Shown here piece by piece: positions 1 to 64,000 of a DNA stretch of 64,000 bases. The position numbers and the translations under genes were made by a program. The notes under the pieces were generated by a model. The model did not search any database and was not told the DNA's origin. It worked only from the letters and a program-made list of their open reading frames with translations. The number at the start of each line of letters is the position of its first letter. Position 1 is the stretch's first letter. Origin of the DNA: Tubulanus polymorphus (Eukaryota; Animalia; Nemertea); the NCBI RefSeq assembly GCF_964204645.1, contig NC_134031.1, forward strand, positions 10,542,088-10,606,087, given 5' to 3'.

Positions 1-1693
1 GAATTCATTTCGAGTTTTACCGGAACTGTTATGACCAGACGAGGCTTGACGCGATTGTTGAAGCTGCGCGCTAGTTCTCCAACCGGCATCCGTAGCCGCC
101 TGAGAAAGCGCTGAAGTTTGAGTTGGTCTTGTTTGCGTCCGTGCCGAACCTTGCGCCGCCGGCGTTGGACCCAAACGCTTTTTCCATTGAGTTTGGACGG
201 TGGACCTGGTCTGGACCTCCCGAATCTTTCTCAGGTGAACAGGTGCGCACCAACCGGAGAAGAGACGTGAAGACGTCCTCAATGGAGCTATAAGCAAAGA
301 ATTGGACACCATATCTGGTAGACGAGGTTTGGAACTGGAGTCCATAACTGACTGACGGGAGGCTAATATAAATTAGCCTGACCCCGAACCGACAACAGAA
401 TTACATGTGAAACAGACCAAGCCAAAGATTGGATAATCCAGTCCATTCCCTCTAGTTTTAGGGCAACTGACTCTGGGTTGGAGCCCCCATGGACGGCGGC
501 GAGAGTTTTGCGAAGCTCACCCGTCAACTCCTTAACAAAAACGTTCCAGGGCGACATTCACCCCATAATTGCGTATCTAATCGAGCCCATTCTCTTGAAA
601 CTACTGAGGATTAACGTAAAACATTAAGATCAGAGTCCGGAGGGTGATAAGCTCCCATTGACTCACCGAACAGAGCTGCTGTGGGCTTAGCGCGAGTTGC
701 CCCGTGTTTGACAAAAAACTCAACAATCATTGCTCTAAATGGCATGTACCCCACTGGTTCGGATAAAACTGAATGGGACGGAGATACATTGCAAGCCAGG
801 GAAGTTCCCATTGTATGGGGCAACCCAAAATTACTTGCGGCAGGAACGACCCCAGAAGGAATTGCGGCTTCTGGGACCGGATCCTCATTGAAATCAGACC
901 CTACCCCAGCATCCAGGAATTCAGAGTCAGATTCCGAATAACGAGTGGGCTGGCGAACTTCTAACCAGACTATCAGGAATAGGCTTACCTGTTGTAGAAG
1001 TTGTAGCGACTTGTTGCAACGACGATAACAAGTTCAAAATTTTTTGTTCAAATACATGGAAATCCTTCTGAGTAAGGTATCCCGGCGATCATGACGACTT
1101 TGGTGACGGTCCCTCAAATGGGATCGAGACCTGCTGGAAGAATCGCCTTCTTCGCTAAACAACGTCGACGAACGGCGAAACTTTCTGCAATAACGATCGT
1201 AATCCCTCTCACGATCAATCCTTGATCTGCGAGAAGGAGACCTTGCGCGTTTATTATGCTCACGGCGTCTGGACCTAGTGGGAGAGCGAGCTCTATCCCC
1301 GGAGCGACGATGACTATGATTTGAAACGTCAGAATCAGACGATGTACGAACTGGAAGTTTAGAACCAGTTTTAGTGACGTCTGGACTGGACCGGTTCCGA
1401 CCGAACCAGTGCCGGCCGGCTTGTGCTGGCATCTCGACTACCACGGCACGCGCTCGGTTCAGAACATATAGTCTGAACAGGAAGAACCGGCTGAACCGGT
1501 GATTGACCAGCGACCGGTGAAAAAATCCAACGCGTTCATATACAAGAACGCCAAGAAAAAAGATGGCGGATTTCGCCCGTGGCTAAATGCAATACCGCAG
1601 GGCCGGGTCGTATAGAAAAACCATTGGCAATCAATCCAAATTTAGAAAATATTGGCAAAAACCAAAGGAAAGGGTACAGTACTCAAGGGAAAT
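1..1693 (-). mobile_element. DIRS1-like retrotransposon copy A (5' part, more diverged, internal deletions, cut by window edge)
   Basis: Homologous to the gag region of 14563-16410 and to the 5' ITR (about 1557-1693); deletions near 545 and 1520. Confidence 0.9.
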
Positions 1694-2339
1694 GAATGGA
1701 TTGATTTAAGCTTCTGCTGGTATCGAGGCCGACGGACTGGGTGTGATATTTTGATGACAACATTTATTAAGGCAGTCTATATTTAATGGCTGTATATTTA
1801 ATGGCTGTATACCATCGGTAGATATTGAATCATTGCCACGACGCCATTGACTACATTTTGAACTCCACAATACACAGGAGTCCATGCACTAAATTGCCTG
1901 GGATTGTAGTCCTGTTGTTATCACGACATAATTGGAGTGCTGTCCTGGTCCCCCTTATATGAAATTATTGGCTGGATTCCTTGCATTATAGAATTGAGTT
2001 AAACTAAGTAAATTTTAACAGCTATACGTGAAAGGGGAGTTGCCGTTTTAGCAACTCATGGAAGTTACAGATCAATATAGGCCTATGTTATTCCGTTCAA
2101 TCTATCCCTATGGTAAATTTGGGAAGAAAGTCATCGTTAGATTTTAGGTTTTCAGCACCAATGGACAGAAAAGTGGCCAGGGCTGCACTATGATGAATTG
2201 AAGGATTGTGTTTTCAGCAGCGATGGTGGACCCAATAGTTTTTTACTTACGTCGGGCCTTGGTATGTGTCCCTGTTATCTATTCCCAGCACACATTGGTA
2301 CATAATCCCCTCATGTCAAGTGTATTACTCATTGATTAC

Positions 2340-2493
2340 CTTGACAGATTTTATTTTTGACATCTCTCATGAGTGGCCCAAGTCCTGGTTCATTGGAACT
2401 GTATGGGTTGCCTAACATTCGACCTTGTAAGAAGTCTTCCTGCTGAAGATCTTTATCAAGTGATATGAAGAACTGACCGACATCATTTTCCTC
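2340..2493 (-). CDS. UBR4: UBR4 exon 14 (gene continues beyond the left edge)
   Basis: [51 protein letters not shown]; 154 nt. Confidence 0.95.
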
Positions 2494-2956
2494 CTAGAAA
2501 AAGATAAAAACTTATTTTTTGACATGTTATTAAAACTTAACCCAAATCAGACAAATTATGCACACCAGTGAAACATTAGATTATTGTAAAGAAAAGGGTG
2601 TTTGTATTTGTACCTCCCCACATGGGACTTGACCTTAACATACACGTGCTCTGGCTATAAGAAGTGTGCGAATAATGGACATAACTTCATCACAACAAAA
2701 TAAACAAGAGGACCATAAGGTGCATATAGTCAAAGACAGAGTTTAAAATTGACTAGCAGTGAGTGTACGTATAAAAAGATGTCATTGTCAGTGAAAACAA
2801 ATTCAAGTTTCTCATATCTTGTTTCTATTATACGCATGCCGAACAGGGTATTTTTCATCTTTCAATCCGAGCCAGTCTGTGTTGACACGAGGCAGGGCGC
2901 CGCTTATCTCACCGAGTGTACATACAGCACTGTCTCTAGCCTACTACATGTACATA

Positions 2957-3353
2957 AGCTGCGTTCACACCAGTACGGTACTAAGCGCTTACACTGGAAA
3001 TTATTCAAGACCTATTCGCAGCTTATTCAGTTCTGTACTGAAATTTGCGGCTCATTTAGCGCGGAATGCAATTACGCGCCGAAAACCCGATTTCAGTACG
3101 GAATTGAGCTGGCTGCGTATTTTCTGTAGCGTGAACGTAGATTCAGTGCTTAGCTAGCCACGTATTTACATCTTCGTAGTACAGTACACTTATTACACTC
3201 CCCTCTATTGGCACACCGGGTGACTACTATACTGGGCTTACTAAGTGCTGAATTGACGACTCTAAGTGTGAACGTAACAGGCTGTATTTTGGTGAATTTG
3301 GCACCAGCAAAGTACGGTACTTCATAAGCGCCGTATCTAGTTTGAACGCGGCT
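2957..3353. mobile_element. PIF/Harbinger-like MITE
   Basis: TIR AGCTGCGTTCACAC / TTTGAACGCGGCT with TA-rich flanks. Confidence 0.6.
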
Positions 3354-3559
3354 TAACTATGGTGGATTCCCCAGGTGTACCCCTTCAAATGGTGCAGTTT
3401 GCATAGATAATGTGATGGAGGCTGGTTGTTTCGATGATAATCATAGCTCCTGATGATGGATACAGGTAAATGACATTTTATCAGTTCTCAGTTAAGATAC
3501 AGCGTTATGGGACTATATCCATTATATATATAGAGCTATAAATCGGATCCGTTTTCTCT

Positions 3560-6474
3560 ATCTGCGCAAAGTAGGTACGTGATCGCATAATGACTTTTTG
3601 CACGAGTTGTTACTTCGCAATAAACCTGCGCGAGCTGTGAACAGGTGCGCGATCGCGTATTGCATTGACGTACTGCGTACTGTGCGAGTCCTTCGCGCAG
3701 AATGAACCTGTGCGAGTTGTGATGAACAGATTTTACTTTATTCAATTAATTATGCAGCGAACTGTTAAAACATCAATATCAATAAAAGTAAGATTTTTCA
3801 CTATTTGAATTCGTCAAGAAGCGATATTTAGAAACGTTGTAAATTATCGTTAAAAGCTAAAGATTTGATGGTTTTGATTTTATATGCCTAATGACGATGA
3901 TTATATTGATGTAGTGTATTAAACTTGTAACTTGTAGTGTATCAAAATAGTGATACGGTACGTGAAAAGTAGCTTAATTACCTTTATCTGTTTATTAATC
4001 CTAATGTCATGAAATAATCCTGGTCAAGACGATGTCCTAACGTAAACTGAACAGTTCTGTTCTGGCCCAAGCTTATATTTTATTAATTCTATCGTGCACG
4101 CGAACTTAAAGCCTGGCGCATGACACGAGGCAATTTTTAGTCGTCGTGTTGCGACCAATTTTATCTCACGAAAATGCTGCACACCTCGGTTCAAAAATCT
4201 AAAAATATTAACCATTTTTTTATCACTTTCACTAATCCGCAAAGAATAACCGCAGATCCTGATTTCTTTGAAAATTTCTCAGCATACTTCGTTGCCATAT
4301 GCAACGCACGTCATAGGTCTGCAGTCATCTTTTTTGAGTCTGTATCCATGTCGTTAATCGTTGGTCGTTGGTTGTTTTCCGTTGTAAATGATGTTGTAAG
4401 TGATGTTAAGTGTTTGAAGAATCAAAGAATACTGTTTAATGTGCTGAGAAATTGCAGATTTTTATACGGTTCTTCTATCATTGTCTGCAGAGTTTTTAGA
4501 ACAACAAGTTTACACAACTCTTCTAGATATGATAACTATAAAGAAATTAGGGTTCCTGGTACGATTGGCAAACATTGTGCCGGTATTTTAAAATAAATGG
4601 GCGAATAGTATTACTAATTAGGCACATGCCACAATTTCTGCTTCGTTTAACATTTTGGCTACTTATTGTAAGAATTACTCGCATTTGAAACTAAAAGAAT
4701 ACCGGTATCGATTATAATGATTTCTTTGTTCGTTACCTCAGGTGCCAACACTAGACTGGTACTTAGTTTAAAAATGCATTTACATAGTAGTTTATACTAG
4801 ACTTATAATTAGTTAACGGCAGAAATTCATGATAAATGTGTATATACATAGTAATCAAGTTATATCCAGTCAGGCGTATTCCATCCGATGGCGCCAGGTG
4901 CCTTCAGAAAATAATGCCGGTCTGCTCTCCTTCTCAACCGCACCATAGAGATTACATACCATTTTTCCAACCCTCGAATTCATTTATTTTAACTTATCCA
5001 ATGATCACAATTTCCATAATGAACGGTATTTAATTTTGTGTAAATAGTAATATACAATATAAGCCGAAATATCATCTTTCTTATATATGTTCTTTATCAT
5101 AATTAGTACATTCAAATTTAAACACACCAACTTTTATTAATTAAGATAATAAAACTCTTTAATATTACTCCTTAATAATCAATTTATCAGACTAAGGGTC
5201 AGCGAGTGTTAAGTATATTTCATAATTGCTCATTTCCACGAATTCTTCTCATGACTACAGCGCCGTAATTACCTTCAAATGATTTAGATTGCTCGCCTGA
5301 TACAAGTATGAATGTTTCAGACAAACAACCATTAAGGCGGATAATGTATTATCTTGCATAACGAAACAATGCATGTATTCTCCCAGGACATACCAAGAAA
5401 CCTACGTATATAAATCGATTGATCTTTTTGAGAATACAATTCAGCTGCGGATCAATAACTTATTTATTGACCAAAAAGACAATTTTAATAATTAGATTAA
5501 TGCAAATGATAGATGTCAAATATTATCATATGTATATAATGCAGGTAGGAGAATGAATTTATGGCAAAATATAAGGGCTTCCTTAAATTACAAATAGAAA
5601 TGCTGACGAACTCATTTTCTTAGCTGTCAGGTCTAAAAATTACTTGTTTGTATAATTATCTAAATACTTTATACATAAGTGGTCAGCTATGTGTAAAATA
5701 AACTTGGGGAAAATGAGAAATTAGGTATAATTTTTTGTCCTATATCGCGCAATAAATGAATCAAAAAAATAAAATAAATGAATAAAAAAACTAGAAAATG
5801 CTTACTACAGACCACTAAAAGAGATACCTTTTTTCTCTTCAATCTGTGGGTGTTTAACATTAACGTTTAACGTGTTATTTCAATATCTTTTTATATACAT
5901 GTATAATGTTTAGTCAATGTGTCTACACGTGTATGACTTCATTAGTAATGAACAAAATTGTTATTTAAAACTCGTCTTTTCTCTCGGTCAGTATACGTGT
6001 ATTTAATGTTCTCTGCTAAACTGTTTGTAGATATCTCACATATGTACGCTAACAATTCCAAACACAAGCAATTTATACTCGTTTATTGTCTCTCACGTTA
6101 CATGTATTCAACTCTTGTCATAGGTAATTACCCCTAGTTTGTTTTGCTTTTTTAATCCTCTTAGATCGCTTCTGTCCTAATTACTTACATTTGTGGCGGA
6201 CTTCGTTTTTTTTTTGTCTGTCATTGTCGAGAAATCCTTTGAAAAAATTGTCACTTTTATCCCGCTCGCCCGAAAAATCATCGCACTAAGTAGAGGTGAA
6301 ATAAAATCCACGTGCCCGCAACAGAAGTCTTAGATAGTACGAAGTACCAGGTCTAATAACCTCGCGCAACTGATCATTACTATCAGCTGCGCGAAGTACC
6401 GGGTCTAATTACCTCGCGCAGTAACAACTCGCGCAACTGACCATTACGCGATTGCATAACTGGTTCGCGCAGAT
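3560..6474. mobile_element. Old non-autonomous TIR element
   Basis: Imperfect ~60-bp inverted ends (ATCTGCGC..ATCGC.TAATG..GAGTTGTTACT) with CGCGCA subterminal repeats; no TSD seen. Confidence 0.5.
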
Positions 6475-6501
6475 CGTCAGTCTCTGACCTTTACATACCT
6501 G

Positions 6502-6527
6502 ATATATATATATATATATATATATAT
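6502..6527. repeat. (AT)n microsatellite
   Basis: Visible run next to the exon 13 donor. Confidence 0.95.
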
Positions 6528-6544
6528 TTCTTTAGAGTACTTAC

Positions 6545-6666
6545 AGGGTATATGATGCTGCACAGTCGTTCAAAAATGAATACAGGAGATCTATAATCAT
6601 CTAAAGGATACTTCTGCAGGGTCTCGACACAAATGAACATGAATTCTCTAGTCTCACTTTCAGTAC
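6545..6666 (-). CDS. UBR4: UBR4 exon 13
   Basis: TESETREFMFICVETLQKYPLDDYRSPVFIFERLCSIIYP; 122 nt. Confidence 0.95.
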
Positions 6667-6734
6667 CTATAAAAAGTAACATGATCAATCAATACTTACA
6701 AGTATAACTTGATTAATACAATCAATACAATTGA

Positions 6735-7063
6735 GCGAGTAGTGTGGGTGAGTAGTTAGAGCTTTCGCCTGTGGGAAGCCAGGTTGTAGGTTCGAACCCC
6801 CGCACTTTATAGTAGTGTCCTTGGGGAAGACATTTATCATCATTGCCTAACGGGCACGCTTTACCCAGGAGTAAATAGGTACCTGGCCAGATAGCAGACT
6901 CCAGAGCTCCTATCAGCTGCTCAGATGTTTCTTCTGTGCAGGAATAGATGACTGATACATGAATAGAGTTATAGGCTGGGGTAATAATACCAAGTTTTGA
7001 GTGCATTTGAACAAACTCTAGTTTGGATACCTGCACTATATAAATGTCAATTATTATTATTAT
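6735..7063 (+). mobile_element. tRNA-derived SINE with central conserved domain and L2-like tail
   Basis: A-box-like TGGGTGAGTAGTT, B box GGTTCGAACCCC, GTGTCCTTGGGGAAGACA and CCCAGGAGTAAATAGGTACC blocks, tail CTATATAAAT..(TTA)n. Confidence 0.8.
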
Positions 7064-7954
7064 CATAAATAATACGAAAGGACCATAACATCCATATGTT
7101 AAAAATTGGCTAGTGGTAGATAAGGAAATGACTCTAAACCAACTACAACTGGGGATTCCCTGCATGGAACAGAAATTTAAGAAATATTTGGATTCAAAGA
7201 CTGTGTGAAAACAAAACATTTTCATTATGTCAATATGAACATTGATATGCTGTCACTTGTGACTATAGCATGTGTAGTCTGAGATTCTATTGATCACACA
7301 CGACAGCAAACTGCAGGCACATGTTTTTGCCTTGTCTAATGATATGACAAGACGCAACATGCCTGCAGTGAATGAATAAATGCACATATGCAGGGCCATA
7401 AAGCTTGGAAATAATTTCTGTCTGCCAAAATTTAGGACATTCAAAGACATTGTCTTCCAAATTTGAAGATCCAGCAACATTTCAAAGACTTTCAAATAAT
7501 CTAAAAACGGCTACAGACTCTACTGATCATATTCATTGTACATGTACAGCAAGGTTTGATGGTAGCGACCTAGTTTGTTATGCTTGTGCGTGAGAGATTG
7601 ATCAACAACCATAATATGAACCAGAATTACAAAGACAATAGCTAGGCGGCTATGGTACATTGTATATTGGATTGCAAATATGTGATTTTTGGTGTACAGA
7701 CATTATGGGACAGGCATTTTACATGACTCAAATTGGGCATACAGCATGTTCCAAGTAAAGAACCTGGTGTATCGAAACTTTGGAGTAACACTTTTTGTGA
7801 AAAAAAGTTTTTGCATTCAATTTGAATTGATAATGGGGCCAGGTAAATAATATCTGATTGGTCAAATCGAAAGGTCATATAATCATTATTTCTTATATCC
7901 AGCATATAGTTTCTTAGATCCTGCAACAGAAGGATAAAATGGTTTCAAACATAC

Positions 7955-8128
7955 CAGTGGTCATATCTTCAAGCAGGTCGAGAAGTTTGTCTTGAGTCTC
8001 ATCGATTAGCTTTGTTCTTTGAACAACAAGTTTTCTCAGTGACAAATATCCATTGAGGACTGGTCCAACCAATCTACTCTTATAGCGCTGTTTAATATTC
8101 TCTTGATCAACAAATGATGATAATAATT
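7955..8128 (-). CDS. UBR4: UBR4 exon 12
   Basis: LLSSFVDQENIKQRYKSRLVGPVLNGYLSLRKLVVQRTKLIDETQDKLLDLLEDMTT; 174 nt. Confidence 0.95.
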
Positions 8129-9094
8129 CTGAAATGGAGATTCCCTCATTTTAGATCTGAGATCATCATATCAGATAAATAGTAGTCACTGCCTAACGTA
8201 AAAGCATTATAGTCAACCTCGCATAAGTTGCTTGTCACTCGTCAAAGTCTCATAAGTTTTTAAGTCTTGGTTTATTTTGTTTTAAAAATATTTCTATAAG
8301 TTGTACATTGCAAGTCTTATAAACATGCAAGTGGCACAAAAATATGTGGTCCCATTTCTTTATTATTCTTCAACTTTAATCGTTGTCTACGTTGCAGCTC
8401 TGGAATGTATCATACCGATATTTTAAGGCATAAATACATAGTTTCTTTGACCACATCATGTGGTTACAGCTTCTATAAATACACTAATAACAATGAAAAT
8501 AATAGTAACAATAGCAATAAAAATAATAATAATAATAATAATAATATTAATAATATTTGATTGAGCCCAACAAGTACAACTTATGCAAGGTTGACTGTTT
8601 TGGAATCATGCTCTAGATCTAAAACCTGAATTAGCTCATTCTTACGAATCAATCTAAACTAAATCAAAGTACACTTTTTTATCAATATGTTTTGGATTTG
8701 TTTTCAACCTGATCTTTTCATAGCTGTTCTGTAGATGGCGTTGTATTTAGCTTGTGTATTTTCACAAGAAATACGCCCACACTTTTCTCTGAAAGTTTAT
8801 TCGTTTGTCTGTTCACCAGTCGGTAACGTCGTAATATGAATGTGCTCCATAAATATCTATGTAACTAAATGACTCTGCAAATAATCTACATTTTTTTATT
8901 TCATATTTACTACTCATTCATCAATATGAATTGATCGAAAATCTAGTGAACAAAATCTATTATACTTATAATTTTGTACTATTTTAGAAATGGCATATTA
9001 AAGATTAGAATGGTCAGTTTCAAACAATCGTTATCGAAGTAAATCACAATATGCCATCTAGGTTTTGCAGATATAATTGGCTAGAGAGCAATAA

Positions 9095-9161
9095 GTGTGT
9101 GTGTGTGTGTGGTGTGTGGGTGTGTGGGTGTGGGTGTGGGTGTGTGTGTGTGTGTGTGTGT
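9095..9161. repeat. (GT)n compound microsatellite
   Basis: Visible GT/GGT run about 35 nt from the exon 11 donor. Confidence 0.95.
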
Positions 9162-9194
9162 AGCTTAGGACTTGGAAGTTCTCAAGATGTTTAC

Positions 9195-9418
9195 CAGTCA
9201 AGGCGCGTAAGGCATATCCAAGTGATAGGTCAGAGTTGAGAGTGGTTTCTTCTAGAGTTGATAACTTATCAATTTCTTTCATGATGAGTCCACCAATTAT
9301 TGGTAAAATTCCTTTGATAGCTAGATAATGTTTCCAGTGAGCCGGGTTGATGAGTCGCTTGTAAAGGGCAAGAAATTCTGCAGTATTTTCACCATTACGA
9401 CATAGTTCATCCAAATAT
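9195..9418 (-). CDS. UBR4: UBR4 exon 11
   Basis: YLDELCRNGENTAEFLALYKRLI...HWKHYLA...LEETTLNSDLSLGYALRALT; 224 nt. Confidence 0.95.
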
Positions 9419-9690
9419 CTACAATGAACATATCAGTATTATAGTAATTAACCCTATCAGTGTAAACCCTGACTATAGTTGTGATGGGCTAATTGATCCC
9501 ACTTGTCAAGTATGACTTAAGTTGGGATGAACTCTGCACGCTTACTAAGATGGTGAAGCAGTCCTGCAGCTCGAGCCAGTAAACTACTATGGCTGTTGTG
9601 CATATCATACTTCGCTCAAATGCCATATACATAATTCATATGATGACTAAAGCACACAGAATACACTGCAAGACTGCCAAAAAATCTTAC

Positions 9691-9847
9691 CCAGTTAGGA
9701 GATCCAACACTTTTCTATGCCGATCATGTATTTGACAAATCGACTCAATGATATTACAAGCTGTCTGCCTTGCAGCTCTTGATGATGGTGTGAACAATGC
9801 TTGTCGCAACCATGTCCCATGAACTAATTGCAGTGGCAATGTTTTCT
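9691..9847 (-). CDS. UBR4: UBR4 exon 10
   Basis: KTLPLQLVHGTWLRQALFTPSSRAARQTACNIIE...KVLDLLT; 157 nt. Confidence 0.93.
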
Positions 9848-10114
9848 CTATAAAAAGATGCAAGATTTAATGCATGATAAGTGTTTGATGTCTTTCATCA
9901 TGTATTGATTATGGGAAAAAATTGTGTATCATATCTTGATTATATTTAAATGATTACAGTTATGATGAAAATAATGATAATAACAATGCTTAATCATGAA
10001 TTCAGTTGGCATCGAGAAGGAAAAAAAGTAACTCTCAGAACCATTCTATAAGGAATTCAATTGCGAGCATTACATGCATATCGGTATGACGAAACCCATA
10101 AGAATAGATTTTAC

Positions 10115-10234
10115 CTTGTTGGACTTTGGACTTCCATCTGTTACCATATTTCTCCATCAAAAAAAGGGCTCTTGTATCATTTTTATCAGGTGGAATATGT
10201 AGTTTGTCATTTCCCGTCTCCACAAGTGATGGCA
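10115..10234 (-). CDS. UBR4: UBR4 exon 9
   Basis: PSLVETG...TRALFLMEKYGNRWKSKVQQ; 120 nt. Confidence 0.9.
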
Positions 10235-11262
10235 CTGTAAACAATTATGAAATATATTCATTAGAATGAATGTCCATTTAGCGAACCCGCTACTGGTCAC
10301 TCACAGAGTGCAACAATAAACTGGCACCATTTGACGATTAGTATATAAATAATAGAAACTTGTGTACTACATCAGTTGTATTGTAGAAATTCGATCAGTA
10401 GGAACATACTTGGAATATCTATTCTGAAAAATACTGTCATTATATCATAATGAATGAACACTGACTTGTTTCTTTGTGCATGTAAAAATAATTTTCGATT
10501 CCAGATGGTTGATACAAGTTACCTTAGTGTAGAAATAATCCATATAGTAGCACTTCATGCTACTTTAAAGATCAAAGGCATTCCAAAAATGCAGAGGTTT
10601 AATTATGAAAAATTTTTGTTAGTTAACCCACTAGCACTCAGGGATTTCACTATGTAGTGTCAATTACTCCTCAGAAAATTCGAAGGGAAAATCCAAGTTC
10701 ATCACGATACCAAATAGCTCATTTGCTGTTTATTTTCATGCATTACAAGTTGGTGTTAATTTGTAGTAAATAGTCAAGGCTTTTCATATGATGTAAGATT
10801 CGATGAGGTGGGCCACCAAAATTGTGTCCACTTGGTCCCCTGAAATTCATGTAAGGGTCTGGGGGCCCTCCCCCAGAAAATTTTGATTTTTCACATCCTC
10901 TCAGATCGTTTTGCAGTAGTTTTCACATTGAGATTTCACTCAGAAAATCAAACAACATTGTCCATGTTTTACTGTCACTCAACACACTGCTAGTTCCAAG
11001 ATGAGTCAAGCCGCTCATCACCTATTCATTTGCATGACAAAAAAATTACAATTTTTGGAAGTAAAATTTGTATTTCCGAGTAGTACTTACCCTTTCCTAT
11101 GGTTTTTGCCAATATTTTCTAAATTTGGATTGATCGCCAATGGTTTTTCTATACGACCCGGCCCTGCGGTATTGCATTTAGCCACCGGCGAAATCCGCCA
11201 TCTTTTTACGTCATAGCAGACCAAAAAAAAACAGCTATGCGGGGCAGGTGGGCAGGATTCCC

Positions 11263-11360
11263 ACCATAGGAAAGGGTAAGTACTACTCGGAAATACAAAT
11301 TTTAGTTCCAAAAATTGTAATATTTCCGTCGAGTACTGTACCCTTTCCTATGGTTTTTGC
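11263..11360. repeat. DIRS internal complementary region (ICR)
   Basis: Joined complements of the element 3' end (...AAAAATTGTAA) and 5' end (TATTTCCGTCGAG...); also present in copies C and D. Confidence 0.93.
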
Positions 11361-11617
11361 TAGACTAGCCTAGCACAAGGATGGTGGGAAAGGTAGATAG
11401 AAAAACCACCGCTCAAACGCAAGGTAAGAGGGAAAAAGAGAGCACTTACCCAAGCACGGAATGGAGCACTGTAGCACAGGGAAGACCGGTTGGCCACAGT
11501 GAGCCGTCCAGCTCAGGGGCCCCCCCAGAATTTTGCGAAATTAATACTTGCAGATATGAGCCCAAACTATGTACAAGGATACACCCCCTGCGATCCTGAT
11601 AATGCAACATAAATATT

Positions 11618-12676
11618 CTACACTAAAGGGTCCGATCGGAAAGAACGGACACCTTGAGCCATGACAACAGGACCAAGTGAAGCTAATGAGCCTAACTGGC
11701 CTGAAACATCCCGTAAATAAAATGACGTGAATGTCGATGGAGAATTCCAAAAGGCGGCCCGACAGACTTCCTCCAACGGAGCACCCGAAAAGGCTGCACA
11801 GGAAGTAGCCATAGACCTCACTTGATGAGAAACCACTCCCTCCGAGGAAAGATTCTCCTTCAATAAAATGTCCTTGATCAGTGAAGAGACCCATCGGGCC
11901 ACTGTGTCCCGCGAAATATCCCCCTTTAGGTGATCCAGCAGCGGAATAAATAACCGCTCCCGTGAACCCCTCCGTGAAGCAGAGCGATCTAAATAGAAAC
12001 ACAACGCCCGCACAGGACATAAAGTCCTGTCCGGGATGCCCGGTTCCACTCGATGTTTTAGGGCTTCAATTCGCCATTGACGCCCAACCGAGCCTGGTCG
12101 TTGGTTCTTTGCCAAAAATTCCAAAGCAGGCCGCAGCGAAACAAATTCTTTCGCTGGCCCAAAGACAATATGACCTTGTCGGACTGAAAGCGCATGAATC
12201 TCAGAGCGACGGGCTGAGCAAGCCAAGAACAGCAAAAATACAGTCTTTTTTGACAAATTTGCAAATGACGCTGCCGAAAGAGGTTCAAATGGAGCCTCCA
12301 TTAACTTCTTCAAAATTACAGACAGATCCCATGGTGGAACTGTCCTTGGTACCCGAGGCCGGGAAAGAGAAAACCCTGCAACCAGCTGGGATATCCGATG
12401 ATCCCCTGCTACATTTGGCCATCCAGAAGCACGCAATGTATGAGAAATCACGGAGCGGTAACCTTTAATAGTTATGACCTGCAAACCTTTCACTACAAAT
12501 AGGTGCAGTAAAAAATCTGCCAATTGAGCTACAGAGGGTGAGCATGGATCAATTACCCCTGCAGCACACCAATCCGCAAAATGACTCCATTTGGCATCGT
12601 GAATGGTACTTGTTGATGGCCGCTTAGATCCTGCGATAAAGGAGGCAGCCTGTTCTGAAAAGCCTGAAGCTGACAA
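11618..12676 (-). CDS. DIRS tyrosine recombinase core (open in copy B)
   Basis: SARRSE, LCPVRAL, HQVRS and STFTSFY motifs give the R...H-x-x-R...Y catalytic set. Confidence 0.9.
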   Translation of the reverse strand: MSASGFSEQAASFIAGSKRPSTSTIHDAKWSHFADWCAAGVIDPCSPSVAQLADFLLHLFVVKGLQVITIKGYRSVISHTLRASGWPNVAGDHRISQLVAGFSLSRPRVPRTVPPWDLSVILKKLMEAPFEPLSAASFANLSKKTVFLLFLACSARRSEIHALSVRQGHIVFGPAKEFVSLRPALEFLAKNQRPGSVGRQWRIEALKHRVEPGIPDRTLCPVRALCFYLDRSASRRGSRERLFIPLLDHLKGDISRDTVARWVSSLIKDILLKENLSSEGVVSHQVRSMATSCAAFSGAPLEEVCRAAFWNSPSTFTSFYLRDVSGQLGSLASLGPVVMAQGVRSFRSDPLV

Positions 12677-14570
12677 GGATCGCTGGACAATGGCCAGGCG
12701 AGCAGATTAAATCCCCGGCTGTTTGGATGATGCCGAAAGTTCCCCTGAGACAGAAGCGATGGGAAATTCGGAAGAGTCCTGGGGTTGTCGCACAGTAGGT
12801 TGAGAAGTGGTAGGAACCATTTCTGAGCCGGCCAACATGGTGCTACCAGAACTATGTTGCAACTGACTGATCTCTCTATTTGATCCAGTAAGCGCGGCAG
12901 GACTGGTGTGGGCGGGAACGCATACGCATGCATCCCCGACCAGTCCAGAGAGAAGGCATCGACCCCCACGCTTCCGCGTCTGGAAACGGGGACACAAACA
13001 GAGGACACCTCCGATTGAACCGGGTGGCAAACAGATCCAGCAGCGGATTGCCAAACATGCCCCGAACCCGATCGGCTACTTCTTGGTGGAGAACCCATTC
13101 TGTCGCAATAGCCTGACCTCGACGAGACAGAGCATCGGCCATCACGTTCCTTTTCCCTGCTAAATGTGCCACAGTCAGGGACACGCCCTTTGTCTGGCAC
13201 CAAAGAAGAATTTTGGCCGACAGACCTGTGAGGGTTTCTGAGTGAGTGCCCCCTTGGTTCTGAAGGTAAGCCCTCACTGTTGAATTGTCTGTGGCTAACC
13301 AAACGTGGTGGCCCTCCACTCTCCTGTGAAAGAACTTCAGGGCCTTCCACACGGCCAGCATTTCTAGGAAATTTATGTGGTTGGTGGCCTCGTAGCAAGA
13401 CCATCTCCCGGCTTTGACTCGGTTCTCCAGATGTGCCCCCCATCCTTGGTGACTGGCATCCGTAAATACACGAACTGTATACTGTAGACCCTGGGCTAGT
13501 GACACCCCGAGCCGAAGATTCGTAGTTGCCGCCCACCACTGAAGATCCGGACTTAGATCGGTTGGAGGTACGGGAATCAAGGCCTCCCAGTTGCCCTTCG
13601 ACTGAGACCAAAAGACCTTCCAATATTGTTGCAAGCGCCTGCTTCTGAGGCGGCCTAAGGGCACCACCAGACCCATGGAGCTGATGGAGCCTAGAAGCTG
13701 TGACCAGTAACGAGCTGTTCTCGGGGTTGTGGACACTCCCGCTACAGCTTCTTGAAGTTTGGCTACTCGAACCATAGACGGAAAGACTTTGCCCATTCGG
13801 AGATCGAAGTCCATGCCGAGATAAGTGAACTGTTGGGCCGGCGTCAACTGAGATTTTTCCCTGTTTACGCGGAACCCTAGCTGATGGACTAAGTCCAAGA
13901 CAGGTCATTGCCTCCCGACATTCCTGAGCCGAATTCGCGACTATTAACCAGTCGTCGAGGTAAACGAACAGTCGAACACCCCTTGACTGAAGTACCTTCT
14001 GAACTGACTTGACCAACTTGGTGAAAACCCACGGGGCCGTACTGAGGCCAAATGGAAGAGACCTGAATTGGAACTGGCGGCCTTTCCACTTTATCCTGAG
14101 AAATCGCCGAGATTTTGGGTGAATTGGAACCTGAAAGTAAGCATCTTTCAGGTCCAATGAAGCCGCCCATTGACCCGGACGGAGCCATTGAATCACGTCC
14201 TTGGGCTTGGTCATCCGGAACCTTGGAATGTCTAGGTGCCGATTGAGGGATGACAGATCTATCACTGTCCGTTGACCCCCTGTGGCCTTTGGTACCATGA
14301 ATATTCGAGAAAACCAGCCGGGAGAAGTTTCGTTGCAAACTGGTTCTATCGCTCCCTTCTCGGCCAATTCCTTGAGAGCTGGAGAGATTAAGGCCTCCTG
14401 ACCTGGTTTTGGCCGCATGTCGGGAGGTGACCTCATCAGGCGCGGTCGCCTTAGGAAACGGAGACGGTAGCCACGAGAGACGACCCGGGAGGGCCAACCG
14501 TCTCCAAAGAGGTCGGACCAGCGGGTTGCTGCCTGCTGCAGACAACCTCCCACTGGTCCCAAGAATTCAT
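12553..14570 (-). pseudogene. DIRS RT / RNase H / methyltransferase-like ORF, frameshifted in copy B
   Basis: Split across ORFs 12553-15900 and 12876-13898; -2 nt near 13901 and -1 nt near 12965 relative to copy D. Confidence 0.88.
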
Positions 14571-16769
14571 TTCGAGTTTTTCCGAAAGGAAGAGCCCCTT
14601 TTTGGTGCCTTCCCCTTGCCTCGATACGAACTGGAACTGTTACGACCGGACGAGGCTTGACACGATTGTTGAAGTTGCGCGCTAGTTCTACATCCGAAGC
14701 CGCCTGAGAAAGCGCTGAAGTTTGAGATGGTCCTGTTTGCGTCCGTGCCGAACCTTGCGCCGCCGGCGTCGGACCAGAACGCTTTTTCCACGGAGTTCGG
14801 GGGTTGGACTTGGCCTGAACCTCCCGAATCTTCCTCAGCTCTGCAGAAACCGGAGCGCACCAACCGGAGAAGAGACGTGAAGACGTCCCCAAAGGGGCTC
14901 TCAGCAAAGCATTGGACACCATATCCGGTTTGGAACTGGAGTCCATCACTGACTGACGGGAGGCTAACACCAGATTAGCCTGACCCCGAACCGACAACGG
15001 AATTACATGCGAAACAGACCGAGCCAAAGATTGGATAATCCGGTCCATTCCCTCCAGTTTTAGGGCAACTGACTCTGGGTCGGAGCCCGCATGAACGGCG
15101 GCGTGAGTCTCGCGAAGCTCACCCGTCAACACCTTAAGTGCCATATCTTGAAACGAACCAACCCTGGTAAGATTGTCCAGGATTGACGTCATGGCCACCA
15201 AACCGGACTTAGGTAAACGAATACCCGACTGTGCTGTAACGGTATCCGGGCTGATCAAAGTATAATCAGCATCCAGGCAGTTATGACTGTGATCCACAGC
15301 ACCTGGAGTTGCGTAATACGCCGAGCGAAATGCGCCTATAGGTGGATCGGTTGAACTAAAATATTTCCCAGATTTCATACCCCGTTCTGGAGGGGGAAAT
15401 GAAAATGTTCCAGGCCGACATTCACCCCATAAATGCGTATCCAATCGAGCCCATTCTCTCGAAACCGCTGACGATTCCCGTAAAACGTTAAGATCGGAGT
15501 CCGGAGGGCGATAAGCTTCCATTGACTCACTGACCAGAGGAGCTGCTGTGGGCTTAGCGCGAGTTGCCCCGTGCTTGACAAAGAACTCACTTATCATCGC
15601 TCTAAATAGCATGTCCCCCGCTGGTTCGGATAAAACTGAACGGGACGGAGATACATTGCGAGCCAGGGAAGCCCCCATCGTCTGGGGCAACCCACAATTG
15701 CTCGCGACAGGAACGACCCCAGAAGTAATTGCCGCTTCTGGGACCGGATCCTCATTGAAATCAGACCCTACCGCAGCATCCAGGAATTCAGAGTCAGAAT
15801 TCCGAAAAACTGAGTGGGCTGGCGAACTTCTAACCGGACAATCAGGAATAGGCTTACCTGTTGTAGAGGTTGCAGCGACTTGTTGCGACGAAGATAACAA
15901 GTTTAAAATTTTCTCCTCAAATACATGGAAATCCTTCTGAGTCAGGTATTTTCCAGTATCCAGACGATCATGCCGACTTCGGTGACGGTCCCTCGAACGG
16001 GATCGCGACCTACTAGAAGAATCGCTTTCATCGCTAACCGACGTCGACGAACGATGAGAAGACCGACGGCAAAACTTCCGACAATAACGATCGTAGTCCC
16101 TCTTGCGATCAAACCTTGATCTGCGAGAAGGAGATCTTGCTCGTTTATTAGGCTCACGGCGTCTGAAACTAGTGGGAGAGCGAGCTCTATCCCTGGAGCG
16201 ACGATCAGAATCAGACGATGAACGTACCGGATGTTTTGAACCGGACGACGTCTGGACCGGACCGGTGCCCGAACCGGACCGAACCGATGCCCGACCCGGT
16301 ACCGACCGAACCGGTGCGGCCGTTCGCGACTACCGCGGCGCGCGCTCGGTTCCGAATATGTAGTCTGAACCGGCCGAACCGGTGAACGACCGGAGACCGG
16401 TGAATGACCGGAGACCGGTGCCGGTGAACCAGCGTTCCTCCCCGGTGAACGGAGTTGGGAAGCCGATCGTACCTGAACGACCGGCGACCGCTCCGCTTTA
16501 CGATAAGAAACAGGATTAGAAACGTCGGTTGGCACATCGGCCGAAACCGACGAATCCCTGCTAACTCAACGACGATCTCTTAGTTTAAGAGCCTTATCGG
16601 CCCGAAGCCAAAGGTCCTCGGACCACACAACGCAAATCTTGCAAGGATTGCTCCTTGCACATATTTGACCGGATTTGCGCCTGCACGACGCACATGAACC
16701 GTGGTTGTCCCAGGCGCCAAACAAATGCCCGCATCCCTCCCCGCCACGATGCTGACCCTTAGGTGGCAT
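14567..16769 (-). pseudogene. DIRS gag-like ORF1 (Cys/His-rich N-terminus, RS-rich tract), frameshifted
   Basis: MPPKGQ...CGH...HGSCASC...C...CKIC zinc-finger-like start; RSRSRSR tract; spread over several ORFs. Confidence 0.8.
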
Positions 16770-17419
16770 AATTTAATTATCCTGTTACAAATCAAAACAA
16801 TTCAATTCAATCAAATTATATTTGTAAATAAAATTCTTACGGAAAAATAGAAACCAGGGATAACCCCCAAACCGAACAGACTCACCGTTATGAGAGTGAA
16901 AACTCCCTAATATCCTAATTCCCAGATTTTTACGGCGAAAAAATCCAACGCGTTCTACTGCGAGAACGCCAAGAAAAAAGATGGCGGATTTCGCCTGTGG
17001 CTAAATGCAATACCGCAGGGCCGGGTCGTATAGAAAAACCATTGGCGATCAATCCAAATTTAGAAAATATTGGCATAAACCATAGGAAAGGGTACAGTAC
17101 TCGACGGAAATATGTTGGCGGTACCACATTACGGGCCGCAGAGACATATATCCACAGACACACGGTTGGCCAACAGATTAGTATACACATGCCGCTAACG
17201 AAAATGATTGCATTTAAAAGTAGATCGTGAAGCACATATATGGTCATACCAATCTATCAACACGTGGATACAAACAATGAGCACTAATCCGGTAATTTAA
17301 TATTAGAAACAACAGATCCCAATGATTTAATAATGCAAACAGTGGTAAAGACTCAACTACTATGAGAATGACATCGGCACTGTTTTCAATGTGACATATG
17401 TAAACACATGAAGAAGCGA

Positions 17420-17518
17420 CTCGACTTATACACCGACTATAGCCCTAGCACAACTTTTTAAACTGAAAATTTGACCTCGACTTATACACCGGGTCGACTT
17501 GTACACCGGAAAATACGG
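17420..17518. mobile_element. pogo/Tigger-like MITE right end
   Basis: TCGACTT(A/G)TACACC x3 ending in ...GGAAAATACGG followed by TA. Confidence 0.55.
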
Positions 17519-17639
17519 TATGGTACGATTACCACACTCAAACGTGGTGAACAGATAATAAGATAAGAACCCACTATTTACAAATTACAAGAAATCTAAA
17601 ATCGAGAATTTATTAATTGAAACAATCTTAAATATAAGA

Positions 17640-17681
17640 ACACGAAGTTTCGATCTCACACTAGAGATCATCGTCAGGTGT
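17640..17681 (-). ncRNA. Hammerhead ribozyme variant (GUC to UUC)
   Basis: ACAC-CUGACGA-U-GAUCUC...GAGAUC-GAAAC-UUC-GUGU. Confidence 0.75.
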
Positions 17682-17747
17682 GAGATATTGACTTAAAACA
17701 GGGGTATATATACAGAGGAGAACAGGTTAATTGAGTAAATTGGTGAG

Positions 17748-20700
17748 TGTTGCGGCAAATCCTTCCCTTGTTTTAGTGTTTGGCCTGGGTGGTGGTGTTG
17801 CGCCACATGATGTACGGAAGTGGTGATGGTTTTGCTTCGTGGCAATTTGGATCAATCGTTTCTTTTAGTTTTTTAGCGCACATCTTTTTAGAAGTTTTAG
17901 CGATCAAATGATTTGGTAAGACGTTTTACGACTCACATATATTATCTAAAACATTTGCCATTCTTTCTGAGTAATTATATTTTTGTACTAAGCTTTGGGT
18001 TTTGCTTTCTCTAAAGTTTTTGAGACTTTGATTTTAGTGCCTTATGATATCCATAGATGGCAGCACCTGAATATGTTTGATATGCAATTTTTAGTAAATG
18101 CTTTATTTTGTTTGACTTGCGGTCAATTGTGACGTTTCATTTAAAGAAGAATTAACTACGCTATGCATTGCAAACAAAGTGATCGCGTTTTAGTGGATTA
18201 ACTCAGTTGCACGAGGAACATTATTGACAAAACAGCATCGTGATGAGCTGTTAGAAAATGGATAGCGCAAACTACTATGATGGCTGCTCGAAGAGTCTGA
18301 AACAAAATTGATAAATCTAAGACATGAGGAGGAGCTGCGTGCGTTAAGCATTAAAAAGGACCTCGCTTGTGCGCAAGCAGAGCTCCAATCGATAGAAAAG
18401 ATTGAATACGAGCAGTGTAGTAATTCTACACCACGATCGGCCGAGTGTGGCTTCAGCGAGAACTGAATGCCAGAATGCGATTCTCGATATCACAAGAGTT
18501 CGACTGCTAGAATACCCTGACAATATTAGGCGACTCGTCGGTAAGTTACCGTACGGCCTCCAGGAACAATGGAGGAACATAGTCTGCGGGCTTAAGGACA
18601 GACACCAGACGGTAACATTCGGGAAATTTGTGAGCTTCGTACGAAAAGAGGCACGTAAGATCTGCGACCTAATTTATGGCAGAATCACGATCGCATCAGT
18701 CAACCCCTACGTCGAAAGAAGGAAAGATAAACGGCCGACGTCGGCAAGGGCTTCGGTCAGCGGCAGCACAAGGTCCAGTTGTGTCTACTGTAAAAGTGAC
18801 AGCCACACAATAGATAACTGTGACTCATTGAAAATGAAACCATTAGACGAAAGATTGAAAACGTTTAGAAGTCAGAATCTTTGTTTTGCATGCGGGAAAG
18901 CTGGACACAGAGCTCAGCTCTGTAGAAACTAATTGAGTAAATTGGTGAGTGTTGCGGCAAATCCTTCCCTTGTTTGAGTGTTTGGCCTGGGTGGTGGTGT
19001 TGCGCCACCTGATGTGCGGAAGTGGTGATGGTTTTGCTTCGTGGCAATGTGGATCAATCGTTTCTTTTAGTTTTTTAGCGTACATCTTTTTAGAAGTTTT
19101 AGACGGTGATATGATTTGGTAAGACGTTTTACAACTCACATATATTATCTAAAACATTTGCCATTCTTTCTGAGTAGTTATATTTTTGTACTAAGCTTTG
19201 GGTTTTGCTTTCTCTAAAGTTTTTGAGACTGATTTTAGTGCCTTATGATATCCATAGATGGCAGCACCTGAATATGTTTGATATGCAATTTTTAGTAAAT
19301 GCTTTATTTTGTTTGACTTGCAGTCAATTGTGATGTTTCATTTAAAGAAGAATTAACAACGCTATGCATTGCAAACAAAGTGATCGCGTTTTAGTGGATT
19401 GACTCAGTTGCACGAGGAACATTATTGACAAAACGGCATCGTGATGAGCTGTTAGAAAATGGATAGCGCAAACTACTATGATGGCTGCTCGAAGAGTCTG
19501 AAAGAAAATGGATAAATCTAAGACATGAGGAGGAGCTGCGTGCGTTAAGCATTAAAAAGGACCTCGCTTGTGCGCTAGCAGAGCTCCAATCGATAGAAAA
19601 GATTGAATACGAGCAGTGTAGTAATTCTACACCACGATCGGCCGAGTGTGGCTTCAGCGAGAACTGAATGCCAGAATGCGATTCTCGATATCACAAGAGT
19701 TCAACTGCTAGAATACCCTGACAATATTAGGCGACTCGTCGGTAAGTTACCGTACGGCCTCCAGGAACGATGGAGGAACATAGTCTGCGGGCTTAAGGAC
19801 AGACACCAGACGGTAACATTCGGGGAATTTGTGAGCTTCGTACGAAAAGAGGCACGTAAGATCTGCGACCTAATTTATGGCAGAATCACGATCGCATCAG
19901 TCAACCCCTACGTCGAAAGAAGGAAAGATAAACGGCCGACGCCGGCAGGGGCTTCGGTCAGCGGCAGCACAAGGTCCAGTTGTGTCTACTGTAAAAGTGA
20001 CAGCCACACAATAGATAACTGTGACTCATTGAAAATGAAACCATTAGACGAAAGATTGAAAACGTTTAGAAGTCAGAATCTTTGTTTTGCATGCGGGAAA
20101 GCTGGACACAGAGCTCAGCTCTGTAGAAACAGGCTGACTTGCATGTGTAAAAGGCGACACGGATCAGTGCTTCACACGGAGCCTCCCGATTCCGTTGAGG
20201 TGAAAGAAAACCAATAATGCGAAACCTAGTGGAGCAACCAGTGCAAGAGACAGGAGACGGGCACGGCACAATGGCCCTGATACCGGTCAGAGTCCGAGCT
20301 AAAGACAGACTTTCAGAAATAGTCACGTATGCGTTCCTTGACCCGGGAAGTTCGATATCTTTCTGCACCGCCGAAATAATCAGAGAGCTACAGATTCCTG
20401 CAAGGAAGGTGAACATCAGCGTAGGAACCGTCAGCTGTCCCGAAGGAAAACCGTTGCGAACAGACAAAGTCGTCGGTCTAGAAATAAGGTCATTTGCGGA
20501 AAACCACGACTCGGTTAGACTCCCGCCTGTGTTCTCTATCGGTAAAATACCAGTGACAGAAGAATACATGGTGATGGAGGAGGAAATCAGAAGTTGGCCA
20601 AACCTTGAAGGCATCAGCGCACCAGCCAAGATCGGAAAAGCAGTCAAGTTGCTTATCGGAAGCAATGTTCCTGATGCGTTCCTGCCGGTCCAAACAATCA

Positions 20701-23700
20701 CCGGCCCCAGCGGCGGACCTTATGTGGTCAATACTAAACTCGGCTGGGTCACCTGGGGCATCGTCAGAAAAACTCGTCAGTCCATGGCTAAGGCTCACAT
20801 GATAGTCACGAGTTCGATATCGGATAACCAGCAGTTGCGCGAAAACGATCGTCACCTGAAAGAAACGTTCAACCACGACTTTCCGGAAAGAATAATTGAA
20901 GACAGGCAGCAGTGGTCGCAAGAGGACAAAGCCTTCATGGATAAGATAAGCGGCAAAGTCGAGCTTGTGAACGGCCATTATTAGATACCTCTGCCTCTGA
21001 AGGACGTGAAGTTGCCAACAGGTCGATGGCCATGACTCGTTTGAGTAGCCTAAAGAGAAGGCTTAACGCCGACACGAAGTTCCGAGAAAATTACACGTCT
21101 TTCATGCAGTCAGTTATCAAAAAGGGATACGCTGAAATCGTGCCTGATTGCGAATTAAACAAAGAGACAGGCGCTTGGTACCTACCGCACCACGGGTGGA
21201 CCACCCAAAGAAGAGCAAGATAAGACAGGTTTTCGATTGCGCGGCGAAGTACCATGGAGTTTCTCTAAATGATGCACATATGCAGGGACCCAATTTGACT
21301 AATGCCCTTGTCGGTTTTCTCCTCAGATTCAGGCAAAATCAAGTAGCGGTCACAGCGGACATCGAGGCAATGTTCCACCAAGTTTTAGTGCCTAAAGAAG
21401 ACAGAGATTATCTTAGGTTCCTGTCGTGTAAAGACGGAGACCTCAATTCTGAGCCCACCTGTTACCGCATGAAAGTACACCTTTTCGGCAGTGTCTCATC
21501 GCCTACATGCGTAAATCTAGCCTTACGTCGTACAGCCGAGAATGGAGGCGTCGTAAGACCCGAAGCTGTAGAAGGAATTAAGCGTTCATTCTCCGTATAT
21601 GACTGCCTGAAGACTCTCAATTCTGACGAAGAAGCCATCCGCATCCTGGGAGACATCATATACGTATGTCAGGAAGGCGGTTTCCACCTTCACAAATAAA
21701 AAGTAATAGTTGCACCGTCATGAAAGCGTTCTCACACGAAGAATGGTCACCAAGCGTCGATTTAGGCTTGGACAATACTCGACTACCAACAGAGCGTGCC
21801 CTAGGTGTCACCTGGGACGTCGAAAACGACAGTCTAACCTTTAACATTAGCTTGGATCGAAACAAACCTGCCACTCGTCAGGGTATTTTGTCAGTCATTA
21901 GTTCGGTTTATGACCCCTTAGGGCTAGTGTTGCCATATATTCTGCCAGCCAAGATCCTGCTGCAAGAGTTGTGCAGAGACAGCATCGGATGGGACGAAGC
22001 CATCACCCGAGACCAACAAAGGCGATTTGAAGCCTGGGCCGACGGAATTATTGCCCTAGAACTAGTCATGATTCCATGATGCCTCGCCCCTTAATGATCA
22101 GACGCGCTCAAGTACCAACTCCACTTCTTCACCGACGCAAGTAAAACGGGGTATGGCGTTGTTTGTTATTCGTGAGTAGCTGACCCGTCCGGCAACGTCA
22201 CGTGTAGATTGGTAATCTCGAAATTTAGGGTTGCGCCTCTAAAGAAGATAACCATGCCACACATGGAGCTCACCGCTACGACTGTTGCAGTTCGTTTGCA
22301 CAGCATGGAGCAAGAGAACTAGATATCGAGTTCGACAAAGTCTTCTACTGGACTGACGGAAAGAGTTCCTAAGATATATGATACGGCAAATGATACGGAG
22401 AGATACCAAACATTCGTGACGAACCGAGTAAATGTTTTAAGAGATGGCAGTCAAGTTTCTCAGTGGCGATATATCGACACAAAGCTCAACCCAGCAGACT
22501 TCGTCTCGAGAGGTTTGCAACCAAGCAAGTCCCCAGTAAAGGATGAGATCTGGTTTAACAGACCAGAATTCCTCATCAAAGACCAATCGGATTGGCCGCT
22601 TGACGTCGTGGATCGAAGTCAAGTCGACAGTAGCGTATTACACAGCCTATTGATAAGCTCATTGAACAATACTCAGATTGGTGGCGTCTGAAGCGTGGTG
22701 TGGCGTGGCTCCTACTGTTTGCAAAAAGACTCCGTAAATTGGCCGAGGTAAGAAAACTTTGCCCGCGAAAAAACCCCCTGGAGCGACAACCGCGTTCCTA
22801 AATCGATCCGTCATAGAGGAGGCAGAGTTGCTCCTAGTAAGGCATTCGCAACGGAAGACCTTCAGCTCCGAGCACGAGCAGCTGAAAACAGATGCACGGG
22901 TAAAACGAGCTAGCCAGCTGCAAGGTCTCGACGTTAACTGAACGATGAAGTGATTCGGGTCAGTGGTCGTCTTGAATGCGCAAATAGTGCCTTTCGACCA
23001 GAAACACCAAATTGTATTATCAAAAACCTCTCGCATAAGACCCGCACAGAGCCATAGGGCACATGGGCAAGAATTCTATCCTGCGATATGTGAGGCAAAG
23101 GTTCTGGATTACTCATTGCGCCGGCGTAATCAAATCAATAATAGCGAAGTGCGTCGATTGCCGGAAATATCCTGACGATAAGGTCGACCAAAAGATGGCC
23201 GACTTACCGAAAGAGCGTTTAGTGGCCGACAAACAACAGTTGTCAAACACCGGCGTGGATTACTTCAGCCCCTTCGATGTAAAAGCTGGGCGCAGCGTTG
23301 CGAAGCGCTATGGCGTCGTTTTAACGTTTATGGCCAGCAGGGTCATTCACCTGTAAGTCGCGAATTCGTTAGATACGGATTCATGTATCAACGCTATAAG
23401 GCGCTTTATATCTAGGCGTGGGGCGATTGAAAAAATTCGGTCTGATAACGGCACCAACCTAGTTGGCCCCAGTGCCGACATGAAGCGTGCGTTGGTGAGT
23501 CTGGATAAGGATAAGATATCACGGTTTTGCCTCGAAAAGCATTTCGAGTGGAGGTTTAACCCTCCGCAAGCCTCACATTTCGGCGGAACGAATGATGAGA
23601 TCGGCACGCAAAATTCTGTTCCACTTGTTGGGCGGACAATCGAAAGCCCTGAATGACAAAATGCTTAGCACAGCGTTTTGCGAAGCGGAGTCGATACTCA

Positions 23701-24981
23701 ACAAACGTCTGCTGTATGACCTGGACATGAACAACCCTAACGATTCGAGACCCATCACACCAAATCATCGCTCCGAATCCGAAATCAGATTTCCCAATCG
23801 GCATCTTCTCGAAAGAAGATGGGTATGAGAAGCCTAGATGGCGTCAGGTTCAATACTTGGCATCATTGTTCTGGAAAAGATGGTGTGAGGAATATATGGC
23901 GCTGCTTCAAGTTTGGTCAAAATTGTCTCGGTCGCGTCGAAACGTCGCAGTTGGGGACGTTGGCCTCATTATGGATTCATCAGTGCATAACTCATGGGCC
24001 CACAGTAGGGTAGTCAGAGTTGAGCGTGACTCTAAAGGTTATCTTCGAGCTGCATCCATGAAAACAGCACTTAGTGAATTCCGCAGACCGGTAGCCAAGC
24101 TATGCGTATTAGTAGAAGCAGACTAGCTGTAAGACTTTGCGCCCTCGTACCTAGCATTTAATCTGTCATTTTAACTATGTTGCTGCAATAACTCGTGTTT
24201 TAGGACAATCGGTTTGCTCTACCTATTAAAACAAGTGCACTGTTTTTTAAATTCTTTATACATGTAATCTATATTGTATTTTAGTAGTTATGTAGTGATC
24301 TAGTTTAGTATAATCGATGCAAGGATTCTACCCCCTTTAAGGAGGTTTTTTAGTGTTTTGAGTTGCATTTATGTGGTTGTGTTAAGTGAAATAAGTCATA
24401 ATTTGCTGTATGTTTAGAGTCGTCGAAGCATTTAAGCGGTTATGTAAGGATGTCATAGGACCTAGCCCTATTGGGGGGCTGGTGTGTTGCGGCAAATTCT
24501 TCCCTTGTTTTAGTGTTTGGCCTGGGTGGTGGTGTTGCGCCACCTGGTGTGCGGAAGTGGTGATGGTTTTGCTTCGTGGCAATTTGGATCAATCGTCTCT
24601 TTAGTTTTTTAGCGTACATCTTTTTAGAAGTTTTAGACCGTCATATGTTTTGGTAAGACGTTTTACGACTCACATATATTATCTAAAACATTTGCCATTC
24701 TTTCTGAGTAGTTATATTTTTGTACTAAGCGTTTGAGTTTGCCTTCAGAGCCTTTCTCTAAAGTTTTTGAGACTTTGATTTTAGTGCCTTATGATATCCA
24801 TAGATGGCAACACCTGTTTGTCAGTTTTTGAATATGTTTGATATGCAATTTTTAGTAAATGCTTTATTTTGTTTGACTTGCAGTCAATCGTGACATTTCA
24901 TTTAAAGAAGAATAAACTACGCTACGCATTGCAAACAAAGTGATCGTGTTTTAGTGGATTGATTCAGTTGCACGAGGAACA
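17748..24981 (+). mobile_element. BEL/Pao LTR retrotransposon, degenerate, with three LTR copies
   Basis: LTRs TGTTGCGG...GAGGAACA at 17748-18220, 18950-19421 and 24485-24981; 5-bp TSD GTGAG (17743-47, 24982-86); G-rich PPT before the 3' LTR. Confidence 0.95.
19603..24126 (+). pseudogene. BEL/Pao gag-pol remnants (three zinc knuckles, protease, RT, RNase H, integrase)
   Basis: CVYC..H....C, CFACGKAGH....C, AFLDPGS, YLPHH, VFDCAAK, ADIEAMF, ERALGVTWD, YDPLGL, FTDAS, NPADFVSRG, TGVDYF, RSDNGTNL; many stops and frameshifts. Confidence 0.93.
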
Positions 24982-25740
24982 GTGAGTAACTAATTAGTGT
25001 TTGGCAGGCAAGAAGTAATATACTTAGAAAGAAGGGAATTGCGAGGAGAAAAGCCATTATTTAAATTGGTACTAATATCTGAGTGACGAGTAATTAGGGC
25101 AGACTCAACTATGTGGCGTTTAGTGTAATTGCTGGAAGTATAAATAATTTCGGCTTTATCAAAATTAAAACGATGACCAGTGTTCCAAACGTGATTGGCT
25201 ACGCCAATAGCTGGTTTTTGATTTATTATATCCTTTTCGTGTTCCGAAATTCGAGTTTATAAACCACAACCAGTTTCTCCAAAGTACATTTTATCACAGC
25301 CAAAGCTAGGAATTTTGTAAACTCTGCAGTCCAAAGGTTTAGATTGATTGTTTTTTACCTAAGTCTTGCTAATTTTGTTTTCATACATGAAAATGATTTG
25401 TTTATCCAATAAAGGGAGAGAGTGACGAAAATTTTCCAAAACAGGTACATACGGAACTACAATGAATTCTGAAATGTGTTTTTTATTTTCTGGAGGTTTA
25501 GAATTAAAGAAAGTACGTTAAGCCTTAGAAATAGCGATTTTCAAAATGTGATCAGGGTAAGCCAATTTTTTAAGACAGTTGGATATATGGTCAAATTCAG
25601 CCGAAAGGAAGGTTTCATCACAGATCTGCAGTGCACGAAGAAAGAGGCCTTGAGCGAGACCAATTTTGATTGATTTAGCAGAAAACGAAAATAAACACGT
25701 TATCCTCTGTATATAAACCCCTATTTTTAGTCAATATCTC

Positions 25741-25782
25741 ACACCTGACGATGATCTCTAGTGTGAGATCGAAACGTCGTGT
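25741..25782 (+). ncRNA. Minimal type I hammerhead ribozyme (Penelope pLTR)
   Basis: ACAC-CUGACGA-U-GAUCUC-uagugu-GAGAUC-GAAAC-GUC-GUGU: full core, stems I and II, GUC cleavage site. Confidence 0.85.
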
Positions 25783-25847
25783 TTTTATATTTTAGATTGT
25801 TTCAATTAAAAAATTCTCGATTTTAGATCTTATTATATATCATTTAC

Positions 25848-25977
25848 CTTTAGTTGGGAGTTCTTTTCGCCAAGCAAGGTATGATGAATCGGGGTCACCA
25901 CTGAGCCAATTTTTAGCATCGACATGCAAGTCGGAACCAGTCGTTTTTACACTGCTTCTGAAATCCTTACTCTTTTC
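25848..25977 (-). CDS. UBR4: UBR4 exon 8
   Basis: EKSKDF...HVDAKNWLSGDPDSSYLAWRKELPTK; 130 nt; phases fit both neighbours. Confidence 0.9.
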
Positions 25978-26160
25978 CTGTAAAAGACGAATTACAAGTT
26001 AATTTCCAATATGAATGATCCGATATGAACTCAAACAAGACGTTATGCATGTGACCAGGTGACATCATCATTATCGGGAAAACTTTTCGCAATGATGTTA
26101 AAGAACAGGACCAATTGTTTTGAAACAGTAATTTCTATCCTTAAAGGAGTGACATTTTAA

Positions 26161-26709
26161 CACGTTCGCTGCCACCTAGCGGATTGACCTCCGGTCGCCA
26201 TTGCCAACGCTAATTTTTGACAATTTAAATGCCGCCAGCACTATTTGTACATTGATAAATAAATACAATGATCTATTTTAGTGTAAAAAACCAATGACAA
26301 GATAACTCGTCACTGGCACTGGTGAAGAGATCCTCAATTTTTTCTTGTCCCCATTGCCAGTGTGAAAAATCAAATAAAAATCTAAAGGAATAAAAGTTTT
26401 ATTGTAAAAATGATATAGAATGATTGAAGTCGTTATTTTCTCCAAATATTGGACGGAAAAGAAGCTAAAGTTCATTGCTTTCTGAAGATTTTTTTGAAAA
26501 AATTTCGAGTGTGCACCAGACTTGAGTTACCCCCATAACTAATATCTTAGTCTCTCCATACTACCAGAAAATTGTTAGCTGGTTTCTCGCCTCTGCGAGG
26601 TCATTCATAACGCTATGAAATGACATTGAATCGATGACGATATAACTCGTCATGGCAAACTGCGGTGCACCCACCATGACGATTTATCTTGTCAGCGGCA
26701 GCGAACGTG
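26161..26709. mobile_element. piggyBac-like MITE
   Basis: TIR CACGTTCGCTGCC/GGCAGCGAACGTG, TTAA on both sides; partial copies at about 51800-52258 (same orientation) and 28522-28910 (inverted). Confidence 0.85.
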
Positions 26710-28992
26710 TTAACGAGATATATCCAATTTTCACCAGCATGTGTTTATTTTTCCTTATAAAAGAACATACACAGTTAGACTTAAGACCAAGACCGGAAAT
26801 AAAAAATATCCCACAATTCTTTTTTTCAGGACTAATAACCTGCTAGCACTTTCTGGCTGACTATTCCTTTAGGTTTACGTTTGATGCTCTATCTAATCAT
26901 TCCAGCTTCTAGCTTCTCATCACTGAAAGCCTTTTAACATTAACTGGCAAGTATGATTTTGGAAAACTTCATAACTCAGTAGATCATAGGGATAACCCTA
27001 CATATGAAAGCTCTTTTCACAAGGTTTCAAATGAACCCAAGATTGCAAACTTTGGGGGTTCCTTCAGGGTCTGACCCCTAGGTCAGTGACCCCTAAGGTC
27101 ATTAATATCGTCAGGTCAGCCATAATCAGCACTATCATCAGATTCATCCCACGATGAATTATCATCAGAATCATTCATAACTATGTCCAAAATATCAGTC
27201 AAACTCCATAGAGAGCATTTTTAGTGCATTGGCCAATACTACTGATGATTTTCTAAACTTCAGAAACCCGACCCATGTGACACCTGTTTCTATACCCCTT
27301 TCCTGCTTTCTAAGACATTGCAGGCTGTCTGGATCTGCTCACAGGAAAATGAGTTGGAATGCTTCACAGAAATCAATACTTGTCTATTCTATTCACTATA
27401 GCTATTTTATTCAAATCGGTCGCCATGGACCGATTGCCGGTTAGAGGGTTGAAGCAAATGAATAACAGCCACAGCAAAACTTCTCCGTGAAAATTGTATT
27501 CATATAAGTAGCACAGATGGCAGGAACGAATGCCGCTGATCAATTTTTTCCACTTGTCTTATTGAATTGAATGGGGAATATAATTAAATTGGACTTGGTG
27601 TAATTTTGTTCAATAAAATAAAATTGAATTGGATTTGATATTTTTGCAGGATAAAACTTGATTGAATTTACAATTTTAGCTCATGGCTAATTAGCATATC
27701 AAGGTCATCCATCTGATATGAGAAAAAGTTATTTTTCCCGACCCTTGCGCATTTGTCAAGGACAGAGATGAAAACGGGCAAATCCAAAAGGTCGGAAATG
27801 TCAATTTTAATAAATGAAACTAGTGTTCGCAATGACCAGTTATACCACATTTAGAAAATTTTTTGAAAATTTACCATCAATTGACCCAATCTCCGCGAAG
27901 TTGAGCCACAAAATCAACTATCAAATTGAATTGCACTGGAAGCATCTGAAACATGGTAACAGTCCCAGACGCAGCCACAAGTCTAAAACCCGGCCCGACC
28001 TTAGCCAAACGTCAGATAACACGGGCCGGTTCTGCGTCTGCGATCGGTTTTTTCCATGTTATGCACACAATCAATACAATGTTAATGATTCAAATACATA
28101 TAATTATTGATTCAATTTGTACTGTCTTCTTGACCCGAGATCGGGAAAACACATATAATGAATGCTTTTATGGTTTGCAGCGCTTTTACAGCCACTGTGA
28201 TCTACCGCTCTAATGATCTACCGATCTACCAAACTTTGTGACCCGGATTTACACTGTTCTCAAGAATGATGGAAGTGAAACTAAAAGGTTGGAAATCCGT
28301 CTTTGGATGGACGATTTTCATCCATAGTGCAAATAAAAATTCCTCCATAACACCAAATCAACAAAAAATTTCACAGAAATCGATCTTGAGATACAAATTT
28401 ATATCTTAAAAAAAACCCTGAAGTAAACAGCAGACAAAACCGCCGTTTCATGTGAACACCAGCTGATTTCGGCGGCTATGCCAATCATAGAGGGGACTAT
28501 GATTTCATATTCGATTTTTAACACATTCGCTGCTGATGAAGAGATAATTCATCATGGTGGATGTACCGCAGTTTACCATGAGGAATCATCGATTCAACGT
28601 CAACAACCTGACAGAGGCGAGAAACAAGATAAGAATTGTCTGGCAGCATAAAAGACAAAGATACCATTTATGGGGAGTAACTCAATTATGATGCACATTT
28701 TTTTAAAAATAAGTAACCAAAAAGTATGAATTTCAACTTCTTTTCTGGCCAAGATTTAGAGAGAATATATTGACTTAAATCATTCTATATCATTTAGATT
28801 TCTGTTTGATTTTCCACACTTTTCACTGGAAATAGGGGCAGGAAAAAAGAGAGATCTCTTCACCATAGCCAGTGACGAGTCTCTCATTGGTTTCTTTTTG
28901 TACTAACATAGATCCGATAAATGTTTGGATTTTCGATTTTCAGTTAACTTGTCTAGAAATGTCTAGGATTTCTATAATATGGAGTGAAATAC

Positions 28993-29120
28993 CTTTGATT
29001 TCTTATTCAAAGGAATATCAGGTTTGATGATGTGATGCAGAATCCGTAGACAGGGCAAAGTTATACTCTCCATAACAACTGGATTTTTTATCCTGATGCT
29101 TGACAAGAAAAGCTGCAGTA
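28993..29120 (-). CDS. UBR4: UBR4 exon 7
   Basis: LQLFLSSIRIKNPVVMESITLPCLRILHHIIKP...KKSK; 128 nt. Confidence 0.93.
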
Positions 29121-29681
29121 CTGAAAAACAAAAACAAAAATCAACATTAAACACATTTGCTACCTCTTTCATTCATAGTGAACTGGTAACTTGAAATGAG
29201 AAAAAGTGACCGAATGCCTACACTAATGACTTTTCAATGAGTAGAAGTACAGATTTTCTTGGAAATACAATGGAAAAAAATAAGTGTGAAATCTGTATTG
29301 GGTTGAATTCAAATCATGGGAGAAAACTTACTTTTGGCAAATAATTAAGATAGAAATATCAAGAAAAAAACATTTAAATAAATTTCCCATGGGCACAGTG
29401 TGGTTTACCTTGAAAGCTAAATGTTGTTTGGGGTAAGAGCATTGCTTAAAAAATCATTTTAATTCGTGACTTCAAAGTTCTACAAGTTTAAATATTGTAT
29501 TTTATCTTACTTAAAGGATTATTTTGTAGTCAAATAAGACCAAAGATATACATTTGTTTCTGGTCCACATCCAAAATTTTGTAGGGTACAGGTAGGCGCA
29601 GCATGGAAACTATTTTATATTTTCAAAGAAATATTTTTCATAACATGAAAAAATATTCAAATAAAATTCATATGATGTCAC

Positions 29682-29804
29682 CACAGGGACCTGACAAAAA
29701 AAAAATTTTTGACCCCAGTATCCTAGGTACTATATATAAAAAAACGTTTTTTTTATATAGTACCTAGGATACTGGGGACAAATTTTTTTTGTCAGGTCCC
29801 TGTG
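29682..29804. mobile_element. 123-bp palindromic MITE with 8-bp TSD
   Basis: CACAGGGACCTGAC...GTCAGGTCCCTGTG, near-perfect foldback; TSD GATGTCAC at 29674-81 and 29805-12. Confidence 0.85.
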
Positions 29805-31399
29805 GATGTCACATATCAGAGGGTGGCTGAATGTAGCCTGGTTCCAGTAAGTGTAAAACATATAGCTTAATGGAAGCAGTCCCATAAAACAAAATGCTGG
29901 GTTATTCATGTAGGATGGAGATAATTATATTTTTTCAGTGACATTTTTATATGCAATATTCACTAAAATTTGGCGAAAATGCATCTAGAACGTTTCTATT
30001 TTCAAAATTTTCTTGGGAGAGGCCCCCAAAACACGAACAGGGACTTCCTGCCTATGGCGCTTGCAGTGGCCATAGATGCAATCAAACAAGTTCCACCGTC
30101 TCTAAATTTCAACCTACCAAAAAGAGAGGCTGCATACAGGCCTGCTCGATATATATTGAAATGACTGTTTGTACAAAGTAGCTGAAGTACTTAGAAGATT
30201 TTACGATGGCGCATGGGTATTATGAATATTCTCTTGTAAATGCTGGTCACCAGTGACCGTGATACCACGAAGTGAAGATGTTGTACACGGAAAGGAAAGG
30301 ATTACGGTGGCGTTGGTGAATGTTGGTTGGTTGTGACAAAATTGTTCAGACAGTTTTAGGTGGTAATTAGTACGGAAACGTAACGACCATGGTCGACTTA
30401 TTCGATGAAATCAGGCCTATGTGATATCCAAATTTTGACTTTCTTATTCTCCAGACCTCCCTGATATAGAAATAAAAAATTTTGGTGGTACGAAAGTGCA
30501 ATCACAGCGCCGACGGCGACAGAGCCGTGTCAGAGATCGGCGGAGTGAAAATTGAGGTGGCAAACACGAAGAAGTAGGCTATTGCGCTACTTGAATCGCG
30601 AAAACTCCTGGCGCGGCCCCGACGCTTTTCGTTGATTAAGTAATACAAATATCATGCAATGGGTTTTCACAATCTACCGCCGGTATTTACCGGACTTCAA
30701 TATCACTCCATAATTCAAAGAAACTTCGAAATATCGAATCGGAACACTTCCGGTAGATATCCGCGGCTGCTTAACCGGGAAACTTATTTATTTCAATAGA
30801 TATTGATAGGATCCATCATCTTCACCCGTCAAGGGATTCGAACCCACTAAGCTAAAGCCGTGCCAATCGGGTCGGGCCTATCACAGCGCTTGTAACAAAC
30901 CACATTAGGCTTCTGTGGAATTTCCCAGTAAATGGGCCAATCAGCGAACACGTAGCGAACGCGGAAGTATTGTCGCGTGTTGATACATGACATCATGCGC
31001 AAAAGCGCCAGCAATGAAATCACGATAATCCACGTGAACAGCTGCTGATATTTCAGATAAACCAATCACAGGGAAGACACAACTTCCTGATTGGCTGATG
31101 AAAATTGAAATTTTTTCCGATTTAATTTTCATGAAAAATGCAGAAAATGCATTTTTATGAAACCCTATTTCAAAGTTCTGCTCGCTACGATTCCAAGAAT
31201 GGATTACGCTTAAATACGTGATTTGTTCGAATATGCCCTCACTTGGCAAGCAAAAGTGCCTTTTGTGTGGAAACCATGTCATTTAAATTCGCTCCATTTG
31301 TATAGTAATAGGCTCAGCCTACGGCTGGCCTAAAAACTTGGCAGCTTTTCATGAGTATAAAGATACATGAATTGGGCAACAAGGTAAGTATTAATGTCA

Positions 31400-32111
31400 A
31401 GTAGTTTTATAATCTTCAAGCATTTAAAAAGAGGAGTAGTGTGAGCTAAATAATGCGATTTAGATATCAATTGAATAGCTTTCTTTTGTAAGTTATAAGG
31501 GTTTTAAAAAAGAAACATATGTGTTACCCCAGATAATGTTACAATAGCTTAGGTGACCAAAAAAAATGAATAGTACATTTGTCTAAGTACATTTTGAGAC
31601 AAAAATTTAGATAGTTTACCAATGATACCAATAAATCTTGCTAATTTTTTGGTAATTTGTGTGATGTGGGATTTCGATTTCCAGTTTAAAGTGCTATCTA
31701 TCTGAATACCAAGGAATTTAGTCTCGTGAACTTGGGACAATCTAGCGTCATTGAGATACATATATTGACAGAGTCTTTGAGTTTAGCACAGCTTAATACC
31801 ATACAGTGTGTTTTAGTTAAATTCAGTGATAGCCTATTTGCACGAAACCAAATATCTAATTTGGATAATTCGGAATTTACAATTTCAGTTAGAGTATGAA
31901 TATTATTATGGCTGGCAAAAACATTAGTATCATCGGCAAACAAAATGAGATTAAAAAGGTCAGAAACTTTATCAATATCATTGATATATAATAGAAAAAG
32001 GATTGGTCCCAAAATTGAACCTTGTGGGACTCCACATGATACTGGACAAGGTTTTGAAATAGTGTCATTAAGAGAAACTTTCTGCCACCTATCAGTAAAG
32101 TAGTGGTACAC
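31400..32111 (-). mobile_element. CR1/L2-group LINE RT fragment
   Basis: SCGVPQGSILGPILFLLYINDI, LFADDTNVF, NRLSLNLTKT, KFLGIQIDSTLNW. Confidence 0.9.
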
Positions 32112-32378
32112 CCGTTATTCAACACACTAGGGTGGAATTTTTCAACATTTTCCAAATTATCTCCAGCACTATAGGGTATTGATTAGTCAACACTGAAAGG
32201 GTTAAAAGGAATCTGGCATTATTTGATGCGTGTAGAGCGCTAACAAAAAAGTCCTGTTTCAAGTCCAACCACTCAATATCCAAAGATGAGCTGTTTAGTG
32301 GAGGGATGGATTTAGATCTTAACAATTTCCTTAAGTTTTAAGAATGAAATCACCATGGTGATAGAATGTGTAACTTAC

Positions 32379-32463
32379 CAGCTCTCAGTCTTAGTTCCCA
32401 ACAGCTGTCCTCTTTCTGCACACTACTGGCAAGCAACAAAATCTCATGTCGAACTGATGCTCC
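32379..32463 (-). CDS. UBR4: UBR4 exon 6
   Basis: GASVRHEILLLASSVQKEDSCWELRLRA; 85 nt; GTAAGT donor. Confidence 0.93.
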
Positions 32464-32697
32464 CTAAAAACAATCATATCTCACTATTGATGCATTAGAA
32501 GAAAATTGATTTTACCACATCAGGGATATGTCATGCAGACAGTTCCACAAGTTTGATTTGCATTATTTATTTTGTATGACCAACCACTGATGAGTGCCAT
32601 TCTTTAGATTATTCGTTTATCATTGTCCATGAGCAATATCAATAAGTTTCAAAATTTTAGCATTTTTGTATTTCAAAATTAGTGTTTTAATGCTTAC

Positions 32698-32880
32698 CAG
32701 GTCTGGATTGGCAAGATAGCCATGCATTGCATTAGTAATACGATCCATCAACATAGTATTCAACATGTCAGTTGCTTCTCGATTATCTTTGGTGAGTAGA
32801 CAGAGCAAATGGCGAACGTCTGTACGCACTGATGCTGTTCCACGTCGTAGGTTATATTCAATCAGATCCTTGATCAATCC
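32698..32880 (-). CDS. UBR4: UBR4 exon 5
   Basis: GLIKDLIEYNLRRG...LLCLLTKDNREAT...ANPDL; 183 nt; AG/GTAAG. Confidence 0.94.
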
Positions 32881-33118
32881 CTAAAAAAGAAGGAAATCTT
32901 CAAAATAGTGACACCGTCAGTCGCAAGATAGGATAAGAAGCGATGATTATTCAGATTTGTCACTACTGCTGAGTAGATCTGGTAAATGGAGTGAAGCCAG
33001 AACGGCGTTGCTGAAAGGCTCTTCCATTGATGGATACCTTTTGCTGTATTTGCACCTCTCGGCACAGATCGGAGGCTGGCACGATGAACAGATATGTGAT
33101 GGTGACAGTTATAATTAC

Positions 33119-33227
33119 CTCAGCACAAAGTAGCTGCCTGATACTCGTATTAGTCGCGAGAGCTCGCAGTAATGTTATTGAATGATCCACAGTAGCACTC
33201 GCACATCCATAACATCGACCTGATGAT
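33119..33227 (-). CDS. UBR4: UBR4 exon 4
   Basis: SSGRCYGCASATVDHSITLLRALATN...; 109 nt, phase fits exon 3. Confidence 0.93.
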
Positions 33228-35289
33228 CTAGAAAGATACATGAATTCAAATTTCAAAAGCCTGTCAATGAAACAAAATGCATAGTCTCTAACCAATAGAG
33301 TAACATTTTCATCAGAAATCACAAACTGAAAATATTACTGAAAAAACTATAGAAAACTTTAAACATGTGGCCAGTTCTCCAGCCCCGGCAGGTTTGAATG
33401 ACAAAGATCGTTTTTCATTAGACTGGCTGAGACAGTCTGTTCTGCAAACATTAACAATAACCCTGATAGATCATCTTTGCTTTACAACTGTCAGAGAATG
33501 TCAAGTAAAGATAGGCTGAAAAGTCTTCGAGAGATCTGTCAATTGATGATGATGATGATGAAGGACACTACACTTTTCATATTCGCTTTTAATAAATCAA
33601 TGATGCAATATATCTGTGGGTTACTATATTTGAAAGGCTGAATCCAAGAACATGTCTATCGCACTTTTGAGCCCAAACGTCTACTTTTACTTAGTAGCCA
33701 CTTGAGAACAATAAGCAATTAACGATATCAGATACTTTTCCAGTAGTACACATTTCAAAACAGTCACTCTGAAGTAGTATTCCTTTCAATTTGGTTGGTT
33801 TTCTATAGTGGCTGTTTCGAAGAGTCTACTATTGAAAAGTGACCATTTTAAAACATCTGGTTTCGATAGTGCACACTAGCAGTAGAGGTGACTGTAAAAC
33901 CACCCATCTGTCAACAGTGACTTTGTGATAGTAACTCTTACCATAACAGCTACTCTCAAAACACATCGTTTCTAAAAGCCAACTATTGAAAAGTGACCAT
34001 TTTGAGATGGCATGGTAATTTCCTGTTCAAAATAGCAGCATCTGTTAAAGATTTGCAGTGATACTTGACAGGTTCAAAGGTACTGTTAAACCCTATCTGC
34101 TTTGTATACAGAACTCTGTATGCTTTGAATACAGTTCTGTGAATAGAAAATCAAAGTTTTTGAGTTGCTGAGAATCCCCTAAATTATATCAACATGGATT
34201 AAATCCATTAATACGAAAATATAGTGCCAGTCCTAGAATTTTTAGAATTTTAAGACTTGCGATTATAAAACATTCTGGTGCGTTCATAAATCTTTGATTT
34301 TGTAGAAAAGAAAGACAAAAAATAAATTTTTCTTTTAGGCTTAATTTGTTTTTAAGGGTATATGAGAGAGGAATATACAAATAAAATCATATGTTCAGAA
34401 AATGAATTACGAAAAAAATGTATCTAAAATACTTAGAATTAACCTTGAATTTATTGTTTATTTCGATACAAACGATTTTTAAGTAATCCATGTGATGTTC
34501 ACTTTGTCACCCGGTTCTCTGCTTGTTCGTTCTTGAATATCGTTTTATCGCTTGCTAGAAGTGATAACCTCATCAAAATCTTATTTCGTAGTTATATAGT
34601 TTGGTTGAAAGGAAATTACCAACTATTATGAAAGATCAAAGGGTTAGCGTATAAGAGTTGAGTGTTGAGATGTTCACGTAATTTTGAAATCAGCAAATTC
34701 ATTTGATAGAGAAAAGTTTGTTTGGCTTAAGAAGTGAAAGAAATGTGATAGACTGTAATTTCAGTTTCACATACTTTCCTACTTTGTTGAGTTAATTGTT
34801 TATATAGGTTATCAAAAACTCAGCAGCAGCTATCGGTCAGCAGGTCAATTACACTGGCTAACTAGACAGTGATTGATGAACGAATGAACTAACTGCACTA
34901 ACCACCTAAAGACCATGAACCAAAAGTAATTACCTCTCTTAATAGTAATAAACTTAGCACCGCAATATCTCTATGAGACTTTATTTTATTTTTACGAATC
35001 GATGAACCAATGAATCGCTGAATTATAAGATAATCGTCAGTTTTCTCCAACTAAACTCTTTTTCTCAAATTATCGTAAACCAACGTTACCAATACTTCAA
35101 TTTGTAAGCGAATGCGGGCTAGAACCAACAAGGGTACCGCTTTAAGGTGCAGATATACAGGGAATCCCTCTCATAGCGACAAACTCGGTTGTATATCCCT
35201 TCTGTGCCGAAAAGTTAATAATTTTCGATCTAAACGGCTACAGGACCCGAAGAAGTCGAATAAAATACTCCAAAATTTGTTAACTGTAG

Positions 35290-35514
35290 ATAAATGAAGA
35301 AATTCCACAATAGAATTTTGTATCATGAAATTTATTAAAGTTGAACCACAACGTTTCGGCTGTTGACTGACAGCCATCTGACTAAAAGCCCTTCTCACTA
35401 GGAATGCCTACATGCCACCTGCTGATGGCTGTTAGTCAACAGTCAAAACGTTGCGGTTTCACCTTAACAAATTTTATCATATTTAAAATTCTATTACGGG
35501 ATTTCTTCATTCAT
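35290..35514. mobile_element. Inverted dimer of Penelope family 2-related pLTR ends
   Basis: Both arms resemble 52890-52993 (ATAAATGAAGAAAT...CCACAAC...GCTGTTGACTAACAGCC). Confidence 0.75.
35415..35456 (+). ncRNA. Degenerate hammerhead ribozyme, family 2
   Basis: CCAC-CUGCUGA-UGGCUGUU-aguc-AACAGUC-AAAACGUU-GCGG; the partner arm at 35346-35378 (-) keeps GAAACGUU. Confidence 0.6.
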
Positions 35515-36941
35515 GACCCCAGGGACGATCACCAAAGGCTGTTACCGTAATCCAAATGATATCTTGAATACCATACAAAGTTTCTTCTATTAAATTCGAT
35601 CAAATATGGGCTCTCTTAGAATTTTTAAAATCCACATGGATAAAGCATATTTTGTTTAAAAAAAATCAATGATTTTGCGAAATTAGAATTCAGGGAAATA
35701 GGAACACTCCGAAATGCACATCTTAATTTAAGATGCAAAGACATCCAGGCCCCCGTTGAAAATGAACCACCATTTCAATAATGAGAGGTTAGCCTGAATT
35801 CATGATTGTGCTTTTAATCTAAGAATTTAAATCAATAATAAATGCAGACCTATGCTTGAAAATAGCTGCATTTGTTCAAATTGAATTCATGAAAAGAAGG
35901 AAATTTCGTTTTATCTTAAAACTACATAACTATTGACAATTTGTAAACAAATTTAATTCCAATCTCGACTTTAATTGGTTAGAGTTGGGAATCGCTCATT
36001 ACATTTCACATCCTCAAAGAGTATCTACAATATCTTCGGATCTTAACTGAGTCACTCTTAATGGAACTATACCCCAAACTATAGCTTGAGTAGAGTTTTC
36101 CCGTATGTTTATATTGTCACGTATCACTGCAAATTTGAAGCATATGTTGCTGCCGTGTATTTATAACAGGGAATCTGGCAAGCGATCTCAAATGGTCACT
36201 TTTTAATAGTTGACTTTTAGAAACGATGTGTTTTGAGAGTAGCTGCTATGGTAGGAGTTACTATCACAAAGTCACTGTTAACAGGCGGGTGGTTTTACAG
36301 TCATCTCTACTCCTAGTGTGCACTATCGAAACCAGATGTTTCAAAATGGTCACTTTTCAATAGTAGACTCTTCGAAACAGCCATTTTAGAAAACCAACTG
36401 AATTGAAAGGAATACTATTTCAGAGTGACTGTTTTGAAATGTATACTACTGGAAAAGTAGCTGATATCGTTAATTGCTTATTGTTCTCAAGTGGCTACTA
36501 AGTAAAAGTAGACGTTTGGGCTCAAAAGTGCGATAGACATGTTCTTGGATTCAGCCTTTCGTTTGTTTAACTCTCCACCAATCAATAGACAATTGACATG
36601 TTTTATAAGTAAAAGTACTAACAGAGACTCTGGGCTGGCACAAACGAATACCTAAGATCAATCTTTACTGATCATCTAATGAATAAATGTGAATGTAGAA
36701 TAAAACAAGAGGCCCATGGGCCTTGAAGCATTGGTAGATTATACTGTGGTAAGGTATTAACTAGTTAATGTATTACATCTGCCAGCAAATGTTCTATGAC
36801 GATGTTGATTGGGAGGATCAGACTTAAGGTCAATTTGTGTTAGTTCGATTTTCATTTATGCTGAATTTCGGCACTTTCGCCTTCATAAGATAATAATAAT
36901 AATAACAATAATTTACTAAGCCTGAATTCCATATAATGAAA

Positions 36942-39900
36942 ATTACAATTTTTGGAACTAAAATTTGTATTTCTGAGTAGTACTTACCCTTTCCTATGGT
37001 TTTTGCCAATATTTTCTAAATTTGGATTGATCGCCAATGGTTTTTCTATATGACCCGGCCCTGCGGTATTGCATTTAGCCACCGGCGAAATCCGCCATCT
37101 TTTTACGTCATAGCAGACCAAAAAAAAAAACAGCTATCCGGGGCAGGTGGGCGGGATTCCCACCATAGGAAAGGGTAAGTACTACTCGGAAATACAAATT
37201 TTAGTTCCAAAAATTGTAATATTTCCGTCGAGTACTGTACCCTTTCCTATGGTTTTTGCTAGACTAGCCTAGCACAAGGATGGTGGGAAAGGTAGATAGA
37301 AAAACCACCGCTCAAACGCAAGGTAAGAGGGAAAAAGAGAGCACTTACCCAAGCACGGAATGAAGCACTGTAGCACAGGGAAGACCGATTGGCCACAGTG
37401 AGTCCGTCCAGCTCAGGGGCCCCCCAGAATTTTGCGAAATTAATACTTGCAGATATGAGCCCAAACTATGTACAAGGATACACCCCCTGCGATCCTGATA
37501 ATGCAACATAAATATTCTACACTAAAGGGTCCGATCGGAAAGAACGGACACCTTGAGCCATGACAACAGGACCAAGTGAAGCTAATGAGCCTAACTGGCC
37601 TGAAACATCCCGTAAATAAAATGACGTGAATGTCGATGGAGAATTCCAAAAGGCGGCCCGACAGACTTCCTCCAACGGAGCACCCAAAAAGGCTGCGCAG
37701 GAAGTAGCCATAGACCTCACTTGATGAGAAACCACTCCCTCCGAGGAAAGATTCTCCTTCAATAAAATGTCCCATCGAGACCCATCGGGCCACTGTGTCC
37801 CACGAAATATCACCCTTTAGGTGATCCAGCAGCGTAATAAATAACCGCTCCCGTGAACCCCTCCATGAAGCAGAGCGATCTAAATAGAAACACAACGCCC
37901 GCACAGGACATAAAGTCTTGTCCGGGATGCCCGGTTCCACTCGATGTTTTAGGGCTTCAATTCGCCATTGACGCCCAACCGAGCCTGGTCGTTGGTTCTT
38001 TGCCAAAAATTCCAAAGCAGGCCGCAGCGAAACAAATTCCTTCGCTGGCCCAAAGACAATATGACCTTGTCGGACTGAAAGCGCATGAATTACATGCGAA
38101 ACAGACCGAGCCAAAGATTGGATAATCCGGTCCATTCCCTCCAGTTTTAGGGCAACTGACTCTGGGTCGGAGCCCGCATGAACGGCGGCGTGAGTCTCGC
38201 GAAGCTCACCCGTCAACACCTTAAGTGCCATATCTTGAAACGAACCAACCCTGGTAAGATTGTCCAGGATTGATGTCATGGCCACCAAACCGGACTTAGG
38301 CAAACGAATACCCGACTGTGCTGTAACAGTATCCGGGCTGATCAAAGTATAATCAGCATCCAGGCAGTTATGACTGTGATCCACAGCACCTGGAGTTGCG
38401 TAATACGCCGAGTGAAACGCGCCTATAGGTGGATCGGTCGAACTAAAATATTTCCCAGATTTCATACCCCGTTCTGGAGGGGGAAATGAAAATGTTCCAG
38501 GCCGACATTCACCCCATAATTGCGTATCCAATCGAGCCCATTCTCTCGAAACCGCCGACGATTCCCGTAAAACGTTAAGATCGGAGTCCGGAGGGCGATA
38601 AGCTTCCATTGACTCACCGACCAGAGGAGCTGATGTGGGCTTAGCGCAAGTTGCCCCGTGCTTGACAAAGAACTCACTTATCATCGCTCTAAATGGCATG
38701 TCCCCCGCTGGTTCGGATAAAACTGAACGGGACGGAGATACATTGCGAGCCAGGGAAGCCCCCATCGTCTGGGGCAACCCACAATTGCTCGCGACAGGAA
38801 CGACCCCAGAAGGAATTGCCGCTTCTGGAACCGGATCCTCATTGAAATCAGACCCTACCGCAGCATCGAGGAATTCAGATACCTACTAGAAGAATCGCCT
38901 TCATCGCTAACCGACGTCGACGAACGATGAGAAGACCGACGGCGAAACTTCCGACAATAACTATCGTAGTCCCTCTCGCGATCAAACCTTGATCTGCGAG
39001 AAGGAGATCTTGCTCGTTTATTACGCTCACGGCGTTTAGATCTAGTGGAAGAGCGAGCTCTATCCCCGGAGCGACGATCAGAATCAGACGATGAACGTAC
39101 CGGATGTTTTGAACCGGATGACGTCTGGACCGGACCGGTGCCCGAACCGGACCGATGCCCGACCCGGATGGGACCGGTACCAACCGAACCGGCGCGGGCA
39201 GTTCCCGACTACCGCGGCGCGCGCTCGGTTCAGAACATGTAGTCTGAACCGGCCGAACTGGTGAACGACCAGGGACCGGTGAATGACCGGAGACCGGTGC
39301 CGGTGAACCGGCGTTCCTCCCCGGTGAACGGAATTGGGAAGCCGATCGTACCAGAACGACCGGCGACCGCTCCGCTATACGACTAGAAACAGGATTAGAG
39401 ACGTCGGTTGGCACGTCGGCCGAAACCGACGAATCCCTGCTAATAACTCGACGACGATCTCTTAGTTTAAGAGCCTTATCGGCCCGAAGCCAAAGGTCCT
39501 TGGACCACATCTCGCAAATCTTGCAAGGATTGCTCCTTGCACATATTTGACCGGATTTGCGCCTGCACGACGCACACGAATCGTGGTTGTCCCAGGCACC
39601 AAACAAATGCCCGCATCCCTCCCCGCCACGATGTTGACCCTTAGGAGGGGGTGGCATAATTATCCTGTCACAAAAATTAATTCAATTCAATCAAATTATA
39701 TTTGTAAATAAAATTCTTATGGAAAAATAGAAACCAGGGATAACCCCCAAACCGAACGGACTCACCGTTATGAGAGTGAAAACTCCCTAATATCCTAATT
39801 CCCAGATTTTTACGGCTAAAAAATCCAACGCGTTCTACTGCGAGAACGCCAAGAAAAAAGATGGCGGATTTCGCCGGTGGCTAAATGCAATACCGCAGGG

Positions 39901-39992
39901 CCGGGTCATATAGAAAAACCATTGGCGATCAATCCAAATTTAGAAAATATTGGCAAAAACCATAGGAAAGGGTACAGTACTCGACGGAAATA
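36942..39992 (-). mobile_element. DIRS1-like copy C, non-autonomous (~2.8 kb deletion removes RT/RH/MT; ITRs and ICR intact)
   Basis: Junction gcgcatGAATtacatg at about 38087-38090 fuses gag to YR; further deletions near 38880 and 37772. Confidence 0.95.
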
Positions 39993-40034
39993 TTAGACAT
40001 CAGATTCGTACCAACGATGTAAAACTGTAAGCCA

Positions 40035-40115
40035 GCAGGACTCAAACCTACTTATCACTCAGCACTGATAGTAGATGCAACAACATCACACCTTATCTCA
40101 CTGAGCTACCTAGGC
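40035..40115 (-). mobile_element. tRNA-like SINE head fragment
   Basis: Minus strand GGTAGCTCAGTGAG...AGGTTTGAGTCCTG. Confidence 0.45.
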
Positions 40116-40509
40116 CGCCTGATTCGATTCCAAAAAAATACAGCATCGGCAAATAACCATTGCCATATTGCAATTTACAACAAACAAAATTTAAAATCAC
40201 TGTTTATTTCAAGTTCAAAATCAAATTTAATCGCTGTTGTGGTCATGGCAAAGATAATAAAAGTTATTTTTCCCCGGACCCAGCGCGCATTACAAAGCGA
40301 ATCCATCTGCCAAGTGCGTACAGGGCTGCTACTGCCTCATGAGTGCGCATGAGGCGGGCAGGGCATCTTAAAGTGAAAGCGTATTTTAGAATATGGCCGA
40401 ACCAATGGAATTTTACAATTAACTGTCAGTCAACTGATTGATGATACAACAAGGTTCTCGTTGACTTAACAATGATATTTTCCTCCAATAAACAACTCTG
40501 GTAAAATTG

Positions 40510-41402
40510 AACAAGAGCCCCAAGGGGCACTATGGCCAGCCTGTTAGCTCTTTATAAAATGGCAAATGATGCATTCTGTGGGTTAAATTGGTCTAAATAC
40601 ACTCCCAGCTCAAAGACTACTCAATCCCAGACTGATAATCTACACAATTCAATCGTGTTTTCACAGATAGCACAGACAGCGACTGGAGCAGGCAGGATCA
40701 AATACCTCAGATAAATCTTTTCCCTCTGTCTTGGAATTGAATTTTCTGAAATTTGCTCAATAAAACAAAATTGAATTGGATTTGCTGTTTTACCTTGTTC
40801 AAAAAAGTAAAATTGAATTGGAATTGATACTTCTTTTGCAAAATAAAATTTGATTGAATTTGCAGATTGAGAACGTGGCTAATACGCATATCAAGGTCAT
40901 CCATCCGATTTGAGAAAAAGCTATTTTTCCCGGACTTTGCACAATTGTCAATGATATTTTCTGTAGTACAAATAAAAATATTCCTCCCAAAAACGAAATC
41001 AACTAAAGATTTCACAGAAATTGATATTGAAACACGCTTTTAGATCTTAAAATAAAACCCGGAAGTAAAACGGTAGACGATACTGCGGGTTCACGTGAAC
41101 ACCTGCTGATCTCTGCGGCTAAGCCAATCATAGAGGAGTCATTGCTTTCTGATTGGCTTTTTAAAACAGATATTTATGCGATCAGATTTTTGTGAAAAAG
41201 CTCATACAAATTCTAGCAAGGCCTCCTTTCAAAATTTAGCTTCATAGGGGTTGGAGAACTGCTGGATATAATGCTCTAATGAATGATTTGTATGAATATA
41301 TGCTCAGTTGCACAGTCAAAGAGCCTTTACTCTGGAAACGATGTCATTTAAATTTGCTTCATTTGTACAGTAATAGACTCAGCCTGCAGCTGGCCTAATA
41401 AA
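40510..41402 (+). mobile_element. HINE-like family A copy
   Basis: 5' AACAAGAGCCCCAAGGGGCACTATGGCCAGCC; 3' hairpin (family consensus AGGCTCAGCC..GGCTGGCCT) followed by an A-run; relatives at 44330-45177, 46506-47030, 27540-28500 and 31020-31336. Confidence 0.7.
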
Positions 41403-42666
41403 ATGATCTATCTTTATTTGTGATATTGTATCATGGATGGTAGCCTAGTTTACCGTTTGATGTTTCGTGTCATTCTTTACTGCTGATGTCAATGCGGACA
41501 TATCACTACGCGATTGCTTAACCCCCTCTCATCCACCAGATAACTAACGAGATAAATGCGATAGAACAACTTCTTGGACCATTAAATGCTAATAATGAGA
41601 AGAGTCGGCGCTATTTTTTCGTACTACTATTTTCAATCCTACTATTTTACTAACTTCATAGACGTCAACCAATGCTAATAAAATGGAATTCGCTGAATTT
41701 GAATTTTTTGCTCAATAAAGTAAAATTTTATTGAATTTGACCATCTTTACAAAATGAATTTCATTGAATTTGGAATTCGTGCACATGGCTAACTTGCAAA
41801 TCAAGGTCATCTATCCGATTTGAGAAAAAGCAATTTTTCCCAATTGCCAAGTATGAATATTCAGTGCAAAATAAAAATACCTCTCAAAAACCAAACTGAC
41901 TAATGGGATCACAGGAATTGATGATTTGTATGAATATATGCTCAGTTGCACAGTCAAAGAGCCTTTACTCTGGAAACGATGTCATTTAAATTTGCTCCAT
42001 TTGTACAGTAATAGGCTCAGCCTGCAGCTGGCCTAATAAAATGATCTATCTTTATTTGTGATATTGTATCATGGATGGTAGCCTAGTTTACCGTTTGATG
42101 TTTTCGTGTCATTCTTTACTGCTGATGTCAATGCGGACATATCACTACGCGATTGCTTAACCCCCTCTCATCCACCAGATAACTAACGAGATAAATGCGA
42201 TAGAACAACTTCTTGGACCATTAAATCAGAAATCTGGTGAGGCTATGTTGTGGGGAATAATTGAAAAATTATTTTGAGTCATTTTTACCTGTATTTAATG
42301 TTTTATGTGAATGGAGCGACAATTTGAAGTTACTATGAAAATGAGAAGAGTCGGCGCTATTTTTTCGTACTACTATTTTCAATCCTACTATTTTACTAAC
42401 TTCATAGACGTCAACCAATGCTAATAAAATGGAATTCGCTGAATTTGAATTTTTTGCTCAATAAAGTATAATTTTATTGAATTTGACCATCTTTACAAAA
42501 TGAATTTCATTGAATTTGGAATTCGTGCACATGGCTAACTTGCATATCAAGGTCATCTATCCGATTTGAGAAAAAGCAATTTTTCCCGATTGCCAAGTAT
42601 GAATATTCAGTGCAAAATAAAAATACCTCTCAAAAACCAAACTGACTAATGGGATCACAGGAATTG
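41283..42666 (+). repeat. Near-identical tandem duplication (638 + 746 bp)
   Basis: 41283-41920 matches 41921-42666 except for a ~110-bp segment missing in the first unit. Confidence 0.9.
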
Positions 42667-42746
42667 ATCTTGAAATACAATTTCAAATCTTAAAATTAAA
42701 CCCGGAAATAAAACAGTCGTTGATACCGCGGAATCATGTGAACACC

Positions 42747-43085
42747 CATCCTCCCACGGCAGGGATTCGAACCTGATGGCACTGCTACACTCAGCAACGG
42801 CATGAAACCCCTGTCACACTAGACCGAATGGGCAGGTACATGCGCAGCTTTGCCGCACGAAAACTTGCGGCACCAATCAGAGTGCTCGTTGTATAATCGC
42901 TGAGGAAAATTTCAATGAAGAACTATAAATGGGAAAACCCGGGCTAAAATACAACGGGAAATCTGATTGGCTAATAATGATCATCTAAGCTGTGCGTGCA
43001 GCTGCGCGTTCGGTCTAATGTGGCAGGGTTTTGTACTGTGGCAATCTCGATGCCATCAGGTTCCAATCCCTGCCATGGGAGGATG
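42747..43085. mobile_element. 339-bp MITE with ~100-bp tRNA-like TIRs and 9-bp TSD (Mutator-like by TSD length)
   Basis: CATCCTCCCA...TGGGAGGATG; TSD GTGAACACC at 42738-46 and 43086-94; empty site seen in paralogous repeats (e.g. near 41095). Confidence 0.85.
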
Positions 43086-44086
43086 GTGAACACCTGAAGA
43101 CTTCTGCGGCTAAGCCTATCATAGAAGAGACAGTGCTTTCTGATTGGCTTTAAAACTGACAGTTTTGCTTTCAGATTTTTGTGAAAAACCTGCTGTAAAT
43201 ATTAATGAGGCCCTTTGTCTGAATTCTGTGCGCTTGAATGCACAATATGTTATACATTATTTTGTTTATTACATCGACGTGGCAAGATAATACATTCGAA
43301 TAGACGCGCACGTCAGCACAATAGCACCTCGTGTCTGCATTACATGTATAGTACGTTTGTATGCACGCGGTCACCATTCAGCTGTGTGTGTTGCTTCAGT
43401 AATGATAGTATGAACAGCACTCTCACACATCGGCGCACACGCATGTAAGCCTCTTACATCAGACAAACTAATCAGCAAAGTATAAGGCCTATGTCAGGCT
43501 GAAAAAAACTGCCTTCTAGAAAGCGATTACTGTTTATTAGCGACCAAACTTGTCGGACTGATCACTTCATCACTTTGACTAGTAACAACCAGAGCGCGGG
43601 TTCCCCCTAGTTACATCAAAACTGCCGACATTCCCAAAGCAGCCAATCATTACGGTTTCCCATAATTATGCCAAAAGCGCAGGCATTCCCAAAACAACCA
43701 ATCAGAGCGCAGGTTTTCACGCGTGCTTCCCGTGCCGTCAATATATGCCATAGTCTAGCCATAATCTTTCAAGGAATCCTGTCAATTTTTTGCATCAAAT
43801 GATGGAAATAATGGACAAAACAATAAACTTGATCTAACATTCAATAGTACAAATAAGTTGTATATTGCGAAAAGTGCCGACATTATGTTGTTTCAGAGAA
43901 AACTGAATGGTAAGAATTTGACTGACCTAGGAGACAACATGACGTCATTTGAACAGGATAACAAAGTGGTCATTCACTAGGTGAACCAACCACAAAAATC
44001 TTTGATAAATTTTCATGTGACAATAGCAATGACAATGTATTACAATGACAATGTATACAACTGGGAGGCTCTTAGAATAAACTTAC

Positions 44087-44223
44087 CTTTGAATTCTTGG
44101 AACCGGAGCAGATCTGTCAGAGAATGTTCTTTCTGGTGCTGTAGCTGGAATGGCAGCTGTTAGAGCTGCTTCTTTCTGTTGCTGATCATATGCTACTAGT
44201 TCACGTCGAGATGCCATTACTTT
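44087..44223 (-). CDS. UBR4: UBR4 exon 3
   Basis: KVMASRRELVAYDQQQKEAA... (UBR4 KVFASRKELLEYD motif); GTAAGT donor; 137 nt. Confidence 0.92.
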
Positions 44224-44329
44224 CTAATTAAATGCAATGATATGGTAAAATATAGAATAATGTATGTATTCAGTGGTGGTAAATGACTAAAAAGAGATAA
44301 AAAATGCCTATTGATGGAATGATAATGTA

Positions 44330-45177
44330 TACAAGAGCCCCAAGGGGCACTATGGCCAGCCTTTCAGCTTTTTATAAAATGGCAAATGATGCGATTCTGT
44401 GGGTTAAATTTGTCCAAACACACTCCCAGCTCATAGACTAGTCAATCCCAGGCTAAGAATAATTTACACAATTCAATCCTGTTTTCATAAGTAGCACAGA
44501 CAGTGACTGGAGCTGGCAGGAACAAATACCTCAGATAAATCTTTTCCCTTGGTCTTATTGATTTGAATGCGGAATAGAATAGAATTTTCTGGAATTTGCC
44601 CAATAAAACAATATTGAATTGGATTTGCAGTTTTACCTAGTTCAATAAAGTAAAATTGAATCTGGTTTGATATTCATTTAGCAGAATAAAATTTGATTGA
44701 ATTTGCAATCCATCCATCCGATTTGAGAAAAAGCTATTTTTCCTGGACTTTGCACAATTGTCAATGATATTTTCTGTAGTGCTAATAAAAATATTCCCCC
44801 CAAAAACCAAATCAACTAAAGGTTTACAGAAATTGATATTGAAATATTTTATTAGATCTTAAAATAAAACCCTGAAGTAAAACAGTAGACAATACTGCGG
44901 GTTCACATGAACACCTGCAGATTTCTGCAGCTAAGCCAATCATAGAGGAGTCATTGCTTTCTGATTGGCCTTTCAAAACAGATATTTCAACGATCAGATT
45001 TTCGCGAAAAAGCTCATATTAATTTTAACTAGGTCCTCTTTCAAAATTCAGGTTCATAGGGGTTGGAGAATGGATAATGCTCAGTTGCACAGTCAAAGAG
45101 CCTTTACTCTGGAAACCTTGTCATTTAAATTCACTCCATTTATATAGTGATAGGCTCGGCCTACGGCTGGCCTGAAA
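44330..45177 (+). mobile_element. HINE-like family A copy
   Basis: Colinear with 40510-41402, same termini. Confidence 0.7.
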
Positions 45178-48084
45178 ATTGTGTACCGCCTTGTAGCAGT
45201 CCCTATACCAGATAATGTGACTCAACCCATGCACCTCACAGGTTGTGGCCATCCTCCCCGCTAAATGATCATAAGGGCAACATGTGACTGTTACAAGTAC
45301 TCATTCTTCCCAAAAACAATAGCCCAGTAGAATACCTTCCTGCAACAGTAGTCTAGCTAGACCCAGTCACCTGAATTCTTGAGGAGGCTTGTATCTGTAG
45401 AACAGCCCTAAACTCCGAAATTACATTAAGTGTTTTTAAAAAGTGTATATTATCTCTTTACTTTGATTAATAACCGCACTTTCTATGCACATTCTTTTTC
45501 TTCCTCCTTTACCATAGACGCACTCGTCCAAAAAAGCTCTCCAATGCGAAGAATGTGCTGGAGTATCTTTGTGAATGAATTTGGCGAAAAAAGCATTAAC
45601 TCTTTCACTGATTATTCTGCAGCACCTAATTTCCTATATTTATGAATAGCCCAAACTACAAAGAATAACTCATAAATAATGATAACTTTGCGGAAAGAAA
45701 AATATAAACATAAAATATCAGGCTATCACAGTCGCAACATATCTGTTGTCTATAGCTGCCACAAAATCCAAGATGGATAAAAACATTTGAACTATTCATA
45801 ATACATCCTCCTTAAGACATTTAGGCTTCGTTTAAACATTCTCATAAGTGTTAAGTTCAGAAAAGAAGAAAGTAATAGATGTGGACATGTAAAAGAACAA
45901 CAAGATGGCTGTGCCCAGTCAAGGAAAGAACCTCACCGAATGAGCCTGTGCTAAAAATGAGCACCCAATGAGTCAAAATTAGCTGGCAATCAGCCTACAG
46001 AGTTCGCTTGGAAATCTATTTCTTTGCTGAGGTGCTGCACATACAGTTTTACATCTTGGCCCAACACCAATGAAGAGCCTTTGACACCAGATCGAACAAG
46101 AGATTCGAAATGTCCCGCCTTTTGCCATAGATAAGTGAGGACTGGTCAATTTTTGGTCTCTACCATAATGTGATGGGCCATCATCCTTTGGCATAAGAAT
46201 GGTTAGGGATTTCTCAAATATCTCAATGGTGATGTGAAAGGCTTGATCTACCAGGAACTAATTTGCCACTTTAATGATTTTGATGATAGGATAGAATTGA
46301 AGAGGATTTTATGTTTATTTGTTCAATACAATAAAATTTAATTGGATGTGTTCTTTTGTTCAATAAAGTGGAATCGAAATGAATTTGACATTTTTGCTGA
46401 ATAAAGATTTATTGAATTTGTAATTCAAGCACATGGCTAATAAGCATATCGAGGTCATCCATCCGATTTAAGAAAACGCAATTTTTCCCAATCCTTGCAC
46501 AATTTTACAAGAGTCCCAGGGGCACTATGGCCAGCCTGTCGGCTTTTCATAAATGGCAAATGATGCATTCTGGAGGTTATATTTGTCAAAATGAACTCTC
46601 CATCAAAACCTATAATTTATACAGTACAATCTTGTTTTCATCGGTAGCACAGACAGGGAGCTGGTAGGAACAAATACCTCAGATCAATCTTTTCCCTCGG
46701 TCTTATTGATTTGAATGCAGAATAGAATTGAATTGGATTTTCTGAAATTAGCTCAATAATACAAAATTGAATTGGATTTGATGTTTTATTTGTTCAATAA
46801 AGTAAAATTGAATTGGACTTTTTTGCAGAATATTTGATTGAATTTGCAGGTTGAGCACATGACTAATTAACATATAAAGGTCATCCATCCGATTTGAGAA
46901 AAAGTTATTTTTCCCGGACTTTGCATAATTGTCAATGATATTTTCTATAGTGCAAAATAAAAATATTCCACCCAAACACAAAATCACTTAACGATTTTAT
47001 AGAAATCGATATTGAAATACAATTTTACCTCTTTCAATGTCATCGGCGAACCGGTTCGCCGAGAATTGATATGAAATTGATTATCTTATATTGGCGAAAA
47101 TATTCGCCGATGTCAATCAGGTGACCTTGCCGCTGATTGGCTAGTTGTTTAACCCTTTCAATACCACAAAGTGTATCCGCTGCTGTACCGGAGGGAATTT
47201 AGGGGTTTATAGGGGTATTTTTGAGGCTTCATAGAATAGTTACCAAGGTATCTGACACAGAAAAATTATATAGCATGCTGTTGATAATTTTTGGGCCAAC
47301 AAAGTAGACATAAACAATTTGGATATAAGTGAACTTGAGGTCAAGGTCACATACTCTCAAGATGGCCGCCATGAAAAAAATTCACGAAAAAGTTTCAGAT
47401 AAACTGCTCTGTCTCCCAGCAAAATGCACTGATCTATTCAAGTCCAACTGAAATTGTATGCCATATATCCTTACTTTATGTAGTAAAAATTTCAAAGCAA
47501 TAGAACAACTAAAAAATTTATTTTTCCACTCATTTACCAACTTTTCCACCGATATGTCGGAAGGCGGGATGTAAGGGGTTTCATTGGGGTATAATTTCAG
47601 GCCTCAGAAAATAGTTACCTATGTATTTGACACTGATACATTGCATACCATAGTGTTGATAACCTTTGGGCTTACAAATAAGACAAATTATTTGGATATA
47701 TTTGATCTTGAGGATGGACAGTTTCTGGTTGTTCAATATTGAGAAAACTGAAAGGTAAGAATTTGACTGACCTAGGAGACAACCTGACATAATTTGAACA
47801 GGATAACAAAACATAAAGGTAAGTGACGTTGTGGATCATAATAATCATGTCGGGCGTTGACAAACATGATTAGCTCAATAAATATAATCTATCCACACGT
47901 AAGACCGTTAAGAGGTGGAAAAAGGTCTGCTTTTGACTCTTAGAAAGTTGCATCATGAATTTGTATATTCTTTACAAACTGCACAGAAGATTACGTAGAT
48001 ACACTCTGATGCAATTTCCCAGGGAATTAGTTGAGAATCTTGTGCGAATGGGTGACTATGAACCCCCGATGAATTGTGGATACG

Positions 48085-48416
48085 GTATATATACAGAGGA
48101 GAACAGGTTAATTGAGTAAATTGGTGAGTGAGTAAGTAATTAATGTTTGGCAAGGCGTGAAGTAATATACTTAGAAAGAATTGCTCAATTAACTCAATTT
48201 ACTCAATTAACCTGTTCTCCTCTGTATATATACCCCTGTTTTTAGTCAATATCTCACACCTGACGATGATCTCTAGGGTGAGATCGAAACGTCGTGTTTA
48301 TTATATATTTCAGATTGTTCGAATAAATAAATTCTTGATTTTAAATTCTTTTAATCCGTAGATAGTGGGTTTTAATCTTTTTATCCATTCACCACGTTTG
48401 AGTGTGGTTATCGTAC
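48085..48416 (+). mobile_element. Penelope family 1 pLTR fragment with short inverted copy
   Basis: 48195-48416 is the reverse complement of about 17524-17742; 48085-48180 is an inverted piece spanning the empty BEL site. Confidence 0.85.
48256..48297 (+). ncRNA. Minimal type I hammerhead ribozyme (Penelope pLTR)
   Basis: Same as 25741 except for the loop (uagggu). Confidence 0.85.
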
Positions 48417-48519
48417 GAACACAGCTTGTTTAGGTCGATTCAGAAATTTATTCAGTCCTGTATATTTTGGATTACTCTGTATTTCATTTATCAGGAGAGT
48501 GAAGAAAAGATGACTTTGG

Positions 48520-48860
48520 ATACTACCTTGCGTGACTCCACTAGTTAGACCTACTTATTTCCAAGATGAGACGGTTCCGTTGATTTCACCCACCTGTTTT
48601 GTTTGGACCAAACTGCTGAGCCATTAAGCAGCCCATCATTGAAACCATGACCTAATAGCTTGTTTAGTAATCGCTGATGTAGTGCCTTATCAAATGCTCT
48701 TTCGAAATCCATAAATATTAATCAAGGCAAAACAGTCGATTTTCTAGAGTCAAATAACCATCTTGTCAAGTCATCCATGGTTTCAAGCATGTAGGCCTAA
48801 TTGACTGTTTGTAGACCTTCCTTTTAAAACACTGCATTGACAGATGAACATGATTCTAAA
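48520..48860 (-). mobile_element. Degraded CR1-like LINE RT fragment
   Basis: Manual translation gives IFMDFERAFDKALHQRLLNKL and SGVTQGSI. Confidence 0.7.
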
Positions 48861-49123
48861 TATCCTTAATACTCATCAGCATGGTGCGGCTGCATCAGCA
48901 TACACTCGATCGTGGTCAACACAGTATCCAGACAATTAGATCAAGAATACTAGCAAGGCTATGCAGAAAACCCGTTATCGCTGCTTTGCAGCTATACTTG
49001 TGATTGTGTTTTGTCAGTGCTTACATCGTCAATTAAGACAAACTAATTGACATTTCATTGAATCAATTTCAGTTTTATGGCCTGAGCTATTTAACTACGC
49101 TTTAATTCAAGAATATAAGGTTA

Positions 49124-49578
49124 GCTAGAATGAGGCAAAGCCTCGAATGCCCTCGGCCTGAAATTCACCGCCACTTGAAGTTACAGGGTTTGTGGTAAAT
49201 GCGTTAGAAATATCATGGCCACGATTATTTCTATAAGAATGATATTGGAGAACATATGTACAAAGTGTAAATAATTTATCAACAGTTGCAGCCTCTAGGT
49301 TGTTTTCCCCTGATTGAAAACAATCGGTCAAAAATTGTGGCCTCTAGGCTGTTAACGTCGTTCTTCATGTCGGCCCCCTGGTGGCCATAATTTGAATTGA
49401 ATCGACCCAATTTTAAATAGGGTTCTGGCCCAAGTGATATCCTACTTGCGTACCAAGTTTGAAATAAATCCGTCAACAATTGCCGCCTCTAGGCTGTTAA
49501 CGTCACTTGCGGCGGCTTACTCAGACAGGGTAAATCTATATGCCCCTCTTAACTTAAGTTGAGCCGGGGGCATAAAAA
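49124..49578 (+). mobile_element. HINE-like element
   Basis: CTAGAA start, internal GCCTCTAGG repeats, 3' hairpin ATGCCCC...GGGGCAT followed by AAAAA. Confidence 0.55.
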
Positions 49579-49748
49579 ACAGCTGTCGGCATATTGGCCA
49601 GAAAATACAGTAATATGCCTTTTTAAACCCCACGGGGCGGAAGCAGAGAAAAATTGTCCCATTTGAATACCTGACTGGGTAGCGATAAAAAGCTCTGGAT
49701 GATACATGAAATAGAGAAAATGTTTCTACTTCTAACTAGTTATCTTAC

Positions 49749-49910
49749 CTGTATTATCTTACTCAGGTCATCAAAGGAGTTTTTACAGTCCCCGGCATAA
49801 CGCATGGCGAGCTGCTGTATACCTTTATTGACGTGGTTGGTATTGGTTGATGTTGTGCCACCAGGAGTTGCCCCAATGCCTGCACCATTAGCTATATGCA
49901 TAATCTCTTC
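49749..49910 (-). CDS. UBR4: UBR4 exon 2
   Basis: EEIMHIANG...VNKGIQQLAMRYAGDCKNSFDDLSKIIQ; AG acceptor, GTAAG donor; 162 nt, phase 0/0. Confidence 0.93.
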
Positions 49911-50065
49911 CTAAAAGAAAAGGTGATCTTAATTTCTATACCTATTGTGCAATCTAACTTGAAGAATTAATTGATTAAATGATGAATTAATTGATGATTA
50001 ATTGATTATCATCACCACCAATTAAGGATTATGAAAGGATAGTCAAATTACATGCAGTCACTGAG

Positions 50066-50126
50066 ATCGAACCCCAGTCTCATACATAAGAGACTTAGCA
50101 TTCTAACAGTCAGACCAAGGGAACTA
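50066..50126 (-). mobile_element. tRNA-like SINE head fragment
   Basis: Minus strand TGGTCTGACTGTTAGAAT...GGGGTTCGATCTC. Confidence 0.5.
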
Positions 50127-51611
50127 GTCAATTTGGACCATACATCAATTTGTGAATGCATATATCACATCAAAACTCTGGGACAAGGGGTACATTGTAT
50201 CATTATCAATTAGTGAAAAGTTTGAAAATCAGATAATTTGAATATTACACATATTACCCATGGCTAAACACAGAAAACAATGACTTGAAATGTACTAAAT
50301 GAATGAAAATGATCATATGCTTCAACTTTGCAATTAGGTACCACAAAAGTTTTAGCATAATACAATTCACTATTCAACTTCTCTGTCAGGGGATAATTGA
50401 AGAGACAATGTAATTGTTCCAATGAATACTAAATATAAAATACAAGTCTAAGGACTTTGAAAATTCATTGAGAATATCAGAGGTCTCAGATAGTTTGGGA
50501 TAACGAATAATTTTACATTATACAATTTATATGCTGCCAGCACTATTTGTAACCAGAAAGAAACTTTCCATGATGGGTTTCTGTGTAATTGTTTCTGTTT
50601 CATTCACCGAACTCGCTGTCAAAAAGGCGATTCTCGATATAAATAGTAATGGGTTTTCCCCTCGGGATACCCGCTTTGGGAAAGGCACCTGAATCGATGC
50701 TACGAGTTCGAATCCCAATATTTAGACGTAATTTATTATTCTTTGAAATAAATTCTTAGAATTTCTATTTATGATAGGATGTGCAGGTTTTGATTTGGTA
50801 ATGATGTTAATAAAAGTTTACCTCTTAAGGTATTGTTTTCTATCTATTGTTTGTGACGGATTAGTTTCGATGCTCCTCACAACCCGCCCCACCACGTGTC
50901 ACTTATTCACGGACACGCGGATTGTATCATTTGTAATAGGCCTACCACATGAAAGAGTCCATGGCCTACCGTAGAATAGTAGGGCCTACCGATCACGCTA
51001 TGTGCGATGAAAGTAGTGTTTGAATAAAACAAATTTTTAATGAAATAAACATTATTTATCATAATTAATCAATAGATCAGGTGCCGCCTAAATAATTGTT
51101 TGTTTCGTGAAATTTGTACAAAACTTTACGACTTCGTCATGTCTTGTGACCCTGAAAATACTAGAAGAATCATCGGTAAGCTTATAAAACGGCGAGGTCA
51201 ACATAGTAACAACAACTTCGGGGATTGAAAAAAAAAACTCGAAAGAATTATTTCTTATACTGATGAGTTATACTGATGGGGAGTAGCGACCGTCATTGAC
51301 ACCAGTTATTTATCCATTCACTATCAAATGTGACGAGCCCAATAAATGATTGCGCATAGATTCGGCCTCTCAGCATTTAGCACAGCAGTTCCAAGAAGTG
51401 TTAACACCGATCAGCGCGCGCGCGCTATCTAAAACCGGTGCTAGTACGATCAATATCTACAGGTATATACGTGTTCAGTATTACACAGGGAGTACTAGTA
51501 TGTTGATCGAGCGTCGTCGTAGCAACGCGCTATAAAGCGGCTTGAACTAGCGAGTAACGTTAATAATGTTTTAACCAAATTAGAGCACTTATAACCATCG
51601 GAATCAAATAT

Positions 51612-51712
51612 AAACCAAGCTGCACCATCTACATCAAGGAGAGAATACCTGTGTGAAATTACAGAATTGTCGGTCCACACAAACAGCTTAAATCGTGTCA
51701 TAAAGAAACATC

Positions 51713-51747
<35 letters not shown>

Positions 51748-51797
51748 ATGACGACGATGCCATAGATGGGTTCGTCTGACGACGAAACCCATCAAAA
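51612..51797 (+). mobile_element. Short HINE/DINE-1-like element
   Basis: Subterminal inverted repeat CCATCTA/TAGATGG, (GACA)n tract, 3' hairpin GATGGGTTCGTC..GACGAAACCCATC followed by an A-run. Confidence 0.65.
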
Positions 51798-52951
51798 ATA
51801 GTGCTGCCATTAAACTGATCTAACTTAGTATAAAAAACCAATGACGAGATAACTCATCACTGGCAATGGTGAAAAGATTCTCCATTTTTTCTTGTCCCAA
51901 TTGCCAGTGAAAAGTGTGAAAAATCAAAAAGAAATCTAAAAGAATAAAAGTTTCATTGTAAGAATTATAAAGAATGATTTTAGTTGTTATATGCTCTCTA
52001 AATATTGGCCCGAAAAGAAGCTTTGAATTCTTTGCTTTCTATGAAAAAATTTCTAGTGTGCACCTGACTTAAGAGTTACTCCTATAAATAATATCCTTGT
52101 CTCTCCATACAATCTACAGACAATCCTTAGCTGGTTTCTCGCCTCTGCCAGGTCATTCATAACGCTATGAAATGACATTGAATCGATGACGATATAACTC
52201 ATCATGGCAAACTGTGGTACACCCACCATGATTTATCTCATCAGCGGCAGCAAACGTGTTAAGTCATGTGGCATAATTTTCCACTTTTTCCAGTTTTTTT
52301 GACAGATGAGAAATATATATGTATGTCACACATTTCTGCTTAAACCTTATTCAGAATTCAAAAGTATAGCCTAAGTTAACTAGAACTACGTTAGGAATAC
52401 CCCTCCACAATACTAGAAGGCTCTACAAATATGGCTCTGACAGCCATCTTGACCTACATAGGTAAAAAGACAGGGATCCTCCTGCCCTCCATAACGTACA
52501 TACCAGGTTATGAGAAAATTGGTGGATTGTGGACTATATAGCTGCAACAAGGTCTAAAATGCCTATTCGACACACAAATTTGGCTCTAGCAGCCATCTTG
52601 GATGACTATATATAAGTCAAAATGAAAAAGAAGACTCATTTCTTTCACGCCAGATGGAAAAAAGCAAATAAAAATGTGTCCAAATGTGTTGACCGAATGG
52701 CAGGAATTAGGTCCATAATGCCTATTTCAAACACAAATATTTGCAGCCATAAGTGTGCATCGAGATGCGTATTTCTAAAATCCCTAACATGTGTCAAACG
52801 CGTTCAGAACTAAACGTATCACAGAATGCGAATTAAACGATATAAAACTAAATGCAAACGGAAATGAAGGACGGTATATTGTACAGTACATAAATGAAGA
52901 AATCCCACACTTCGAATTTAAAATTATATGATCAAATTTATTATTATGAAA

Positions 52952-52993
52952 CCACAACATTTAAGCTGTTGACTAACAGCCATTATCAGGTGG
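52952..52993 (-). ncRNA. Degenerate hammerhead ribozyme, family 2
   Basis: CCAC-CUGAUAA-UGGCUGUU-aguc-AACAGCU-UAAAUGUU-GUGG; both core boxes mutated. Confidence 0.6.
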
Positions 52994-53142
52994 AATGACC
53001 AGAAAAACAAGTAACAAAGTATATAAACTCATCGGATCTAAAATAGAAGCAGTGTGTCAAAACTAAAGATAAACAGACCGAGCAATAAAAACATCAAGGG
53101 GTACCGTAGAAACCACAGCAATTCTTAACAGTTCTGAGTAAA

Positions 53143-56100
53143 ATTACAATTTTTGGAACTAAAATTTGTATTTCCGAGTAGTACTTACCCTTTCCTATGG
53201 TTTTTGCCAATATTTTCTAAATTTGGATTGATCGCCAATGGTTTTTCTATACGACCCGGCCTTGCGGTATTGCATTTAGCCACCGGCGAAATCCGCCATC
53301 TTTTTACGTAATAGCAGACCAAAAAAAAAACAGCTATGCGGGGCAGGTGGGCGGGATTCCCACCATAGGAAAGGGTAAGTACTACTCGGAAATACAAATT
53401 TTAGTTCCAAAAATTGTAATATTTCCGTCGAGAACTGTACCCTTTCCTATGGTTTTTGCTAGACTAGCCTAGCACAAGGATGGTGGGAAAGGTAGATAGA
53501 AAAACCACCGCTCAAACGCAAGTTAAGAGGGAAAAAGAGAGCACTTATCCAAGCACGGAATGGAGCACTGTAGCACAGGGAAGACCGGTTGGCCACAGTG
53601 AGTCCGTCCAGCTCAGGGCCCCCCCCCCAGAATTTTGCGAAATTAATACTTGCAGATATGAGCCCAAACTATGTACAAGGATACACCCCCTGTGATCCTG
53701 ATAATGCAACATAAATATTCTACACTAAAGGGTCCGATCGGAAAGAACGGACACCTTGAGCCATGACAACAGGACCAAGTGAAGCTAATGAGCCTAACTG
53801 GCCTGAAACATCCCGTAAATAAAATGACGTGAATGTCGATGGAGAATTCCCAAAAGGCGGCCCGACAGACTTCCTCCAACGGAGCACCCGAAAAGGCTGC
53901 GCAGGAAGTAGCCATAGACCTCACTTGATGAGAAACCACTCCCTCCGAGGAAAGATTCTCCTTCAATAAAATGTCCTTGATCAGTGAAGAGATCCATTGG
54001 GCCACTGTGTCCCGTGAAATATCACCCTTTAGGTGATCCAGCAGCGTAATAAATAACCGCTCCCGTGAACCCCTCCGTGAAGCAGAGCGATCTAAATAGA
54101 AACACAACGCCCGCACAGGACATAAAGTCCTGTCCAGGATGCCCGGTTCCACTCGATGTTTTAGGGCTTCAATTCGCCATTGACGCCGAACCGAGCCTGG
54201 TCGTTGGTTCTTTGCCAAAAATTCCGAAGCAGGCCGCAGCGAAACAAATTCCTTCGCTGGCCCAAAGACAATATGACCTTGTCGGACTGAAAGCGCATGA
54301 ATCTCAGAGCGACGGGCCGAGCAAGCCAAGAACAGCAAAAATACAGTCTTTTTGACAAATTTTCAAATGACGCTGCCGAAAGAGGTTCAAATGGAGCCTC
54401 CATTAACTTCTTCAAAATTACAGACAGATCCCATGGTTGAACTGTCCTTGGTACCCGAGGCCGGGAAATAGAAAACCCTGCAACCAGCTCGGATATCCGA
54501 TGATCCCCTGCTACATTTGGCCATCCAGAAGCACGCAATGTATGAGAAATCGCGGAGCGGTAACCTTTTATAGTTATGACCTGCAAACCTTTTACTACAA
54601 ATAGGTGCAGTAAAAAATCTGCCAATTGAGCTACAGAGGGTGAGCATGGATCAATTTCCCCTGCAGCACACCAATCCGCAAAAATGACTCCATTTGGCAT
54701 CGTAAATGGTACTTGTTGATGGCCGCTTAGATCCTGCGATAAAGGAGGCAGCCTGTTCTGAAAAGCCTGAAGTTGACAAGGATCGCTGGACAATGGCCAG
54801 GCGAGCAGATTTAACCACTGGCTGTTTGGATGATGCCGAAAGTTCCCCTGAGACAGAAGCGATGGGAAATTCGGAAGAATCCTGGGGTTGTCGCACAGTA
54901 GGTTGAGAAGTGGTAGGAACCATTTCTGAGCCGGCCAACATGGTGCTACCAGAACTATGTTGCAATTGACTGATCTCTCTATTTGATCCAGTAAGCGGGG
55001 CAGGACTGGTGTGGGCGGGAACGCATACGCATGCATCCCCGACCAGTCCAGAGAGAAGGCATCGACCCCCCACGCTTCCGCGTCTGGAAACGGGGACACA
55101 AACAGAGGACACCTCCGATTGAACCGGGTGGCAAACAGATCCAGCAGCGGATTGCCAAACATGCCCCGAACCCGATCGGCTACTTCTTGGTGGAGAAACC
55201 ATTCTGTCGCAATAGCCTGACCTCGACGAGACAGAGCATCGGCCATCACGTTCCTTTTCCCTGCTAAATGTGCCACAGTCAGGGACACGCCCTTTGTCTG
55301 GCACCAAAGAAGAATTTTGGCCGACAGACCTGTGAGGGTTTCTGAGTGAGAGCCCCCTTGTGCTGAAGGTAAGCCCTCACTGTTGAATTGTCTGTGGCTA
55401 ACCAAACGTGGTGGCCCTCCACTCTCCTGTGAAAGAACTTCAGGGCCTTCCACACGGCCAGCATTTCTAGGAAATTTATGTGGTTGGTGGCCTCGTAGCG
55501 AGACCATCTCCCGGCTTTGACTCGGTTCTCCAGATGTGCCCCCCATCCTTGGTGACTGGCATCCGTAAATACACGAACTGTATACTGTAGACCCTGGGCT
55601 AGTGACACCCCGAGCCGAAGATTCGTAGTTGCCGCCCACCACTGAAGATCCGGACTTAGATCGGTTGGAGGTACGGGAATCAAGGCCTCCCAGTTGCCCT
55701 TTGACTGAGACCAAAAGACCTTCCAATATTGTTGCAAGCGCCTGCTTCTGAGGCGGCCTAAGGGCACCACCAGTCCCATGGAGCTGATGGAGCCTAGAAG
55801 CTGTGACCAGTAACGAGCTGTTCTCGGGGTTGTGGACACTCCCGCCACAGCTTCTTGAAGTTTGGCTACTCGAACCATAGACGGAAAGACTTTGCCGATT
55901 CGGAGATCGAAGTCCATGCCGAGATAAGTGAACTGTTGGGCCGGCGTCAACTGAGATTTTTCCCTGTTTACGCGGAACCCTAGCTGATGGACTAAGTCCA
56001 AGACTGAGGTCATTGCCTCCCGACATTCCTGAGCCGAATTCGCGACTATTAACCAGTCGTCGAGGTAAACGAACAGTCGAACACCCCTTGACTGAAGTAC

Positions 56101-58962
56101 CTTCTGAACTGACTTGACCAACTTGGTGAAAACCCATGGGGCCGTACTGAGGCCAAATGGAAGAGACCTGAATTGGAACTGGCGGCCTTCCCACTTTATC
56201 CTGAGAAATCGCCGAGATTCTGGGTGAATTGGAACCTGAAAGTAAGCATCTTTCAGGTCCAACGAAGCCGCCCATTGACCCGGACGGAGCCCTTGAATCA
56301 CGTCCTTGGGCTTGGTCATCCGGAACCTTGGAATGTCTAGGTGCCGATTGAGGGATGACAGATCTATCACTGTCCGTTGACCCCCTGTGGCCTTTGGTAC
56401 CATGAATATTCGAGAAAACCAGCCGGGAGAAGTTTCGTTGCAAACTGGTTCTATCGCTCCCTTCTCGGCCAATTCCTTGAGAGCCGGAGAGATTAAGGCC
56501 TCCTGACCAGGTTTTGGCCGCATGTTGGGAGGTGACCTCATCAGGCGCGGTCGCCTTAGGAAACGGAGACGGTAGCCACGAGAGACGACCTGGGAGGGCC
56601 AACCGTCTCCGAAAAGGTCAGACCAGTGGGTTGCTGCCTGCTGCAGACAACCTCCCACTGGTCCCAAGAATTCATTTCTAGTTTTTCCGAAAGGAAGAGC
56701 CCCTTTTTGGAGCCTTCCCCTTGACTGGACGAGGCTTGACACGATTGTTAAAGTTGCGCGCTAGTTCTCCAACCGGCATCCGAAGCGGCCTGAGAAAGCG
56801 TGGAAGTTTGAGATGGTCCTGTTTGCGTCCGTGCCGAACCTTGTGCCGCCGGCGTCGGACCAGAACGCTTTTTCCACGGAGTTCGGGGGTTGGACTTGGC
56901 CTGAACCTCCCGAATCTTCCTCAGCTCTGCGGAAACCGGAGCGCACCAACCGGAGAAGAGACGTGAAGACGTCCCCAAGGGGGCTCTCACCAAAGCATTG
57001 GACACCATATCCGGTAGACGAGTTTTGGAACTGGAGTCCATCACTGACTGACGGGAGGCTTACACAAGATTAGCCTGACCCCGAACCGACAACGGAATTA
57101 CATGCGAAACAGACCGAGCCAAAGATTGGATAATCCGGTCCATTCCCTCCAGTTTTAGGGCAACTGACTCTGGGTCGGAGCCCGCATGAACGGCGGCGTG
57201 AGTCTCGCGAAGCTCACCCGTCAACACCTTAAGTGCCATATCTTGAAACGAACCAACCCTGGTAAGATTGTCCAGGATTGACGTCATGGCCACCAAACCG
57301 GACTTAGGCAAACGAATACCCGACTGTGCTGTAACAGTATCCGGGCTGATCAAAGTATAATCAGCATCCAGGCAGTTATGACTGTGATCCACAGCACCTG
57401 GAGTTGCGTAGTACGCCGAGCAAAATGCGCCTATAGGTGGATCGGTTGAACTAAAATATTTCCCAGATTTCATACCCCGTTCTGGCGGGGGTAATGAAAA
57501 CTGAACGGGACAGAGATACATTGCGAGCCAGGGAAGCCCCCATCGTCTGGGGCAACCCACAATTGCTCGCGACAGGAACGACCCCAGAAGGAATTGCCGC
57601 TTCTGGGACCGGATCCTCATTGAAATCAGACCCTACCGCAGCATCCAGGAATTCAGAGTCAGAATTCCGAAGAACTGAGTGGGCTGGCGAACTTCTAACC
57701 GGACAATCAGGAATAGGCTTACCTGTTGTAGAGGTTGCAGCGACTTGTTGCGACGAAGATAACAAGTTTAAAATTTTCTCCTCAAATACATGGAAATCCT
57801 TCTGAGTCAGGTATTTTCCAGTATCCCGAAGATCGTGCCGACTTTGGTGACGGTCCCTCGAACGGGATCGCGACCTACTAGAAGAATCGCTTTCATCGCT
57901 AACCGACGTCGACGAACGATGAGAAGACCGACGGCGAAACTTCCGACAATAACGATCGTAGTCCCTCTCGCGATCAAACCTTGATCTGCGAGAAGGAGAT
58001 CTTGCTCGTTTATTACGCTCACAGCGTCTAAATCTAGTGGGAGAGCGAGCTCTATCCCCGGAGCGACGATCAGAATCAGACGATGAACGTACCGGATGTT
58101 TTGAACCGGACGACGTCTGGACAGGACCGGTACCCGAACCGGACCGATACCGACCGAACCGGTGCGGGCCGTTCGTGACTACTGCGGCGCGCACTCGGTT
58201 CCGAACATGTAGTCTGAACCGGCCGAACCGGTGAAGGACCAGAGACCGGTGAATGACCGGAGACTGGTGCCGGTGAACCAGCGTTCCTCCCCGGTGAACG
58301 GAGTTGGGAAGCCGATCGTACCTGAACGACCGGCGACCGCTCCGCTTTACGATACGAAACAGGATTAGAAACATCGGTAGGCACGTCGGCCGAAACCGAC
58401 GAATCCCTGCTAACTCGACGACGATCTCTTAGTTTAAGAGCCTTATCGGCCCGAAGCCAAAGGTCCTCGGACCACACGTCGCAAATCTTGCAAGGATTGC
58501 TCCTTGCACATATTTGACCGGATTTACGCCTGCACGACGCACATGAATCGTGGTTGTCCCAGGCGCCAAACAAATGCCCGCATCCCTCCCCGCCACGATG
58601 CTGACCCTTAGGAGGGGGTGGCATAATTATCCTGTTACAAATCAAAACAATTCAATTCAATCAAATTATATTTGTACATAAAATTCTTACGGAAAAATAG
58701 AAACTAGGGATAACCTCCAAACCGAACGGACTCACCGTTATGAGAGTGAAAACTCCCTAATATCCTAATTCCCAGATTTTTACGGCGAAAAAATCCAACG
58801 CGTTCTACTGCGAGAACGCCAAGAAAAATGATGGTGGATTTCGCCGGTGGCTAAATGCAATACCGCAGGGCCGGGTCGTATAGAAAAACCATTGGCGATC
58901 AATCCAAATTTAGAAAATATTGGCAAAAACCATAGGAAAGGGTACAGTACTCGACGGAAATA
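53143..58962 (-). mobile_element. DIRS1-like copy D, near full length, nested in a Penelope-like element
   Basis: ITRs and ICR present; RT-RH ORF 55279-56742; frameshifts in RH/MT and YR; gag deletion near 57494. Confidence 0.96.
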
Positions 58963-61205
58963 ACAAATTATGTAACTAAGTGAAGTGGACTGAAGAGGGT
59001 GGCGATAACAAAGTGACACATAGTGACATTAACCCAAATCTAATAAAGAGTTGATGTGTCTGGATAATAATTGGTTACGAATTTAAGTTAAGTTTCGAAG
59101 TTAAGAAACCAGTATTTAAATTAGTAGATAAATTTGATTTCGAAAGTTTACATATTAGGGCTGATTCCACTATATGTCTCTTATGAATATCTTTACAAGG
59201 ACAAATAAGTTTCGAATTCTTAAAGTCAAATTGGTGATTGGTTGTAAAGACTTGATTTGCTAATCCACTCTCAGGCTTTTGGTTGCGGATATCTATTTTG
59301 TGTTCTTTAATACGCTGACTAAGCTTACGTCCCGTTTCGCCGATGTACATCATATTACAGTCTTTACATGGTATCTTATAGACCCTGGACTCAATTAGCT
59401 CACTGTTGGGTTTATTTTTGGTTAAAACATTAGTGAGTTTGTAATCATACTGAAAGACTAATCTAGTGTCAATGGTGCTAAATGTGGATTTAAAGCGTTC
59501 CAAAGTAGGTAAATACGGGATTGTAATATTCTTTTGAGCTCTGCGTTTTATGGTCAGGTCATTACGTCCAAAAGTGAAAAAATTTGGGCTTTGAAATAAA
59601 ATTTTGTCTGGATAGGCTAGTTTCTTGAGAGCAGTTCTTATATGTTTGATTTCTTTATCTAAAAACATTTGATCACAAATACGTAGAGCTCGAAGAAATA
59701 ATCCTTGGGCTATTCCAATTTTGATGTTCAAAGGAGTAAATGAAGATAAGCTTCAGCATTAGTCAGTTTTCTATATACAGAGAGTTTCAAATTTGTTTTG
59801 AATTTATGTATGAGTACATCGAGAAATGGGATGCAGTTATTTTCTTCCCACTCAAAAGTGAAATTCAAAGTAGGATATAAAGAGTTCAAATAATGTAAGA
59901 ACCCATTCACATTAAAATAAGGGAAACTAAATAAAGTATATCATCAACGTAACGTCGCCAAGTTTGGGTCTACTTTTGGTGTAAAGAGGAAGAATTTCAC
60001 TTTCGACATGTTCCAAATATAAACCAGCTAGAACAGGGGAAAGCGGATTCTCCATAGCCATACCAAAAATCTGTTCAAAAAAGTTAGAACCAAATTGAAA
60101 ATATAAGTTTTTTGTACAAAGTTCAATTAAGTCCAAAAGCCAATCAACTGGTATATCAAAATGAAAATCTAAAGTAGGTAACTTTCTCCTTAGAAAGTCC
60201 AAAGTAGGTTCTAAAGGAATATTAGTGAATAAGCTAGCAACATCAAAAGATATAAATTTATCATGCCCAGGAATAACATTTTTTAAACATTCCAATAAAT
60301 CCTGGTTATGACGTAAATGGGCATTCCAAGAACCGGCGAAACGGTTTGAGCCAAATATCTAGATAGTCTAAAGGATGGTGAATCACAATTGGAGATGATC
60401 GGTCGAAGCGGAATATCCTTCTAATGAATTTTTGGAAGTCTGTAGAGATAAGGGAGCGACGGTAAGCGAGATTTAAATTTGTCCAGCGTTTTGGAAACAT
60501 TGTTATCTTTAAAATTCGCAATACTGTCTGACAGTCCTTCGTTGAATTTATTTTGCAATGTTTTTTAAGGGTTCGATTTGAGTTTTTTGTAAACATCCGG
60601 ATTGTTAAGTAGATCTTGCATTTTAGATTTATACGATTCAATGTCCATAGGCACAATTTTTCCTCCTTTGTCTGATTTAGAGATGGGGATTGTTTTAATT
60701 CTCCGAAGTTCACTGAGGGCAGATCTAAACAGGGGCGGGCAGATCTAAACCCTGGCTATAATAAAATTGATCGTATAATTTTAAATTCGAAGTGTGGGAT
60801 TTCTTCATTTATCTACAGTATACACAGATTATAGTGTTTATTCGACAACTAAACTGTACAGTATATTGTAGATACAGATTGTTTCTCATTGAACTAGAAT
60901 GTTGCTGAAGACGACTGATGCCCACACATCAGGTGTAACGCCTAAGTGTAAAATACACCCCGAGCGTATATCGATCAATTTATGAAGGCAAGAAAGGAAA
61001 AATACAAAACGGCTTCCAGTGACCTTGGCCTATGACCTACAGGACTCGAAATCTAATCAGTCACTCACGGTCTCTAGGGTACCCCATCCATAAAATTTCA
61101 CGAAGTTATTTTATAGAGTTTATGAATTTAGAGCCAGAAATGAAAAATAGAAAACAGCTCCTGGTGACCTTTGATCCACAGGATCCGAAATGTAATCAGT
61201 GACTC

Positions 61206-61990
61206 TGTCACCCTGATATAAGTTGCATATTTCATAATCATATATATCTACAATGACATATCGAATGGTTCCTAATATTTCATATCTTTAACAACATGAA
61301 ATGCTTAATAATAATAATTATAGTACTAATAATGAAATACCACTTATGAATATAGTATCAATATGTGCTTTATCGTAATCAACATGTCAGAATACTCAAT
61401 ATGTATTCAAAGTAATTAGCTCTAGTCAGTGCTCATCAAAGTAATTAGCTCTAGTCATTGCTCATCATTATCAATCAATCAATCCCATAAACATTTATAT
61501 AGCGCCTGTTCCACTGATGCAGTCTTCACCGGTGCTATAGTGGGTGGTTACTGATACGCCTTTCGAAATCAGAATGTCTTTAAAGTGCTTTTGAATATCT
61601 TGATGTCTGTTATGCTACGGAGCTCTGGATCAAGGGAGTTCCAAAGGTTCGGTGCGACATGTGAGAATGAACGTCCACCAAATGATTTAAGTCTATATGT
61701 GGTTAATTAATTGTCATTAATTAATTTGTGTCTCTCAAACATGCCACCAGGTGTTAGTTTGTGAGTCCTGATGTCTACAACTTGTCTGACACCACCTAGT
61801 TCTCACTTTATACTCATGATTCTGTATATAAAGGCTATGTTATGTTATGATAATCATTCTCATTCCGGGATGCAATAAAGATTGTACAAGGTTTAACTGC
61901 ATTATTGTTCCTGATGAATGGAATCCTGTACCGCTGGTGTAAATGCTAGTTCCCCAGCCAGCCTGCCGATACAACAACCAGCCGGTTACA
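61206..61990 (+). mobile_element. Solo LTR (Gypsy-like by TSD length) inserted in a HINE repeat unit
   Basis: TGTCAC...GTTACA termini, 4-bp TSD ACTC (61202-05, 61991-94), TATAAA and AATAAA inside; the host repeat resumes in register. Confidence 0.7.
61470..61705 (-). mobile_element. L2 LINE 3' end nested in the solo LTR
   Basis: Minus strand GGRSFSHVAPNLWNSL...FKSTLKT, then GCGCTATATAAAT and a (GATT)n tail. Confidence 0.75.
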
Positions 61991-62642
61991 ACTCACAGTC
62001 TCTAGGATAACCCATCCACAAAATGTCACCAAATGATCTTAAACTGTCTATGTGATAGAGCCCGGAAATGAAAAATACATAAAAGCTTCTAGTAACCTTG
62101 ACATTTGACCAACAGGACCAAAAATCTAATCAGTTACCCACGGTCCCTAGGATAACACATCCATAGAATTTCAGTAAGTTATCTTAAACCGTTTATGAGC
62201 TAGAGCCCAGAAATGAAATTTACAAAATGGCTTCCTTTGACCTTGACCTAAGACCTACAGGATCCAAAATCTAATCAGTTACTAGCGTCATATATTATAG
62301 TACAACTGTTGAATTTGAAGAAAATCTGTCAAACGGTTTAGGCACGGAAACAACTGCAGACAGATGGACGGAGAGACGATGGAGTGAATACAGTATGCCA
62401 ACGCGTTGTGGGGGAATTGAAATGTATTTGGGACATGCAATTACATTTTCCCCCATTCTTGGGCCTATTTTTCTTAATTTACAAGATGATATCTACTTTT
62501 ATTGCATTCATTCAAAAATCCAAACTGCAACTGTAAGAATTACAGATTAAATCGGCCGATAATGATAACTTAACCAACAAGATGGAAGCCATACACGCAC
62601 GCACGTACACACACACACATGTATAATTGTAAATAAACATAC

Positions 62643-62904
62643 CAATGATTTGTCTGAATGTTCATTGATGCGGATAAGAAGTGACTCAAGAATGGGTCTA
62701 TGTATCTGTAACTGTTTATAGACGCGATCTGCCTTCTCCAACAATGAATTGATTGTTGAGATTGTTTTTTTGCGATCATCTTCACTCTCAACGGGATCCA
62801 CAGCACAACAAGGGCGAGTGTTTAGTGTGTAATCAAACTTGGCATATTTACAGAATCCGCATGCATTACACAAGAATGGGTCTTTCTCATCATAGTTAAT
62901 CGCT
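62643..62904 (-). CDS. UBR4: UBR4 exon (window exon 1)
   Basis: AINYDEKDPFLCNACGFCKYAKFDY...CCAVDPVESEDDRKK...LLEKADRVYKQL matches UBR4 as I recall it; acceptor ttttcAG, donor GTatg; 262 nt. Confidence 0.95.
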
Positions 62905-63067
62905 CTGAAAAACATAGAAACAAGATTTTCATGCCTGATGTTCTAAGCAAATGGCATGACTAAATTTGACCTGAACAAAACACTACTAAAAATAAGGGGT
63001 CCAGAAAACCATCATTGAATTACAAACTTAAATGATTGTGCTACAGGCAAATGCAAGGATCTACCAG

Positions 63068-63404
63068 AGGCGCATCTGTTTGAAATGGGATTGCACCAAA
63101 CCTTTTGGTTTGTAGGAAAATCGTCTTTGTTCATACTGGTTTACAAACCAGTTTGCATAAACCGGCGTCTTTGTTCAAGTGTAAACCTAAACGGTTTGCG
63201 TAAAGCAAGTAAACAGCTTTGCGAGCGGTTTGCAACATCAAACTGACTTTTTCAACATGGCCGAATAATGCAATTTCCATGGTCAGCTGACTCAAACCGT
63301 TTTTTCGTTCTGTCGCATTTGTTCACTCTACAGCAAAGCGGTTTATGATGCAATAAACTGATATAAACCGGTTTATACAAACCGATTTAAAAAAAAATGC
63401 GCCT
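63068..63404. mobile_element. PIF/Harbinger-like MITE
   Basis: TIR AGGCGCAT/ATGCGCCT, 3-bp TSD CAG, internal AAACCGGTTT-type motifs. Confidence 0.7.
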
Positions 63405-64000
63405 CAGGGGCAACAATGCCTGATTTCCCTGATTGAATTAAAATTGCAACAGACGGCCTGATTTCACCCCGGAATGATGCCACTCTATACTTTTTCTATC
63501 TATTGCCATACTATATCATGCTATACTATCTTTTGCCGTACTATATACTGGATCAACGACGCTATGAGACATCTTCAAAAATGATTGCATCTGTAGTTGT
63601 AATAATAACATGGATAGTAACAAGATCACCACGTAATTTTTGTAGCAGCAAGAATCTAATTAGTGAGCAGTTGATTTTGGGGGAAACCTTGTTTGGAATT
63701 CATTGTGAAATCAGAGCTTCTAAAAATAACGGCTGACTCACTGATGAGGAGTTTATATACAATTAGAGCAAGTTGAATGAGCAGAGGTGAAATAAAAAAT
63801 ATGTACAGTATCAAATGTGTGGGATAAAATAACATTCTGTCATTTGGAATTTTTCAAACTTATAGAATGGGAAATCTCGCTTCTTCAGTTAAATATCTCA
63901 ATGTTGCTTTTTCATAAGATTCACAGTATGGGTAAAAGACACCAACCTAGCCAACTTGGTTAAATGATTGACTATCAGAAATTTCGAATATTCAAAGCTA

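Follow-up and report, generated by a model that had tools for sequence, protein, structure and literature searches.

The window, a stretch of 64,000 nucleotides from the genome of the nemertean Tubulanus polymorphus, carries at positions 42747-43085 a 339-bp element that lies between two exact copies of the 9-bp sequence GTGAACACC, as found both by reading the sequence and with a repeat finder (Table 1). The element interrupts an interspersed repeat for which a genome search gave 765 first-look candidates. In four paralogues of this host repeat (L033-L036), a single GTGAACACC is present in the uninterrupted context ...GGAATCAC GTGAACACC TGATGAC.... The duplication and the uninterrupted paralogues therefore confirm an insertion, with exact boundaries and a 9-bp duplication. 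This is what the initial annotation had reported, and every sequence string quoted in it was found in the window. A 229-bp stretch of the host repeat (42440-42668) is duplicated 746 bp upstream, at 41694-41922, with 99% identity. Elsewhere in the window, long reverse-transcriptase frames were detected on the minus strand at 12553-15900 (1,115 aa, RVT_1) and at 55279-56742 (487 aa, RVT_1 and an RNase H-like domain). These frames are located in the G+C-rich blocks, which indicates that retrotransposons fill much of the window.

The two arms of the element pair over 36 nt at 94% (42746-81 with 43051-86) and over 46 nt at 80% (42805-50 with 42987-43032), and those of the family consensus align over 103 and 99 nt. 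Within each arm, the terminal motif has an inner inverted copy; in the consensus, positions 13-28 match the reverse complement of positions 53-68. The core between the arms contains the inverted pair CCAATCAGA / TCTGATTGG, already described for the spacer but longer than had been stated, at 22 nt with 86% pairing by the repeat finder (42873-94 with 42949-70). The opposed CCAATCAGA motifs, which are of the NF-Y-type CCAAT kind, occupy 42873-42881 and 42962-42970, and a TATAAA is found at 42924-42929. Folded as single-stranded DNA, the entire element forms one long 339-nt hairpin (-97.5 kcal/mol, z = -12.4 versus shuffles). This copy differs from the family consensus by 7.4%.

Table 1. Features of the element and of its host repeat, in window coordinates.
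Feature	Positions	Strand	Basis or remark
Host interspersed repeat, left part	42440..42737, resumes 43095-43214	.	paralogues colinear across site
Left target-site duplication GTGAACACC	42738..42746	.	sequence read and repeat finder
Left terminal inverted repeat, ~104 bp, terminus CATCCTCCCACGG...	42747..42850	-	repeat finder; consensus alignment
B-box-like 11-mer, perfect (GGTTCGAATCC outward), within least variable terminal block GGCAGGGATTCGAACCTGATGGCA	42763..42773	-	
Left-arm inner inverted copy of terminal motif, pairs with 42760-42768	42805..42813	-	left-arm fold
D-loop/A-box-like 9-mer (GGTCTAGTG outward), left arm	42817..42825	-	sequence read
Non-coding core between arms	42851..42986	.	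two inverted CCAAT-type motifs and TATAAA
Right terminal inverted repeat, ~99 bp, terminus ...CCATGGGAGGATG	42987..43085	+	repeat finder; consensus alignment
Right-arm D-loop-like motif, degenerate (GGTCTAATG; consensus GGTCTAGTG)	43012..43020	+	
Right-arm inner inverted copy of terminal motif, pairs with 43060-43075	43021..43036	+	16 nt at 81%; fold
Right-arm B-box-like 11-mer, broken here (GGTTCCAATCC; consensus GGTTCGAATCC)	43059..43069	+	
Right target-site duplication GTGAACACC	43086..43094	.	sequence read and repeat finder

Copies in the genome and class of the element

Copies were sought in the source assembly of the window (268 Mb, 77 contigs). With the element as query, 1,761 first-look candidates were obtained, and each of the 40 that were scored was full-length, with 86-90% identity. 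The terminal 35-mer, with up to two mismatches, occurs 1,299 times in the genome (658 forward and 641 reverse; 0 for the reversed control), and the family comprises at least 650 copies, roughly a thousand in all. When one mismatch at most was allowed, an inner-arm 18-mer was retrieved 1,021 times; the exact 18-mer of the tip, which holds the B-box-like motif, was retrieved 942 times. Since the count of the inner-arm motif is similar to that of the termini, the arms occur whole and paired rather than as solitary heads.

Thirty copies were retrieved together with their flanks. In 10 of them, the 9-bp duplications were exact and lay precisely at the boundary, about eight more had 9-mer duplications with one or two mismatches, and four had exact 8-mer duplications; about one-fifth of the clear duplications are 8 bp. 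The duplicated sequences all differ from one another, and the insertion sites are unrelated. The 30 copies diverge from the consensus by 5.7% on average, with CpG sites twice as variable as the others. Certain pairs of copies are 98% identical, which means that part of the family moved fairly recently. Members are 339-340 bp long, and the consensus contains no open reading frame, its longest stop-free stretch being 69 aa.

A genome-wide pattern search also retrieved a second, larger subfamily, which differs just inside the left arm (...GCGCAGCTT followed by TCCGAACGAAA). A variant present in two copies led to an old 286-bp relative, L068, with 69% identity, which has retained both CCAAT motifs along with the terminal 27 bp. 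The right arm of L068 aligns along its length, while the left arm aligns without its middle, including the D-loop-like part, as a result of an internal deletion. A deletion variant of the element, with inner motifs 157-203 bp apart, is found six times at 6-17-kb spacing near the end of contig C1 (G000:C1:31812045-31870797), as though the element had been copied along with its surroundings in a tandem segmental duplication. In another locus, L005, positions 2722-2805 form a perfect 84-nt palindromic hairpin with matches to several plant microRNA families of at most 49.9 bits, far under the cut-offs; this hairpin probably represents a further small element with inverted repeats.

The inverted ends, the duplications, the empty site, the copy number and the lack of coding capacity together identify a non-autonomous DNA transposon of the miniature inverted-repeat (MITE) type. 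The inverted repeats reach about 100 nt in the consensus, the duplications surround the whole unit at an essentially fixed length (9 bp here, 8-9 bp elsewhere), and the copies are small, numerous and homogeneous in length. The best full explanation of 42747-43085, and one that we hold with high confidence, is thus one aged copy of a MITE of about 340 bp that moved in trans. The initial annotation had proposed that a non-autonomous element with long inverted ends had moved by cut and paste and left 9-bp duplications, and had suggested a genome search for copies with paired arms and distinct duplications; such copies exist, and they form a true multi-copy family. That the unit might instead be a head-to-head pair of SINE heads brought together by chance, or some other retro-element fragment, has some background in the abundance of tRNA-related sequence in this genome (6,067 perfect B-boxes and 23,781 rough tRNA-model candidates). 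However, both arms are present at fixed spacing in all 40 scored matches. In addition, the duplications flank the entire unit around a precise empty site, the counts of inner and terminal arm motifs match on both strands, and nearly all arms run on into the family's own core. These results together refute a chance pair or other retro-element origin. Nor does the family conform to a tRNA-derived SINE, with a 3' tail, variable duplications, solitary heads and no inverted ends: such SINEs have a tail and duplications of variable length, whereas this family has inverted ends, fixed-length duplications and movement as DNA.

A conservation profile was computed with sliding 11-nt windows (330 in total) over 30 copies which, having been chosen for their likeness to the window copy, make it suggestive only. 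Variation was lowest in the windows over the left CCAAT motif, over a TATAAT stretch and, in either arm, over the B-box block; the windows at consensus positions 14-21 were among the 25 least variable of the 330. The D-loop-like motif ranked 104 and 291 of 330, the latter for the left-arm copy listed in Table 1, and is not conserved above background.

Without coding capacity of its own, the element would be mobilised in trans by a DDE-type transposase, whose staggered cut of 9 bp, sometimes 8 bp, would generate the duplication on either side. Its most likely recognition sequence is the conserved block at the termini, CATCCTCCCNCGGCAGGGATTCGAACCTGATGGCA. A portion of this block, GGCAGGGATTCGAACC, appears again in inverted orientation about 40 bp further in on each arm, which gives four copies per element and one hairpin per arm, and the B-box-like GGTTCGAATCC is part of this repeated terminal motif. 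The conserved block is most simply seen as a putative transposase-binding site, because GGCAGGGATTCGAACC recurs inverted, in a non-B-box form, in each arm.

The CCAAT and TATA motifs of the core may have remained from a promoter or may serve as binding sites. In the former case, the core would be what is left of a Pol II-type promoter derived from the transposase gene of the parent element, or would carry such a promoter from place to place. The low variability of the CCAAT-type and TATAAT windows, the survival of both CCAAT motifs in the 69%-identical L068 and the position of the left CCAAT 49 bp before TATAAA in the consensus are consistent with this proposal. Nevertheless, these are all motif matches, for which subterminal transposase-binding sites are an equally possible explanation, and we consider a promoter role unlikely. 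It adds to the identification as a MITE and does not compete with it.

Likeness of the arms to tRNA genes

The initial annotation described the arms as two outward-facing tRNA-like genes. By every standard test, they are not tRNA genes. ARAGORN detected no tRNA in the window. A permissive Rfam search at E<=10 gave no RF00005 match in 42600-43250, which includes the window copy, in 20 other copies with their flanks or in a well-preserved copy searched alone (381 bases). In this last search, a microRNA hairpin family gave a better match to an arm than any tRNA model did, although this match was itself at noise level. The gathering score of RF00005 is 29 bits, and real tRNAs of this genome score 66-72 bits. 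We also built a covariance model from 11 aligned tRNAs of the same genome (Ala, Thr, Arg, Trp, Gln and Cys) and, with filters off, used it to score 29 loci at every position. The arm ends reached 7.5-10.4 bits (E 1-9), while unrelated flanks reached 15 and 11.8 bits. Of 23 weak matches to this model, 13 were in arm ends; their score came almost wholly from the T-loop, and the 13 are copies of one sequence. Comparison with a tRNA model, which the initial annotation had itself put forward as a test of its proposal, was therefore no better than noise and argues against it. The two flank sequences, in L014 (3087-3170, minus strand, 11.8 bits) and L007 (720-768, plus strand, 15 bits), score above every arm of the family and are probably eroded tRNA-derived repeats.

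Each arm alone folds as one irregular hairpin, in which GGCAGGG(G/T)TTCGT pairs with GGTTCGAATCCCTGCC, while a real tRNA folded alongside gave a cloverleaf. The family consensus contains neither complementary acceptor halves nor an anticodon stem. A likeness of the ends to tRNA-Glu had also been noted, but the halves on which it depends ('CCCATTCGG...GTGGGA' and 'GCCCATTCGG...GTGGGA') are due to three substitutions private to the window copy, and the consensus at these positions is GCGCACCCGG...CCG(A/G)GGGA.

Of the A-box and B-box patterns that had been reported, the B-box is real and conserved. In either arm of the consensus, GGTTCGAATCC agrees exactly with the Pol III B-box and is enclosed by 4 bp of T-stem-like pairing (CAGG/CCTG), and it is intact in 23 left and 24 right arms of the 30 copies. 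A chance match of this kind, in both arms and with such pairing, is not expected for one given family. Together with the 13 weak model matches in arm ends, it makes a remote descent of the terminal 30 bp from a tRNA conceivable. The A-box/D-loop-like match is partial, and its conservation does not rise above background. GGTCTAGTG lies 47 nt upstream of the B-box and, compared by eye with the A-box consensus (taken as TRGCNNAGTGG), matches six of the nine specified positions. In the left arm, TGGCTGAGTGT matches eight of the nine, just 25 nt upstream, and is aligned as the D-arm by our tRNA model.

In the genome, 6,067 perfect GGTTCGAATCC sites were found, against 23 for the reversed control, and 942 of them (15.5%) lie within the exact terminal 18-mer of the family. 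The 942 sites are the factual basis of the proposal of mobile TFIIIC sites made in the initial annotation. With about 23,800 rough tRNA-model candidates as well, this genome is very heavily loaded with tRNA genes or with repeats derived from them. One example is a tandem series of B-boxes, one every 76 bp, in the opening part of contig C1 (e.g. C1:95931-96245).

The arms resemble tRNA genes and SINE heads in their perfect B-box 11-mer, in the short pairing of T-stem type and in a partial A-box/D-loop-like motif, whose distance from the B-box is like that in tRNAs. They differ in that the tRNA-like 3' end is at the tip of the element and faces outward and, from tRNA genes, in the lack of a cloverleaf and in a score at noise level. 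One could propose, in line with the initial annotation, that the arms are an eroded tRNA gene or SINE head that would still work as a Pol III/TFIIIC element, so that one or two B-box sites would be delivered by each copy, perhaps with outward Pol III transcription or insulator activity. The exact B-box with its T-stem-like pairing, the low variability of the B-box block, the D-loop-like motif upstream, the better A-box-like motif that our model took as a D-arm and the share of the genome's perfect B-boxes held by the terminal 18-mer are all in keeping with such an ancestry, and Dada transposons are a precedent for ends that mimic small-RNA genes (PMC3706591). However, RF00005 is silent on every copy searched, our own model ranks the arms below unrelated flanks, the arms fold as single hairpins whose consensus has no acceptor or anticodon stem, and the acceptor-like halves belong to one copy. 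The D-loop-like motif is not conserved and is gone from the left arm of L068, and both arms contain an inverted, non-B-box twin of the 'B-box', a pattern that a protein-binding site present in several copies would produce. Judged from these sequence features, a tRNA-derived Pol III/TFIIIC role of the arms is improbable.

Dada transposons insert at specific sites of tRNA or snRNA genes, with 6-7-bp duplications and no terminal inverted repeats (PMC3706591). Like the present family, they are DNA transposons with subterminal sequence resembling part of a small-RNA gene (PMC3706591). In contrast, the family described here consists of MITEs with 100-bp inverted ends and 8-9-bp duplications, and the 30 copies examined lie at unrelated sites, which rules out membership of Dada.

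Source of the transposase

Mutator elements (MULEs) typically have duplications of about 9 bp and long terminal inverted repeats, and Merlin-type transposases make 8-9-bp duplications. The source superfamily of the family may well be Mutator-like; a Merlin-like source appears rather doubtful, and other superfamilies are also conceivable. A Mutator-like source is plausible because of the length of the duplications, mostly 9 bp with some of 8, and the long ends, with arms of about 100 bp. The initial annotation had suggested Mutator from the 9-bp duplication and the long inverted repeats, and to this extent the suggestion stands; a transposase-bearing partner was not found among the loci and patterns examined. 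Like Mutator-derived MITEs, the family is non-coding and present in high copy number, with ends of about 100 bp and mainly 9-bp duplications that have no evident target consensus. It differs from them in that about one-fifth of the clear duplications are 8 bp and in the internal inverted copy of the terminal motif in its arms. Merlin (IS1016/IS1595-like) MITEs share the 8-9-bp duplications.

Transposase genes of both types are present in the genome, with 56 MULE matches and 43 matches to Merlin (IS1595-type DDE) transposases. The one MULE locus inspected, L067, contains a 6.9-kb Mutator-like element (3023-9922; G000:C5:13154022-13160921) whose two inverted ends of 57 bp are 100% identical and which contains a MULE frame of 471 aa. 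Two other places in the genome match its MULE with equal score and an equal 471-aa frame, and for this reason the element looks recently active. Its 57-bp ends are, however, unrelated to those of the family, whose termini are absent from the locus. They were likewise missing from the three Merlin-type loci inspected (L069-L071).

Longer copies with the same termini and a transposase gene, which the initial annotation had proposed to look for, were not found either. Two genome-wide patterns, consisting of the terminal block or the inner end of the arm followed by sequence foreign to the MITE, yielded no recurrent longer element; they retrieved indel variants, the larger subfamily mentioned above and a few singletons. 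Three of the singletons (L072-L074) were negative as partners: one is a composite with 1.6 kb of filler that contains no ORF, one is a copy with a deletion, and one is a solo arm.

Place of the family among known repeats

No report of a MITE with ends resembling tRNAs or with TFIIIC sites came up in the literature search, nor did any work on MITEs of nemerteans. The family is probably uncatalogued. In itself, it is one more MITE family in a little-studied phylum and a matter of routine repeat annotation, of practical value when repeats of this genome are masked or insertions dated. What sets the family apart is a single trait, the exact Pol III B-box in the most conserved part of both ends, and the family supplies about 15% of the genome's perfect B-boxes.

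Extra-TFIIIC sites are dispersed B-box consensus sites carried by repeat families, and SINEs are known to carry insulators. The present family resembles these systems in having dispersed B-box sites on a repeat family and differs from them in that the carrier is a DNA transposon, whose B-boxes are candidate binding or insulator sites. To our knowledge, the role of carrier of TFIIIC sites has so far been described for SINEs and not for MITEs. It is conceivable, although very unlikely as a whole, that about a thousand perfect B-boxes (at least 942, about one-sixth of all) were spread by this DNA transposon as potential TFIIIC sites, its terminal block perhaps deriving from an eroded tRNA T-arm and acceptor 3' half. 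If TFIIIC does bind, the family would be a cut-and-paste carrier of extra-TFIIIC or insulator sites, or of outward Pol III starts. Use of the B-boxes by TFIIIC or Pol III would then represent a new route by which such sites are spread.
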